Shown here: positions 1 through 64,000 of the stretch, one piece after another
How positions within the stretch are numbered: the first letter of the stretch is position 1
Layout of the letters: every line of letters starts with the position of its first letter
The notes under the pieces: model-generated
Databases searched by the model: none
Told to the model about the DNA's origin: nothing
Seen by the model: the letters and a program-made list of their open reading frames with translations, nothing else
Program-made: the position numbers and the translations under genes
Source: a bacterium
GTDB taxonomy: Bacteria > UBA8248 > JACPRG01 > G963555815
Assembly (NCBI GenBank): GCA_965261595.1
Contig: CBDHDG010000004.1
Location: forward strand, 768,001-832,000
Direction: 5' to 3'
Length of the DNA stretch: 64,000 nucleotides

Positions 1-575
1 TGGCGTCCGAGGAATCGCTTCGCGCCCTGGGCATCCGCGTCCACCGGATCGGCCGGGGCGGGGACGTCACCTATCACGGGCCGGGACAGTTGGTGGGCTA
101 TCCTATCCTGGATCTTCGGGAGCGGGGCCGCGACGTTCACAAATATCTGCGCGACCTGGAAGAGGTGTTCATCCGGTGGCTGGCCCGGCGGGGGGAGGGG
201 GAGGAGGGGGGAGGAATTCCGGCCGGCCGCGTCCCGGGGGCCACCGGGGTGTGGGTGGACGGCAAGAAGATCACGGCCATCGGCGTCGGGGTCCGGCGGT
301 GGGTGACCCTTCATGGGTTCGCCTTCAACGTCAACCCGGATCTGTCGCGTTTCGACCTCATCCGGCCCTGCGGGTTCGAGGCCGAGCGCGTGACCTCCGT
401 CGAGCGGTTGACGGCGGCCGGAAGTCCCCCGCCGTCCCTCGAACGGCTGGCCGGGGAGATCGTCGAAGTCTTCGCCGAGGTGTTCGGCATGGCGCCGGTC
501 CAGGCTGAAGATGCGGACTGGGCGGCCCCGATCATCCCGGCGGAGCCCATCGCCGGCGAGACGGCCGCCCGTTAG
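1..575 (+). CDS. lipB: Lipoyl(octanoyl) transferase, 5'-truncated by window
   Basis: Frame open from window start reads RGGDVTYHGPGQLVGYPILDL ... KITAIGVGVRRWVTLHGFAFNV ... IRPCG, all LipB motifs. Confidence 0.95.
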   Translation, partial: ASEESLRALGIRVHRIGRGGDVTYHGPGQLVGYPILDLRERGRDVHKYLRDLEEVFIRWLARRGEGEEGGGIPAGRVPGATGVWVDGKKITAIGVGVRRWVTLHGFAFNVNPDLSRFDLIRPCGFEAERVTSVERLTAAGSPPPSLERLAGEIVEVFAEVFGMAPVQAEDADWAAPIIPAEPIAGETAAR

Positions 576-1110
576 TGTGGTGTCGCGAAGATACCTTGAA
601 TATTTCCTTCCACTCCATAAGGAGGGCGCCACTGGCGGTCTGCCTGCCAGCGCCTCCTTTTTCGAGGAATCCAATGGACATCCCGCCCGGAGACTGATTG
701 AACGAATTGCCGGGACGCGACGTTAGCTTGGGTTTTTCACATAAAGGCTGATCTTCTTTCACCCCTTCCACTGGATGTCGCACCGGCCACTTCCGCCTGA
801 ACGAGGTATGTGAGAAATGCGGGTCCCCGCACCCGCACACAAGAAAGTCCTGATCGGCCGACGGGAACGGGCGCCAACAACCTTCCACTCACCAACCCCG
901 CTCCCGTGTTAAATTGTCGGGGAGAGATGGAGGGCGGACCCAATCGCCCCCCCCCTCCCTTCCCCTCCCCCTCCCCCTCCCCCTCCTCTTCCAAGGTCCT
1001 GGGGTGAGGCGAACGCAATCTCGACCTTAACGCCCGGCGCGGGGGGGATCCTTCCCGACCCGGGGCCGTTCCATATCCATCGGCGGAGAGAAAAACAAGG
1101 TGTTGATAAG

Positions 1111-2034
1111 ATGATTCGGTCCTCATGGCAGCGCGCGTATAAAAGGAAATCTCGATCCGTCGGGCTTGCCCGCTGGATCCTGATCGGAGGAATCACGGCG
1201 GGCGTCCTGTGGGTTCTGGCCGCGGAGGCCCAGGGCCCGGCGTCGATTCGCGCGCCGCTCCTCGGGATCGAGGCGGCCGACTGGTTCGGGAAAATCTGGG
1301 GGCTCATCCGCCGCGGCGGGATGGTGATGTATCCCATCATCCTGTGTTCCATCCTCGCCCTGGGGGTGTTCCTCGAGCGTTCGGTCAGCCTGCGGAAAAA
1401 ACGCATCCTCAATCAAGACTTCATCTCGGGATTCCGGCGCCACTGGATCCGCCGGGACCTGGACCGCGCCCTGCGGCTCTGCAAAGAGCACGACATTTCG
1501 ATCTCCCGCGTCCTTCGGGCCGGTCTCCTTCGCCACCGGATTTCCATCGCGGACATGGAGCGCGCCATCGAGACCGCGGGCCAGCACGAGGTCTCCCTCC
1601 TCACGGCGAACCTTCGCACGCTCGGCGTGGTCGCCAACCTGGCCCCCATGCTGGGCCTCCTGGGGACGGTCATCGGGATGATCAAAGCGTTTTCCGTGAT
1701 CTCGCAGAGCGGCACGGGCAATCCGGGCCTGGTGGCCAGCGGGATCTCCGAGGCCCTGGTGACAACAGCGGCGGGCCTCATCGTCGGGATTCCCGCCCTG
1801 GCCGCGCACCACTATTTCCGCGCCAAGATCGACCGTTACGTCTATGAAATGGAGCACATCAGCCTCGAAATCCTGGAGGGGATGAGCCGGGAGGAATTCT
1901 CGAAAGCGGACGACTTCGCCCCGACGGCTTCCGCCGGGGAACGCGAAGGCCCCGCCGTGGACGCCCTCCACACCGAAGCGGGCGGCGCCCCCGAACCGGA
2001 AGCGCAACCCCCCGGGGAGGCGCCGCGGACGTGA
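1111..2034 (+). CDS. exbB: MotA/TolQ/ExbB proton channel family protein
   Basis: GGMVMYPI, APMLGLLGTVIGMIKAF, GISEALVTTAAGL motifs; true start may be downstream. Confidence 0.9.
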   Translation: MIRSSWQRAYKRKSRSVGLARWILIGGITAGVLWVLAAEAQGPASIRAPLLGIEAADWFGKIWGLIRRGGMVMYPIILCSILALGVFLERSVSLRKKRILNQDFISGFRRHWIRRDLDRALRLCKEHDISISRVLRAGLLRHRISIADMERAIETAGQHEVSLLTANLRTLGVVANLAPMLGLLGTVIGMIKAFSVISQSGTGNPGLVASGISEALVTTAAGLIVGIPALAAHHYFRAKIDRYVYEMEHISLEILEGMSREEFSKADDFAPTASAGEREGPAVDALHTEAGGAPEPEAQPPGEAPRT

Positions 2035-2435
2035 GGTTCGACACCCGCCCGGAAGAGGATTACAACCTTTCGCTGACCGCTCTCATCGACGTGGTCTTTC
2101 TCCTCCTGATCTTTTTCATGGTCTCCACCGCGTTCATCGATTTCAGCCGCCGGCTGGACATCCGGCTCCCCGAGGCCGGGGCGGGAACGGAGACCGGCGA
2201 GCGGATTCAGCAGGTTGTGGTCGAGGTCGGCCTCGAGGGCAGGATCACCCTCAACGGGAAGACCGTCACGCTCACCGCCCTGGAATCCGGGCTCAAGGCC
2301 GCGCGCGGCGCGTCCGAGCGGACGGCCGTCATCCGCGCGGACGAGCGGCTGCCCTACGGGCTGATCATCCGCATCCTGGGCATCTGCCGCGCCGCCGGCA
2401 TCTATGACGTCAGCGTCTCCGTCAAAAAACAGTAA
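2031..2435 (+). CDS. exbD: Biopolymer transporter ExbD/TolR
   Basis: LTALIDVVFLLLIFFMVST and IRAD motifs; GTGA overlap with exbB. Confidence 0.9.
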   Translation: MRFDTRPEEDYNLSLTALIDVVFLLLIFFMVSTAFIDFSRRLDIRLPEAGAGTETGERIQQVVVEVGLEGRITLNGKTVTLTALESGLKAARGASERTAVIRADERLPYGLIIRILGICRAAGIYDVSVSVKKQ

Positions 2436-2509
2436 CCGGTCCGGACGCGCCGCGTCCGAAATCAGCGGCTTCCCAGCTCCCTGAGCAGCCAAGGAGGGAT
2501 TTCAACCTG

Positions 2510-3172
2510 ATGGAGTGGACTCCGATTGACGAACACACGACGCGGATCTTCATGATCCGCCACGGCGAAGTCGAAAATCACGACCAGGGCGTCTTCAACG
2601 GCCAGCTCGACGTGGACATCACCCCCCGGGGCGTCGGGCACATGGAGCGGGCCGCCGAATTCCTGGCCGCCGGGGGGGGGGGAGGGGGGGGGGCGGGCGA
2701 GACAGGCGAGACGGGCGTCCGCCGCCTCTACTCCAGCGACCTCCTCCGGACGGTCCGGGGCGCGGCGATCATCTCCGAGCGGCTCGGGTTGAATGAAACG
2801 GCCCAAGCCGTCCCGGACATCCGGGAGATTCACCTGGGGGAGTGGCAGGGGCTCTCGTTCGAGGAGGTGGATGATCGTTTCCCCGGGATGCGGGAAACCC
2901 GCCACGCGGATATCATGAACTACCGGATTCCCGGCTCCGAAACGGTGGCCGAGCTCTCAGCCCGGGTCGTCCTGGCCGTTGAGGAGATCGCCGGACGCCA
3001 CCGGGGGGAAAGCGTGGCGATTGTGGCCCACGCGGGTCCCAACCGGACGGTCCTCTGTCACGCCCTGGGCGTCCCGCTCAAGCGTATCTTCCACATCCAT
3101 CAGGACTACGGGGCGATCAACGTCCTCGATTTATCGGCCGAAGGGGCCGTGGTTCGGCTGATGAACGGGTGA
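2510..3172 (+). CDS. Histidine phosphatase (phosphoglycerate mutase/CobC-like)
   Basis: IRHGE, SSDLLR, REIHLGEWQG, VAHAG motifs. Confidence 0.9.
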   Translation: MEWTPIDEHTTRIFMIRHGEVENHDQGVFNGQLDVDITPRGVGHMERAAEFLAAGGGGGGGAGETGETGVRRLYSSDLLRTVRGAAIISERLGLNETAQAVPDIREIHLGEWQGLSFEEVDDRFPGMRETRHADIMNYRIPGSETVAELSARVVLAVEEIAGRHRGESVAIVAHAGPNRTVLCHALGVPLKRIFHIHQDYGAINVLDLSAEGAVVRLMNG

Positions 3173-3358
3173 AACCGGGGCGCGTTCGGCCTGGTGAAAA
3201 CCGCCCGGACGAATCCCTCTCAAGCGCGCCATTCCAGCGAGCCGGCCCTTTCGTGACATCTTGACACCCCCGCGCGGTCCTCTTTAGGATTGTGAGCCGT
3301 ATCGCAAACGACGGGGATCGCCCCCGGTGAAATCCTTCCCGCCTCAAGGACCCTTTCG

Positions 3359-4513
3359 ATGACTGACTGGATGCTTCAGCTCACGGTGATTCTGATCGGC
3401 GCCTTGGCCGCCGCGGAGCTCATGCGCGTCCTGAAGCTGTCCTCCGTCCTGGGCGAGCTGACCATCGGCATCGTCCTGGGCGGCTCGGTCCTGGGCTGGC
3501 TGCCGGAATCCCACCTCCTCGAGGTGTTGGCCGAGCTCGGCGTCATCTTCATGATCTTCATGGTCGGCCTCGAGACCCAGTTCGCGCACCTCAAGGCGGT
3601 CGGCCGGGAGGCGCTTCTGATCGCGATGTTCGGGGTGGCGGTTCCCTTTCTGGGCGGATACGGCCTCGGCGTGGCCTTCGACTACAACCTCCAGACCTCC
3701 CTCTTTCTGGGCACGATCCTCGCGGCCACGAGCGTGGCCGTCACCGCACGGGTCTTCATGGAGATGGGCAAGGCCAAAACTTCCGTCTCCCAGACCATCC
3801 TGGCCGCGGCGGTCATCGACGACGTCCTGAGTCTCCTCGTCCTGACCGTGGTTCTCGCCACAACGGGCGCCGGAGGGGACGTGTCCGTGGGCTGGGCGGT
3901 GTCGAAGATCATGATTTTCCTGGTTGTGGTCTTCCCGTTCTTCTGGTGGTGGGTCCCGAAAGTCATCGACTCCGTCAAGCGATACGGCGGGGAGCGCACC
4001 ACCCTGGCGTTCGTCATCAGCCTGCTGTTTCTGTTCTCCTACCTGTCGCACGCCTCCGGGCTGGCGACGATCGTCGGCGCGTTCCTGATCGGGATGATCC
4101 TGGCCGAGACCAAGGTGCACCTCGAGATCATGGATCAGGTCCGGCCCATCTACGTGTTTCTGGCGCCGGTCTTCTTCGTGGTCACGGGGGCGCAGGTCCA
4201 CATGGGCCTGCTCTCGAAGGTCCTTGGGTTCACCGTCCTGCTGACGGGGGTGGCGATCATGACCAAGTGGATTGGCTCGCTCGCCGGCGGGGCGATCTGC
4301 AAGATGAATTTCAAAAAAGGAACGCTCATCGGCGTGGGGATGATCCCCCGGGGCGAGGTGGGGCTGATCGTCGCCCTCATCGGCCTGAAAGCCGGGGTTC
4401 TCACCCAGGAGGTCTTTGCCGCCTCGGCCATCATGTGCCTGGCGACGACGTTCGTCGTGCCCCTGCTGCTGAAGTGGCTGGTCGGCCGGTTCCCGTTGGA
4501 GATGGAGGGCTGA
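3359..4513 (+). CDS. Cation:proton antiporter (CPA2 family)
   Basis: Multi-TM; ATSVAVT, AAVIDD, GMIPRGEV motifs. Confidence 0.9.
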   Translation: MTDWMLQLTVILIGALAAAELMRVLKLSSVLGELTIGIVLGGSVLGWLPESHLLEVLAELGVIFMIFMVGLETQFAHLKAVGREALLIAMFGVAVPFLGGYGLGVAFDYNLQTSLFLGTILAATSVAVTARVFMEMGKAKTSVSQTILAAAVIDDVLSLLVLTVVLATTGAGGDVSVGWAVSKIMIFLVVVFPFFWWWVPKVIDSVKRYGGERTTLAFVISLLFLFSYLSHASGLATIVGAFLIGMILAETKVHLEIMDQVRPIYVFLAPVFFVVTGAQVHMGLLSKVLGFTVLLTGVAIMTKWIGSLAGGAICKMNFKKGTLIGVGMIPRGEVGLIVALIGLKAGVLTQEVFAASAIMCLATTFVVPLLLKWLVGRFPLEMEG

Positions 4514-4514
4514 C

Positions 4515-4928
4515 ATGAAGGTCAAGGACGTCTTTCAGACCCTCACAAAAGGGGCCGACGTGGTGCGGGAAACCGATCCGATCCCCGAGGTGATCCGCAA
4601 GGTCGCCCAAAACATCGCGACCCGGTCGGTGTTCGTCGTGGACGACGGGGAAAAGCTCGTGGGGATCATCAACGTCCGGGACCTCCTGCGCGTCGTGGGC
4701 GCAAGATTCCTCAACCGGGAAACGCTGACCGTGATCCCTTACCTGACCGCCCGGAAGGCTTCGGACATCATGCAGCCGCCCTACTCGGTCGGTCCAGACG
4801 ACGAGATCGAAGAGGGCCTCCGCCTCGTTGTGCAGCACGACCTCAAAGACATCCCCGTCGTGGAAGGCGGCAAGGTCGTAGGCGATCTCAACTGCTTCGA
4901 GATCCTCCTGAACGTCAAGAACGAATAG
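4515..4928 (+). CDS. CBS domain protein
   Basis: Two CBS repeats (VFVVDDGEKLVGII; IPVVEGGKVVG); directly follows the antiporter. Confidence 0.85.
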   Translation: MKVKDVFQTLTKGADVVRETDPIPEVIRKVAQNIATRSVFVVDDGEKLVGIINVRDLLRVVGARFLNRETLTVIPYLTARKASDIMQPPYSVGPDDEIEEGLRLVVQHDLKDIPVVEGGKVVGDLNCFEILLNVKNE

Positions 4929-5013
4929 TCCGGAGCTCCGGTCCCCCTCGCGCCCCGCCCCCCCGCCCGGCCCGCATCCTTCATAACCCGTCCACTTCGG
5001 CGTCGGACGACGA

Positions 5014-6093
5014 TCACCCCTTCTCCGACGCCCCGAATGCCGCCCAGACGGCCTCGATGACCCGCGGGACCTCCCCGTCGCTCAGGGCGGGATAACAGGG
5101 AATCGACACCGCTTCGCGAACGGCCACGTCCGTCCTCGGAAACCCCTTGATCCCCAAGATCCGGTGAATGGGCCGGTCAACGGGCCTCCGGGCGATCACC
5201 CCCCTGCCCTTCAGGAACCGGAGGACGCCCGCCCCCCCCCCCCCCGGCTTGCCTGTCACTCGGACCACGTACCGGTGATAGACATGCCGCCCGCCCGGCG
5301 GATCGGCCGGAAGGGTGAGCGGGAGATCGCCGAACGCCCGGTGATAACGCGCCGCGATCCGCCGCCGGATGAAGGACTCGAGTTTCTTGAGCTGGGACCG
5401 GCCCAGGGCGGCGTGGAGGTCGCTCATTTTGTAGTTGAACCGGAGCCGGGCGTCGGGGGGCTCGTCGTAGGACCGCAGATCCCGGGCGACCCTCAGGATC
5501 CCCGCCCGGTCGGAGACGACCATCCCGCCCTCGCCCGCCGCCGCCATTTTGGTGGCGTAAAAAGAGCAGACCACCGCGCGTCCCACTCGCCCGACGGGGC
5601 CTTTCCCCCGCCGCGCCCCCAAAGACTGGGCCAGGTCCTCCACCACGGGAAGTCCCAGGGCGCGGACGCCGCTCAGGTCTATCGGCTCGCCGAAGGGGTG
5701 GGGGAAAAGGACAGCGCGGGTTCTCCGGTTCGCCGCGCGGTCGATCTCCTCGGGACCCGGGTGAAACCGGCCCTCGGCCAGGTCGGCGAGCCGGGGGACC
5801 GCCCCGACGAACCGGACGGCCTGGAGCAGCGCGCCGCAAACGTAGCTGGGGATCACGACGCCGTCCCCCCGGCCCACGCCCAGGGCCAGCAGGACGAGAT
5901 GCAGGGCGGCGGTCCCGGAGCTTCTCGCGACCCCGCCCCGCAGCCCGAGACGCCGGGCGACATCCCCTTCGAACCGCTCCACCTCCGGCCCCGCGGCCAC
6001 CTGGCCGCTCCGAAGGGTCCGCAGGACGGCCCGCTCATCGTCCGGACCGAAGACCGGCCGGGAGTGGGCGACGGGGGCGCGTCCGGCCGCCAT
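5014..6093 (-). CDS. DegT/DnrJ/EryC1/StrS aminotransferase
   Basis: SSGTAALHL, VVEDLAQSLG, SFYATK, GEGGM, FNYKMSDL motifs. Confidence 0.92.
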   Translation of the reverse strand: MAAGRAPVAHSRPVFGPDDERAVLRTLRSGQVAAGPEVERFEGDVARRLGLRGGVARSSGTAALHLVLLALGVGRGDGVVIPSYVCGALLQAVRFVGAVPRLADLAEGRFHPGPEEIDRAANRRTRAVLFPHPFGEPIDLSGVRALGLPVVEDLAQSLGARRGKGPVGRVGRAVVCSFYATKMAAAGEGGMVVSDRAGILRVARDLRSYDEPPDARLRFNYKMSDLHAALGRSQLKKLESFIRRRIAARYHRAFGDLPLTLPADPPGGRHVYHRYVVRVTGKPGGGGAGVLRFLKGRGVIARRPVDRPIHRILGIKGFPRTDVAVREAVSIPCYPALSDGEVPRVIEAVWAAFGASEKG

Positions 6094-6096
6094 GGC

Positions 6097-6735
6097 TCAG
6101 GAACCGGACGTGGAGAGAGCGGGGATCGCCTGCAGGACACGCAAAGGAACAAACCTTTCGGCCAGTTGGATGTGGACCTGCGTGCCCCGAAACTGGGCCG
6201 TCGCCAGGGCCACGTCCACGATGGTCAGACTCTCAATCTTCGTGCGCGTCACCTGGGAGGCGTGGGCGTTGAGGGCCGAGAGCTTCTTGGAGAAGGTGGA
6301 GGAGATATCCACGAAAACCGACGGATGGAAATCCCGCGTGCTCGGTCCTTCGTAGAACAGGACGTTGGGCACGAAGCGGGTGGCGGAGATCGCGGCGTCG
6401 CAAAGGTTCCGGTGGTCCTGGTGGGTGTCCTGACCGTAATGGATGAAAACGATTTCCGGCCGGACCTGATTGAGGAGGTTCTCGATGCGGGTGATGAGGG
6501 ACTTATCGACGGGGATCTTGGTGTCTTCGTAGTCCCCGACAAACAACTCCTTCGCCTCCAGGATCTCGGCCGCCTTTTCCTGCTCGGCGTTGCGGACCTC
6601 GGCGTCGCCTCCCGAGGCGCCGGTGGTGAGAACAAACAGGTAGACATTGTGGCCCGCCCCGCTGTAGCGCGACAGGGCCCCGCCGCACCCGAACTCGATG
6701 TCGTCCGGATGGGAGCCGATCGCCAAAATGTTCAT
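6097..6735 (-). CDS. PIG-L family deacetylase
   Basis: GSHPDDIEFGCGG and HQDH motifs. Confidence 0.92.
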   Translation of the reverse strand: MNILAIGSHPDDIEFGCGGALSRYSGAGHNVYLFVLTTGASGGDAEVRNAEQEKAAEILEAKELFVGDYEDTKIPVDKSLITRIENLLNQVRPEIVFIHYGQDTHQDHRNLCDAAISATRFVPNVLFYEGPSTRDFHPSVFVDISSTFSKKLSALNAHASQVTRTKIESLTIVDVALATAQFRGTQVHIQLAERFVPLRVLQAIPALSTSGS

Positions 6736-7427
6736 GATTCCTGCCTCTCCGCAAAGAAGGAGCGCGACGCGGCGGGACCGCGGTGAAAGAAGTAATCGAT
6801 GGCCGACAAATTCGGGATGAACTCCCCGAAGACCTGATCATACCGGGGACACTCGAATTTTTGAAACCGGACCTCGATGCGGGCCTCCTCGAAGGCCGGC
6901 AGGTCCATGTAGTCCGCGCCGCCCGCCCCGGCCAGGTAGGTGTCGGCCTCCAAGGCCCGGCACGCCTCGATGAGGCGGCGGCTCGGGTCCGCCGGCAGAG
7001 AAAACTCCGAGGCCAAACGTAGCGGCGTCACGATGCCCCCCATCTCCAGAAAGGCCCGGATGACCCTGAGGTTGAGCGCCTAAAGCCATTCCCATCCTCG
7101 CGGGTCCTCCCAGATAAACGAAACCGCCGCCATCACCTCATCGAAGTGAGGGGTCCGGGCGTAGGAGGACACGAGGGCCTCCCGGTGTTTGCGTCTCCAG
7201 GGGGCGCCGCGATCGACGCCCACCTCCCGAATCCGCTCGGGAAACCGGTAGGTCACCGGAACGGTCACCCACTGCCAGCCCTCGGCCGATTTGATCCGGT
7301 TGCGGTTCTGCCATTCGTTCTTCTTGTACTGAACGTCATCCAGGATCAGAAACACGTCGGCGCCCGCGATTTTGTGCAGATACCCCAGCCAGGGAAGGTA
7401 TTGGGGCTGGTGGGCCGCAAGGATCAT
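6732..7427 (-). pseudogene. WbqC family protein with one in-frame TAG (7080-7082); pseudogene or sequencing error
   Basis: HQPQYLPWLGY...WQNRNRIK N-terminus and YLAGAGG..Y / NLSAIDYFF C-terminus share one frame: WEWL*ALNLRVI. Confidence 0.85.
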
Positions 7428-8989
7428 GGGGCGGGTCCGCTTCGGGCGGCGGCCGAATACTTCACAAAAACCGGATTGGTCAAAATCCGCGCGCCCGACG
7501 GCCCCCAAACCTCCAGCCGATAGTAACGGGTCTTTCCCGGAGCGGCGAAGTCGTCGGCGAAGGATTCCTCCAACGGCGTCGCCCCATCGAAGGTCTTGAT
7601 GGTCCGGCCCTGCCGGATGATCCGGACGGTGACTCGCCTCGGGCCCAGGTCGCCGGCGGTGATTTGAAAGCTCACGGTCACCGGACCGGGCGAGTCCAGC
7701 GTATGGCCCGGAACGGCCTCGATGGCCGCCAGCCCCCGGGGAGTGACGGAAAACCGGCTGAGCTCCAGGCGGACCCCGTCGCCCTCGCGCAGGGCGTACA
7801 TCCGTCCCCCGCGAAAGGCGTCCAGGACCGCGGCCTGGGACCTCTCTTCCAGATAAAGGACGGTTTGAACCTTGATGGAAAACGCTCCCCCCCGCTCCCC
7901 GGCCGTCGCCCCGCCGTCGCCCCGGATCCTTTCGGCGGCGCCGAAGATCCAGGGAGGCCGGCCGCGTCGGCCCTCTGTGAAATCACCGAGCATCTTGTCC
8001 CAGACACCGCCGGGCGCCGTCGGAGCGGGGCGGCCCGCGGTGAAGGCGTCGAAGGCGGTGTAACCCCAGGTGCTCTCCAAAAGGTCCGGATGGGGGCGGG
8101 AGACCAGCCGCGCCGTCCCCGCCTTTTCGTCCCGGCCCTCTCCGACTTCCCCCGGCCACAGGGTGACGCCGCCGCGGGCGTTGACAAAATCGATGAGGAA
8201 CTGGTACGGCAGCGCGCCCTGATCCCCGTGGTAGGCGTCGAAGGGAGAGGTGGAGAACGGGTGGTGATTCACGGCGGACAGGCCTCCCGCCATGAAAACC
8301 AGGAAAGCCAGCACGCGCCGCCTCCTGAACCCGAAGAAGAGGATCAATCCGATAAGCGCCGCCCCCAGGAAAAAGGCCGTCCCGATCCAAAGCCCGCGGG
8401 CGTAGAGCAGGGTGTAGCCGCCGTGGATCTCCGGGAGATTCTCGAAGGCCCCCGGCCGGTTATTCATGCCGAAGACCATCATCCGGGCGTGCCACTGACG
8501 CGCGGTGAGGTCGCCCTGAAACGGGCTGCCTGTCCAGTAGTAGAAGGGCGTCGTCGTGACGCCGGGGATGATGACGGTGCGGGGGTGCTTTTCATCGGCG
8601 GCCAGGACGGTCCTCAAGTAAGACGGAACCCCGCTCGTGTAAACCGACGGGAATTCCTGCTTCTTGCGCAGCAGGTTGCGAAATGGCGGCAGCCCCCAGG
8701 ACAGGGAGAGACGGTGATGGTCGGCGAACAGGATCGGTGAAATCCCCAACCGCTGCGCTTTTGCGCTTAAAGCCTCGACGGATTCGCCTTCTCCGCTGAA
8801 GTTGGAGCGAACCCCGACCCACGCCCGGTAACGCTGAGCCTTCCGGGCTTCGGCCTCCGCCGGGAGCGGCGCGAAGCACGCGAAAACGAGCAGCGGGACC
8901 GCGATCCACCCGAAGACCGCCGGCCGCGGACGGCCGTTCCGCCCCCGGCGTTCTTTACCCCCGACCCTCCGGCGCCCCCCTCGCATCAT
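7424..8989 (-). CDS. Membrane-anchored protein with PHP-like features, function unknown
   Basis: 521-aa ORF; signal-like N-terminus, ILFADHH and IIPGV, internal TM hairpin, C-terminal RYYRLEV..TNPVFV; overlaps both neighbours. Confidence 0.6.
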   Translation of the reverse strand: MMRGGRRRVGGKERRGRNGRPRPAVFGWIAVPLLVFACFAPLPAEAEARKAQRYRAWVGVRSNFSGEGESVEALSAKAQRLGISPILFADHHRLSLSWGLPPFRNLLRKKQEFPSVYTSGVPSYLRTVLAADEKHPRTVIIPGVTTTPFYYWTGSPFQGDLTARQWHARMMVFGMNNRPGAFENLPEIHGGYTLLYARGLWIGTAFFLGAALIGLILFFGFRRRRVLAFLVFMAGGLSAVNHHPFSTSPFDAYHGDQGALPYQFLIDFVNARGGVTLWPGEVGEGRDEKAGTARLVSRPHPDLLESTWGYTAFDAFTAGRPAPTAPGGVWDKMLGDFTEGRRGRPPWIFGAAERIRGDGGATAGERGGAFSIKVQTVLYLEERSQAAVLDAFRGGRMYALREGDGVRLELSRFSVTPRGLAAIEAVPGHTLDSPGPVTVSFQITAGDLGPRRVTVRIIRQGRTIKTFDGATPLEESFADDFAAPGKTRYYRLEVWGPSGARILTNPVFVKYSAAARSGPAP

Positions 8990-10170
8990 GCGACCCGCTC
9001 CCGAACCAGATCCCGGTACAGGTCGCTCAACTGGTTATTCATCTTCTCCACCGTGTACGCCGCCGATTTCTCCCGGGACCGCTCCCCCATGGACCGCAGC
9101 CGCCCGCGATCATCCAGCATGCGGGAGACCGCCGCCGCCAGGGCGTCCGGCGCCCCGGCCGGGACCAAACAGCCGGAAACGCCCTCTTCCACCATGTCCG
9201 GCAAGCCGCCCACATTCGTCGCGACGACAGGAAGCCCCGAGGCCATGCCTCGACCAGCGCCCGGCCCATCCCATCGTTCAGCGAGCAAAGCACAAAGACA
9301 TCCAGGGCGTTCAGGAGCTCCGGAACGTCCGACTCCCATCCCAGAAACCGGATGCGTCCTTCCAACCCGAGGTCGCGGGTTTGCGCCTCCAGCTTCCCCT
9401 TCAGCCCGCCGTCGCCGATCAGAAGCACGACAAGGTCCGGGTGGCGGTCCACGAGGATCTTCGCGGCCACGATGAGCGTCCGCTGGTCCTTGACGGCGGT
9501 GAGTCTGCCCACCGTGCCGAGGACGGGCGCCTCCGGCGGAATTCCCAGCCGCTCCCGCACCTGCTCTTCCGCGGCCGGAGTCCGGGAAGAAGTTCTCCAG
9601 CGGAATGCCCGAGGGGATGACGCTGTATTGCTCGGGCAGACCCACGCCGAGGCCGAGGTGCTCGCGGCGGCCGCGTTCGGTCAGGGTGATGATCCGGTCG
9701 GTGAATCGGGCGCACCATCGCTCCAACGTCAGAAAGAGACGGGTCACGACGGGACCGAAGTATCCGTAGAAGACGTGTCCGTGGGGCGTGTGGATGATGA
9801 CGGGCGCCCCGGCCCACCGGGTGGCCACCCGGCCGACAATTCCGGCCTTCGAGGAATGGGTGTGAACGATATCGAACCGGCGGGCTTTGAGGAAGCGATA
9901 GATTCCGGTCACGGCGCGAACGTCCTTCGCGGGCCGAATCGACCGCACCAAGCAGGGGAGAGAGACAATTTCGATCCCTTCGTCCCGGGCTCGCCGCTCC
10001 AAGGGGCTCGCCGGCTCTCCAGGCTCTCCCGGGCCCTTCAAAACACAGGCCCGAATCCCTTTGCCCTCAAGGCCGAGAACGGTGAGCAGGGTGTTGTCCG
10101 AGGAACCGCCCCGATCCAGCCGGGTGATGATGTGACAAATCCTGACGATGCCGTCTCTGGATTCGGCCAA
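8986..10170 (-). pseudogene. Glycosyltransferase family 4 with compensating frameshifts (approx. 9575 and 9245)
   Basis: HIITRLDRGG, VHTHSSKAG in one frame; VGRLTAVKDQ..DVFVLCSLNDGMGRALVEA in a second; MASGLPVVATNVGG back in the first. Confidence 0.85.
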
Positions 10171-10375
10171 TGGAAAGAAGGTTCCAAAACGGAAGGGACC
10201 GTTTCTGTCCCCGGGAGCCCGAGGTCCGCCAGTAAACCGCTTTTCACACCCGGAATCGTATCAAATCGGGGTCGGACCATCAACCAAAAATCCGGTGCGA
10301 GGCGCCGGCGAACGCGAGGCGGGGGGGGGAAGACGGGGAGTCGAAGTTTTCGCCCCTCCCCTCCCCGGATCGCCC

Positions 10376-11560
10376 TCAGAGAACGCCGCTCTCTCTCAAT
10401 TCGCGGATCTCATCCCCCTGGATGCCCAGGAGGCCGCCAAGAATCGCGTCGGTGTGCTCTCCCAGCGCGGGCGCGCCGCGCTCGATCTCCGGCGGCGTCC
10501 GATCCAGCCGGACGGGGGAGTTGACGAACGGAAAAGGACCGATCCCCTCCTGTTCCCGCTCCACGATCATGTTCCTGTGGCGGACCTGGGGGTCGGCGAC
10601 CACCTGGTCGATGGTGTGCACCGGGCCGCAGGGGATGCCGATGCCGGTCAGGCAATCCAGCCAATCCGCCGTGGTACGGGTCCCAAACAGCGCGGTGAGG
10701 GGCTCCTCCATGACCGGCTGATTCCGGTAACGGCCCTCCCGCGTCTGGAGCCGGGGATCCCGGGCGAGCTCATCCAGCTTCAGCTCCCGGCAGAAACGCT
10801 CCCACTCCTCGTTCTGGACAATCGCCACCACGACGTGGCCGTCCCGGGTGGGATAGGCCTCAAAAGGCGCGGAGAGGGGATGCCGGGAGCCGATGGGCCC
10901 GGGGATCTCGTCCGTGGCGAAATACCGGGCGATGGCGTTTTCGCATAAGGCGACCTGGGTGTCCAGCATGCTCATGTCCAGACACTGCCCGACGCCGCTG
11001 CGCTCCCGCTCGAACAGGGCGGCCAACATCCCGACCGCCGTCCAGACGGCCGCCCCCAGGTCGCCGATGGAGTAGCCCGCACGGACGGGCGGTCCGCCGG
11101 GAGCGCCGGTGATGCTCATCAGTCCGCCCATGGCCTGGACAATCAAGTCGTAGGCCGGCCGCTCGGCGTAGGGCCCGGACTGACCGAACCCGGTGACGGA
11201 GGCGTAGATGAGCCGCGGGTTTCTTTCCCGGAGCGTCTCCGCCCCGAGGCCCAGGCGCTCCATCACGCCCGGCCGGAAGTTCTCGATCACGATGTCGCTC
11301 GCGTCGGCCAGCCGGAGGGCGATGTCCCGCCCCTCGGGCCGCTTCAGGTCCAGGGTGACGCTCTTCTTTCCCCGGTTGATGCTGATGAAATAGGCGCTCT
11401 GCTCCTTCACGAAGGGGCCGGAGCCGCGGGAGATGTCTCCGCTTCCCGGCCGCTCGACCTTGATGACTTCGGCCCCCAGGTCGGCCAGGATCATGGTGCT
11501 GTAGGGGCCGGCCAGGACCCGGCAAAAATCCAGGACGCGGATGCCTTCGAGGGTCTTCAA
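10376..11560 (-). CDS. CoA transferase family III (CaiB/BaiF)
   Basis: LEGIRVLDFCRVLAGP, NRGKKS, ENFRPG motifs; TTG start with AGGAG RBS. Confidence 0.93.
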   Translation of the reverse strand: MKTLEGIRVLDFCRVLAGPYSTMILADLGAEVIKVERPGSGDISRGSGPFVKEQSAYFISINRGKKSVTLDLKRPEGRDIALRLADASDIVIENFRPGVMERLGLGAETLRERNPRLIYASVTGFGQSGPYAERPAYDLIVQAMGGLMSITGAPGGPPVRAGYSIGDLGAAVWTAVGMLAALFERERSGVGQCLDMSMLDTQVALCENAIARYFATDEIPGPIGSRHPLSAPFEAYPTRDGHVVVAIVQNEEWERFCRELKLDELARDPRLQTREGRYRNQPVMEEPLTALFGTRTTADWLDCLTGIGIPCGPVHTIDQVVADPQVRHRNMIVEREQEGIGPFPFVNSPVRLDRTPPEIERGAPALGEHTDAILGGLLGIQGDEIRELRESGVL

Positions 11561-11807
11561 TACGGCTCCTCTGGTTGAGGGTCTCTCCGCCCCGGCCCGC
11601 CGGCGGAAGGCCGGGCTTCCCAACGGGAATTTCTTATTATGCATGGCCCGAGGGGGACGCGCCACCGCCGAGGGATGGCTGCTTATTGACGGCGGCAAAC
11701 CCCGTTTTGTTCTACAATGGCGGGAGCCGGGAACTCGGCCAATCCCTCGAAACCTTCCGGGAATGAGAGGGGGGGGGGCGGCCGGACGAGGAAAAGGAAC
11801 CGGATGA

Positions 11808-12236
11808 TTGACCCCCGCTGAAAAAAGGGCGCCGGCACCGGACACCGCTTTAACCCCGGTGAAATGGCTGATTTGGGCGGCCGGGGAGATCGTGCGGAAC
11901 AAGTCCGGGGCGAGGGCAGCGCTTCAGGCGGGGTTGCGCCGAGGGGCCGCTTTGCTCCTTTGCCTGGGCGCGTGGACCGTCGCGGCGTTCCTGGTCTATG
12001 ATTCGGTCGACCGGTGGCTGGGAAGCGTGGAGGCGGGGCGGGCCATAACGGGCGTCCTGGCCTTTCCCTTCTCTCTTCTGGCCGCGGCGGGGGCGCTGAC
12101 ACTCACGGTGCGGGTGGTCCGGCGGTGGAAATTGATGGGGGAAGTCATCGCCGCCGACCCGGACGCCGTTGACACGGACCGGGCCGATTCCTATCTTAAT
12201 CATCCCCCCAAGGACCCGGATTCGGAGGGGCGTTAG
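11808..12236 (+). CDS. Hypothetical two-TM membrane protein
   Basis: Two hydrophobic segments; stop codon falls inside the tRNA 5' end; start uncertain. Confidence 0.45.
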   Translation: MTPAEKRAPAPDTALTPVKWLIWAAGEIVRNKSGARAALQAGLRRGAALLLCLGAWTVAAFLVYDSVDRWLGSVEAGRAITGVLAFPFSLLAAAGALTLTVRVVRRWKLMGEVIAADPDAVDTDRADSYLNHPPKDPDSEGR

Positions 12237-12301
12237 CTCAGCGGCAGAGCGCTGTCCTCACACGGCAGATGTCAGTGGTTCAAATCCACTACGCCCCACC
12301 A
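12227..12301 (+). tRNA. tRNA-Val (anticodon CAC)
   Basis: Acceptor stem GGGGCGT/ACGCCCC, anticodon arm CTGTC-CTCACAC-GGCAG, GGTTCAAATCC T arm, encoded CCA. Confidence 0.97.
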
Positions 12302-12353
12302 ATTTTTCCCCGCGACCTCGACAGTCCGTCTTCATGGACCGGCCTGCCGGATC

Positions 12354-13235
12354 TCAGGTTTCCTTCTTTCCCTTCTTCAGAAAATAAAAGTAATCCCTGG
12401 CGACGGGGTTGGGCTTTGTGATCTCCCCATAAAGCTCCGGCCGGCGGTCTTTGAACACGCCGGGAATCGTCCGGTAGGGTTTGGGCAGGCTCAGGCTCTC
12501 CTCCGTTTCCCGGAGCCACTTCAAACGGTCCAGGTCCAACGTGGCGTAGATGATGCCCGGCCGGGCGCTCTCGGCGAGGATTCCCTCCGGGGCGGCGATG
12601 ACGGCCAGTCCGTCCTCCATGCCGAACAGGTTCTGGGTCACCACGACGTGGCAGAGGTTCTCGCTGGCGCGGGCCCAGACGATGTTCCGCCAGGCCTCCC
12701 GAATCTCGTACAGCACGCCCCCGATGGGCGCGACGATGATGTCCGCTCCCTTCAGGGCGAGGACGCGGCTCATCTCGGGCCACCAAAGCTCTCCGCAGAT
12801 GATCGTCCCGATGTTGCCGATGGGCGTCTCGAAGACGGGAAGCTCGTTGCCCGGCGCGATGAGCTTCCCCGGCAGCAGGCCCTCGGTCACGTCCGCCGTG
12901 TTGGGCTGAGAGCGGTGATACGTCCCGATGAGGCCGCCGTCCGGACCGATGAGCTTCAGGGCCAGGCGGTAAACACCTTCCCCCACGTCGGGAGCGGCCT
13001 CCACCCAGCTTGCGATGACGTACACCCCGAACCGCTTGGCCTGCTCTGAGAGGGGATCGAGGGGGGAGTAATCGGCCGGCCCGTTGTAAGGCCCGGTATA
13101 GCCCTCGGGGAAAAGGATCAACCGGGCGCCCCGGCCCGCCGCCTCCTCGATGGCCTCGAGGGCGCGCGGAACGTTCCCGGCCTCCGCCTCCCCGCGGAGC
13201 GTATTCGGCTGCACGGCCGCAACGACGACTTTCAT
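12354..13235 (-). CDS. Carbon-nitrogen hydrolase (nitrilase superfamily)
   Basis: ILFPEG, GTIICGELWWPE, ARASEN, DRRPELY motifs. Confidence 0.9.
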   Translation of the reverse strand: MKVVVAAVQPNTLRGEAEAGNVPRALEAIEEAAGRGARLILFPEGYTGPYNGPADYSPLDPLSEQAKRFGVYVIASWVEAAPDVGEGVYRLALKLIGPDGGLIGTYHRSQPNTADVTEGLLPGKLIAPGNELPVFETPIGNIGTIICGELWWPEMSRVLALKGADIIVAPIGGVLYEIREAWRNIVWARASENLCHVVVTQNLFGMEDGLAVIAAPEGILAESARPGIIYATLDLDRLKWLRETEESLSLPKPYRTIPGVFKDRRPELYGEITKPNPVARDYFYFLKKGKKET

Positions 13236-13249
13236 GGGCCTTTCCTCTT

Positions 13250-13312
13250 ACCCGCAGGGCTGTTCACCCGGAGGGCTGTTCACCCGGAGGGTATCTACCC
13301 GGGGGGCTATTT
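13250..13312. repeat. Four degenerate 15-16 bp tandem units (ACCCGGAGGGCTGTTC)
   Basis: Units start at 13250, 13266, 13282 and 13297. Confidence 0.75.
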
Positions 13313-14309
13313 AAGCGCCTTCTTCGAGAGATAGGGAACCTTCAGCTTACCGCTCTGGATGTCTTTCTCGATGGCGCGGACCCGCTTGGCCACGTCGGCC
13401 GGAACCCGCTTGTTGAAAGGCGACAGCCAGACTCCGCCATCGGTCGCGCTGACCAGGTAATGCTTCTTGAGCTTCTTGCCAGCTTTCATATCCAGGACGA
13501 TCTTTTTCAAGGCGGCATGCCAATTCCATATCGAGCTTGTGATGAACGTGTCCGGCACCAACGGTCTCATATCCACATAGATTCCGATGGCCATGATTCC
13601 CTTTTCTTCCGCGGCCTTGTAGGCCCCGAAGCCCAAGGGCTGTGCGGTCACGTCGATCACGTCCACCTTCTGGTCGACCATGGCGATGGCGGCTTCCTTG
13701 GCCTTGGGGGCGTCGAACCAGTCGTTGATGAAGATGCTCGAGATTCCGATCTTGGGGTTGATGGACCGCGCCCCCAGGTAGAATCCGTTATGGTCGGCGA
13801 TCTGTTGGGGGATGAGATATCCGCTGATGACGCCGATCTTTTGGGTCTTGGTCATCAAGGCAGCCAATATGCCGGCCAAGTAACCTGTCTCGTGCGCCTG
13901 AACCAGATAGTTCACCAGGTTCGGGATGTCCTTATTGTTGAAGAATCCCGCGACCGCGAAGGTCGTATTCGGGAAATTCTGGGCGACCTTCCGGGCGGGC
14001 GCCCCCCACGAGTACCCCTGTCCGAGGATGAGGTTGTACCCATCGACCGCCCAGCGGCGAAGCGTTCTCTCCATGTCCGCCACCTTCACGCGCTCCTAGA
14101 ACGTGACCTCGGCCACTCCGGGGTCCTTTTTGAGCTTCAAAGCTCCCTGGTATCCAGATTCGTACCAGCCTTTGTCGTTATTGGCGCCGTCGAGCCCGAT
14201 GGCGACGCGAATCTTCTTCGCCGCCGTCGCGGTTCCTCCAAATCCCGCCGCGAGCCACAAGGACACAAAAAGGCTCAGGAGAATCGCACGCCACAGTTTC
14301 CATTCTCAT
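13307..14309 (-). pseudogene. BMP family ABC substrate-binding protein, in-frame TAG at 14096-14098 and ATG out of frame
   Basis: Collinear with the intact paralog at 54706-55707 (KKIRVAIG..ND.GWYE.GY.GAL.LKKDPGV); TAG aligns with Gln. Confidence 0.85.
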
Positions 14310-14874
14310 CACTCACCCTCCTCCTGGTAGGATACCGATCCGCCCCGGGCGCCCCGGGAAATGGACAATCCATCGCCGGTATCAGCGATTTTCCGGATCA
14401 CCCCGCTCAACAATGCCCTGAATACATTTATCTGTATGGGAGCACACTTTGACGACAGGCTCAAGGTGTTTTTCGGAAGTCTTCCACCAAGAAAGGGGGC
14501 CAGGTCTTACATTCCAAGAATCCGCATCCGAATGGCGGCCCGGCCACACTGTGCTCCACGCAATGGAGCCCAAAGAACGCCCCGATGTCATGCAGGGTGT
14601 TGATATCGGAAGTGGACGATGAAGGCATTCAGCCCGATCGAGGCAATCCCTGCGATAGGGTCAGGCCGGCATCGAGTCGGAACAGCGCCGGGTGAATCTG
14701 AATCGGGCCTTCCGAGTTGACAATATTTTTGAAACCCGCGAGTATCTGGACAGAGAGCCGGGCAAAGGGAAAACTTTTGATCCCGGTCGATTGAGGGCAG
14801 TGCTCCACAACTGGAAATCCAGGGATGCCTTTGCCTCCATAATTTACCCAGGTGATTCTCAAGGGAGTCTGAAG

Positions 14875-15585
14875 ATGGCGGAGTATGGAAACCTAGAGAG
14901 GAAACTCTCTGAAACCTTGACCCTTCAACGGCGCCCCGTGGGCGTGACGTTCGCCGACACCCCGCCTCCGGGAGTGGCCAAATTCGAAGGGACGGAGGCG
15001 TCCGGCTGTAGCTATTGGCGGATTGCCGCAATGGGTCGCACGTTTTATACGGTTCAGGCTGACCATTACAACTGCGCGATTGGCAGCTATACGCATAACA
15101 TCCCTCTCCCGTCTGACCGGGCAAAGGAACTGGACGACACCCTGGCGTTTATGACCGATCTCAAATACCTCAGGATGGAAGAGGTCCCCGGCATAGCGCG
15201 CCTGCCCCAAACGCCGGAGGTTGTGATATACGCCCCTCTGGGAGACACGCCTGTAGACCCCGATGTGGTTCTCTTAGCCGGCCGCCCGGGCCGTTTGATG
15301 CTTCTACAAGAGGCCGCCATACGGGCAAAGGTGGAAACGCAAACACCGCTCCTGAGCCGCCCGACCTGTATGGCTTTTCCTCTCGCTCTCACCGGGGGAT
15401 TCGTTGCAAGCACGGGCTGTGTCGGGAACCGCGTTTATACCGACCTGGGGGAGGACGAGATCTATGTGGCTCTGCCGGGCCGTGACTTGCCCAAGGTGGT
15501 GGCCGAGCTCCAGACTATCGGGGAGGCCAACGCCAAACTTTCCGAATACCACCAAGCGCGACGAAAAGAGCTGACGACCGAATAG
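14875..15585 (+). CDS. DUF169 family protein
   Basis: L.LQRRPVGV, Cys pattern (GCSYW, NCAIG, PTC, GCVGNR), PDVVLL; ATG with GGGAG RBS. Confidence 0.8.
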   Translation: MAEYGNLERKLSETLTLQRRPVGVTFADTPPPGVAKFEGTEASGCSYWRIAAMGRTFYTVQADHYNCAIGSYTHNIPLPSDRAKELDDTLAFMTDLKYLRMEEVPGIARLPQTPEVVIYAPLGDTPVDPDVVLLAGRPGRLMLLQEAAIRAKVETQTPLLSRPTCMAFPLALTGGFVASTGCVGNRVYTDLGEDEIYVALPGRDLPKVVAELQTIGEANAKLSEYHQARRKELTTE

Positions 15586-15775
15586 GCCTTTGTCCGCCCC
15601 TCCGTTCTCTCAAAACGGTGGGGCGGGCGTCTCGGCCAGCTTGGACAGCATGCCACGGGAGGTTGGTCCGCCGGCGACTTCCTTTCCCCGGCAGCGTGTC
15701 AAAAAACCGCGGCGCACATGCCGCCGAGGCGCGAAAGAACACCTCTTTCACGTCCTTCACCCGGCTTAAACACCG

Positions 15776-16896
15776 CTAATCTTCGATCTCGCTCAGCAGC
15801 ATCATCTTTAACGCTGCGTTCTCTTTCGCCGTGTCCACGTTCAGCCGGAACTTCAGGAACCGGACACTCTTCATTCGGGACGCTTTCGATCCCCCGCGCT
15901 TCCCATACATCCTCCGGAAGAGCCTGCCGGGAAGCGGCCTTCCCGCTTTCAGCTTTGCCGCCGCGATCAACCGCATCCTGAATCGGGCCTGTTGTTCCGG
16001 GGTTTACCCCTCCATGACCTGTTGAGCCTGCCGGGAAAGCCGGCGATAGGCGGCGCTGAAGCCTTTATCGCCCAGGGTGCCGCGATTGCCGGTCTCCAGC
16101 CCCTCGTTGATCCGCTTGTACTGCCCTCTCGTCATATGAAACTTGAACGGACACCCCTTGAAATAGCTCATGACGTTCCGCCGATCGGGCGCCAGGGTGT
16201 AGGTCTTCGTCCGATTCCCAACCTTCACGGGAATGGAGATCTTTCCCTTGGCCGGATCGCAGTGGTCGCCATAAACGGTTTTGAAAATTCCAGTCCCCGC
16301 GTCGGGCGGCGTGTCATGGACGCTGAAATGCGCCCTGGAGTCGCCGTCGAAGCCCTTCAACCCGATCCCATTTTTTGCGATGATCTTCGCCGCCGCCGAG
16401 ATCGTCGCGGGACCCCCCCTAAAGGGATGGGCGGTGTGGAGATAGTGGCCCATCTCATGGGCGAGGAGTGTGCTCCCTCCGAATTTTTTCGGCATCGTCA
16501 CGTAATATCCAAGCGCGGACGAGAAACCCCCTGAGCGAGACTTCAGCTCCCAGTGTTTTTCCTTCTTGTTCCACTTGGCGTATGTGTTTCCACCACGACT
16601 ATAGACAACAAGCTTGTCCGGGTATTTGAGCGCCCACGCGGTTCGCGCGGCGGCCCTGGGCCTCGAGTCGCAAAGAACCCAGGAATCTTCCTTGTCCGCC
16701 TTGCCGTTACCGTTCAGGTCGCGTTTTTTGTTCTTCACGATGGTCCCGGCGGTCTGGCCGGACGCGAGCTTACAGTCTTGGTTCATCGTGGTGTTTTTGA
16801 TCAGGCCATTGAAATTGAATCCGGGATCGACGTGAATCTGGACGTTGCCGCCGTTGCGCGCGTATATCCCGTTGGCCTTCTTGATCGCCGCCTCCG
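15776..16896 (-). pseudogene. Zinc metalloprotease (M43/metzincin-like), 5'-truncated, in-frame TAA at 16004-16006
   Basis: LAHEMGHYLHTAHPF zinc motif, DTPPD, NVMSY Met-turn; frame continues after TAA (EG*TPEQQ). Confidence 0.7.
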
Positions 16897-17099
16897 CCAC
16901 GAAGAACATGATCGCCGAAGCCGCATCCGCCGGCCAATACGAAACCGAGTTCGGCAAGTATCCCCGCGTTCAAATCCTCACCATCGTTGACCTCTTCAAC
17001 GGCAAAAAACCCGCCATCCCCTTCATCGACCCCGTGATGTTTAAAAAAGCCCCAAAGGTGGATACAACGAAACAGGAAGGTCTGTTCCAAAAAGATTAA
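16897..17099 (+). pseudogene. C-terminal fragment of a DNA methyltransferase/restriction endonuclease fusion
   Basis: TKNMIAEAASAGQYETEFGKYPRVQILTIVDLFNGKKP resembles the tail of N4/N6 MTase-Mrr-like fusions; no upstream part present. Confidence 0.65.
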
Positions 17100-17223
17100 A
17101 ATCCAATCGGCGTGGGCATTTTAAGAAATCATTGAATTTCGTTTAAATTTCGTCATATTGAACAAGAGCGTTATCTCGTGGAGCATTCCGCGCGTGGATT
17201 GCGTCACATGGGGGGGAAACTGC

Positions 17224-17261
17224 GAGATTCCTCCTCGGGGGGTCCCCTCGATCGGAATGAC
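17224..17261. repeat. Short GAGATTCCTC...TCGGAATGAC type intergenic repeat
   Basis: Ends resemble a recurring intergenic repeat family as recalled; single copy in window. Confidence 0.4.
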
Positions 17262-17592
17262 GGTGTGCTGGAGTCGTGTAATGCCAGGGAAACACGTGGA
17301 TTCCACCGTCATCGACTGTGAAAGCCGGGTGAGCGCAACGGACCCGCCCGTTGGTGGGACGGACCCGCCCGTCGGCGGGATCGTGATAGGTCCGCCCTTC
17401 ATTCTTCGCCCGAGAGGGGACTGCGGCATAAAAAAGTACGATCCAAACCCAAAGACAGAACAACAAATAAATCAATGAGTTATTAAAACAATGGGGAGAG
17501 AGAATAGGATAATCGACCTAGCCTGGATTTCTCACCAACGATTCCGTTACAGGCCCGTCAATGATCGGCATTGGATTGTTGACCAACGCATC

Positions 17593-17690
17593 GGGGCGGG
17601 TACGGGAGTCCACTGACTCTCGCCCCACCCCTACAATTCAGAGCCCCTACCATCAAATCCGGTGTAAGAGCGGGGCTCCGTACCCGCCCC
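17593..17690. repeat. Inverted pair of REP-like palindromes
   Basis: GGGGCGGGTACGG ... CCGTACCCGCCCC inverted arms with CCCCTAC ends. Confidence 0.55.
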
Positions 17691-17898
17691 CCTCAAAGAC
17701 AGGGTGTTCCACCCACCTCGGTTTCCATCTCTGGGGCAAACGGGGGAACGGCCGGGGGACTGTCCGCCTTTGAAGACGGGCGAGCCCCATCCAAAATTCC
17801 TTTGATCCTTTCGGTTTTTGGTTGACCCGCGCCCGGTTCGAGATGCATCTATAGTCATTCGCCAGATTTAGCCGGACGCCATTAAAGGAGCGGACGCC

Positions 17899-19029
17899 TT
17901 GACCAACCCCGAGAGCCTTCTGAAAGCGTTCATCCCCTACCCCAACGCCGAGCCCGACGACGTTCGCCGGTTCATCGCCGAGGGGGTCCGGCCCCGCGTC
18001 AAGTCCCAGGACGCTTACCTGGACGAGGACGGGAACCTCATCGCCCGCCTCGGACCGGAGCCGACTTCGGGGACTTCACCCTACTACATCTGCGCGTACG
18101 CCCAGGATTTCGGCCCCGGAAACCAGGAAGACCCCTATGAGCCCAAGGTCGTGGACGGCTCCCCCCATGGCCAGCAGGGCGACTCCCTCTGGGGGCGGGG
18201 GAACTGCGAGCATCGCGGGGCGCTGGCCTCGGCCCTGGCCGCCTTCAACACCCTCATCGGATCGGACACGCTTTTTAAGCGGCCCCTGTACTTCCTTGTC
18301 CTCGCGACCGGAGAGTCCGGCCACCACCGGGTCATCAACACGGCGCTCAAGAAAAACTCCCTCCCGATGGGGGACGCGGTCATCGCCCGGGGAACCGGGA
18401 ACCGCATCTGCCTCGGCAACAAGGGGAGCCTCCACGCGCGAATCGAGGTCTACGGCAAGTCCTATCACCCCAGCAACCCCGCCAAGGCCCTGAACGCCAT
18501 CGACGGGGCCGAGGAGGCCCTGCGCCGGCTTCGCGAATACACCTCCGCCCACCCCGTCCAAGACGATGAGCTGGGCGATTCCGTCCTCGTCCCCATCGGC
18601 CTCGAATCCTTCCCGAAGGGGCCGATCATCCCGGACCGCTGCGAGATCGAGCTTTCGGGACGGCTCGTCCCCGGACAGGACCCCGAACGCCTGATCGCGG
18701 GGCTGCGAGAGGCCCTTCATCTCCCCGACGGGTTCAATGCGGAAATCGTCCTGGAGCGCTTTCACTACGCCGCGAAAGTCCCCCCGGACGACCTTCTGGC
18801 CTTTGTCGCCGAGGAGGCCGTCCGCGAGGCCGAGACCGACCCGTCCCCGATCTACATGCACTCCTCCCTGGACGCCGGATGGTTCTGCCACCGGGGACGC
18901 GCGGCCATCTCCCTGGGACCCGGCGCGCCAGAGCTCGCCCATTCGGCCCATGACATGGTGTCCATCCAGGAGATCAAGGACGGCTCGCGGATCTACTTTT
19001 CCCTCTACCGAAAGCTGGCCACCGCGTGA
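17899..19029 (+). CDS. M20/ArgE-like peptidase-fold protein with atypical metal ligands
   Basis: GNLIARLG, LWGRG, GNKG..GKSYH.S.P...NAI, SLGPG...AH pattern. Confidence 0.8.
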   Translation: MTNPESLLKAFIPYPNAEPDDVRRFIAEGVRPRVKSQDAYLDEDGNLIARLGPEPTSGTSPYYICAYAQDFGPGNQEDPYEPKVVDGSPHGQQGDSLWGRGNCEHRGALASALAAFNTLIGSDTLFKRPLYFLVLATGESGHHRVINTALKKNSLPMGDAVIARGTGNRICLGNKGSLHARIEVYGKSYHPSNPAKALNAIDGAEEALRRLREYTSAHPVQDDELGDSVLVPIGLESFPKGPIIPDRCEIELSGRLVPGQDPERLIAGLREALHLPDGFNAEIVLERFHYAAKVPPDDLLAFVAEEAVREAETDPSPIYMHSSLDAGWFCHRGRAAISLGPGAPELAHSAHDMVSIQEIKDGSRIYFSLYRKLATA

Positions 19030-20075
19030 CCGCGAAGAACACGGACCGGTTCGACCACATCGGCGTTTGCCTGACGTGCAGACTCCCTTCGCCGGACATC
19101 ATCCGGTATGCCCGGCTGGCGGACGCGGCGGGGATCGGCAGCGTCTGGGTCAACGAGAGCCACTACTACCGCTCGGCCTTCTCGGCCTTGGCCGCCGTCG
19201 CGGCCGTGACCAAAAAAACGCTGCTGGGGACCGGCGTGGTCAGCGCCTTCGCGCGCCATCCGGCGTTCACGGCCATGGACGCCGCCACCATCGACGAGAT
19301 TTCGGGCGGGCGGTTTCTCCTGGGGATCGGCGCGACGCCGGTCTGGGGAGAAGACTCGGCGCTGCGAAACGGCGAGCGGCCCCTGGCCGCCGTCCGGGAG
19401 ACGACGGAGATCGTCCGCGGCCTCCTCGCCCGGAACCTCTCGGACTACCACGGGAAGTTCTTCACGATGCTGGAGTCCGACCACCACAGTGAATGGGGCG
19501 CCTCCCTCAACTTCAAGCCGGTGCGCGAGAAGATCCCCATCTTCTATGGCGTGAAGGGGGAAAAGCTCCTGAAGCTGGCCGGCGCGGCGGCCGACGGGGT
19601 CCTCCTGACGAACCCCGCGACGCCCGCGTACATCCGCGAGGCGCGGACCGTCATCGAGGCGGGCGCGCGCGAGGCGGGCCGGGATCTCTCGGACTTCACC
19701 ACTGCGGCCTTCGTCACGTTCTCCGTCGGGGACGACCGGGAGGAGGCCCGAGACGCCGTACGGGGGATGCTGGCGACGTACGTCGAGCACGTCGGGGTCG
19801 AGCATTCGGAGATCCTCGGCCTGAGCCGAAAGGAGGTCGCGGCCTACCAGGACGCGTTCGAATCGGGAGGCATCGAGGCCGCGGTGAAACTGGTGAAGGA
19901 CGACCTGATCGACCGGCTGACCGTCGCGGGAACGGCGGAGGACTGCATCGAGCGGCTCTCGGCCTACATCGAAGCGGGCCTGGACATCCCCGTCTGCTTT
20001 CACGTCCTGGGACCGGACCGGGAACGGGCGATCCGGATCATCGGAGAGAAGGTCGTCCCGGCGCTCTGCGGATAA
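19026..20075 (+). CDS. LLM class flavin/F420-dependent oxidoreductase
   Basis: VWVNESH, LGTGVV, DEISGGRFLLGIG, ADGVL, AGT.EDC motifs. Confidence 0.9.
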   Translation: MTAKNTDRFDHIGVCLTCRLPSPDIIRYARLADAAGIGSVWVNESHYYRSAFSALAAVAAVTKKTLLGTGVVSAFARHPAFTAMDAATIDEISGGRFLLGIGATPVWGEDSALRNGERPLAAVRETTEIVRGLLARNLSDYHGKFFTMLESDHHSEWGASLNFKPVREKIPIFYGVKGEKLLKLAGAAADGVLLTNPATPAYIREARTVIEAGAREAGRDLSDFTTAAFVTFSVGDDREEARDAVRGMLATYVEHVGVEHSEILGLSRKEVAAYQDAFESGGIEAAVKLVKDDLIDRLTVAGTAEDCIERLSAYIEAGLDIPVCFHVLGPDRERAIRIIGEKVVPALCG

Positions 20076-20079
20076 AGGC

Positions 20080-20131
20080 GGGCCCGGCCCGCTGCGATTT
20101 CGAGAAGCTGGGCCCGGCCCGCTGCGATTTC
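20080..20131. repeat. 22-bp direct repeat, two copies, 30-bp period
   Basis: GGGCCCGGCCCGCTGCGATTTC at 20080 and 20110. Confidence 0.8.
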
Positions 20132-20188
20132 AGGGACACCGGGAAAGCCGATTAGATCATCGGGGGGGCGCGAAATTGAAAGCGAGGA

Positions 20189-20509
20189 CTAACCCGAGGA
20201 ATTGTGATCCGCCCTTTTGGCGTTCATGTAGGTGCGCAGGACCGCGTTCATCCGAGTCTGATATCCCCTCCCTTGGGCCTTGAACCACTTCAGTACATCG
20301 CGATCTATGCGTAGGGAAATCGCTTCTTTCGCTTCAGGCAGGACAATGGCGGCGTCTTTCCAGAATTCTTCATCGGTGAGCGGCGCGTCCGGGTCGGATT
20401 TGGCCGCGGCCTCCACTTCTTCTTCAGTCATCGCGTCCACGCGATTCCAGTCCGTTTCCCCCTTCCGCCCGTCTTCCGAGGAGCGCCTCACGATACGCTT
20501 TCCGCTCAT
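20189..20509 (-). CDS. brnA: BrnA antitoxin
   Basis: ISLRIDRDVLKWFKAQGRGYQTRMNAVLR motif. Confidence 0.93.
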   Translation of the reverse strand: MSGKRIVRRSSEDGRKGETDWNRVDAMTEEEVEAAAKSDPDAPLTDEEFWKDAAIVLPEAKEAISLRIDRDVLKWFKAQGRGYQTRMNAVLRTYMNAKRADHNSSG

Positions 20510-20747
20510 CTCTCCTCGCCCTCCTTGCCGAAAAGATTCGGAATTTCTCCTCGCGAATCGTATAAATCACGCACAATTCGCGACCTTCAACCAACCCGAT
20601 TGCCACGTTCCGGGTTTCACCAAATCCCTGAGCGACACTTTCTTTCTCCAAGACCGGACCGTCGAAGATGCGTATGGCATCATCGAAATCGATTCCATGC
20701 TTTTCAATGTTCCGCCGGTTTTTTCGCTCGTCCCACGTAAATTCCAT
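20424..20747 (-). CDS. brnT: BrnT toxin
   Basis: MEFTWDERKN..NIEKHGIDF and RIFSARRA motifs. Confidence 0.93.
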   Translation of the reverse strand: MEFTWDERKNRRNIEKHGIDFDDAIRIFDGPVLEKESVAQGFGETRNVAIGLVEGRELCVIYTIREEKFRIFSARRARRDERKAYREALLGRRAEGGNGLESRGRDD

Positions 20748-20749
20748 TC

Positions 20750-20778
20750 CGGTATATATACATTATGTATATATATCG
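20750..20778. promoter_or_regulatory. AT-rich palindromic operator (BrnA operator or ModE-like box)
   Basis: Perfect 11-bp arms TATATATACAT-T-ATGTATATATA (20753-20775) between divergent brnT and modC. Confidence 0.65.
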
Positions 20779-20938
20779 TATTACGGAAAAGTTAAACATG
20801 ATTTCCCCCGGTTTTTTCCCGGCCCATGAACCGCCGGGTCACCGGCGCTCGGACCCCGGCTCTCATCGTCGCACGGCCGGAAAAGGGAACCGCTCCATTC
20901 CATGATAAAACCTTAATGGAAGGAGACACGTAAAATCC

Positions 20939-22036
20939 ATGCTGGAATACGATTTCGAGAAGACCTTTCATTTTCGGGGGAAGCCGGATTTCCACCTCGA
21001 GGCGGCCGATTCGATGGATCGGGAGCTGACCGTCCTGTTCGGTCCTTCCGGGTCGGGGAAAAGCACGATCCTCAACATGTTGGCGGGCATCGTGAAACCC
21101 GACCGGGGCCGGGCGGTGCTTCAGGGGACGACGCTCTACGACTCGGCGAAGCGGATCGACTTTCCCCTGCGCGCGCGAAACATCGGGTATGTCTTCCAGG
21201 ATCTGGCGCTTTTCCCGCACCTGAGCGTCGAGCGCAACATCGCCTACGGCATGCCCAACGGAACCCCGAAGGAATCACGCGTCCGGGAGCTCATCGCCCA
21301 GTTCGGCCTCGCGGGGCAGGAACGGAAATTTCCCGCCCAGCTCTCCGGCGGGCAGCGGCAGCGGGTCGCCATCGCCCGGACCCTCGCGGCCGAGCCGTCC
21401 CTGCTCATCATGGATGAGCCCCTCTCGGCGCTGGACGAGCCCACGCGGGAGCGGATCCTGTGGGACATCTCCGCCCTGAAAGAGCAGTTCGCCATCCCGA
21501 TGCTCTACGTCACGCACAACCTGCGGGAGGCCTATTCGCTGGCCGACCGTGTGGTGGTCATCGATCAGGGCAAGGTCATTGAAAAGGGGGCGCGGGAGGA
21601 TATTCTGGAGCGTCCGGCGCACTTCCGGACGGCCCAGTGCGTCGGCATCGAGAACCTCTTCGCCTGCCGGGTCCTGAACTTCGCGAACGGTGAAATGAAG
21701 GTTCAGATGGGGGAGAAGGAGATCTCCCTCCAGGAGGACGCCCGGTTTCGTCCGGGGGAGCGGGCCTACCTGGGGATCTCCCCCTCGGACGTGCGGTTGT
21801 CGGTGAGGCCGGAAAACCGGCCCAACACGCTAAAGGCCGCCGTCATCTCGATCATGGAGCGGAAAAACATCATGGTCGTTCACGTGAAAATATCTCCCGA
21901 CGGCCCGAGGGTGGTCGCGGATATTCAGAAACATTTTCTTCCTAAATGGGACTTGGTGAGCGGGTCCCCGGTCGCCAGCGGGTCGCCGGTCTACGTCTCG
22001 TTGACCCAAAACGCCCTGTTCCTCTGCCGTGAATAG
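20939..22036 (+). CDS. modC: Molybdate ABC transporter ATP-binding protein
   Basis: [32 protein letters not shown]-like tail; near modAB. Confidence 0.85.
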
Positions 22037-22071
22037 GTCAACGAAGCGCGCGGCGGGCGCGCCGCCCGCCC

Positions 22072-22452
22072 TTACGCGACCAGATCGCCTTCCGGGATCA
22101 TCATGGCTTCGCCCGCCTCAGCCGGATCGTCTTCGCTCCCCTCATCCATACCCCCCGCCAGGCTTTTGAGGGCCTTTTCCTCCTCGAGCAGGGCCTGGGT
22201 GATGAGAAAGCTGTCCACCCGGTATCGGCCGTCCTGGATGGCCTCCTTGAGACCCTCAATCCGTTCCGTCCGATCGGCGGAATTGAGCTTTTCAAGTCCC
22301 TGGATCTCCGATAGGGCGACGGCCCCTTCGGAGAGCTTCACCACAACGCTGGAATTCTTCTGAACGGCCCGCCGCCTCGACATCAGGGGCTTTCTCCGGC
22401 CGACCTTCGACATGGACTGGTAATTCTTGTGCGGGTTGGCGTTCAACGTCAT
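22072..22452 (-). CDS. flgM: Anti-sigma28 factor FlgM
   Basis: V.LS and R.ERIEGLKEAIQDGRYRVDS..I...LL signature; AGGAG RBS. Confidence 0.8.
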   Translation of the reverse strand: MTLNANPHKNYQSMSKVGRRKPLMSRRRAVQKNSSVVVKLSEGAVALSEIQGLEKLNSADRTERIEGLKEAIQDGRYRVDSFLITQALLEEEKALKSLAGGMDEGSEDDPAEAGEAMMIPEGDLVA

Positions 22453-22510
22453 CGACCATTCTCCTCTATACGCCCGGCGGCGTGATGTCCGACCGGCGCC
22501 AACCCTCACC

Positions 22511-22544
22511 AAAAGAAAACGCCCATCCAGCGTAGGATGGGCGC
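22511..22544 (-). terminator. Intrinsic terminator (riboswitch expression platform)
   Basis: CGCCCATCC-TACGCT-GGATGGGCG hairpin followed by TTTTCTTTT. Confidence 0.88.
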
Positions 22545-22563
22545 TTTCGACACGAGGTCCGCG

Positions 22564-22650
22564 TCGGCAGCCCTACTGCCTTACCCCAACTTCGGGGATT
22601 AGGCTAGCGGCTTTGCGCCCTACCCTTTCTGTGTAGTTTGCCTTTTACGA
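22564..22650 (-). ncRNA. c-di-GMP-I (GEMM) riboswitch
   Basis: GGCAAAC..GAAA..GGGCGCAAAGCC..GCCTAA..GGCAG..GCTGCCG on the minus strand. Confidence 0.92.
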
Positions 22651-22708
22651 CTCAAACTTCCTGATCAATCTTTCTAAACGCCGGCTTGGTTCGCCGCCGT
22701 TAATCACC

Positions 22709-22736
22709 ATATCGGGATTCGAGGCCGCTCACTTTA
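22709..22736 (-). promoter_or_regulatory. Sigma28 (FliA/SigD)-type promoter
   Basis: TAAA-N16-CCCGATAT about 60 nt upstream of the riboswitch, in front of flgM. Confidence 0.7.
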
Positions 22737-22813
22737 GTGGAATTCCCCATTCCGCCGATTTTTCCATCCCCGCAACACAAATCCGCCGGGACGTTTCCGG
22801 CCGCGCCGCGCCG

Positions 22814-23491
22814 TCAGGTCCCGACTTTCACCCGTTCGCGGCTCCACCAGGTGGCCAGATAAAGGGCCAGAAAAGATATGCCCGTGTGGCCCAAAACCAG
22901 CCAGTGGGCCTGTCCCAGGTCGCCCCCCGCGAAGGCCCCGTAAATCTCGAGCGGCATCGTATTGGTCCGCCCGGGGATGTTGCCCGCCAACATGAGGGTC
23001 GCGCCGAACTCCCCCATGGCCCGGGCGAACGCCAGAATGAGGCCGGCGATCAGCCCATGCCGCGCCAGGGGAAGGGTGATGGTCAGCGCGGTGGACCACT
23101 CGCTCTTGCCCAACAACTGCGAGGCGTACTCCACGTTGCGGTCCACCGATTCGATGGCCGCCCGTCCGGTCCGGACCATGAAGGGCAAGGAGACCACCGT
23201 GGACGCGACAATCGCCGCCCACCAAGTGAAGGTCACCGACCAACCCGTCAGGTCGTAGAGCGGCCCGCCGAGCAAACCCTTTCGGCCCAGGAGGCGGAAC
23301 AGGTAATAACCGGTGACCGTCGGCGGCAGCACCAGCGGCAGCGTGACCAGGATGTCCAGGATGTTCTTTCCCGGAAAGTCGCGCTTGGCGAAAAAGTAGG
23401 CGATGGACGTCCCCACAACGGCCACGATCAACGTCGAAACACCGGCGACCCATAGAGACAACTGTACGGAAAACCAAGCTTGGCCTTCCAA
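22814..23491 (-). CDS. modB: Molybdate ABC transporter permease
   Basis: LPLVLPPTVTGY and FARAMGEFGAT..LAGNIPGRT motifs. Confidence 0.93.
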   Translation of the reverse strand: MEGQAWFSVQLSLWVAGVSTLIVAVVGTSIAYFFAKRDFPGKNILDILVTLPLVLPPTVTGYYLFRLLGRKGLLGGPLYDLTGWSVTFTWWAAIVASTVVSLPFMVRTGRAAIESVDRNVEYASQLLGKSEWSTALTITLPLARHGLIAGLILAFARAMGEFGATLMLAGNIPGRTNTMPLEIYGAFAGGDLGQAHWLVLGHTGISFLALYLATWWSRERVKVGT

Positions 23492-23581
23492 TGCCGCACT
23501 CCCCTGTCAATGCCCCGGGCGCCGTTCCCGCCACCCTTCGAGGCTGAAGGCGAATCCCCCCCCCCCCACTCCGCCGCCGGA

Positions 23582-24349
23582 TTACGGCGGATCGGCGGAT
23601 CCGAATCCGGCCCGGGACAATATGGCGCGGGACGCTTCCCCAAGGACGAATTTCAAAAAGCGCATCGCTCCCCGGGGATAACGGGATTCCGCGATCACCG
23701 CAATCGGATACGCGATGCGCGCGTGGCTTCCGGGCGGCGCCTCGGCCACGAGATCGACCCGGCCTTTTTCCCGCAACGCGTCGGTCCGGTAGACGATGCC
23801 CGCGTCCACCTCCCCCCGCACGACATAATCCAGGACCTGCCGGACGTGCTCGGCGAATATCAGCCTCGCGGAGAGCTTCTTCCAGTAACCCAAAGCGACG
23901 AGCGCCTGTTTGGCGTAAATGCCCGCCGGGACATGGCGGGGATTGCCGATGACCAGCCTCCCTTGGAATCCCCTCCCCAAAAATGTAAACCCATCCACCG
24001 CCCCGCTTCCGCGCGGCCGGACCAGGCTCAGACGGTTCGTGGCGAACACCTTCCGCGTTCCGGGCTGAAGGAGGTTCGCCCTCTCCAACGCTTCCATCGG
24101 AAACAACGCGGCGGGGGCGAACACATCCACCGGGGCGCCCAGCTCGATTTGCCGCTGAAGATGGCCCGAGGAGCCGAGGTTCAATGAAACGCGGTGTTCC
24201 GGATGGCGCGACTCGAATTCCTTCACAATCTTCCGGAACACCTCCTTGAGACTGATGGCGGCGGACACGGTCAACCGGGCCGCTTCCCCCCGGGGCGGCG
24301 CCGCGAAACCCGCAAGCATGATGAAAAGAAAGAGTATGGCGCGACGCAC
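23582..24349 (-). CDS. modA: Molybdate ABC transporter substrate-binding protein
   Basis: VSAAISL, GSSG.L..QIE.GAP.DVF, VPAGIYA, DAGIVYRTD motifs. Confidence 0.93.
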   Translation of the reverse strand: MRRAILFLFIMLAGFAAPPRGEAARLTVSAAISLKEVFRKIVKEFESRHPEHRVSLNLGSSGHLQRQIELGAPVDVFAPAALFPMEALERANLLQPGTRKVFATNRLSLVRPRGSGAVDGFTFLGRGFQGRLVIGNPRHVPAGIYAKQALVALGYWKKLSARLIFAEHVRQVLDYVVRGEVDAGIVYRTDALREKGRVDLVAEAPPGSHARIAYPIAVIAESRYPRGAMRFLKFVLGEASRAILSRAGFGSADPP

Positions 24350-24579
24350 AAATCCATCCGTCCGATGATGTCGATAAGAAATCAGATAATGACCCAGGAC
24401 CCTACACTAGATATTCAGGACAGTCCGGAAAAGTCAAGGAGCCTGGAAGACCGGGTCCCGCCGGTGGGGAGTGCGGGATCGCTCGAACTGTCGGGGGGAA
24501 GGAGGGGGAGAGGAAGAGAAGGCGCCGGGACGAAGCGGTCTTCTCTCCCCCTCCCCCCCCTGGCTTCGCAACAACAGGG

Positions 24580-25924
24580 TCAGAACTTGAAGTAGGCGCC
24601 AGCAAGGACGGCCCAGGCGCTGTCGCCGTTGTTGAACGGGTCGTCATCCGCGGCGCTGGTGACGGGCCGGTCGATGTCGAACACAAACCCGTTCACCGAG
24701 AGGCGGACCTCCTTGATCGGCCAGTAATTGAGACCGAGGCCGAGGATGTTCACCGTCTGGCCGGCCAAGTCTTCCGTCCCAGCCGAACGGTCGCCGTCGT
24801 CCATGTCGATGGATTCATACTTGGCCACCAACTCCAGGCCGTTCTTTTTTCGGCTCCCCGTCAGCAGGGTGCCCGCCTGGACGTGATAGCCGTAACGGAC
24901 CAGGTCGTCGTTTCCTCTGCCCAATACGGGACCTTCCCGCTCCTGCTTCTCGTAGATGAACTCCGCCGTCGCCGAAAGGGGAAAGCCACCCTGATTCTTG
25001 TAGTCCTTGTTGTACCAGATGTCCGCGCCGTACCGCTGGCGAAGGCCTTCCGTCGCGACGTTGAACACCGTCAGCCGGTTGTCGCGAAGAAAAAGCCGCG
25101 TCCGGCCGCCAGTGGCGCTGTGGGGCTGATCCCCCACCGACGCGTTGATCGCGAGCTGGATCGGAAGCATCTTCTCGGCGGGAGATCCCTTGAAGGGATC
25201 CGCGATCAGGCGGAGGGCGAAATCCTTCTCGCTGTTGTTGTCGTTGTTTCTCTGCTTCCCATTGGAGACGCTGGCCTCATAGCGGAACGTGGGATGCAGA
25301 TCGCCATAGACGTACGCGCCCCGGGACGCGCCTTCGGTGAGGTTATCGGAGATCATCGAGCGCTCGAGGAAGAACAGGCTGTACCGGCTCCAGGTCTGCT
25401 CGCCGCCGAAGCGCGTCTTATGCTGGCCGACCCGGATGCGGAATGCCTTGTACCGCTCCCAGCCCAGGTAGGCGTCCTGGTCCAGGACGTTGGAGGAAGC
25501 GCCATCCAGCTCCAGGCGATAGGTGAAGTCCTTGAACACCTTGCCGCGGAAGGTCAGCCGGCCGCGGCGCATGAGGAAGTTGTTATCCGCGCCGGCGTCT
25601 TCGGGAAACACGCTGAACTGGCTGAAGACTTGGACTCCGATCTGAAGCTCGTGCCGCGTGTCCTTGGACGTAACGCGGAATCCGTCCTTGTACTTCACGT
25701 CAAAGGGGGGCTGATCCTTCTTGATCTCTTCCCGGATACCGACTTCCTTGGCTTTCTCGGCCGACTTGATCTCTCGATATTCCCGCTCTGTGATGACCCC
25801 ATTTTTCTTTAAAGAGGTCCAGGAGCTCGCTCGCTTGGCCGAGGGAGAGGGGGAGGGAAACCAACATCCCCATCGCCACAACCCATCCCAATAGGGCCTT
25901 CCAGGCTTTTCGTCGAGGTCTCAT
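24580..25924 (-). pseudogene. OprO/OprP-like anion-selective porin, frameshift near 25810 after the signal peptide
   Basis: ATG 25924 with AAGGAGG RBS; LKKNGVITEREY, FLMRRGRL, LGLNYW motifs; C-terminal Phe. Confidence 0.75.
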
Positions 25925-26115
25925 TTTCACCGTCCTCCTTTGTTTCAAAGAAGCGTTCCGGTGAGGAGCCGGACCGATCCGCCGCGTCCGGTTCCGGACT
26001 CGAATGCGGATGTACCTAGTCAACAAGATAAGTGATGGGCGAATTCTTGAACATGATCTGGATTACGTCAGTCCGTGCTGAAGATGCGCGCGCAGCATGA
26101 CGCGGCCGGCCTTCC

Positions 26116-27159
26116 TCACTGGAGCAGCATTCCGGCTTTTTGGAGAAGCCTGACGGTCCCCCGCACATCGGTCAGGCGGCCGAGGTCCATGATCGGCGTC
26201 CGGATCGACCGGAGATCCCTCAAGCCCAGCGCGGGGTCCACCCTGAATCCTTTGGCGACGGGGTATTCGTGGTTCCCCCGGACGAAAACCTCCTGTCCGG
26301 TCTCCGACAGGGCGAATCCCAAGAACCGCTCGGCGAGTCCCGCTTTTCGGGAGCTTTTCAGAATGCCAGCGCCCGACACATTGACGAGGGCGCCGATGTC
26401 CCCGTTGGGAAAGTAGTAATTCCGGACGGGGAATCCTTTCCCCTCTTTGCGGATGAAACGGTACAGGTAATAGTGATTCACCAGACCCACGTCGATTTCG
26501 CCGTCTGCGATGGCCTTCACCGTCGGCGTATTCTTGGCATAGTATTTGGCTTGATTGGCGACAAGGCCCTTGAGCCAAATCAGCGTCCTCTTATCCCCCA
26601 CCCGGACGCGCATAGCCGTCACAAACGCCTGAAAAGACGCATTCGTGGGCGGAAGGCCGATTCTCCCCCTCCACCGGGGATCGGCCAATTCAAAAATCGA
26701 CCTGGGCAGGTCACTTTCCCTCAACCGCGTCGTCGAATACGACAGGACGCGCGCCCGGCCGGAAATCCCGATCCAATCCCCGCGCGGCGACCGGAACGGG
26801 GCGGGGACTTTTTCCAACAATAAATCGGGAAGGCGGCGAAACAGCCCTTTCTCCGCGACGGCCCCCAACGCCCCCGAATCCTGCGCGAAGAAGAGGTCGG
26901 CGGGGCTTCGGCCGCCCTCCTCGAGAAGCTGATTGGCCAGGGCCGCTGTCTTCGCGTACCGGACCCCGACGCGAACGCCCGTCCGTTCGGTGAACGCTTT
27001 GAACAAACGCTCGACCAGTTTTTGGGACCGACCCGAATAGACCGTCAGGCTTTCGGCCGACAGGGTCGGCCCGCCGGCCCCCCAAGCCGGAAGCGAAACG
27101 GCCAGGCAGATCAAAAACCGCCCGACACCCGCGCCTCCCCAAGCCATGGACAAACCCAT
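26116..27159 (-). CDS. Fe(III) ABC transporter substrate-binding protein (FbpA/FutA-like)
   Basis: LTVYSGR, EG..SPAD, LVNHYY motifs; start approximate. Confidence 0.88.
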   Translation of the reverse strand: MGLSMAWGGAGVGRFLICLAVSLPAWGAGGPTLSAESLTVYSGRSQKLVERLFKAFTERTGVRVGVRYAKTAALANQLLEEGGRSPADLFFAQDSGALGAVAEKGLFRRLPDLLLEKVPAPFRSPRGDWIGISGRARVLSYSTTRLRESDLPRSIFELADPRWRGRIGLPPTNASFQAFVTAMRVRVGDKRTLIWLKGLVANQAKYYAKNTPTVKAIADGEIDVGLVNHYYLYRFIRKEGKGFPVRNYYFPNGDIGALVNVSGAGILKSSRKAGLAERFLGFALSETGQEVFVRGNHEYPVAKGFRVDPALGLRDLRSIRTPIMDLGRLTDVRGTVRLLQKAGMLLQ

Positions 27160-27455
27160 AGAATCCAGATCCTCCCCTTCTCCAAATCCTCGCCGGACAA
27201 ATTCGACCGGACGGCGCTCCCTCCCGGGAATCAACCACTCCGATTTTCGATGAACGATCCCACCGCCAAGAAAACAGCCGGAGAGAATTCCTTTCCACTG
27301 GGTAACATCCCCGGCTCGTTTGCTCAGTCCTTAGATTTTCAACTCAAGAACGGGTCGCTTGCCGGGCGACGGCGAATTGGGTCTATGGGTCAGGAGAAAC
27401 CTTCCATGCCTGGTCACCTGGAGGCGGTGGAGAAGGTCGGCGCTCCCCTTCTCGG

Positions 27456-28001
27456 TCACCCCCCTCCCGGCAGGTCCGGTTGAATCAACTCATCCGGGGC
27501 GAGAACAACGTCGCAGTGGAAATTACAGATCCGGCAGGAATCTTCGGTTTCGCACTCCCGATGGAAGTCCCTGAACTGTTCCAGGACCCCTTTCCGATCC
27601 TCCTTTTCGAAGAATCGAATGAGGTCGATCAGGCGGTCGATGGTCCCTTTGGAGACGTAATGCTCCAACAGGCAGGCGTCCAGCAAGGCGCTCTCGCTCT
27701 CGACCCCCAGGACGTCTTCCAGGAACGTTTGCATGATCGAAAACCGGCTGGAGATTTCCTGGGCGTGGCGCGCGCCCTTGGATGTCAGGGAAACCTGCTC
27801 GTAGTGCCGGTGGTCCACCAGGCCCTCTTTTTTCAACCCCTTGACCGCCGCAGAAACCGCCGCCTTGGCGACGCCCAGCTCGTTTCCGATGTCCGTCACC
27901 CGGGCGTAACCCTTGTCTTCCTGAATCCTCCAGATGGCGCGCAGGTAGTGCTCCTGGCTCGGACTCAGAGCCCCCGGCGATCTTTTGTATGTGTTCTGCA
28001 T
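27456..28001 (-). CDS. DtxR/MntR family metal-dependent regulator
   Basis: QEHYLRAI, ARVTDI...LGV, LT.KG, DACLLEH motifs; Cys-rich tail. Confidence 0.9.
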   Translation of the reverse strand: MQNTYKRSPGALSPSQEHYLRAIWRIQEDKGYARVTDIGNELGVAKAAVSAAVKGLKKEGLVDHRHYEQVSLTSKGARHAQEISSRFSIMQTFLEDVLGVESESALLDACLLEHYVSKGTIDRLIDLIRFFEKEDRKGVLEQFRDFHRECETEDSCRICNFHCDVVLAPDELIQPDLPGGG

Positions 28002-28020
28002 CTCAAATCCTTTTCTATAA

Positions 28021-28063
28021 AGTTTACTCTGTTAAGAGTATATAACACTTTCTCTTTTGTCAA
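28021..28063 (-). promoter_or_regulatory. Sigma70-type promoter with possible DtxR-type operator
   Basis: TTGACA-N17-TACTCT followed by imperfect palindrome TTAACAGAGTAAA. Confidence 0.5.
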
Positions 28064-28221
28064 ACAAATTCGGACACCAGCCAAATTTTCTTGGATCACC
28101 CGCCGCTGGGGAATGGTTTTGGAGGAACGACGCGCATCCCGTCCCGATCCCTGAACACGACCGCGTGGGAGAAAAAGGCCGCGCAAGGGAGACACGCCCC
28201 AAAATGGTCTCGGAGTGAAAA

Positions 28222-29085
28222 TCAGCGGGAGGAAGGTTGGCGAACAGTGGGGATGAAGAGCCGCCGGTCGAAACGCTGGAACTCACCAATGATTCGCTGG
28301 CCCTCCGGTCCGGTGACGTATTCGATAAGGGCCCGAGCCAGGTCGAACTTGACGTGGGGATGCCGGGCGGGGTTGACGGCGATGATTCCATAAGGATTGA
28401 AGAAACGCTTGTCCCCCTCCACGATCACCCGGAGGCGAAGCTTTCCGCGATAAGCGAGAAACGTCGCGCGGTCGGAAAGGGTGTAGGCCCTCATTTCGTC
28501 GGCGATGCCCAGCGTCTTTCCCATTCCCTGGCCGACTTCCCTGTACCAGGCCCCGGAGGGTTTCGTCCCCGCCTCCTCCCAGAGCGCCCGCTCCTTTTTG
28601 TGGGTGCCCGAATCGTCTCCCCGCGAGACGAACGCGGCGGCGGTCTCCGCGATCCGCAAAAGCGCCCGGGCGGCGTCCTTCCCCCCGCGGAGGCCGGCCG
28701 GGTCATCGGCGGGGCCCAGGATAATGAAGTCGTTGTACATGAAGGACCTGCGGCCGACCCCGTACCCTTCCCGGACAAATTTCCGTTCGGCCCCGGGCGC
28801 GTGCACCATGACAACGTCCACGTCTCCATTCCTTCCCAGGGCCAGCGCCCTGCCCGTCCCGACAGGGATCACGTCGACCTGGACACCCAACCGCTTCTCG
28901 AAGGGGGGGAGCAGCACATCCAGCAGACCGGAATTGGCCGTGCTCGTCGTCGTCGCCAGCCGGAGTCTTTCCTGCGCGCAGGCATCCCCACCCAGCGCTC
29001 CCCCCAAGAACAGGAGGGCAAACCCGGCCGTGAGGAGAAAACCCGGCTTGCGGAAGACCGTCGTCTCTCGAATGAATGTCCGCAT
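28222..29085 (-). CDS. tupA: Tungstate-binding protein
   Basis: ATTTS..NSGLL, VGTG.AL, SRGDDSGTH..E, GQGMG motifs. Confidence 0.9.
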   Translation of the reverse strand: MRTFIRETTVFRKPGFLLTAGFALLFLGGALGGDACAQERLRLATTTSTANSGLLDVLLPPFEKRLGVQVDVIPVGTGRALALGRNGDVDVVMVHAPGAERKFVREGYGVGRRSFMYNDFIILGPADDPAGLRGGKDAARALLRIAETAAAFVSRGDDSGTHKKERALWEEAGTKPSGAWYREVGQGMGKTLGIADEMRAYTLSDRATFLAYRGKLRLRVIVEGDKRFFNPYGIIAVNPARHPHVKFDLARALIEYVTGPEGQRIIGEFQRFDRRLFIPTVRQPSSR

Positions 29086-29186
29086 ATCTCAATCGGCGGC
29101 CAAGGGCGACTCGCGTCCCAAACCTTCCGCATCATATCCGGTCATCCCCGCAACCGATCTCGGCAAACCGCAAGACCGCGGACCTC

Positions 29187-30293
29187 TCACCCCTCGGCCG
29201 TGGGTTCATCGGCGGACGCAACCGGAAACACGACGACGCGCATGGGCTCCACCGTAATGGTGACACGCGTCTCAAGCTCGAGAATAAAATCCCAAGGCGT
29301 CTGACTTCGGACGGTCCCTCCGCTCGGAAGCGCAATCACGTACAGGTTGTCCGAGCCGCGGAAGTGCCTCTCGACAACGGAGGCTTCCCCGTCCGGGGAC
29401 GGGATGACATCCACGTCGGCCGGCCGGATGACCGCCTCGACCTTCGTCCCGTTCTCCAGGGGCGCATCGGGCGGGACAAAGAGAAAGTTGCCGAGGGCGG
29501 TCTCTACGCGGTCATTTTGAATCACGCCCGGCACCAGATCCGCCAACCCCAGGAATCGTGCCACAAAAAGAGTCCGGGGATTGTGATAGAGGTTTTCCGG
29601 GCTGTCCAACTGCTCAATCCGGCCCCGATTCATGACAGCGATGCGATCCGAAAGGTCAAAGGCCTCCGCCTGGTCGTGGGTCACAAAAATTGCTGTCATC
29701 CCCGAGCGCCGCAGGATCTCCTTGACCTCGCGGCGGACCTGGCGCCTCCTGTCGGCGTCCAGGTTGCTGAAAGCCTCATCGAAAAGAATCACGTGGGGGC
29801 TCGGCGCCAGCGCCCGGGCCAGGGCGACGCGCTGCTGCTGTCCGCCCGAGAGCTCATGAGGATGCCGCTCTCCCACCCCCCCCAGACCGACCATCCCCAA
29901 GACTTCCCGCACCCGATTCTCCCGATCCCCGGCGGCCCACCGGTGAAGGCCGAATCCCACATTCTTGGCAACCGTCAGGTGGGGGAACAGGGCCAGGTCC
30001 TGGAAGACCATGCCCACGCCCCGGCGTTCCGGCGGACTCCAGAGATTCCGGGCCGCCACCTCATTGCCGTCGATGAGGATCCGGCCCATCCCAATCCGCT
30101 CGAACCCGGCCATCAAGCGGAGGACGGAGGTCTTGCCGCATCCGCTGGGGCCGAGAAGGGTCAGGAACTCCCCCTTCTCCACATCCAGGAAGAAATCGTC
30201 CACCGCCCATGGCTCCTCGGGCCCGTACCGGAGATGGGCGTTCTCCATCCGGACTATCGGCCGGCCGGGATCCCCGGCCTTCGGGCTCGACAT
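29187..30293 (-). CDS. Fe(III) ABC transporter ATP-binding protein (FbpC-like)
   Basis: GPSGCGKT, LSGGQQQRVALARALAP, FSNLDA motifs. Confidence 0.88.
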   Translation of the reverse strand: MSSPKAGDPGRPIVRMENAHLRYGPEEPWAVDDFFLDVEKGEFLTLLGPSGCGKTSVLRLMAGFERIGMGRILIDGNEVAARNLWSPPERRGVGMVFQDLALFPHLTVAKNVGFGLHRWAAGDRENRVREVLGMVGLGGVGERHPHELSGGQQQRVALARALAPSPHVILFDEAFSNLDADRRRQVRREVKEILRRSGMTAIFVTHDQAEAFDLSDRIAVMNRGRIEQLDSPENLYHNPRTLFVARFLGLADLVPGVIQNDRVETALGNFLFVPPDAPLENGTKVEAVIRPADVDVIPSPDGEASVVERHFRGSDNLYVIALPSGGTVRSQTPWDFILELETRVTITVEPMRVVVFPVASADEPTAEG

Positions 30294-30351
30294 GGCGACG
30301 GTTCAACTCCTCAAGAAAGAGCCGGGTCATCCGGGGAATTCAAAGGCTGGA

Positions 30352-30482
30352 ATCCACAGACTTCACAGATGACACAGATGAAAAAAGAAAAGTGAGAACC
30401 TGAAACGCCACCGGGCGCTGAATCATCTGATGACCGCCCCCTTGTCTTTTCAAAATCTGCGCAATCTGTGTAATCTGTGGAT
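30352..30482. repeat. Gene-less element with CACAGAT 9-bp-unit inverted termini, copy A
   Basis: ATCCACAGACTTCACAGATGACACAGAT ... ATCTGCGCAATCTGTGTAATCTGTGGAT. Confidence 0.85.
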
Positions 30483-30497
30483 CCACCCCCCCGGGCA

Positions 30498-32183
30498 TCA
30501 CGCGCCTTCGCGCTTCACAATCAGGATCATCGCCGCCATCGAGAACAATAACAAGATGAGGGCCGGCGCGGCCGCTTCGGCGAAAAAGGCGTCCTCCATC
30601 CGGTCGAAGACCATCGCCGCCAGCGGACGGAAGCCGATCGGGCTCAGCAACAGGGTGGCGGGCAGCTCCTTCATCGTCGTCAGGAAGACCAGCGCCCCTC
30701 CGGAGAGCACGCCGGGCAAGACCAGGGGAAGGGTGATGGTCCGAAACACGTTGCGGGCCGAGCGCCCGAGGCTGCGTCCCGCTTCCTCCAGGTTCTTCGG
30801 AACCTGCAACAACGACGCGCGCGTCGATCCGACGGCCTGAGGAAGAAAAAGCACGACATAGGCGAAGACCAGAACCGGCAGCGTCTGGTAGTAATTGAAC
30901 GCACGCGAGACCCCCCGCGCGGCTTCGGGGCCCAGCCCGAAGAACCGCCCCAGGGAAGCGACCTGCTCGGGCAGAAAAAGAAAGAAGTAAACCAGGGCCA
31001 GAGCGACCACAAGTCCCGGCAAGGCGAACCCGGTGTAGGTCGCGCGCTCGATCAGCAGACTCCACCTCCCCGGACGGCGGACGCTGAGGACCGCGACCGG
31101 AATCGCCGCCACGACGCACGCCGCCGCCGCCAGGACCGAAACCCGGACTGAATCCCAGGTGGATCGCCACACCCAACTCAGGTCCAGCGTCGGATCCCCC
31201 AACCCCTGGAAGAACCAATAGCCCACCGTCCCGGCCGGAATGGCGAGTCCCAGAGTCACCATGAGCCCGCAAAAGAGCAACGCGGGCGCCGTCCAAAAGC
31301 GCAAGGGAACCCGGGGCCGGTCCGAAAAGGTCCGCACACCCCGGACTTCATACCGCCCGCGGCTCCGAAAGAGCAGCTCTGACGCCAGAATGGCCAGCGT
31401 CAGGACCACCAGAACCAGGGCCAGAATCGCGGCCCGCTGGCGGTTGAACAGAGACTCCTGCTCCAGAAAGATGACATACGTGAAGGAGGGGAACTCGAGC
31501 ATCGCCACGGCGCCGAAGTCGCTGATCACGTACAGGGCGACGAGCAGCCCGCCGGCGAACAGGGCGGGCCGAAGGAGGGGCAGCGACACCCGGAGAAGGG
31601 TCTTCGTCACGCCCAGGCCCAGGCTCCGCGAGGCTTCAACCAGTCCCGGGTCCATTCTCAGCCATTGGGCGCGCAAGGGCAGCATCACGTAGGGATAGGT
31701 CAGCGAGGTCAACAGCAGGGCCGCGCCCCAAAAGCTCTCGCGCAACGTCAGCCCGAGCGGTGCGAGGAGGGCCTTGCCGATCCAGGTGTTCGGACCGAAG
31801 GCGGCCAGATAGGCATAGGCACCGATATAGGAAGGAACGGCCAGAGGCAGGCTCAGCAGGACGGCCCACACCTTGGCCCCCGGCAGATCCGACCGGGACG
31901 TGACCCAGCCTCCCACCATCCCGACGAGGCACGCGAAAAACGTCGTCACTGCGGCCAAGCCCAGCGTATTGAGCAGGTAACGGCCCACCACGGGCCGCCA
32001 GATCGTCTGGAGGAACTCCCCGCCCGGTCCGTCCAGCGACCGAATCAGCAGATACGCGGCGGGGAGCACCATGGCCAGCGCGACGACTCCCCCCAGACCC
32101 CACAGGGCGACGGCGCCGAAGGAAATCCGCCCCCTGGGGGGAGCCGCCGGAGAGAGGTCCGCCGAAATGGATGTTGAACGCAT
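30498..32183 (-). CDS. Fe(III) ABC transporter permease (FbpB-like)
   Basis: Duplicated permease domains; PLAVPSY, SDFG, KELPATLLL.P motifs. Confidence 0.9.
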   Translation of the reverse strand: MRSTSISADLSPAAPPRGRISFGAVALWGLGGVVALAMVLPAAYLLIRSLDGPGGEFLQTIWRPVVGRYLLNTLGLAAVTTFFACLVGMVGGWVTSRSDLPGAKVWAVLLSLPLAVPSYIGAYAYLAAFGPNTWIGKALLAPLGLTLRESFWGAALLLTSLTYPYVMLPLRAQWLRMDPGLVEASRSLGLGVTKTLLRVSLPLLRPALFAGGLLVALYVISDFGAVAMLEFPSFTYVIFLEQESLFNRQRAAILALVLVVLTLAILASELLFRSRGRYEVRGVRTFSDRPRVPLRFWTAPALLFCGLMVTLGLAIPAGTVGYWFFQGLGDPTLDLSWVWRSTWDSVRVSVLAAAACVVAAIPVAVLSVRRPGRWSLLIERATYTGFALPGLVVALALVYFFLFLPEQVASLGRFFGLGPEAARGVSRAFNYYQTLPVLVFAYVVLFLPQAVGSTRASLLQVPKNLEEAGRSLGRSARNVFRTITLPLVLPGVLSGGALVFLTTMKELPATLLLSPIGFRPLAAMVFDRMEDAFFAEAAAPALILLLFSMAAMILIVKREGA

Positions 32184-32635
32184 GGCTTAAACCGGCCCTT
32201 CAGGCAACGGGAATCCAGGCCGATGGGAAACGGGCGCCCGCCCACTTCCCATCCGGCCTCACACGTCAGAATACCCCAATTCCTCGATCCCTTCATGAAC
32301 TGTCTCCCGACGCAGCAGGAAAAATGACCGATTCTCATGGTTGTCGGATACGCGAACGCGCCTCCGGTCCCGGAGGTCCGCCGGGGGATCAACACCTTCA
32401 CGCCGGGCGTCCGAAGCGGTCTTCGCCCCCCCATGCCACGGCATGGGGTTCTTTGCCGGGAACATCATCGGCAAGACTCGAAAAAAATTCCTGTTCACAT
32501 CGGTCTGTTTCGCTTATCCTGTTGAAAAAGATGCGGTGAGGATATCCCATCCCTCCGGAAGGGGCTCTTGCGTTCCCTGACCTGATCGACGCCGTGCGCC
32601 GGTTCCAGGCCCGCCGGCATTAGAGGAGATCACGC

Positions 32636-34249
32636 GTGACAGACCGCATGGCGGACCCTCCCAGAGGGGACCCTCCGGCCCAACCCGTCGTCTCCATGCA
32701 GGGGATCACCAAACGGTTCCCCGGAGTCGTCGCCAACGAAGAGGTCGATCTGGACATCCTCGAAGGGGAGATACACACCCTCCTCGGAGAGAACGGCTCC
32801 GGGAAGAGCACCCTGATGAACATCCTGACGGGGATCTACCGGGCCGACGCCGGCCGGATGTTCATCCGCGGCCGGCCCGTGCACTTCCGGTCCCCCCGCG
32901 ACGCCATCGCCCAGGGGATCGGGATGGTCCACCAACACTTCAAGCTCATCCCCACCCACACCGTCGCGGAAAACATCATCCTCGGCCTCAGCGGCAGGGC
33001 CGTGAAGCTCGACCTGAGGAACGTGGAGGCGCAGACCGCGCGCCTGGCTGAGCAGTACGGCCTCAAGGTGGACCCGCGGGCCCACATCTGGCAGCTTTCC
33101 ATCGGCGAGCAGCAACGGGTGGAGATCCTGAAGGTTCTCTTCCGCGGGGCCAACATCCTCATCCTCGACGAGCCCACCGCCGTCCTGACCCCCCAGGAGT
33201 CCCGCGAGCTCTTCGAGACCCTCCGGGCCATGACCGCGCAGGGGCACTCGGTCGTCTTCATCTCCCACAAGCTCGACGAGGTCATGGCCATCTCCCACCG
33301 AATCACAGTCCTGCGCGGCGGCCGGGTCGTGGGGGCGGCCTCCCCCCGGGAGACCAACCCGCGGGAGATCTCGAAGATGATGGTGGGCAAAGAGATCCTG
33401 TTCAAAGTCCTCCGCCGGGAGGAGACCGCGGGCGAAACGGTCCTGGAAGTGGAGGACCTGACGGCCTTGAGCGACCGGAGCCTCCCCGCGTTGAAGGGAA
33501 TCGGCTTCACGGTCTCGGCGGGCGAGATCCTCGGGTTCGCCGGCGTCGCCGGCAACGGCCAGCAGGAGCTGGCGGAGATCCTCACCGGCCTACGGCGCCC
33601 GACCGGGGGAAGGCTCCGGCTGGGCGGCCGGGAGATGGGCGGCGCCCCCGCCCGGGAATTCATCGAGGCGGGGGTGGCCTACGTGCCGGCCGACCGGACC
33701 GGGGTGGCCTCGGTGGGGAACCTGTCTCTTTCGGAAAACGTCGTTCTCAAGCGATATCGGGACGACCGGTTCGCCAACGGCCCCTTCCTGGACCGGGAGG
33801 TCATCGACACGTTCGCCGACGGCCTCATCAACCAGTACAACATCGCCACCCCGGGACACGACACGGCGGTGCGGCTGCTCTCGGGCGGGAACCTTCAGAA
33901 GGTCATCCTGGCGCGGGAGATCTCCTCCCACCACAGGGCGCTCATCATCATGTCCCCCACCCGGGGTCTCGACGTCGGCGCCACCGACTTCATCCGAAAC
34001 ACCCTGGACCGGCACCGGCGGGAGGGAACGGCGATCGTCCTGATCTCCGAAGACCTCGAAGAGCTTCTGTCGCTGAGCAACCGCATCGCCGTGCTGTTCG
34101 ATGGAGAGATCATGGGAACGCTCCCGGTGAACGAGGCGGAGACCGAAACGCTGGGCCTGATGATGGCGGGGGCCAAGCGGCTGGCCAACGCCTCGGGGGA
34201 ATCGGCCGCCTCCGCCCCGCCCTCGCCGACCGCCGCTGAGACCCGCTGA
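32636..34249 (+). CDS. Nucleoside/sugar ABC transporter ATP-binding protein, double NBD
   Basis: GENGSGKS, GMVHQHF, GVAGNGQ.EL, LSGGNLQK motifs. Confidence 0.92.
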   Translation: MTDRMADPPRGDPPAQPVVSMQGITKRFPGVVANEEVDLDILEGEIHTLLGENGSGKSTLMNILTGIYRADAGRMFIRGRPVHFRSPRDAIAQGIGMVHQHFKLIPTHTVAENIILGLSGRAVKLDLRNVEAQTARLAEQYGLKVDPRAHIWQLSIGEQQRVEILKVLFRGANILILDEPTAVLTPQESRELFETLRAMTAQGHSVVFISHKLDEVMAISHRITVLRGGRVVGAASPRETNPREISKMMVGKEILFKVLRREETAGETVLEVEDLTALSDRSLPALKGIGFTVSAGEILGFAGVAGNGQQELAEILTGLRRPTGGRLRLGGREMGGAPAREFIEAGVAYVPADRTGVASVGNLSLSENVVLKRYRDDRFANGPFLDREVIDTFADGLINQYNIATPGHDTAVRLLSGGNLQKVILAREISSHHRALIIMSPTRGLDVGATDFIRNTLDRHRREGTAIVLISEDLEELLSLSNRIAVLFDGEIMGTLPVNEAETETLGLMMAGAKRLANASGESAASAPPSPTAAETR

Positions 34250-35359
34250 TGGCTTTCCTCCGGTTGGAGATGCGGATCGAGCGGTCCAAGTCTCTCGACT
34301 ATCTGATCCCGATCGGGTCCATCCTGTTGGCGCTGATCATCGGCGGGCTGATCCTCCTCGGGACGGGGGCGAACCCTCTGGCCGCTTACCGGGAGATGTT
34401 CGGCGAGTCCCTCGGGACCGGGTATGGAATCTCGGAAACCCTGGTCAAGGCCACGCCCCTGATGCTTTGCGGCCTGGGGGTGATGATCGCCTTCAAGATG
34501 CTCTTCTGGAACATCGGGGCCGAGGGCCAGCTTCACATGGGCGCCTTCGCGGCCACCTTCATCGTCCTCACTGGCTGGGAGGGCTCGGCCTGGACGATGA
34601 TCCCGACGATGATGCTCGGGGGAATGATCGCCGGGGCCGTTTGGGCGCTGATCCCCGCGCTGCTCAAGGTCAAGCTGAATGTCAATGAGATCATCACGAC
34701 GCTCCTGCTGAACTACGTGGCCATCCTCTGGGTCGACTACCTCAGTGTACGGCCCGTGGAAAGACCCGGGCACGCTGAACTTCCCCCTGACCAAACAATT
34801 TCCGGCGGGCGCCCAGCTTCTGCGGTTCGGCGACACCCGGGTCCACCTGGGGATCCTCTTCGCCATCGTGGCCGCCGTTATCCTTTATTACCTCCAAGAG
34901 CGAAGCCGATGGGGGTTTGAGATTGCGGTGATGGGCGAGAATCCCCGGGCCGCCGAGTATGCGGGGATGAAGACCGGCCGAAACATCCTCCTCGTGATGC
35001 TCATCAGCGGGGGGCTTTCCGGGCTGGCGGGCATGGTCGAGGTCTCGGGCATCCAGCTCCGGCTGCTGCACGGCATTTCGCCCCCCAACGCGCCATACGG
35101 TTACACGGCCATCATCGTCGCTTGGCTGGCGCGGCGGAACCCCTGGGGGGTGGTCCTGGTGTCGATCCTGTTGGCCAGCCTCTACGTCGGGGGCGAGGCG
35201 CTTCAGATTGAGATGAAGCTTCCGGTCAACATCGTCCTCATTATCCAGGCCCTCATCCTGTTCTTCGTCCTGGGCGGGGACATCCTGTCCAGGTACCGCT
35301 TGGTATACGGCGGCGGCTCGCTCCCCGAAAAGGGGGCATCCGCGGCAGCCGGAGGTTAG
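34249..35359 (+). pseudogene. Nucleoside ABC permease 1, +1 frameshift near 34744
   Basis: WNIGAEGQ..NEIITTLLLNY in one frame; YGPWKDP..GYTAIIVAWLA in the next. Confidence 0.85.
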
Positions 35360-35369
35360 GAGGCTTGTC

Positions 35370-36305
35370 TTGGACACCAACCTGATCATCGCCATTCTTC
35401 AAGCGACCGTCCGATCGGGCACGCCCATCCTCTTCGCCTGCGTCGGGGAGATCTACGCCGAGCGCTCGGGGAACCTGAACCTGGGGGTCGAGGGGATGAT
35501 GCTCATCGGGGCCATCGCGGGCTTTTTCGCAACCTTCATGACGCAGAGCCCCGTCGTGGGAGTGATCATGGCGGCCCTCATGGGGGCGGCCTTCTCCCTG
35601 ATCCACGCCTACGTGACGATCACCCTGCGCGCGGACCAGATCGTGAGCGGCCTGACGCTGACCCTCCTTGGCACGGGCATGAGCGGTTTCTTCGGACAAT
35701 CGATGGTCGGCCAGGTGGCGCCGGGCTTCGAGAAGCTGCCGATCCCCGGCCTGTCGGAGATTCCCTGGATCGGCACGATCCTCTTCCAGCAGGACGCCTT
35801 GGTGTATCTCTCCTACATCCTGGTCCCGATCGCGTGGTGGGTGCTCTACCGGACCCACCTGGGGCTGTCCATCCGGTCGGTGGGGGAGAGCCCGGACACG
35901 GCCGACTCTCTGGGCATCCGGGTGTCGGCCCTGCGGTACGGATGCGTGATGTTCGGCGGGGCCATGGCGGGCATCGCGGGGGCGTATCTGTCCCTGGCCT
36001 ACACGACGATGTGGATCGAGCAGATGACCGCGGGCCGGGGCTGGATCGCCATCGCCCTGGTCATTTTCGCCGGCTGGAGCCCCATGAAGGCGTTCCTGGG
36101 GGCGTACCTCTTCGGGGGCGCGGACGCCATGCAGCTTCGCTTCCAGGCCATCGGCACGCCCATCCCGGCCCACTTCCTCATGATGCTCCCTTACCTGTTG
36201 ACGATCGGCATCCTGATCCTGGCCACCCGGGAGTCCGTCCGCCGACGCCTCGGCGCCCCCGCGGCCCTGGGCATCCCGTACGCGCGGGAGGAAAGATCGA
36301 GATAA
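35370..36305 (+). CDS. Nucleoside ABC permease 2
   Basis: ERSGNLNLGVEG, AGRGWIAIALV, PAALG.PY motifs. Confidence 0.92.
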   Translation: MDTNLIIAILQATVRSGTPILFACVGEIYAERSGNLNLGVEGMMLIGAIAGFFATFMTQSPVVGVIMAALMGAAFSLIHAYVTITLRADQIVSGLTLTLLGTGMSGFFGQSMVGQVAPGFEKLPIPGLSEIPWIGTILFQQDALVYLSYILVPIAWWVLYRTHLGLSIRSVGESPDTADSLGIRVSALRYGCVMFGGAMAGIAGAYLSLAYTTMWIEQMTAGRGWIAIALVIFAGWSPMKAFLGAYLFGGADAMQLRFQAIGTPIPAHFLMMLPYLLTIGILILATRESVRRRLGAPAALGIPYAREERSR

Positions 36306-36583
36306 TCGGAAAAATCTAAAGGCCGGAATCCACAGATTTCACAGATTGCGCAGATAAGAACATAAAGGCGGGAATCCGCGACAATACGGGAGTCCCATCG
36401 ATATATGACCAACCTTTCGCCTTCTTGTTTTCTGTGGGGACTGTGAAATCCATGGATCGACATCCACTGAAAATGAGAGATCCAACGACGTATGCCATCA
36501 TCGGGGGGACGATGGTGGTGCACCGAGAAATGGGTCCTGGACCGCCCCTGGGTTATTGGACACTCGGGTGAGGGTATTCGACC

Positions 36584-37501
36584 TCATGCGGCCTCCGCAA
36601 CTTGAGCGAGTTTTTCCTGCCTTGCCTGGGCCGGCGTTCGGTAGCCGTAGCCCTCGAGAATCCAATGATGGTTATACAGGTTCTTGAACTCAAGCAGCGC
36701 CCACCGCAGTTCCTCTACGGTGGCGAAAGAGCGCACCCACAGGAGATTCTCCTTCAAGATGCGGATAAACCACTCACAGTAGCCATTTCCCTCGGGCGCC
36801 CGCACGAAGCTGGGCGAACTGGTCATGCCCAGGTAGGCGATCTCCCGCTGAAAGTCATCGGACAGATAGGCGGGGCCGTGGTCGTGACGAACTTTAAGCC
36901 CCTCGGCGACGTCCGCCTCCAAGCCGGCGAAGCGCTCGGCGACCCCCTGCCGGATCGGCTCCAGGGCCTCGAAGCGGTTGCCGCTCTTGGCCGCATGGAT
37001 CCCCACGCAGTCCACCGAACAGTGATCCACCGCCACGAACACCGAGGCCATCCCCTCCTCGGTGGTCACCGTCGTCGTCATGTGCGTGCCCCACATTCGG
37101 TCGGGCCGCTCGGTGCGGATGGTTCCGTTGTGGGCCTTGGGACCTCGGGGTTTGCCCACCCGGTGGGGGGCCTGAAGCCCCGCCTCCCGCATCAGGCGAC
37201 GCACCCGCTCCTTGCTGGTGCGGATGCCCGCGAAGCGCAGCCTCGCCCACACCTTGCGGTAGCCCTCGCCATGGAAGGGAGAGTCCTCCAGGACCTGCCG
37301 GATGTGGCCGAGGAGTTCCGCATCGGTGCACGGGCCCACAGGGCCGCGCTTATTGGGCGTGGGGCGTTCATGAACGGGGACCGCCTCTCGCCGCCGTTGC
37401 GCGTAGACCGTGGAGCGCGCCAAGCCCCAAAGGGCGCACACCCGCTTCAGGCCGTAGGCTCTGCCCGTGGAGGTGAAGCGGGCCTGACTCATCGCCTCCA
37501 C
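36584..37501 (-). CDS. IS3-family transposase OrfB, first catalytic Asp replaced by His
   Basis: GYRKVWARL, WGTHMT, RHDHG, GNGYCE motifs. Confidence 0.88.
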   Translation of the reverse strand: MEAMSQARFTSTGRAYGLKRVCALWGLARSTVYAQRRREAVPVHERPTPNKRGPVGPCTDAELLGHIRQVLEDSPFHGEGYRKVWARLRFAGIRTSKERVRRLMREAGLQAPHRVGKPRGPKAHNGTIRTERPDRMWGTHMTTTVTTEEGMASVFVAVDHCSVDCVGIHAAKSGNRFEALEPIRQGVAERFAGLEADVAEGLKVRHDHGPAYLSDDFQREIAYLGMTSSPSFVRAPEGNGYCEWFIRILKENLLWVRSFATVEELRWALLEFKNLYNHHWILEGYGYRTPAQARQEKLAQVAEAA

Positions 37502-37902
37502 CTCCTGCCGGCTAAAGGGCGGCCGGCCTCCAGGCGGTCGATCTTCTCCCGCAGGACCTCGCCCTCCATCGTGAGTTCGCCCACCTTGGCCTTGAGCCGG
37601 GCGTTCTCCTCGTCCCGCTCATCCGCCGGGCGGGCTTTGAGCGCCGCCTCGCCCCCGCGAAGGAACGCCTCGCGCCAGGCGGAAAGCCGAGCCGCTGTCG
37701 TGCCCAACTCGCGGCAGAGCGTCTCCAGGCTCTCGCCCCGCAAAAGACGCAGGACCGCCTCCCGCTTGCGCTGGCAGGAGAACCGACCCCGCTCACTGCG
37801 ATGCCCTGGGGCCTTGGCTCCGTTCGCCCTACGGGCGCCCTCCGCCAAAGCCCCCTCTTGCTTTTGTTCGTTCATCGCGACACCCCTTTCTCCATGAATC
37901 AT
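37489..37902 (-). CDS. IS3-family transposase OrfA
   Basis: HTH (KREAVLRLLRGE..RELG) and ENARLKAKVGELTME zipper. Confidence 0.85.
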   Translation of the reverse strand: MIHGERGVAMNEQKQEGALAEGARRANGAKAPGHRSERGRFSCQRKREAVLRLLRGESLETLCRELGTTAARLSAWREAFLRGGEAALKARPADERDEENARLKAKVGELTMEGEVLREKIDRLEAGRPLAGRRWRR

Positions 37903-38203
37903 GGATCAATCGAGTGTCCAACAAAACCCTAGAGCGGGGGAGTCCCGGCTTTCTGGAGGCGGTGTGCCAGGAGGCGCTCGCTTTAGAATTCGACGAGCGG
38001 GGGGCGCCATACCAACGCGAGGTCGAATTGCCGATTCTTTACAAAGGGCGACAGCTCGACACCCCCTATCGAGCGGATTTTATTGGGACTTATATATTTG
38101 GGTTAATTGCGTTCAGGCGGAGCATGAACGTGGAGCCCCTAGAATACAAGAGGCTTACATCCTATGTTTAGGGAATTATATACGATAGTGCCGGAACCGC
38201 CCG

Positions 38204-38395
38204 CTAGGACGGTCGGTCCTTCCACTTGATGTTGACGGGTCGAAACGCGGCCTGCGCCAGTTCCTCCGGCGTTGGCATGGAGCCGTCCGCCTTCCGAACG
38301 TCGATAGGTTTCTCCATCTCTGCCTTGCTCGGCTGGTAGGCCGAACGGACAAGCGTGACGGCAGCCTTTGGGGCGGGCTTCGGCTTCGCAGTCAT
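38204..38395 (-). CDS. Small hypothetical passenger protein (63 aa)
   Basis: ATGA overlap with the R-M stop; MTAKPKPAPKAAVTLVRSAYQPSKAEME. Confidence 0.5.
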   Translation of the reverse strand: MTAKPKPAPKAAVTLVRSAYQPSKAEMEKPIDVRKADGSMPTPEELAQAAFRPVNIKWKDRPS

Positions 38396-38854
38396 GTAGT
38401 AATCCCCCCGCCCAATCTTTCGCGCAGATTTTCGATCCGCTCTTGTGCAGACCATTTTTCCCTAATGCTGTTTTCGACATCGCCGCTGATCCTGGCGGTG
38501 TCGGTCGGGTCAACAGGGATCGGCAGCACAAGATGTCTCCATCGGTCGCCGATTGTCGGTAGCGTTATGTCAATACACACAAGATTGGGAATCTGATCTT
38601 GCACCGTTTTCGCCGAAAGGGCGGCGAGCAGGTAGAACGGCGTCAGACCATGTTTGTTGTCGTGGTCGAACAGGCGTAGCGTCATCAATTCACGAGTCAA
38701 CAAAACGTCGCCATCCCGTGGCGACGCCATCGCCACCGTTCCAATTCGATAACTGCCGCGACGCACAAAGATAACATCCTCGGGTTCCGGGCGCCGCTTC
38801 TTTTTACCAATAACGTCCCCCGCTCTAGGGTTTTGTTGGACACTCGATTGATCC

Positions 38855-39268
38855 ATGATTCATGGAGAAAGGGGTGTCGCGATGAACGAACAAAAGCAAG
38901 ATGGGGCTTTGGCGGAGGGCGCCCGCAGGGCGAACGGAGCCAAGGCCCCAGGGCATCGCAGTGAGCGGGGTCGGTTCTCCTGCCAGCGCAAGCGGGAGGC
39001 GGTCCTGCGTCTTTTGCGGGGCGAGAGCCTGGAGACGCTCTGCCGCGAGTTGGGCACGACAGCGGCTCGGCTTTCCGCCTGGCGCGAGGCGTTCCTTCGC
39101 GGGGGCGAGGCGGCGCTCAAAGCTCGCCCGGCGGATGAGCGGGACGAGGAGAACGCCCGGCTCAAGGCCAAGGTGGGCGAACTCACGATGGAGGGCGAGG
39201 TCCTGCGGGAGAAGATCGACCGCCTGGAGGCCGGCCGCCCTTTAGCCGGCAGGAGGTGGAGGCGATGA
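38855..39268 (+). CDS. IS3-family transposase OrfA
   Basis: Differs from copy 1 by a single residue. Confidence 0.85.
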   Translation: MIHGERGVAMNEQKQDGALAEGARRANGAKAPGHRSERGRFSCQRKREAVLRLLRGESLETLCRELGTTAARLSAWREAFLRGGEAALKARPADERDEENARLKAKVGELTMEGEVLREKIDRLEAGRPLAGRRWRR

Positions 39269-40173
39269 GTCAGGCCCGCTTCACCTCCACGGGCAGAGCC
39301 TACGGCCTGAAGCGGGTGTGCGCCCTTTGGGGCTTGGCGCGCTCCACGGTCTACGCGCAACGGCGGCGAGAGGCGGTCCCCGTTCATGAACGCCCCACGC
39401 CCAATAAGCGCGGCCCTGTGGGCCCGTGCACCGATGCGGAACTCCTCGGTCACATCCGGCAGGTCCTGGAGGACTCTCCCTTCCATGGCGAGGGCTACCG
39501 CAAGGTGTGGGCGAGGCTGCGCTTCGCGGGCATCCGCACCAGCAAGGAGCGGGTGCGTCGCCTGATGCGGGAGGCGGGGCTTCAGGCCCCCCACCGGGTG
39601 GGCAAACCCCGAGGTCCCAAGGCCCACAACGGGACCATCCGCACCGAGCGGCCCGACCGAATGTGGGGCACGGACATGACGACGACGGTGACCACCGAGG
39701 AGGGGATGGCCTCGGTGTTCGCGGCGGTGGATCACTGCTCGGTGGACTGCGTGGGGATCCATGCGGCCAAGAGCGGCAACCGCTTCGAGGCCCTGGAGCC
39801 GATCCGGCAGGGGGTCGCCGAGCGCTTCGCCGGCTTGGAGGCGGACGTCGCCGAGGGGCTTAAAGTTCGTCACGACCACGGCCCCGCCTATCTGTCCGAT
39901 GACTTTCAGCGGGAGATCGCCTACCTGGGCATGACCAGTTCGCCCAGCTTCGTGCGGGCGCCCGAGGGAAATGGCTACTGTGAGTGGTTTATCCGCATCT
40001 TGAAGGAGAATCTCCTGTGGGTGCGCTCTTTCGCCACCGTAGAGGAACTGCGGTGGGCGCTGCTTGAGTTCAAGAACCTGTACAACCATCATTGGATTCT
40101 CGAGGGCTACGGCTACCGAACGCCGGCCCAGGCAAGGCAGGAAAAACTCGCTCAAGTTGCGGAGGCCGCATGA
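39256..40173 (+). CDS. IS3-family transposase OrfB (DDE intact)
   Basis: WGTDMT, RHDHG, GNGYCE motifs. Confidence 0.9.
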   Translation: MEAMSQARFTSTGRAYGLKRVCALWGLARSTVYAQRRREAVPVHERPTPNKRGPVGPCTDAELLGHIRQVLEDSPFHGEGYRKVWARLRFAGIRTSKERVRRLMREAGLQAPHRVGKPRGPKAHNGTIRTERPDRMWGTDMTTTVTTEEGMASVFAAVDHCSVDCVGIHAAKSGNRFEALEPIRQGVAERFAGLEADVAEGLKVRHDHGPAYLSDDFQREIAYLGMTSSPSFVRAPEGNGYCEWFIRILKENLLWVRSFATVEELRWALLEFKNLYNHHWILEGYGYRTPAQARQEKLAQVAEAA

Positions 40174-42262
40174 GGTCGAATACCCTCACCCGAGTGTCCA
40201 ATAACCCAGGGGCGGTCCAGACGCGCTGGTATTCGTACAGCGGGATACCCGCCACCGGGTTCCGATACATTTCCCAATTCACAATATCCTTAACCCGGAT
40301 ATACGGAATTTCACCCCGCCCCTTTTCCTCGGACTTTGGTGAGCCATGCCCGTCCTAAGCCCCGATAATGCCGTCATCAATCAGGTCGCCTAATGTCACG
40401 CCGTCGCAGCCATCTGGCATGATGGGCGCGACGCGTAAACCTCGATAGAAACGGGAGACCAGAACATCTTGGTCAATCTCTTGCCAGGGCACTGAAAACA
40501 CATGGGCGTTGCCAGGGTTTTCAGGGTCGTCGATTTCGTCCATCACTTCCGCAAGATCGTCCCATAAATCGTCGGTGTCGGGCCGGTGAAGCGCGCGGCC
40601 TGTATGGTCATGCCCCATCTCTTCTGGCGTCGCCATGACAATGCTTCCCTGTTGCGCTTGGCCTTTGGCTAGAATCAGAAGGCAGGTTTTCGCATTGCAG
40701 TGCGGTCGGAAGGTGTTGTGCGGGAGATCGACTATTGCCCGAACATTATTCTCGGCCAGAAGGTGTTGCCGGACGTAACCAAGCGACGGCGCATGGAAGA
40801 CCGACTCTGGCAGGACGATGGCCAGCGTCCCGTCGTCCTTCACCATGTCGAGACACCGTTCGATGAACAGGATGTAGGGGTCGCGTTGGATTACATTCTT
40901 GGTGGGTTCCCACTGGTCGCCCATCTCGCGCCACTTATGGCCGAGCGTAAACATCGCCGCGTCTTCGGCCAGCACTTTCGTCTTCGTGCCGAACGGCGGG
41001 TTGGTAATTACAAGGTCGAACTGGCGGAACTGCCCCTCCTCGACCATGTGGGCCTTGGCCTCGGTGTCGAACTTGTCGGCTTCATGCAGTGAGTTTTCGT
41101 GGACGATGTTGCTGCGGCCGTCGCCCGCTATCGCCATGTGGGCCTTGGCGATCTTGACAAGATCGGTTTCCTTGTCGATTCCGAAAAAGCATTTAGCCGC
41201 CAGAGATTTCTTGCGCTCTTTCAGATTCGGGCTGCCACGCCATTTCGGGTTGTCCTCCATCCGCGCCCAGACATGCTCCATCGTGTGAATGAGGAATCCG
41301 CCCGAACCGCAGGCCGGGTCGCAGACCGTATCCCATGGCTCCGGATTGGCAAGTTTCACCGCGACGCGAACGACGCCGCGCGGCGTAAAGAACTCGCCTT
41401 TCTCACCGATGAACTTGGATTCGGAAAAGACCTTGAAGGCGTCGCCAACAACATCGCTGTCGGTATCCTGCAGGCTGCCGCGCTCCAACTGCCCGACCAC
41501 CCACGCCAACGATCGCTCATCCAGAGTGATGGTGTCATGCGCGGAGAAAATACCATCGTTCTTGAGTTCGTCGCGCACGCCAGCGAACAGGGTTTTGATC
41601 CGCTTCGCCACCACCTTCGGCTTTTCACCGGCACCCACTCGAAACTCGGACGGGCGCTCGGCTTAGGTCTGTTCGTCGTGCAACTTAGCGAAAATGACCT
41701 TTATCATCTCGCTGCCCAGCTTTTCCTTCCGGCTGATATTCGTATTCGCGTAAAGCGTGTGCAGGATGCGCCGGAAAGCCGATTGGAGCGCGCTTCGGTC
41801 GAACGGGCGAAGGTCGGCTCTTTCGATGCGCCCCACATCCTCGACGGACTGTCCGGCCGCCGGGATGTTGTTTAGGTAATCGCCGACGATCTTGTGGCCG
41901 TGGCGGGCCAGGTACGCGATATCGGTTCCGTTCGTCCAAACGCCCCATGCCGCCGACGTGGCGGTCATGTAGGATTTGATCTGCTCCAAGCCGTCTTTCC
42001 TCGTCGGTTTTTTGGTTTCGACGATGCCGAGAATGTGTTCTGCGGGATCACGCCCGCGGGCCGATTCGTAAACGACGATATCCGCCCGGTCCTTGTAGAA
42101 TCCGGTGCCGCGCGGGATCTTTACTTCGATATCGAGACGCTGTTTCGGGTAGCCGTAACTCTCGACCAGGATACGTTCATATTCTTGGCGCACACGCTCT
42201 TCGGGACTTTCGATATCGACCGGCTTGCCGGTCGCAAAATCGACGATTTTACTGGGCATGCC

Positions 42263-42340
42263 TCACGCCACCAAGGCTTCGTAGGTTAGCCGTTTCCCGA
42301 ACATGCCGGGGGCGATTCTCCCCAGGTACTCCATCGTGTC
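42263..42340 (-). pseudogene. IS1595-family transposase C-terminal remnant
   Basis: DTMEYLGRIAPGMFGKRLTYEALVA* just inside the IR. Confidence 0.75.
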
Positions 42341-42603
42341 TCCTTCATGTTATAGTGGCCCAAGAACTCGGTCAAGTCCAATATTAACCCAAATATATAA
42401 GTCCCATTTTATTTGCTTTGATTCGGTGATTGTCGAAACCAAAGCACTTGGCAAGCTCAGCAGGGTTGAAGAAGCTCAACTCATCAATTACCTGAAGGCC
42501 ACAGGACACAAAGTGGGTCTCCTGTTGAACTTCGGCACGGAGAAACTCGAACATCGAAGGTTTGTTTATTAATCTGTGTATTCTGTGAAATCTGTGGATT
42601 CCA

Positions 42604-44100
42604 ATGGACCTTGAAACATACCGCCGCCGGATGGAGGGATTCTCCGAGGCCCTCTCCCGCGAATCCTACGAAGGCCGGGCCGGGCTGAAGGAGCGGGTCT
42701 CGTACGCGGCCGTTTACGAGGCGTACGCCGACCTCTTCACCCGCGAAGCGGTGGACGCGCTGAGCTCAGCCGTCCAGTCGGCGGAAGACCGCGAGTCCGG
42801 CCATCGCTTGAAGCTGCTTTTGGGATCCGTCACCCTCGCCTACATCTCCAACCGCACGCGGAAGCTCCGGGAAGACGCGGAGAACTTCGAGGCCGCGGCG
42901 GAGGTGAAGCTCCCCGGCGGCGAGAAGCTCCCCTACCGCGCCTCCGCCGTCCGGATGCTCAACGAGCCCGACCGGGAGACGCGCCGGCGGCTCGAAGACG
43001 CCCGGGGCGCCGTCGTCCTCAAAAAGAACGAATTTCTCGAACCGATCCACCGCGACGTTCACGCCCTGGCCGGGGAGCTCGGCTACGGCTCCTACCTGGA
43101 CATGCTCGGGACGATCAAGTCCTACCCCCTCGAACCCGTCCGGGACGCCATGCGGGCCTTTCTCGAAGCGACCGAAACCCTTTATGCGCGCGAGATGGGA
43201 GCGGCCCTGGAGGGGATCGGGACGAAGCTGGACGAGGCCGCCCGCCACGACGCCGCCTATCTCTTCCGGGGCGGAGGGTTCGACGCCCTCTTTCCGCCGG
43301 ACGGGATCGCGGGCGCCGTGGCCGCTTCCGTGAAGCGGATGGGTCTCGACCTGTCGGCGGACGGGCGCATCATCCTCGACCTGGAGGCGCGGCCGACCAA
43401 AAGCCCCCGGGCGTTTTGCGCGACCCTGCGCGTGCCGGACGAGGTGATGATCGTCGTCCTGCCGCGCGGCGGGATGGACGATTACCACGCCTTCCTCCAC
43501 GAGCTCGGCCACGCCCTCCACTTCGCCTGGGTCCGGCCGGACGCGCCCTACGAATACCGCCTCCTCGGCGACAACTCCGTCACCGAGGGGTTCGCCATGC
43601 TGTTCGATCACCTACTCCTCAACGGCCGCTGGCTCCGCGAGGCCCTGGGGATCGTAGACACGCAAAAGCTCATCCGCCACCAACACCTGTACGAGCTCTA
43701 CATGCTCCGCCGGTACGCGGCCAAAATCGACTACGAGCTGACCCTCCACGAATCCGCCGGGCTTTCGGGCAAGGGTGAGGTATATGCCGAGAAGCTGGGC
43801 CGGGCCAACCGGATCCGGTACGCCCCCTCCCATTACCTGGAGGACGTGGACGCCCACTTTTACTGCGCCAACTACCTCCGGGCCTGGATGCTCCAGGCGG
43901 CCCTCACCGAGGCGTTGACCGAGCGGTTCGGCGAAACCTGGTTCCACGACCCGAGGGCGGGCGCGCTGCTGAAGGAAATCTGGGCGGACGGACAGAAAGA
44001 CAACGCCGAGGGGATACTGGCCCGGCTGATCGGAGAGGGCGGGCGGCCCCTCTCGCCAGATCCCCTCCGGGCCGCAATCGAACGGCATTTGGACGGATAG
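42604..44100 (+). CDS. M3-like (gluzincin) metallopeptidase
   Basis: K.PRAFC, HELGHALH, downstream TEGFA motifs. Confidence 0.8.
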   Translation: MDLETYRRRMEGFSEALSRESYEGRAGLKERVSYAAVYEAYADLFTREAVDALSSAVQSAEDRESGHRLKLLLGSVTLAYISNRTRKLREDAENFEAAAEVKLPGGEKLPYRASAVRMLNEPDRETRRRLEDARGAVVLKKNEFLEPIHRDVHALAGELGYGSYLDMLGTIKSYPLEPVRDAMRAFLEATETLYAREMGAALEGIGTKLDEAARHDAAYLFRGGGFDALFPPDGIAGAVAASVKRMGLDLSADGRIILDLEARPTKSPRAFCATLRVPDEVMIVVLPRGGMDDYHAFLHELGHALHFAWVRPDAPYEYRLLGDNSVTEGFAMLFDHLLLNGRWLREALGIVDTQKLIRHQHLYELYMLRRYAAKIDYELTLHESAGLSGKGEVYAEKLGRANRIRYAPSHYLEDVDAHFYCANYLRAWMLQAALTEALTERFGETWFHDPRAGALLKEIWADGQKDNAEGILARLIGEGGRPLSPDPLRAAIERHLDG

Positions 44101-44223
44101 TTACAGAGAGCGATTTACTCGCATTTCTCACCAACTTTTGGATGAGAAGGTTTGACGCACGGATTGGAATCGGCGGCTTTTTGTCTTTGATGTGGACTGA
44201 GGGGTGCGACGGCGCTCTTTTCG

Positions 44224-44303
44224 GGCCGGGCAAGATGCCCGGCCTACCAGCATGACGCAAAATTCCTTCCGCAACTTTCGGCGGGGCGGGCATCTTGCCC
44301 GCC
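44224..44303. repeat. Inverted pair of GTAG-type REP-like palindromes
   Basis: GGCCGGGCAAGATGCCCGGCCTACC and GGCGGGCATCTTGCCCGCC between convergent genes. Confidence 0.65.
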
Positions 44304-44378
44304 TTCAAGCCTGCGCACTCCCCGGAGGAGAAAGACAGAGGGGTTCCCTTCGAGAGGATGGGACCTTCGCGTAGACCT

Positions 44379-45476
44379 CTACCCCCAGACCTCTTTCGCC
44401 GTCTCGGCGACGAGACGCAGCTTGGCTTCCTGTTCGGCGGGGGTGATGAGGTTGCCCTCTATCGTCGAGGCGAACCCGCACTGCGGGCTCAGCGCCAGCC
44501 GCTCCAGGGGGATGAACCGCTCGGCTTCGCGTATCCTGTCTTTCAGCTTCTCCCGGCTTTCCAACGCGCCCGTCTTCGTACTCACCAGGCCCAGGACGAC
44601 CGTTCGGTCATCGGGGACCCACTTGAGCGGCTCGAAACCGCCGGAGCGCTCGTCGTCATATTCAAGAAGAAACCGGCCGAACCGGGTCTTCTGGAAAATC
44701 TTGGCCGCGATGGGTTCATAGCCGCCGCCGGCGTAGAACTTGCTCTGGTTGTTCCCCCGGCAAAGATGCATGGCGAAGGTCACCCCCGAAAACCCCTCGA
44801 TGACGGCGTTGTCCCGCTCGATGCAGGCGTCGAGGAGGCGATCCGGGTCGTTCCCGCGCCGGCGGTACATCTCGCGAACCTCGGGGTCCAGCAGGCCGGC
44901 GTACTGGGGGGCGTCCACCTGGATGATCTGGCACCCCAGCCGCACGAGCTCCTCCACCTCGCCCCGGAGGATGTCCACGACGTCGGCCATGTAGGCGTCC
45001 AGCGACGGGTAGGCCGCTTGCGACTTGTCCGGCTCGTAATAGGACGCGGCCTGTTGGGCGTTGATGAGCGTGGCCTTGACGCAAACGCCGCCCTCGCCGG
45101 TTCCGGCGCGCAGGTAAGCGAACTCTTCGGCGCACATGTGCCGCCGCCGTTTCAGGCGGCTCACGACGACGGGACGGCCGAAGGAGTGCGTCTCCCCTTC
45201 TTCGTTCCGGTAGGTCAGGGCCTTCCCGCCCCACTTGTCGAATCCCTCAACGGCGTCCACGAGATGGCCGAAGAAGGCGTACCGGCGCATCTCGCCGTCG
45301 GTGATCACGTCCAGGCCGGCGTCCGTCTGAAGGGCCACGGCCTCATCGACCGCCCGGTCCTCGATCTCCTTGAATTCCGCATGGGTGATCTCCCCGGCTT
45401 CGCGCCGGTCTCTGGCCGCTTTCAGGTCATCCGGACGAAGCAGGCTGCCGACGACGGTGGCTCGGATCTCGTCCAT
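44379..45476 (-). CDS. Cobalamin-independent methionine synthase II family (MetE core domain), paralog 1
   Basis: VGSLLRP, TDGEMRR, HLCRGN, LEYD, SPQCGFAS motifs. Confidence 0.9.
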   Translation of the reverse strand: MDEIRATVVGSLLRPDDLKAARDRREAGEITHAEFKEIEDRAVDEAVALQTDAGLDVITDGEMRRYAFFGHLVDAVEGFDKWGGKALTYRNEEGETHSFGRPVVVSRLKRRRHMCAEEFAYLRAGTGEGGVCVKATLINAQQAASYYEPDKSQAAYPSLDAYMADVVDILRGEVEELVRLGCQIIQVDAPQYAGLLDPEVREMYRRRGNDPDRLLDACIERDNAVIEGFSGVTFAMHLCRGNNQSKFYAGGGYEPIAAKIFQKTRFGRFLLEYDDERSGGFEPLKWVPDDRTVVLGLVSTKTGALESREKLKDRIREAERFIPLERLALSPQCGFASTIEGNLITPAEQEAKLRLVAETAKEVWG

Positions 45477-45525
45477 CCGGGTCCTCCTCACGTTTTGACG
45501 GAGCGATGCGCTCCCCTGCCGAGGT

Positions 45526-46614
45526 CTAGCCCCAAACCTCTTTCGCCGTCTCGGCGACGAGACGCAGCTTGGCTTCCTGCTCAGCGGGGGTGATGAGGTT
45601 GCCCTCCATCGTCGAGGCGAACCCGCATTGCGGGCTCAGCGCCAGCCGCTCCAGGGGTACGACCTGTTGGGCCTCCCCGATGCGCGTCTTGAGCGTCTCG
45701 CGATCCTCCAACTCGGGCTTTTTCGTGCTCAGGAGGCCGAGGACGACCGTCCGGTCGTCGGGGACCTGTCCCAGCGGCTCGAATCCCCCGGAGCGCTCGT
45801 CGTCATACTCCAACAGGAACCGCTGGAAGCGGGTCTTCTGGAAGACCTTCGCGGCGATGGGGTCGTAGCCGCCGCTGGCGTAGAACTTGCTCTGGTTGTT
45901 CCCCCGGCAGATGTGGAGGCCGAACACCGCTTCCGAATGGCCTCCGATGACCGCGTTGTCCATCTCGATGCAGGTGTCGATGAGTCGGTCCGGGTCGTTC
46001 CCCCGTTTTCGGTACCCTTCCCGGATCTCCGGATCAAGCAGCGCGGCGTATTGGGGTCCGTCGATCTGAATGTACCGGCAGCCGAGCCGGATCAACTCCT
46101 CCACCTCGCCCCGGAGGATGTCCACGATGTCGGCGAGATAGGCGTCCACCGTGGGATACGCCCCCTTGGATTTTTCGGCGTCATAGTAAGCCGCCGACTG
46201 CTGGGCGCTGATGAACGTGGCCTTGACGGGCACGCCGGTTTTCGCCCGGAGATACGCGATCTCCTCGGCGCACAGGTGGCGCTTTCTCTTGAGCTTCGAG
46301 ACGACGACCGGACGGGGGTAGGTGATCTCCCCGCCCTTTTCGTCCCGGAACGGGATGGCCCAGCCGCCCAACCGGTCGAACCCCTCGACAGCATCGACCA
46401 GATGGCCGAAGAAGGCGTATCGCCGCATCTCGCCGTCGGTGACCACGTCCAACCCGATGTCGGCTTGAAGGGCGACGGCCTCGTCCACGGCCCGGTCCTC
46501 GATCCCCTTGAACTCGGCGTCGGTGATCTCCCCGGCCTCGAACCTCTCCCGGGCCTCTTTCAGATAATCCGGCCGCAACAGGCTCCCAACAACATCGCTT
46601 CGGAACTCGACCAT
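45526..46614 (-). CDS. Cobalamin-independent methionine synthase II family (MetE core domain), paralog 2
   Basis: VGSLLRP, TDGEMRR, HICRGN, LEYD, SPQCGFAS motifs. Confidence 0.9.
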   Translation of the reverse strand: MVEFRSDVVGSLLRPDYLKEARERFEAGEITDAEFKGIEDRAVDEAVALQADIGLDVVTDGEMRRYAFFGHLVDAVEGFDRLGGWAIPFRDEKGGEITYPRPVVVSKLKRKRHLCAEEIAYLRAKTGVPVKATFISAQQSAAYYDAEKSKGAYPTVDAYLADIVDILRGEVEELIRLGCRYIQIDGPQYAALLDPEIREGYRKRGNDPDRLIDTCIEMDNAVIGGHSEAVFGLHICRGNNQSKFYASGGYDPIAAKVFQKTRFQRFLLEYDDERSGGFEPLGQVPDDRTVVLGLLSTKKPELEDRETLKTRIGEAQQVVPLERLALSPQCGFASTMEGNLITPAEQEAKLRLVAETAKEVWG

Positions 46615-46823
46615 TCCGGACCCTTCTTTCGGAATTTGCGCCATCGCGTCAGGGCACTCCCCGAAAACAGAGGGGCGCTTTCAGCAAACCGCTCTTACGA
46701 TAACCGTTTTCAAGGGAAAATTGGAGATCCACCGGCCGACGCGCCGGGGGAACACGGGCGACCCACGAGCGAGCCCCGCGAATCGGAGACCCATGGACTT
46801 TCAGACCGCCGTCCGGCTTCGGA

Positions 46824-47525
46824 TCAATTGGGAAAGAGGGCGAGGTTGAACGGACCGGGCATCTCGTAGATCTCGATGGGTTTCCAATAGGGCTTGATGT
46901 GGTCCGTCGAATCGAAAACGTCCCGCAGACCCGCCTCCAGCTCATCCTCCCCCGCCGGCGGCGCGGAAGAATGCACGTCCGCGATGGCGGCCGCGACCTT
47001 CTCGTCCCGGATCTCCCGCAGCCGCTCCAGAACAAAGGGCTCCAGGCCGTCATCCGAACCGCCGAGGTCCGAGCGCTCCGCGGTCCAATGGGAAATCCCG
47101 CTTCTTTTGTGGCCGAAAAGATACCTGCCGGTCCCCGCCGGATGGAAGAAGTGGTAGGTCTCCAAAACAAAATGATTGACCTGATCCTGGGACTCCGGGC
47201 ACCAGGTGACGCAATTGATGTAAGGCAGGACGGCCAGGACAGCGGGCGCCTCCGAGCCGTCATCGTCTTCATCCAGGCTCGTGCGCTTCGCTTTCTGGCC
47301 GGGGGCGAGGGGTTTGGGCGGGTCGAAGTAATTCACGATGATGGCCCGGACAAGCTCGGGGTCTTCGTCCCGGTACCGGTACACCAGTCCCCGTTTGCCC
47401 TCGCGCGCGGCCCAAGGCTGGTCCTGAACCCCCCACTTATCGAACAAGTGCCACTGGTTGTCTTCGATGGGATAGTCCCGGAGGTAGAGCTTCAGGACGC
47501 CCATGGCCTTTTGATCCAGGCCCAC
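46824..47525 (-). CDS. Hypothetical protein
   Basis: 233-aa ORF with protein-like composition and AGGAG RBS, co-directional with neighbours. Confidence 0.6.
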   Translation of the reverse strand: MGLDQKAMGVLKLYLRDYPIEDNQWHLFDKWGVQDQPWAAREGKRGLVYRYRDEDPELVRAIIVNYFDPPKPLAPGQKAKRTSLDEDDDGSEAPAVLAVLPYINCVTWCPESQDQVNHFVLETYHFFHPAGTGRYLFGHKRSGISHWTAERSDLGGSDDGLEPFVLERLREIRDEKVAAAIADVHSSAPPAGEDELEAGLRDVFDSTDHIKPYWKPIEIYEMPGPFNLALFPN

Positions 47526-47660
47526 CTTGACTCCTCTCCTTCAGCTTGCGCCGGGCCGCCCGTTCCGGCCCCGGCTTGATGAACCGGCATTCGCTCCGGC
47601 GAAAATCCCGCGTGAGTATATCAACTGGTCCCGCGAAAAACGACAGACGGAACGCTTCCG

Positions 47661-48653
47661 TCAACCCGCCGCCTCGAATGCCGCCTCCAACACCCGCCGG
47701 ACGATGACGCGGACCATCTTGCCGCGGTATCCGGCCAGCTTCTCGATGTCGCTGAACGGCCGGGATTCCTTGGATGCCTCTTTGGCCGCCGACGCGAAGA
47801 GCGCTTCGGACGGCGCCTTTCCGACGAGGAGCGCGGAGGCCTTGACCGCGTCCACCGGCTTCATGGAAACGCCGTTCACGCAGACGCGCGCGGCCGCGCA
47901 GGTTTTGCCGCCGGCGTCGAGCGTTACAACCGCGGCCGCGCAGGCGAAGGCGAAATCGATGGCCCCCCGCGTGGCGATCCGCTGGTAACAACTCCCCGTC
48001 CCCGGACCCGGCGGCGGGACCTGAATCTCCGTCACGATCTCATTGGGCGCGAGTCCGATGGGGGTCTCGCCGATCCCGGTGTAAAACGCCTCCAGGGGGA
48101 TCACCCGCTCGCCGTCCGGGCCGACGATTCGGACCTTCGCCCCCAGCGCGATGAGGGCCGGGGCCGTATCCGAGGCGGAAATCGCGTAGCACACGTCGCC
48201 GCCCACGACGACATGGCAAATGTCGCCGTCGTGCTTGAGACAGCGGTGGTGGGATTCCTTCCAGTGGGCGGTCTGGTCGTAGTACCAGCACTTGTTGTCG
48301 AGGCAGATGTTCCCGCCCAGGGTGGCCGTCTGGCGAATCAGGGGCGAGGCGACGTGGGAAGCCGCCTGGGCCAGGACGGGAAAACGTTCCTGAATGACGG
48401 GCGATCGCTCGATGTCCGCGAGCCGCGCGCCGGCCCCCACGACCATCCCGCCGTCATCGGTCATCCGGACCTCCTCGAGAGCCTTGATCCGGTTCAGGAG
48501 AACGACGTGCCCGGGCGCCTTCACTTCCTGCTGCAACTGGATGAGGACGTCCGTCCCTCCCGCCATGAGCATGGCCTTCTCGCCGTGGCGGGCCAGGATC
48601 TCCATCGCCTCGCCCACTTCGGTGGGCCGGTGCAGCTCGAAGGGCTCCATCAC
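47661..48653 (-). CDS. XDH-family FAD subunit with 4Fe-4S insert (HcrB-like)
   Basis: AGGTDV, ATLGGNICLDNKCWYY..C..C..C..SDTAPAL. Confidence 0.88.
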   Translation of the reverse strand: MMEPFELHRPTEVGEAMEILARHGEKAMLMAGGTDVLIQLQQEVKAPGHVVLLNRIKALEEVRMTDDGGMVVGAGARLADIERSPVIQERFPVLAQAASHVASPLIRQTATLGGNICLDNKCWYYDQTAHWKESHHRCLKHDGDICHVVVGGDVCYAISASDTAPALIALGAKVRIVGPDGERVIPLEAFYTGIGETPIGLAPNEIVTEIQVPPPGPGTGSCYQRIATRGAIDFAFACAAAVVTLDAGGKTCAAARVCVNGVSMKPVDAVKASALLVGKAPSEALFASAAKEASKESRPFSDIEKLAGYRGKMVRVIVRRVLEAAFEAAG

Positions 48654-51013
48654 GCGCCCTTTCCGTTCGTCCCGCCGCCGGAGGACACGGGGCTTTCGGT
48701 CTTGCGCGCCCTCCTGCCGCGGCGCTCGATCGCCTGGAGGACCTTCTTGGGCGTAAACGGGGTGGTCTGAAGCCGGATGCCCACGGCGTCGTAGAGGGCG
48801 TCCTGGATGGCGGGCGCGGTCGGCACCTGGGCGGGCTCGGCGATTCCCTTCGCGCCGAACGGTCCGGCCTGTTCCTCCACTTCGACGAAGATGGGGACGA
48901 TCTCGGGCATCTCCAGGATTGTGGGAACCCGGTAGTTGAGCATCGTCGCGTTGAGGGGCTTGCCGTCCTCCATGACCATTTCCTCGGAAAGCGCCATCCC
49001 CAATCCGCGGGAGATCGCCCCCTCCACCTGCCCTTCGGCCCCGATGGGGTTCAGCAGCCGGCCCACGTCGTGGGCGGAGACCACTTTGACGACCTTCACA
49101 TGGCCCGTCTCTTCGTCCACCTCGATCTCGATCGCCTGCGCGCCGAAGATGTACGAGGGGCAGTAGTTCCCGTAACCGGTCACCGGGTCGAGGCCCTTGC
49201 CCTCGGAGCTGTATTGGCCCGTGCCGACCAGGGAAGCCCCGCGCTTGTAAAAACAGTCCCGGGCGATCTCGGCCAGCGAGGTCTTCTCTTCCGGGTTCGA
49301 CTTGACGAAGATGTGGCCGTCGCGGGATTCGAGATCCTCCGACCGGGCCTCGAGGATCTCGGCGGCGTTCTCGTAAAGTTTCTTCTTGAGCTCGCGCGCG
49401 GCGCGGTGGGCGGCGTTCCCGCTGACGAATACCCCCCGGGTGGCGTACACCCCCAAATCGGGGGGCGTGATTTCGGTGTCGGAGAGAACAAGGTTCACCT
49501 TATCGAGGGGGATGCCCAGCTCTTCCGCGACAACGGTGCAGATGGCCGTCCCCAGACCCTGCCCCATCTCGCACGTCCCCGAGAAGAGGGTCACCGAGCC
49601 GTCCTCGGCCATCTTGACAATCGCCTCGCCGAAGTTGACCGGGCCGTGAAGGCCGATGGAGCTGGCCGAATGGCAGACCAGGGCCATGCCCAGGCCGCGC
49701 TTGACGCCCTTCTTCTTGAGGTCGCCCGGGCCGTTGTCGCCGCGCTTCCTCGACCACCCGATGCCCTCGGCCGCCCGCCGGATGCACTCGCTGAGCTGGC
49801 AAGTGTTGACCTCGGCGCCGGAAACCGTCTTGTCCCCCTGCTGCGTGCAATTCTTGAGCCGGAATTCCACCGGATCGAGGCCCAGCTCGGAGCAGATGCG
49901 GTTGAAGTGGCACTCCTGGGCGAAGGAGGACTGGGGGTTGCCGTAGCCCTGATACCCCCCGCCGTAGGGCTTGTTGGTGTAGACGACATAGGCGTCCAAC
50001 TTGTAGGCCGGGTTCCGGTAGAGGACGGGAGGGGTGTTCCCGGCCAGGCTGGTCACCCGGTGGCCGTGACTGGTGTAGGCCCCGTTGTCGGTGATGATCC
50101 GGACCTGCCGGCCCTTGAGCATCCCCTCCTTCGACACCGCGGTCTTTTGCGTGATGGCCATGGGATGCCGGAACCGGGTGTAGATGAAATACTCCTCCCG
50201 GCTGTACTGAAGCTTCACGGGCCCGCGGGTCTTCATGGCAAGCAGGGCGGTGATGGGCTCGAGGGGCTCGATGTCGATCTTGCTGCCGAAGGCGCCGCCG
50301 ATGTAGTTGTTGATCACCCGGACGTGAGAAACAGGCAGGCCCAGGACCCCCGCCAGCCGATCCCGCGTGGGATGCGGGTTCTGGGTCGAGGGCCAGATGG
50401 TCAGCCGGCCCGCCCGGTTGAACTCGGCCACGCACCCGTGGGGCTCCATGGGACAGGGCGACACGAAATGCGTGCGGAACTCGTCCTCAAAAACGTGGTC
50501 CGCCTCCGCGAAGGCCTTCTCCACGTCACCGAAATTGCGGTGATACTCCTTGGCGACGTTGCGCTTCTTGCCCTCGTGAATCTCGATGGCGTCATCGGTA
50601 AAGGCGTCTTCCGGCTCGTAGAGGGCCGGAAGCTCTTCATATTCCACTTTGATCAGGGAGAGGGCCTCCCGGGCCGTCGCTTCGTCCACCGCCGCGACGG
50701 CGGCGATCTCGTCCCCGACGAACCGGACCTTGTCCGGCTGAAGCGGAAGCTGGTCGATGGGTCCGTCCGTCACGCCGAACCGGATTCTCGGCCCATCCTT
50801 TCCGGTGATCACGGCCTTGACGCCCGGCAGGGCCTCGGCCTTCAAGGTGTCGATGTCGAGGATCTTCCCGTGCGGGATGGGGCTTCTCAGGACCTTGGCG
50901 GTCAGCATCCCCGGACGCTTGAAGTCGCTGACGTACACGGCCTCGCCCGTCGCCTTGTCCCAGGCGTCGATCCTCGGGAGCCGCTTTCCGATGACTGCGT
51001 ATTCGGTCGTCAC
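48650..51013 (-). CDS. XDH-family molybdopterin-binding subunit (HcrA-like)
   Basis: DKATGEA.Y, MEPHG, GGAFGSK, EMGQG, GPFGAKGIAE motifs. Confidence 0.92.
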   Translation of the reverse strand: MTTEYAVIGKRLPRIDAWDKATGEAVYVSDFKRPGMLTAKVLRSPIPHGKILDIDTLKAEALPGVKAVITGKDGPRIRFGVTDGPIDQLPLQPDKVRFVGDEIAAVAAVDEATAREALSLIKVEYEELPALYEPEDAFTDDAIEIHEGKKRNVAKEYHRNFGDVEKAFAEADHVFEDEFRTHFVSPCPMEPHGCVAEFNRAGRLTIWPSTQNPHPTRDRLAGVLGLPVSHVRVINNYIGGAFGSKIDIEPLEPITALLAMKTRGPVKLQYSREEYFIYTRFRHPMAITQKTAVSKEGMLKGRQVRIITDNGAYTSHGHRVTSLAGNTPPVLYRNPAYKLDAYVVYTNKPYGGGYQGYGNPQSSFAQECHFNRICSELGLDPVEFRLKNCTQQGDKTVSGAEVNTCQLSECIRRAAEGIGWSRKRGDNGPGDLKKKGVKRGLGMALVCHSASSIGLHGPVNFGEAIVKMAEDGSVTLFSGTCEMGQGLGTAICTVVAEELGIPLDKVNLVLSDTEITPPDLGVYATRGVFVSGNAAHRAARELKKKLYENAAEILEARSEDLESRDGHIFVKSNPEEKTSLAEIARDCFYKRGASLVGTGQYSSEGKGLDPVTGYGNYCPSYIFGAQAIEIEVDEETGHVKVVKVVSAHDVGRLLNPIGAEGQVEGAISRGLGMALSEEMVMEDGKPLNATMLNYRVPTILEMPEIVPIFVEVEEQAGPFGAKGIAEPAQVPTAPAIQDALYDAVGIRLQTTPFTPKKVLQAIERRGRRARKTESPVSSGGGTNGKGA

Positions 51014-51301
51014 GACTCAGTCCCCCTTCTCTTCCATCCTCTTAAAATCAAGGGCAATCAATCGACGGGGCGCTTGCGCGCCGGCAAAGTTGCGATTACA
51101 AGTTTTATCTGCTCTCTATAACGTCTCTACCGCACGAAACTTCTCACAGGCGCCGATTCAAAGCCCTAAGGCCATCATGGGCCACAGCCGACCGGCACAA
51201 CCAATAAGCCCCCCATCCCCAGTAGGCCGAGCGGAAGCTCGGCCGCCGAAAGTTTTTCGGGGGGTTCCCAACCCCTGGGAGGGGTCCAGGGGGGCGGTTT
51301 T

Positions 51302-51793
51302 TCAAAAAAGCCCCCCTGGCGCCTTTTCCGCAGCGCTCCGGATCGCCTCGATGATCTTCACATAACCCGTGCAGCGGCAGATGTTTCCGGCCAGGGCGTG
51401 GCGGATCTCCGCCTCGGAGGGTTTCGGGATTTCATCCAAAAGCGCCCGGCTCGTCATGAGCATCCCCGGGATGCAGTATCCGCACTGCGTCGCGCCGAAC
51501 TTGATGAACGCCTCCTGGAGCGGGTCCAGCTCGTCCCCGTCGGACAGGCCCTCGACCGTCCGGACGTCCGACCCCTCCAGCGACGCCGTCAGGATGAGAC
51601 AGGAGTTCACCGGCCGGCCGTCGAGGATGACCGCGCAGGCCCCGCACGCCCCGGTGGTGCACCCTTCCTTCGTCCCGGTCAGGTCGATTCGCTCCCGCAG
51701 CGTGTGCAGAAGGAGCTCCCGGACGTCCACATCGAGACGAACGGGTTCGCCGTTCAGTGTGAATCCGACAGTTTGTGTTACGGCCTCCACCAC
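51302..51793 (-). CDS. XDH-family 2Fe-2S subunit (HcrC-like)
   Basis: GC..G.CGAC, QCGYC.PG, GNICRCTGY motifs. Confidence 0.93.
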   Translation of the reverse strand: MVEAVTQTVGFTLNGEPVRLDVDVRELLLHTLRERIDLTGTKEGCTTGACGACAVILDGRPVNSCLILTASLEGSDVRTVEGLSDGDELDPLQEAFIKFGATQCGYCIPGMLMTSRALLDEIPKPSEAEIRHALAGNICRCTGYVKIIEAIRSAAEKAPGGLF

Positions 51794-51873
51794 GCTTCAC
51801 CTCTCCATGCGGTTCGCGTTCACGGATTAACAGAGAGGTTGCCAGTCAGGGACCGGTCCGGACAGCGAAAAAA

Positions 51874-52563
51874 TCAGGCCAAGGGACCGCTCTGAACCTT
51901 TCCGTTCTCCCGGCCTTCGCCGGCGACGCTCTCCAGAACCTTTTCCTTCACAATGCGGATGTGCTCGCGGGCCAGCCTTTCCGCGCGGTCCCCGTCCCCG
52001 CTCACGATGGCGCGAAAGATGGCGGCATGCTCCTCCACGTCTTTGACGGGCCGCCCCGGAAAGTAGGTCGCCCGAAAGCCCAGGGTCCGCGCCTGGCCGA
52101 TGATGCTCTCAAGCAGCCCCTTCGCCTGGCCGTGTCCCGAGGCCGCCGAGACGGCGCGGTGAAAATTCTCGATGGCCTCGACGCACCCGTCCAGGTCATG
52201 CCGTTCCAGACACTCGGCCTGCCGGTCGAGGGCCTTCCGGATTTTGGACAAGGCGGCGGGATTCCGGCGCTCCGCCGCGCGGCGGCTCACCAACCCTTCG
52301 AGGACTTCCCATAGGGAGTAAATCTCCTCCACCCGCTCGGGCGAGTGATTGAGGACGAAAACCCCGCGGCGGGGGACGTTTTCGAGCAGGCCCTCCTGGG
52401 CGAGTTTCTGGACGGCCTCCCAGATGGGCGTGCGGCTCACGCCGAACTCGCGGGTCAGCTTCTCGACGTTGATCCGCGCCCCGGGCGGATAGGTCTCCTT
52501 GACGATCAGCGCCTTGAGCCGCTGATAGACCTTTTCCCTGAGGTTGTCGTGGGCGATGTTCAA
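51874..52563 (-). CDS. GntR family regulator with FCD domain
   Basis: FGVSRTPI.EA..L..EGL, FH..., EHAAI motifs; TTG start with AGGAGG RBS. Confidence 0.9.
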   Translation of the reverse strand: MNIAHDNLREKVYQRLKALIVKETYPPGARINVEKLTREFGVSRTPIWEAVQKLAQEGLLENVPRRGVFVLNHSPERVEEIYSLWEVLEGLVSRRAAERRNPAALSKIRKALDRQAECLERHDLDGCVEAIENFHRAVSAASGHGQAKGLLESIIGQARTLGFRATYFPGRPVKDVEEHAAIFRAIVSGDGDRAERLAREHIRIVKEKVLESVAGEGRENGKVQSGPLA

Positions 52564-52613
52564 GCTGGTATTCCTCCTGTCCAGCTTTCCGAACCTTTTT
52601 GAACAACACCTGG

Positions 52614-52667
52614 AAGGTACCACCATTGGAGGGGGGCGTCAACTTCGTATTTCATATTTCATGAAAT
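52614..52667 (-). promoter_or_regulatory. Sigma70-type promoter and upstream palindrome for the gntR-hcr-like operon
   Basis: TTGACG-N17-TACCTT; ATTTCATGAAAT palindrome at 52656-52667. Confidence 0.55.
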
Positions 52668-52704
52668 TATTTTCGTTGAAACAGAAAAAAGCGGAAAGAT
52701 TTTC

Positions 52705-52828
52705 ATCCACAGATTACACGGAATGGAAAGAAAAGAACCAAAGACCGGATTCGGGATCTGGAGCGTCCTGATTTGATTTCTTAATAGGATGCCGCCCTTG
52801 TTTTTGAAAATCTGTGTAATCTGTGGAT
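52705..52828. repeat. Gene-less element with CACAGAT 9-bp-unit inverted termini, copy B
   Basis: ATCCACAGATTACACGGAAT ... AATCTGTGTAATCTGTGGAT; interior homologous to copy C. Confidence 0.88.
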
Positions 52829-52925
52829 AAAATGTCTTTTAGTCCGTGCTCAGTCGGTCCACCGTAGAAGAGCCGAGTCCCGCTTTTTCGGCGGGTTTGG
52901 CCACAGGTTTGGAGGAAGGTGTCTC

Positions 52926-54437
52926 ATGCCGGATTCCTATGACGTGATCATCGTGGGAGGGGGCTCGACGGGCTGTGTCGCCGCCTCCCGGCTGTCCGAA
53001 GACCCCCGAAGGCGGGTCCTGCTCCTGAACGCCTCGCCCGATCCTCAGCCCCTGCCGGAGATCGTCGCGGACTCCCGGCTGGTCGTGAATCTCCTGATGG
53101 AAAGTCCGTACCTCGGGCTCTATCCCACCCCGCGAAAACTCGACGGAAGCATGTTCTACTCCCTCGGGGGACTCATCATGGGCGGGGGGTCTTCCGTGAA
53201 CTTCATGTCGGTCATCCGCCCGATCCGGCCGGATTGCGATAACTGGGTTCAACAGGGAAATCCTGAATGGTCTTGGGAACACGTCTTGCCGGTCCTGCGG
53301 AGGCTCGAGGCCGACCAGGATTACGGAGACTCAGCGCTCCACGGCAAGGAGGGCCCACTGTACGTGAAACGGGCGTGCAGCTTTGACACCATCCCGGAAG
53401 GCCAACAGCGGGCGTTTGTGGATGGCGTCATCAGCCTCGGCCTGCCCGTCTGCCCGGACCAGAACGTCCCTTACCCCTACGGGGTCTCCGCCACGGCCTC
53501 CTGCATCAAGGAGGGGCGCCGCCAATCCGCCGCCGTCGCCTACCTGGACCCCGCGCGCTCGCGGCCGAACCTCACCATCCTGGCGGACGCGCCGGTCATC
53601 TCCCTGGACGTCCAGGGCGATCAGGTGGCCGGTGTTCGGTACGAAAAGGACGGCCAGGTTCACACCGTCCGGGGGGAGCAGGTGGTCTTGAGCGCCGGCG
53701 TGTACCACACCCCGCAGATCTTGATGCTTTCCGGCATCGGCCCTCCAGCCGTGCTGGAGCGTCTGGGCGTCTCCGTGATCCATGGCATGGAAGGCGTCGG
53801 AGAGAATTATCAGGATCACGCCTCCATCATTATGACCTTCGAAGGCAAAAAGGATAATCAGGAGGACTGGATTGTCCCGGGCTTCATGCTGAATTACAAG
53901 AGCGACCCGAGCCGTGAATTCCTGGACTTTCACATCTTGATGCGGCAATCGACGATCATCGAGGGCCTGAGCCCCTTGCTGCCCGTAATGATCAACCTGC
54001 TGGAGCACCGGGCGCGCGGCCGCATTGTCCTCAACAGCCGGGATCCCCATGAGCTCCCGGGCATCGAATCCGAAATGCTCGAGGACCCGGCGGATATCCA
54101 GGCGATGGTCTCGGCCATGGCGTTCGTCGTCGAGCTCACCGAAACCGGGCCCATGCGGGAATACTACGGTCCGCCGACCCTGCCGGAACCCGGAGAGGAT
54201 TTCGCAAAATTCGCGCGCACGAGCTTCGAAAGCTTTCATCACGGCGTGGGCACGTGCGCGATGGGCCCCGGCGCAAACGGTCGGGCCGTGGTGGATCAGC
54301 GCCTGCGGGTCCACGGGATGTCGAACCTGTGGATCGCCGACGCCTCGGTCATGCCGGTCGTCCCCCACTGTCACACCAACACAGCGTGCCTGATGATCGG
54401 AGAACGCCTGTCCGATTTCATGCGGGCCGAAACTTGA
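52926..54437 (+). CDS. GMC family oxidoreductase
   Basis: IVGGGSTG, GGGSSVN, LMLSGIG, GENYQDH, H.VGTCAMG, ADASVMP motifs. Confidence 0.93.
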   Translation: MPDSYDVIIVGGGSTGCVAASRLSEDPRRRVLLLNASPDPQPLPEIVADSRLVVNLLMESPYLGLYPTPRKLDGSMFYSLGGLIMGGGSSVNFMSVIRPIRPDCDNWVQQGNPEWSWEHVLPVLRRLEADQDYGDSALHGKEGPLYVKRACSFDTIPEGQQRAFVDGVISLGLPVCPDQNVPYPYGVSATASCIKEGRRQSAAVAYLDPARSRPNLTILADAPVISLDVQGDQVAGVRYEKDGQVHTVRGEQVVLSAGVYHTPQILMLSGIGPPAVLERLGVSVIHGMEGVGENYQDHASIIMTFEGKKDNQEDWIVPGFMLNYKSDPSREFLDFHILMRQSTIIEGLSPLLPVMINLLEHRARGRIVLNSRDPHELPGIESEMLEDPADIQAMVSAMAFVVELTETGPMREYYGPPTLPEPGEDFAKFARTSFESFHHGVGTCAMGPGANGRAVVDQRLRVHGMSNLWIADASVMPVVPHCHTNTACLMIGERLSDFMRAET

Positions 54438-54705
54438 TGGGCTATTTACGGACGCATCCCTGTCTCGGTCGGGTAGGCCACCCTGCGATTCACGCGGGCG
54501 CCGAATCCAATGGCGGTGTAGCGCGGAGGCTTCAGCCTTCCCCCGTTTTTTGCGCGGGGAGGATCACCCATTGATGGTTTGACCCTTCCATCGATGGCCC
54601 ATCGAGCCGCACGGGAGCCCACAAGGAGCCCCCTACATCCTCAAAGCGGGACGGTCTGGAAATCCGTTGTGGCGGCCTTTGGATTAGGCGTTTTTCCGCA
54701 TCCTG

Positions 54706-55707
54706 CTAATCAATGAGCTTCCTATCCAGGTAGGGCACCTTTAACTTGCCGCTTTTGATGTCCTTTTCGACCGCCCGGACCCGCCTCGCGATCTCCGGGG
54801 GCACCTTCTTGTTGAAGGGCGCCAGCACCGCGCCGCCGTTCGGAATGCCCACCAGGTAGAGTTTCTCGACCTTCCCCTTCTTCATGTCGAGGACGAGCTT
54901 CCTCATGGCGGCATGCCAGATGAAGACCGAGCTGCTGATTACGGTGTCGGGCGCCATCCGGTTCAGGTCCATGAAGCACCCGATGGCGAACTTGCCTTTT
55001 TCCTCGGCGCCCTTGATCCCGCCGAAACCCATGGGACTGGAGGTCACCTGGATTACGTCCACTCCCTGTTCGATCATGGCGAAGGCGGCCTCCTTCGCCT
55101 TGGAGACGTCCATCCAGTCGTTGATGAAGACGGACACAATCTTGACGTTGGGGTCCACGCTCCGAGCGCCCAGCTTGTAGCCGTTGTGCTCGGACATCAC
55201 CCCCGGAACGGGAAACCCGCCGATGACGCCGATCTTCTTGGTCTTGCTCATGAGCGTGGCGAGGACGCCGCCCAGATAGCCCGTTTCGTGCGAAAGGACC
55301 ATATACGTCACGACGTTGGGGCGGCCCTTTGTATTATAGAAACCGGCCACGGCGAACGTGGTGTTGGGAAACTCGCTGGCCACCTTCATGGCGGGGGCGC
55401 CCCACTCATACCCGTGGCCGAAGATGAGGTCATACCCGGCGGAGGCCCAGGCCCGAAGCGCGCGCTCCAGGTCGGCTCTCTTGATACGGTCCTGGGTGGT
55501 GACCTCGTCCACGCCAGGGTCTTTCTTGAGCATCAGCGCCCCCCGGTATCCCCCCTCGTACCAGCCATTGTCGTTGATCGGGCCGTTGTTGCCGATGGCG
55601 ACGCGGATCTTCTTGGCCGCCGCCGCGGGGACGGCCGTGAAAGCGGCCGCGAGCGCAACGGCCAGAAAACACCCGACAAATCCCCTCAGAACGCTTCGAC
55701 TGTTCAT
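54706..55707 (-). CDS. BMP family ABC substrate-binding protein
   Basis: Signal peptide; GPIND.GW, GYDLIFGHG, GYLGG.LA..SKT.KIG motifs. Confidence 0.9.
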   Translation of the reverse strand: MNSRSVLRGFVGCFLAVALAAAFTAVPAAAAKKIRVAIGNNGPINDNGWYEGGYRGALMLKKDPGVDEVTTQDRIKRADLERALRAWASAGYDLIFGHGYEWGAPAMKVASEFPNTTFAVAGFYNTKGRPNVVTYMVLSHETGYLGGVLATLMSKTKKIGVIGGFPVPGVMSEHNGYKLGARSVDPNVKIVSVFINDWMDVSKAKEAAFAMIEQGVDVIQVTSSPMGFGGIKGAEEKGKFAIGCFMDLNRMAPDTVISSSVFIWHAAMRKLVLDMKKGKVEKLYLVGIPNGGAVLAPFNKKVPPEIARRVRAVEKDIKSGKLKVPYLDRKLID

Positions 55708-55911
55708 GGTCCGCTCCCTTTCCGTTCAGATGTTCCTCCCGAATTCAACGGCGAACAAAACACCTTATCTCCCCCAGTCAACCCGCAAAAGATGGAATCT
55801 CGAAACCCACTCAGGGCCCGGGCCGGCAAGAACGCCGCGACGGCCGGGCGGGGCGTGTGTCCGGCTGATCCTTCAAGACCCGGCGCCGGACATTTTGTCC
55901 GTGGGCTCAGT

Positions 55912-56607
55912 CTATGTTCTTGCGACTACGCTCCGCTCCGCCCAGGCGGCGACGACCTCATCAACCGTCGCAACCCGCCCGAAATAGTTGCAGCAGTTCG
56001 ACAGCGTTCCTTCGTGATCCTCACGGCTGGTGGTCGCGCATGCGTCATCGACCATGACCACGTTGTAGTCCAGCATGAAGCCCTCGCGGGCTGTGCTCTC
56101 GACGCAGACGTTCGTGGCCACTCCCGTCATGAGAATGGTCTTCACGCCCAGACCCCGGAGGATGAGATCGAGGTTTGTCCCCGTGAATCCCCCATACCGA
56201 TTCTTCTTGAGGAGGATGTCTCCGGGCTCGGGTTCGAACCCCTCGCAAAGGTCGGCGCCCCAGGTCCCTTCAACAACCAGGTCCGAACCCATGCCTCCCG
56301 GCCCGGAAAGGGCGCCGTCGGGAGCCCCGTCGGCCGACCCGGACTTGAGCCGCTCCAGCCGGTGATAGGCCGACCATTTGCAATCCGGCGAATGGACCAC
56401 CTGGAACAGGACAACGGAAACCCCGACGCCGCGCGCCTCCTTCATCAGAAGGCGCAACGGCGGGAAAATATCCTGAATGGGGCCCATGTCAAATCCTCTT
56501 TTTCCGAAACACCCCTCGGAATGACAGAAGTCGTTTTGAACGTCCACGACGATTAGGGCGGAAGTTGAGGGGTCCACCCAATCGGCCAAAGCAAGGTCAT
56601 TTTTCAC
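55912..56607 (-). CDS. Cysteine hydrolase (isochorismatase/RutB-like)
   Basis: VVDVQNDF, K.RY..F.GT, GVATNVCVESTAR motifs; GTG start with GAGGAGG RBS. Confidence 0.9.
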   Translation of the reverse strand: MKNDLALADWVDPSTSALIVVDVQNDFCHSEGCFGKRGFDMGPIQDIFPPLRLLMKEARGVGVSVVLFQVVHSPDCKWSAYHRLERLKSGSADGAPDGALSGPGGMGSDLVVEGTWGADLCEGFEPEPGDILLKKNRYGGFTGTNLDLILRGLGVKTILMTGVATNVCVESTAREGFMLDYNVVMVDDACATTSREDHEGTLSNCCNYFGRVATVDEVVAAWAERSVVART

Positions 56608-56713
56608 TCGGAATCCCTCCTCACGGATTACAACGGTTCTGTTGCGGCCTTCAAACAAGGGAGGCATGGGGGCAGGATTCGGATTTTAACCTTTTCCAGG
56701 CTTCCCGGCCCCC

Positions 56714-57793
56714 CTAAGCCCTCGGGCCATCAATCTCAACCCCGAGCTCCTGCATAAATCGCCTGTAAGCCACGGCGACGGCATCCGGTCCGCGGACATG
56801 GAGCTCCTCGGTCAGATCCAACGGCAGCTCCTCGGGCCGCTGGTTCTCGACAATCGGCTTGTCCTGATCCGAGATCAAGTCCAGGAGATGGATATACTCC
56901 GGGATCTTGCCATCGATCGCTCCATCGCGCGACTTCATCTCTTCACCCTTCACCGTGATCGGTCCATGGACGACCTCAGGCGCGTCGAAGTCGTAATTCC
57001 GAGCCACGATCAGAAAACGCGTCGATTCCCTCGCCGAGTGGGGCGTGCACGGGTAAAAGTAGATCTCGGTCTTGTCCTCTGGCATCCTCATCCACTGAAC
57101 AATACTGAACGGCCGGGTCAGACGGTAACGGCGACGAAAGGGGTCTGGATGAGCGATATCGGTGTCCCCGGCCGACTTCTCAACCGATGTTGAGAAATCG
57201 GCCTCGAACCAAAGGTCCTCGCCGTCCTGTCTTACGTCGACGATCGGCGCCAGGGGCCTATCGCGCTCACCCAATATCCCATCGTGGATCCACGGAAAAT
57301 GAGCGAAATCCACAAAGTTTTCGATGGACCGGGCGGCCGTGCACTGCCACGGCTTTCTCTGGCGGAAATAGATGCGGTAGCTCGGGTCTTCGAGCTCGGG
57401 AACGTCGGGGATGGGCGCTCGGGGCTTTTCAGCCAGGCAGACCCAGATGATCCCGTATCGCTCCGCGGCGGGGTAATGGGTCAGGCAGGCCTTCTTCGGG
57501 ATGGGATGCTCGGGGGGAATGGACGGGATGCGGATGCACTTTCCGTCCGCATCGTAAGCCCAGCCATGATAGGCGCAGACAATCGTCTCACCTTCCACCC
57601 ACCCCAGGGAGATGGGCGTCCCGCGATGGACGCAAAGGTCATGGAACGCCCGGACTTCACCGCTTCCAAGCCGGCAGACGACCACGCGCTCGTCCAAGAG
57701 CCGGACAGCCAGCGGCCCCTCGTCCACGTCTTCGGAAAGAGCCACGGGATGCCAATACTCAGCCAAAGATGGCCATAAGGCGCTTTCCCGCAA
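56714..57793 (-). CDS. Rieske non-heme iron oxygenase alpha subunit (VanA/NdmA-like demethylase group)
   Basis: CVHRG..CAYHGW Rieske motif; ENFVDFAHFPWIH; QD..IVENQ.P. Confidence 0.9.
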   Translation of the reverse strand: MRESALWPSLAEYWHPVALSEDVDEGPLAVRLLDERVVVCRLGSGEVRAFHDLCVHRGTPISLGWVEGETIVCAYHGWAYDADGKCIRIPSIPPEHPIPKKACLTHYPAAERYGIIWVCLAEKPRAPIPDVPELEDPSYRIYFRQRKPWQCTAARSIENFVDFAHFPWIHDGILGERDRPLAPIVDVRQDGEDLWFEADFSTSVEKSAGDTDIAHPDPFRRRYRLTRPFSIVQWMRMPEDKTEIYFYPCTPHSARESTRFLIVARNYDFDAPEVVHGPITVKGEEMKSRDGAIDGKIPEYIHLLDLISDQDKPIVENQRPEELPLDLTEELHVRGPDAVAVAYRRFMQELGVEIDGPRA

Positions 57794-57947
57794 AATCCCG
57801 CCCCCAAGTTACGATTGAGGCCGCAAAACTTGTAAGCAACCATAGGAAATAATGATAACAGGTCTGGTGTTTAAACTCAAGCCGGGATTTTCCAAATGAC
57901 CGCTTTTTGCAGCCTGCCTGCGCTCGCGTAAGATCACAAAGATCATG

Positions 57948-58071
57948 ATCCGCAGATTACACAGATTGAAAAGAAAAGGACCAAAGAGCGGATTCAGGGA
58001 CCTGGAGCGTCCTGATTTAACTTTTTGAAAGGTGTGGCCCTGTTTTTTGAAAATCTGCGTAATCTGCGGAT
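57948..58071. repeat. Gene-less element with CACAGAT 9-bp-unit inverted termini, copy C
   Basis: ATCCGCAGATTACACAGATT ... AATCTGCGTAATCTGCGGAT; same 124-bp length as copy B. Confidence 0.88.
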
Positions 58072-58080
58072 AAAAAGTCT

Positions 58081-59121
58081 TTAGTCCGTGGTTCCCCGTA
58101 TCGGCATAGGATTGGGTGTGGTGTCGAACGCCCCGAGGCCCACGACGGTCCGCAGGCCCGGCGGCTGGGAGCGGATCTCGTTGACGGCGCTCATGAGCCG
58201 GCCAATCGTCGCCCCGTCGCCGAAGATCCCGCCGGGGATCCGCAGCGTCAGGTCCGGCGTCCCCTCGATCTCGATCACGTCCTCGGGGTCCTTCGCCCCC
58301 ACGTACATTTGGATGCGGAGGTCGATCAGCGTCCGGCCGGCAAGCGTCCCCGTCGCCCGCTGATCGATCCCGGCCGCCTGCCCCGGCTCCACACGGACGT
58401 AATCCGTCACGACCGGCGCCTCGGCCACCACCGGGCCGAGGGTCTCGGTGATCTCCATCCCCTCCCACCCGAAGGCGTGGGCGATCAGGGCGACCGACTC
58501 CTGGAACCCCGCGTGGCCGAACTTGCCGCCGGCCGCCTTTTCACCGAACGCCTCGACACTGAGACCCGCCCCGATCTTCCGCTGGAGAGGCTCCCGCCGC
58601 AGGGAGGCGTCCACCGTCCGGTGGACGCGGATGGACGCGATCTCCGTGCAGTTCCGGCCGGTGTCCACGACGAGGCGATCCATCACAAAGCCCGGATTGA
58701 CGCCCGTCCCCAGGACCACGACGCCCTTTTCCTTGGCCATCCGGTCGAGCCTCTCGGCGGCTTGCCGGTGGTGCAGCGGCGCGAACGCGAGCTGTTCGGA
58801 GGAAGAGACGACGGAGCACCCCGCCTCAATGATCGTCACGAGCTGGGACAGGATGTCGGGAATGTAGGAAGAGGTCGTATGGAGGATCACGTCCGGCTTC
58901 AGCTCCTCGATGGCCTCTTTGAGGTCCGCCGCAACGGAGACCCCCATAGGGGGGGGCGAATCCAGCCCGATGGCCTCGGCGGCGTCCCGGCCCGCCAGGG
59001 CCGGGTCCACATCCACGGCGCCCACCCACTCCAGCCCTCTCCGGGAAACGGCCTCCCGGGCGAGGGCCCTTCCGATGGACCCCAGTCCGCAGCTCAGGCA
59101 CCGGACAACGTTTTCTGTCAT
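58081..59121 (-). CDS. 2,4-diaminopentanoate dehydrogenase (Ord)-like / DapB-like oxidoreductase
   Basis: GLGSIG Rossmann motif, GTGVNPGFVMD, GH.GF.ES, G..GD.AT. Confidence 0.8.
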   Translation of the reverse strand: MTENVVRCLSCGLGSIGRALAREAVSRRGLEWVGAVDVDPALAGRDAAEAIGLDSPPPMGVSVAADLKEAIEELKPDVILHTTSSYIPDILSQLVTIIEAGCSVVSSSEQLAFAPLHHRQAAERLDRMAKEKGVVVLGTGVNPGFVMDRLVVDTGRNCTEIASIRVHRTVDASLRREPLQRKIGAGLSVEAFGEKAAGGKFGHAGFQESVALIAHAFGWEGMEITETLGPVVAEAPVVTDYVRVEPGQAAGIDQRATGTLAGRTLIDLRIQMYVGAKDPEDVIEIEGTPDLTLRIPGGIFGDGATIGRLMSAVNEIRSQPPGLRTVVGLGAFDTTPNPMPIRGTTD

Positions 59122-59687
59122 AGCCACCTCAATGCGTTCAGGAGCCGGACGTTCTTGGGCCGGTCGGCCGCATTCTTTCCGATGTAGCGGAAGCGGACAA
59201 CGCCCTCCTTGTCAATGATGAAGACCGCGGGCCGGGCAATACCTTCGTCCGGGTGCAGGACACTGTAGCGCCGGATGACTTCTTTGTTCGGGTCGGGCAA
59301 TATGGTGAACTTGAGCCTCAGCGACGCCTTTGCATTCAGGGCGGTGTCGAGGTTGTCGGCGCTGACGGCCACGACCTGGGCCTTCAACGCCTTGATCTTC
59401 GACAGGTCGGATTGCAGCTGCACGAGCTGGGTGCGGCAGGATCCTCAGAAATATCCCCGGTAAAAGACGAGGAGCAGGTTTCCTCCCGCGAGCTGCTTTT
59501 TCAGATCAAAGCCTCCGAGCTCGAACGCGGGCGCCTTGTCCCCCACCTTGGGGGCCTTCGCCGTCCCCGCAAGGCCGCTTCCCCGGGCATGGCCGGGCGC
59601 CGCGAACGCGGCCAGGAAAAGGGCGAGAAGAATTCCGGCGGCGGCCGGACCAAATCGGCGGGTGAGTCTTGACATGACGGACTCCAA
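59118..59687 (-). CDS. Selenocysteine-containing peroxiredoxin-like (AhpC/TSA) protein, UxxC
   Basis: Two in-frame ORFs joined at TGA 59445-59447: LVFYRGYF-U-GSCRTQL..VAVSAD..ARPAVFIIDKEG; hairpin 3' of the TGA. Confidence 0.85.
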
Positions 59688-59869
59688 TCAGGGACCGGAT
59701 TTTTCAACACCTCTTGAGGATTATACCGCTTCCGGCGCAAAACCCATAAGGACCTCGCGTGGATGGCTTCTTGCCCGCCTTGTCCCACACTGTCTCCCTC
59801 CCCCCCCCCCCGCGCGGCGGGTTCGTCCGCTTGCGCCGCCTTTCCCGACAACGCCATACTGATTGCGCC

Positions 59870-61474
59870 ATGACCGGGTTCGAAGCATGGAGCATATTCT
59901 CGAATCGCTTCAAACGGGAGGCGGTCCACCTGGCCTTTTTCACGCTCTTTTTGATCTCCCTGGCGATGTCGCCCTCCGCCTGCGGCCGGAGCGCCGAGGA
60001 GTTCTCCGGATACATCACCGTCGCCCTCGAAGCGAACCCCACGAACCTGGACCCCCGCTATTCGCTGGACGTCGCCTCGTCGCGAATCATCCAGCTCGTC
60101 TTCAATCGCCTGGTCCGCAAGGACCGGAACGACCGCATCGTCCCCGATCTCGCGGTCCGGTGGGAACGGCCCGACCCCACAACGTACGTCTTCCACCTCC
60201 GCAAGGACGCCGTCTTCCATGACGGCGGGCCGTTCACCTCCGCGGACGTGGCCTACACCTTCCGATCCATCCTGGACCCCGAGTCGGCGTCCCCGAAGCG
60301 CGGAAGGTACGAGATCATCCGGGAGATCGAAACGCCGGACCCATTCACCGTCGTCTTCCGTCTGGCAAAACCCTTCTCCCCGTTCCTGTCGGAGATGACG
60401 GCCCACATCGTCCCGGTCCGGGCCGAGCGCGCTGGGAGCGGGTTCGGCCGGAAACCCGTCGGGACCGGCCCGTTCCGGTTCGTCCGGTTCGTCACCGATC
60501 AAGAGGCCGTCCTGGAGGCGAATCCCCGGTATCACGAGGGCCGCCCTCGCGTCGCGGGGGTGCGGTACAAGATCCTCCCGGACGGCCTCATCCGCATCTT
60601 CGAGCTTCAGAAGGGGACCGTCGACCTGGCGGTCAACGCCATCCCGCCCGATTCCCTGGCCCGGCTGGAAAAAACGCCCGGCCTGAAGGTGATCCGCGCG
60701 CCGGGGACCAACTTCTCCTACGTGGGTTTCAACCTGGAAGACCCCGTCCTCTCCAACCCCAAGGTCAGGCGGGCCATCGCCCACGCCATCGACCGGGCGC
60801 CCATTATCCGTTACCTGCTGCGCGGTCTCGCGCGTCCGGCGGCGGGGCTCCTGCCGGAAAGCCACTGGGCCTATCGCGAGGGCCTGAAGCCGGTCCCCCA
60901 TGACCCGGACCTGGCCCGGCGGCTCCTGGACGAGGCGGGGTTTCCAGACCCCGGCGGCGGCCGGCCCCGGTTCCGGCTCTCCTTCAAGACCTCTCAGAAC
61001 GAGACGCGAATCGAGATTGCCGAGGTGCTCCAGGAACAACTTCGCCGCGTGGGAATCGTCCTCGACATCCGGTCCTACGAGTGAAGCGCGTTTTTCTCAG
61101 ACATCCGCAAGGGTAACTTTCAGCTCTACACCCTCACCTGGGTGGGCATCACCGATCCGGACATCTACCATTACATTTTCCACAGCGCCAACGTCCCGCC
61201 CCGCGGGGCCAACCGGGGACGCTACCGGAACGGGGACGTGGACCGACTGCTTGAGCGGGGCCGGACGGCATACGACCCGAAAACCCGGCGCGAGGCGTAT
61301 GGGCGGGTCCAGGAGATCCTCGGGCGCGATCTCCCCTACATCAACCTCTGGCACGCGACCAACGTGGCCGTCCTGAATCAGCGCGTCCGGGGGTTCGTCC
61401 TCTATCCGGACGAAGACATGATCTCACTGAAAGAAGTCCGCCTGGCAGGCAACGGCGCTCCGGGGAGGCCCTGA
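59870..61474 (+). pseudogene. Peptide/nickel ABC substrate-binding protein, in-frame TGA at 61082-61084
   Basis: PDLA..W, FHDG, PVGTGPF, VRRAIAHAIDR motifs; SYE*SAFFSDI continues in frame. Confidence 0.85.
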
Positions 61475-61477
61475 ATC

Positions 61478-62400
61478 GTGCGGCGTTACCTCCTGCGCCG
61501 GGTTCTGCTGTTGATCCCCGTCGTCCTCGGCGTGGCGACGGCCGTGTTCTTCATCATTCACCTGATTCCCGGCGACCCGGTCGAGATCATGCTCGGGGAA
61601 CAGGCCCGGGCCGCCGACCGGGAGCAGCTCCGCAAGACCCTGGGGCTGGACCGGCCGTCCTCCAGCAGTACGTCCGGTTCCTCGGGGGGCTGGCGAAGGG
61701 GGACCTGGGCCGAAGCCTCCACCACCGGCGCGGCGTCGCGGGCCTGGTCCTCGAGCGCCTGCCGGCGACGCTTGAGCTGGGGGCGGCCGCCATGGCGATC
61801 GCCATCGCCGTCGCCCTGCCTCTCGGCATCCTCGCCGCCGCGCGCGCCCGATCCTGGCTCGACCACGGCTCGATGGTCTCCTCTCTCCTGGGCGTCTCCA
61901 TCCCCGACTTCTGGCTGGGGCCGATGCTCATCGCCCTCTTCTCCCTGCAGCTCAACTGGCTGCCGCCCTCGGGCCGGGGGGGGATCGAGCACCTGATCCT
62001 CCCCGCCCTGACACTCGGCACGAGCTTGGCCGCCATCCTGGCGCGTATGACGCGGGCCAGCCTCCTGGAGGCGCTTCCACGGGATTTCGTCCGGACGGCG
62101 CGGGCCAAAGGGCTCGCCGAGTGGGCCGTCCTGGTCCGCCACGGCCTGCGCAACGCCCTCCTCCCCGTGGTGACGGCGGCGGGGCTTCAGACCGGCGCGG
62201 TCCTCTCGGGGTCGGTCATCACCGAATCGATCTTCGCCTAGCCGGGAATCGGCCGGCTGACGATCGAGGCCATCGCCGCCCGGGATTACCCCCTGGTCCA
62301 GGGATGCGTCCTGGCCATCGCTCTGACGTACGTGGCGCTGAACCTCATCACCGACGTGGTTTACACGCTCTGCGATCCGCGCGTGAGATACGAGTCATGA
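61478..62400 (+). pseudogene. Peptide ABC permease (DppB-like), frameshift near 61660 and TAG at 62239-62241
   Basis: PGDP..GLDRP, TARAKGL, ESIFA*PGIG, RDYPLVQG motifs. Confidence 0.85.
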
Positions 62401-63224
62401 GACGGATCAACCTCTGGGCGGGCGCTACCATCGTGGCGGCGCTCATCGCGGCGGCCGTCCTGTCGCCAATCCTCCCCCTTCCCGGACCCTACGAGCAGCG
62501 GCTGGAAGCGCGCCTCGCCCCTCCCGGGGGAGAGGGTTGGCTGGGCCGGGACAGCAAGGGGCGGGACCTCCTGAGCCGGGTCGTGTTCGGGGCGAGGATC
62601 TCCCTCACGGTCGGTCTGGTGACGGTGGGGATCTCGGCCGCCGCGGGGCTGTTGATCGGCGCGCTGTCGGGCTACATGGGCGGCCTCGTGGATGAATCGC
62701 TCATGCGGCTGACGGACGTCTTCCTCGCGTTTCCGGGGATCCTCCTGGCTTTCGCCCTGATGGCGATCTTGGGGCCGGGGGTCAGAACGTGATTCTGGCC
62801 CTCTGCGTCATGGGTTGGGTGGGGTACGCACGGCTCGTCCGGGTCCAGGTGCTGGCGCTGAAAGGCGAGGATTACGTCACCGCCGCGAGGTCCCTCGGGG
62901 GAGGCGCCCCGCGGATCATCGTCCGCCACCTGCTCCCCAACCTCCTGGGCCCGGTCCTGGTGGAGGCCACCTTCGGCGTCGCCTCCGCCATCCTGGCCCG
63001 AGGCGGGGCTGAGCTTTCTGGGGCTCGGGACGCAGCCTCCGACCCCTTCCTGGGGCGCGCTCATGAAGGAGGGGCACCTCCGTCTTTTCGGGGCCCCCCA
63101 CCTGTCGTTCTTCCCGGGCCTCGCGCTTATGGTCACCGTCCTGGGGCTCAACCTCCTCGGCGACGGCCTGCGGGACCTGCTGGACCCAGGGATGCGGTTC
63201 CCGGGTAAATCCGGAGGCCGCTGA
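62397..63224 (+). pseudogene. Peptide ABC permease (DppC-like), frameshifts near 62790 and 63000
   Basis: [40 protein letters not shown] spread across frames. Confidence 0.85.
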
Positions 63225-63244
63225 GCCGCTTAACAAGTTTTCTA

Positions 63245-63274
63245 TTGACAGATTTCAGCTTGTCTCGGTAGGGT
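63245..63274 (+). promoter_or_regulatory. Possible sigma70 promoter
   Basis: TTGACA-N18-TAGGGT upstream of the last gene. Confidence 0.4.
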
Positions 63275-63388
63275 GAAAGCAAGTTCACCAGAGATTGGAC
63301 GCGGGGAAGGGCTCCATGCGGAGTCTAGATGTTTCGCGTTTAGCCGGGAAGTAACGGGGAATAAGAATTCCCGAAAGGAGGATTCGCC

Positions 63389-64000
63389 GTGAAACGAGCT
63401 GGGGGTCTGTCCATCATTCTCGCATGGGCGGTTACGGCCTCGGGTTTTGCCGGCGCCGCTGAGGAATCCGTCACATTCACTCAGGCATGGACCATTCAGG
63501 GAACAACCTCGCCTTTTTATGCCGCCATCGAGCTGGGGTATTACAAGAAAGCCAATCTGAACGTGAAGATCGTCCGGGGGTTCGGCTCCTCCGACGCTAT
63601 CAAGAAGGTGGCCGCCGGCGCTTTCCCTTACGGGCTCGGCGACGCCGGCGCCGTGGTGATCGCGCGCTCCAGAGGCGCCAACGTCAAACTGCTGGCCTTG
63701 GAAACCGCTCAGTCTCAGCACGCCTGGCACGCGCTGAAAGGGTCCGGGATTCGCACGCCCAAGGACCTCGTAGGCAAGACCACCGGCGGTCCCGCGGGGG
63801 ACGTCCACAAGACGTTGTTTCCCGCGTTCGCCAAGGCCAACGGCATCGACCCGAAGACACTCACCTGGGTCACCATGCCGTCAAGCGCCGAGATCGGAAG
63901 CCTGTTCACCGGCAAGGTGGACGTCATTCCCTTCTTCACCATCGTCGCCCCGTTCATCAGAGGAGCGGCCAAAAAGGCGGGGAAAGAGGTCGTGACGATC
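63389..64000 (+). CDS. NMT1/THI5-like ABC substrate-binding protein, 3'-truncated by window (absent from ORF track)
   Basis: AAGGAGG RBS; GTG start, signal peptide, PFYAAIELGYYKKANLNVKIVRGFGS, GIRTPKDL.GK. Confidence 0.85.
   Translation, partial: MKRAGGLSIILAWAVTASGFAGAAEESVTFTQAWTIQGTTSPFYAAIELGYYKKANLNVKIVRGFGSSDAIKKVAAGAFPYGLGDAGAVVIARSRGANVKLLALETAQSQHAWHALKGSGIRTPKDLVGKTTGGPAGDVHKTLFPAFAKANGIDPKTLTWVTMPSSAEIGSLFTGKVDVIPFFTIVAPFIRGAAKKAGKEVVTI

What the first reader, a model, noticed from the sequence alone, without database searches (positions are those of the whole stretch)
36325..42602. GxxExxY gene bracketed by 9-bp-unit inverted termini: candidate coding member of an uncharacterised mobile-element system
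Seen: removing the two primary insertions rebuilds a ~540-bp cassette holding one 127-aa GxxExxY ORF between inverted termini made of three CACAGAT-type 9-bp units (21 bp perfect). The right terminus starts at the gene's stop codon and ends 1 bp before the next ATG. Known: GxxExxY proteins are PD-(D/E)XK-fold nuclease-like proteins of unknown function (RADFI..IVETK here). Inference: the layout parallels RAYT/REPIN or IS/MITE pairs, with the nuclease recognising the 9-bp repeats and spreading itself and gene-less copies. This copy is dead (two insertions; motif Tyr changed to Cys).
Basis: partly seen in the sequence, partly recalled or inferred. Interest (0 to 1): 0.8.

Follow-up and report, generated by a model that had tools for sequence, protein, structure and literature searches.

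The report
Repeat-armed GxxExxY nuclease cassette
A broken gene for a small nuclease of unknown function sits between two mirrored arrays of a 9-base repeat; this gene-plus-arms unit occurs in many bacterial phyla, is present, absent or swapped at this very site in relatives, and comes with dozens of gene-less hairpin copies, which points to an apparently undescribed selfish repeat-and-nuclease system.

Summary
Observation confirmed. Removing an IS3-family and an IS1595-type insertion leaves a 541-bp cassette with a 127-codon GxxExxY frame between inverted arms of 9-bp CACAGAT units. Contigs lacking the IS3 exist in 4 of 4 runs laid. The gene was probably decaying already (5 of 21 invariant residues changed).

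At this site G004 is empty and G006 holds a cassette. G001 holds a different GxxExxY allele (63% nt, against 97% for the flanking permease). G003 holds a toxin-antitoxin pair.

Across GTDB, 63 of 74 homologues are bracketed by inverted arms (controls 2 of 124). The arm word tracks the protein clade, and there is no target duplication. This genome has 73 arms, 42 in gene-less-size convergent pairs; one copy in G001 carries permease flank. The fold is PD-(D/E)XK, closest to Cas4 and lambda exonuclease.

Best reading: a REPIN/RAYT-like partnership run by a different enzyme, which cuts at its arms so that repair copies the unit. Cutting is inferred, not shown, and arms also persist in genomes without the gene. 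I found no description in the papers searched. The scan noted this system before on other genomes (8 notes).

The parts
35370..36305 (+). Host ABC permease (BPD_transp_2). Its stop codon marks the insertion site, which is empty in G004, holds a cassette in G001 and G006, and holds an MNT/HepT pair in G003.
36325..36357 (+). Left arm: conserved outer ATCC end plus three 9-bp CRCAGAT units
36325..36457 (.). Complete gene-less hairpin unit (left arm, spacer, degenerate reverse arm 36431-36457); homologous to dispersed units at 30349-30485 and in G001
   Evidence: (z -4.2)
36452..36536 (+). GxxExxY gene, piece 1 (ATG 36452; a second ATG at 36473 fits many homologues)
36537..37941 (-). IS3-family element (HTH_Tnp_1 plus HTH_21/rve frames), 3-bp target duplication; 178 full copies in the genome; absent in contigs of 4 of 4 runs
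37945..38084 (+). GxxExxY gene, piece 2 (GxxExxY motif reads GxxExxC; catalytic Asp)
38085..42405 (.). Non-autonomous IS1595-type element, 23-bp TIRs, 8-bp duplication; passengers: HSDR_N frame 41663-42259, N6 methyltransferase 40355-41638, specificity-subunit-like piece 38392-38856
38816..40220 (+). Second IS3-family copy nested in the IS1595-type element
42414..42572 (+). GxxExxY gene, piece 3 (ExK and QxxxY motifs, stop codon)
42570..42602 (-). Right arm, overlapping the stop codon and ending 1 bp before the next ATG; the same arm is kept before the orthologous peptidase in G001
42604..44100 (+). Host M3-like peptidase, downstream flank
30349..30485 (.). Gene-less hairpin copy of the same spacer family, kept in place in G001 with whole 9-bp units gained or lost
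52705..52828 (.). Gene-less convergent arm pair
   Evidence: G000 C4 820705-820828
57948..58071 (.). Gene-less convergent arm pair, related to the one at 52705
   Evidence: G000 C4 825948-826071

Best explanation
This is a decayed coding member of a selfish repeat-and-nuclease system. Step 1 (binding inferred; covariation shown): the GxxExxY protein binds the phased 9-bp units of its own arms, and each protein clade has its own word. Step 2 (inferred from the fold): it nicks or cuts at or near the arm, on the duplex or on the extruded hairpin. Step 3 (footprints shown, enzymology inferred): host recombinational repair copies an arm-bounded unit into the break. This leaves no target duplication, replaces a short stretch, sometimes carries tens of bases of donor flank, and makes local duplications. 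Step 4 (shown at this site): units land in spacers just after stop codons, where they cost little. Genes invade such sites, decay, and are replaced or lost, while gene-less hairpins stay and are inherited vertically. The window's copy is in the decay phase and was then hit by two ordinary IS elements.
For: Arms bracket 63 of 74 full-flank clade-A loci against 2 of 124 shifted controls; 58 of 74 have convergent CRCAGAT arrays. The 80 loci carry 16 phylum labels. In a second clade 45 of 61 loci have arms, with other words. The word follows the protein tree: 23 changes against 75 shuffled. Translated arm words at protein ends split cleanly by clade: 20 and 42 of 120 against 0, and 64 and 19 of 120 against 0. 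The second word occurs only in G006 among five family genomes, the only one with a second-clade gene, and there it forms gene-less pairs. In 41 relatives, 3 or more pattern hits occur only in the 3 genomes with the gene. In another class the figure is 12 of 18 genomes with the gene against 7 of 103 without. Empty site in G004 against filled G006; gene-less units present in G001 and absent in G000 at one site. Same-site allele of G001: 62.9% nt and 38.6% at third positions, against 96.7% and 93.5% for the permease; 35 of 80 GTDB loci (hosts from many phyla) are closer to the window's core than that allele. No target duplication in 36 pairs, same as shuffled. A G001 unit carries about 45 bp of permease-end flank (score 48, background maximum 26 of 2000). 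Model pLDDT 91.7 with best matches Cas4 SSO0001, RecE, lambda exonuclease and BpuSI; the D, ExK and Q catalytic positions are unchanged in 80 of 80 loci. No Y1 transposase was found in 3 arm-rich genomes, and none of 7 Y1 loci has an arm within 1.5 kb.
Against: No biochemistry was done. Seven of 103 genomes without a clade-A gene have 3 or more arms; of the 5 checked, 3 have no GxxExxY match at all and 2 have only distant ones (these are MAGs, so a gene may be unassembled). G000 keeps 73 arms with only a dead gene. Most gene-less units shared by G000 and G001 stay in place, so mobility is low. Arms also adjoin MNT, HepT and DUF433/DUF5615 genes. Gene and arms are physically linked, so word-clade covariation could be simple co-inheritance. 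The AU test did not reject a G000+G001 clade (p 0.77, from a poor free search on 210 columns). Empty-site junctions are too diverged or fuzzy to fix a cut position. The 80 loci were the best 80 of 591, picked by conserved motifs, which favours intact genes. Kin genomes are not independent.
Confidence: 0.6

Rival explanations
1. The arms are spread by another enzyme or by host recombination at hairpins. GxxExxY is one passenger among several small genes caught at these hot spots, and may only bind its arms to regulate itself.
For: Arms occur without any GxxExxY in 3 of 5 genomes checked. MNT, HepT and DUF433/DUF5615 genes lie beside arms, including at this very site in G003. Tandem duplications with breakpoints at arms are common.
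Against: No second gene recurs beside the cassettes (99 flanking frames scanned, mostly unrelated housekeeping genes). Y1 transposases were not found in G001, G089 or G071 and lack arms where present. A clade-specific word is kept across 16 phylum labels, and the second word appears only with the second clade.
Confidence: 0.2
2. The unit acts at the RNA level, like the intervening sequences of 23S rRNA. The arms pair in the operon transcript, the stem is cut by RNase III or by the protein itself, and this makes the insertion tolerable or regulatory.
For: The G006 cassette folds as RNA with arms paired end to end (z -3.7). Cassettes sit at operon junctions such as gltB-gltD, nuoD-nuoH, gatA-gatB and cysS-rlmB, and the upstream frame is co-oriented in 46 of 58 loci (crude ORF calls).
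Against: Pairing follows from any inverted repeat. Intergenic insertions need no excision. It does not explain spread, flank capture or allele swapping. The nearest folds are mostly DNases. No Rfam match in the 4 loci scanned. No RNA reads were examined.
Confidence: 0.1
3. GxxExxY is a host-serving defence or toxin-like nuclease (as was later shown for Rpn proteins). It is swapped at variable loci under phage pressure, and the arms are regulatory or recombination sites.
For: Allele turnover at one site. Several loci lie next to restriction-modification or toxin-antitoxin genes. The gene is nearly absent from phages (0 of 50,697 records) and plasmids (8 of 72,556), as for host-kept genes.
Against: No PADLOC match for either clade. 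All three copies at this site are broken. Most flanks are housekeeping operons. It does not explain dozens of gene-less copies with the cognate word.
Confidence: 0.1

Closest known systems
REPIN/RAYT systems (REPtrons; PMC3116915, PMC3337134, bioRxiv 10.1101/119735; passages read)
   Same: A low-copy, chromosomal nuclease gene flanked by its cognate repeats; many gene-less inverted doublets that form hairpins in extragenic space; a different repeat group for each enzyme group; tandem clusters; rarity on plasmids; long persistence.
   Different: The enzyme is PD-(D/E)XK (Cas4/lambda-exonuclease-like), not an HUH Y1 transposase. The arms are not palindromes but phased tandem 7-mers on a 9-10 bp period. 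The arms overlap the gene ends and are often translated. The gene tree mixes phyla and a gene is swapped at one site, whereas RAYTs are described as mainly vertical.
TIRtrons / TIRYT (Di Nocera 2013, PMC3733652; passages read)
   Same: One gene between terminal inverted repeats that also form a dispersed family of singles, dimers and clusters; reported in Acidobacteria among others.
   Different: TIRYTs keep the HUH motif and catalytic tyrosine of IS200/IS605; their TIR motif (GGGGWSAS) is unrelated.
IS/MITE pairs with DDE transposases (e.g. the IS1595-type elements in this window)
   Same: Terminal inverted sequences; autonomous and non-autonomous members.
   Different: No target duplication, imprecise ends with flank capture, variable interiors, a 13-14 kDa protein without a DDE fold, and low copy number.
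Free-standing homing endonucleases and their invasion-decay-reinvasion cycle (recalled, no call)
   Same: Present, absent, broken and replaced alleles at one fixed site; co-copying of flank; PD-(D/E)XK members exist.
   Different: The target seems to be the element's own repeat word rather than a conserved host sequence; there are many unrelated sites and a large population of gene-less copies.
Intervening sequences of 23S rRNA with an S23p frame (PMC4990558; search listing and abstract start only)
   Same: A small frame inside a long end-to-end hairpin, regarded as selfish.
   Different: These cassettes are between protein genes, not in rRNA; the protein fold is different; no processing is shown.
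Rpn / YhgA-like PD-(D/E)XK nucleases (PMC5350276, PMC10400941; search listing and abstract start only; fold class recalled)
   Same: Small nucleases at variable loci, once proposed to promote mobility.
   Different: A different family (PF04754), with no bracketing repeat arms in what I saw; later described as antiphage toxins.

Membership tests
GxxExxY / PDDEXK_3 (TIGR04256, PF13366) | Profile match above the curated cut-off | tested here: met
   Two pieces score 63.4 and 45 bits (cut-off 35) and 57.6 and 42.8 bits (cut-off 22)
GxxExxY / PDDEXK_3 (TIGR04256, PF13366) | Intact GxxExxY motif and invariant residues | tested here: not met
   Tyr is Cys; 5 of 21 invariant columns differ, against at most 3 in 80 selected loci: a degenerate member
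PD-(D/E)XK nuclease superfamily | Restriction-endonuclease-like fold with E, D, ExK catalytic set | tested here: met
   Model of an intact homologue, pLDDT 91.7; Foldseek E 2.6e-4 to Cas4 SSO0001; VIA Z 8.4 (rmsd 2.8, 95 aligned) to BpuSI and 8.0 (rmsd 4.4, 100 aligned) to SSO0001; E35, D75, E85, K87 and Q99 invariant in 52 sequences
PD-(D/E)XK nuclease superfamily | Metal-dependent nuclease activity | not testable with these tools
   Needs purified protein
REPIN/RAYT (REPtron) and TIRtron | Associated enzyme is an HUH Y1 tyrosine transposase | tested here: not met
   The bracketed gene is PF13366 with a PD-(D/E)XK fold; 0 of 7 Y1_Tnp loci in G000 and G006 have arms
REPIN/RAYT (REPtron) and TIRtron | Dispersed gene-less inverted doublets that form hairpins | tested here: met
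   42 of 73 arms lie in convergent pairs within 400 bp; adjacent pairs are +- 20, -- 7, ++ 3, -+ 1; 5 of 5 folded units have z -4.1 to -6.9
REPIN/RAYT (REPtron) and TIRtron | Each repeat unit is a short palindrome (REP) with a GTAG/CGTC tag | tested here: not met
   The arm consensus is ATCC plus 2-3 tandem non-palindromic units
REPIN/RAYT (REPtron) and TIRtron | Enzyme gene low-copy, chromosomal, flanked by its cognate repeat group | tested here: met
   1-2 clade-A genes per genome; 0 of 50,697 phage and 8 of 72,556 plasmid records; clade-specific words
DDE insertion sequence / MITE | Fixed-length target site duplication | tested here: not met
   36 single-arm cassettes give the same distribution as shuffled pairs
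Homing endonuclease element | Filled and empty alleles of one site | tested here: met
   G006 filled and G004 empty, same genus
Homing endonuclease element | Enzyme cuts the empty allele and spares the filled one | not testable with these tools
   Needs biochemistry; the empty allele carries no arm word
rRNA intervening sequence | Located in an rRNA helix and removed from the transcript | tested here: not met
   Flanks are protein genes; removal from RNA was not tested

The most novel reading that the evidence does not exclude
GxxExxY proteins (13,584 clusters at 50% identity with E up to 1e-10) are the mobilising enzymes of a class of prokaryotic mobile DNA that uses neither DDE, HUH, serine nor tyrosine chemistry. 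A minimal Cas4-like nuclease reads a phased tandem word in its own arms, opens the DNA there, and lets host repair copy the cassette or gene-less hairpins into spacers, and into protein linkers in frame, across most bacterial phyla.
Probability: 0.4. Interest if true: 0.9.

Novelty: new variant of a known kind. Interest (0 to 1): 0.72.

Why it matters
PF13366 is a very large family listed as of unknown function (PMC3424549). The arms give it a specific, testable substrate and a built-in specificity code, since word and clade change together. If the protein does mobilise the units, REPIN-type repeat populations arose a second time with an unrelated enzyme. That would account for an abundant repeat family in Acidobacteriota, Planctomycetota, Verrucomicrobiota and other mostly uncultured phyla. 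This locus is useful because five related genomes show five states of one site: empty, filled, swapped, occupied by other cargo, and decayed. A 120-residue nuclease that reads a repeat word could also be a tool.

Tried and rejected
Target-site duplication: none above shuffled.

RAYT/Y1 transposase as the partner enzyme: not found in 3 of 5 genomes, and no arms at 7 of 7 Y1 loci.

Phage or plasmid vehicle: a window piece found nothing in viral contigs. The clade alignment found 2 distant viral loci, which have arms with other words. Phage records gave 0 and plasmid records 8.

Sequence search of solved structures: 0 hits. Rfam: 0 hits in 4 loci. PADLOC: 0 for the nuclease.

Homodimer prediction returned no verdict (score 0.00), which is not evidence either way.

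Tree test of the same-site swap was uninformative (p-AU 0.77), so the swap rests on third-position divergence and identity ranks. In that tree G000 lies nearer G006, so G001 is the likelier newcomer. The larger tree is the quick tree, not the finished careful one, and row L181 is a long branch.

An empty permease-peptidase junction was not found. The peptidase has other neighbours in relatives, and the empty site is permease-dUTPase.

The in-frame hairpin in the G006 HsdM replaces a linker of similar length in a homologue, so it gives no precise junction.

Runs were contigs only, so there is no expression evidence.

Literature: 10 searches found no description of these arms. GxxExxY occurs in 3 papers, 2 of them listed; I read the passage in one and saw only the listing of PMC12085832. 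No supplements were read, and subscription papers are not searched.
Full report
1. The observation. The region 36325-42602 holds, in order: a left arm, a short spacer, a degenerate reverse arm, the start of a GxxExxY gene, an IS3-family element (36537-37941, 3-bp duplication), the middle of the gene, a 4.3-kb element with 23-bp terminal repeats and an 8-bp duplication (38085-42405), the end of the gene, and a right arm. Cutting out both insertions gives 541 bp and one frame of 127 codons. The arms match at 21 of 21 outer bases, and the right arm overlaps the stop and ends 1 bp before the peptidase ATG. The pieces hit TIGR04256 and PF13366, and this is the only GxxExxY gene in the genome. In 4 of 4 public runs, from 4 studies, a contig joins 36533 to 37942, so the allele without IS3 is real. 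Two runs also show a joint at 38084 onto arm-like sequence on the opposite strand, which fits an allele without the second insertion, while a third run carries it. Those contigs list no other letters in the gene pieces they cover, so the substitutions probably came first. Five of 21 columns that are invariant in 52 homologues differ in the window's protein.

The two insertions are ordinary. The IS3 has 178 full copies in the genome. The second element is a non-autonomous member of a family with shared ends and varied passengers; its left end resembles sequence next to IS1595 transposase matches. Here it carries restriction-modification pieces.

2. The arms in this genome. A relaxed pattern finds 73 arms against 0 for the reversed pattern. 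The consensus is ATCC followed by two (43) or three (30) 9-bp units. Forty-two arms are in convergent pairs within 400 bp, and 5 of 5 such units that I folded form strong hairpins. Spacers fall into small families shared between distant loci. The left 133 bp of the cassette is itself such a unit and aligns along arms and spacer with the unit at 30349-30485 and with units in G001. One G001 unit carries about 45 bp of outside flank that matches the last codons of this permease and the linker (score 48; the best of 2000 random stretches scored 26). The permease end is host sequence, conserved in G004 where no arms were found, so that copy most likely came out of this locus together with flank. 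Of 20 G001 arm loci compared with G000, most are kept in place with whole 9-bp units gained or lost, and one is empty in G000 with a fuzzy junction.

3. The same site in relatives. In G006 the permease stop is followed by a cassette with both arms and then dUTPase; that gene is frameshifted near its end. In G004, of the same genus, 22 bp separate the permease stop from dUTPase and no arm pattern is found in the genome. In G001, of the window's genus, the permease is 96.7% identical (third positions 93.5%). The GxxExxY gene behind it is truncated and only 62.9% identical (third positions 38.6%) over the common 210 bases. Relaxed selection cannot make third positions diverge that much more than in the neighbour, and 35 of 80 GTDB loci are closer to the window's core than that allele is. 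So the gene was replaced in one lineage, probably G001's. A tree test on these 210 columns was uninformative (p-AU 0.77). In G003 the site holds a degenerate arm, an MNT/HepT pair and a 72-bp repeat of the permease end.

4. The family. A profile finds 13,584 clusters at 50% identity with E up to 1e-10, including two-domain forms. The best 80 of 591 GTDB loci for this clade were fetched. Of the 74 with full flanks, 63 have an inverted match of score 14 or more across the gene, against 2 of 124 shifted control windows, and 58 have convergent CRCAGAT arrays. For a second clade (best 80 of 572 metagenome loci), 45 of 61 have arms, mostly with a CAGGAT word or a 10-bp period. On a quick tree of 160 proteins the word needs 23 changes against 75 for shuffled labels, while hosts of 16 phylum labels are mixed within clade A. 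Kin share labels, so this shows linkage, not recognition. The arms often run into the reading frame, and their translations split by clade with no crossover in 240 proteins. No target duplication is seen in 36 single-arm cassettes. Flanks are mostly unrelated housekeeping genes, often operon joints; gltB-gltD is used in 4 loci from two phyla. The gene is in 0 of 50,697 phage and 8 of 72,556 plasmid records.

5. Gene and arms across genomes. Among 41 relatives only the three genomes with the gene have 3 or more pattern hits (44, 35 and 4; one other genome has 1). The second word occurs only in G006, the one genome of five with a second-clade gene, where it also forms gene-less pairs. In 121 genomes of another class, 12 of 18 with a clade-A gene have 3 or more hits, against 7 of 103 without; leaving out the centre genome it is 11 of 17. 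Against the model: of 5 arm-rich, gene-negative genomes checked, 3 have no GxxExxY match at E 1e-5 and 2 have only distant ones. Arms also adjoin small toxin-antitoxin genes. Y1 transposases do not explain the arms: none was found in G001, G089 or G071, and none of the 7 found has an arm nearby.

6. The protein. A model of an intact homologue (pLDDT 91.7) matches Cas4 SSO0001, RecE, lambda exonuclease, the AdnA/AddA nuclease domains and the BpuSI nuclease domain. Z-scores of 8 show the fold, not the function. The invariant E, D, ExK and QxxxY set is that of RecB-type nucleases (my knowledge, no call), and D, ExK and Q are unchanged in all 80 loci.

7. Mechanism and rivals. Shown: the anatomy, enrichment, word-clade linkage, filled, empty and swapped alleles, lack of target duplication, flank capture and decay. 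Inferred: binding, cutting, and copying by host repair. I give this reading 0.6. The rivals are a passenger gene at arms moved by something else (0.2), an RNA-level element like rRNA intervening sequences (0.1), and a defence nuclease at variable sites (0.1).

8. Comparison and novelty. It works like REPIN/RAYT and TIRtron systems (passages of PMC3116915, PMC3337134, PMC3733652 and bioRxiv 10.1101/119735). It is not a member: the enzyme is not HUH, and the arms are not palindromes. It is not a DDE IS/MITE pair. PF13366 is listed as unknown in PMC3424549 (passage). Ten literature searches found no description; supplements and subscription papers were not seen. Eight earlier notes of this scan report the same idea on other genomes; they are unchecked leads and I do not count them as support. 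A search of those notes for same-site replacement returned nothing. I rate it a new variant of the REPIN/RAYT kind, interest 0.72. There is a 0.4 chance that it is a class of mobile DNA with its own chemistry.

Noticed in passing
window 36537-37941 and 38816-40220; genome-wide: An IS3-family element has 178 full-length, about 99% identical copies in this 6.2-Mb genome, a very recent burst; in other populations it is absent from this site.
   Followed up: partly
window 38085-42405; L249, L250, L251: A family of transposase-less elements with the same 23-bp ends and 7-8 bp duplications carries different passengers (restriction-modification pieces here, three unknown frames in L249). The genome has 54 IS1595 transposase matches that could act in trans.
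   Followed up: partly
L033:12-1403 (G006): Two gene-less hairpins of the second arm word lie in frame inside a type I methyltransferase gene next to the second-clade GxxExxY gene; one takes the place of a linker of similar length in a homologue.
   Followed up: partly
L039:2355-3340 (G003): The permease end is followed by a degenerate arm, an MNT/HepT toxin-antitoxin pair and a 72-bp second copy of the permease end. Similar flank duplications around cassettes occur in L083 and L098.
   Followed up: partly
L073, L082, L093, L095: Cassettes occupy the gltB-gltD junction in three Verrucomicrobiota and one Planctomycetota locus, at different places in the protein tree.
   Followed up: no
G000 C5 620494-621231 (L214): Four tandem units of about 235 bp, each with one arm.
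   Followed up: no
G000 C1 203513, C6 706085, C6 1151155, C7 1179583; L040 downstream: Other palindromic repeat types are nested between the arms or lie in the same spacers, so several repeat families share these sites.
   Followed up: no
P0241, P0244 and others; P0319, P0354: Many homologues are tandem two-domain proteins of about 265 residues, hinting at a dimer; two are fused to a frame with a pilin N-methylation motif, probably by read-through.
   Followed up: no
window 44379-46644: Two tandem paralogous frames of about 370 residues that look like cobalamin-independent methionine synthase II (recalled likeness, not scanned); G001 has three.
   Followed up: no
G000 C1 13000-14750 and 221176-222914: The two ends of contig C1 carry a long inverted duplication.
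   Followed up: no
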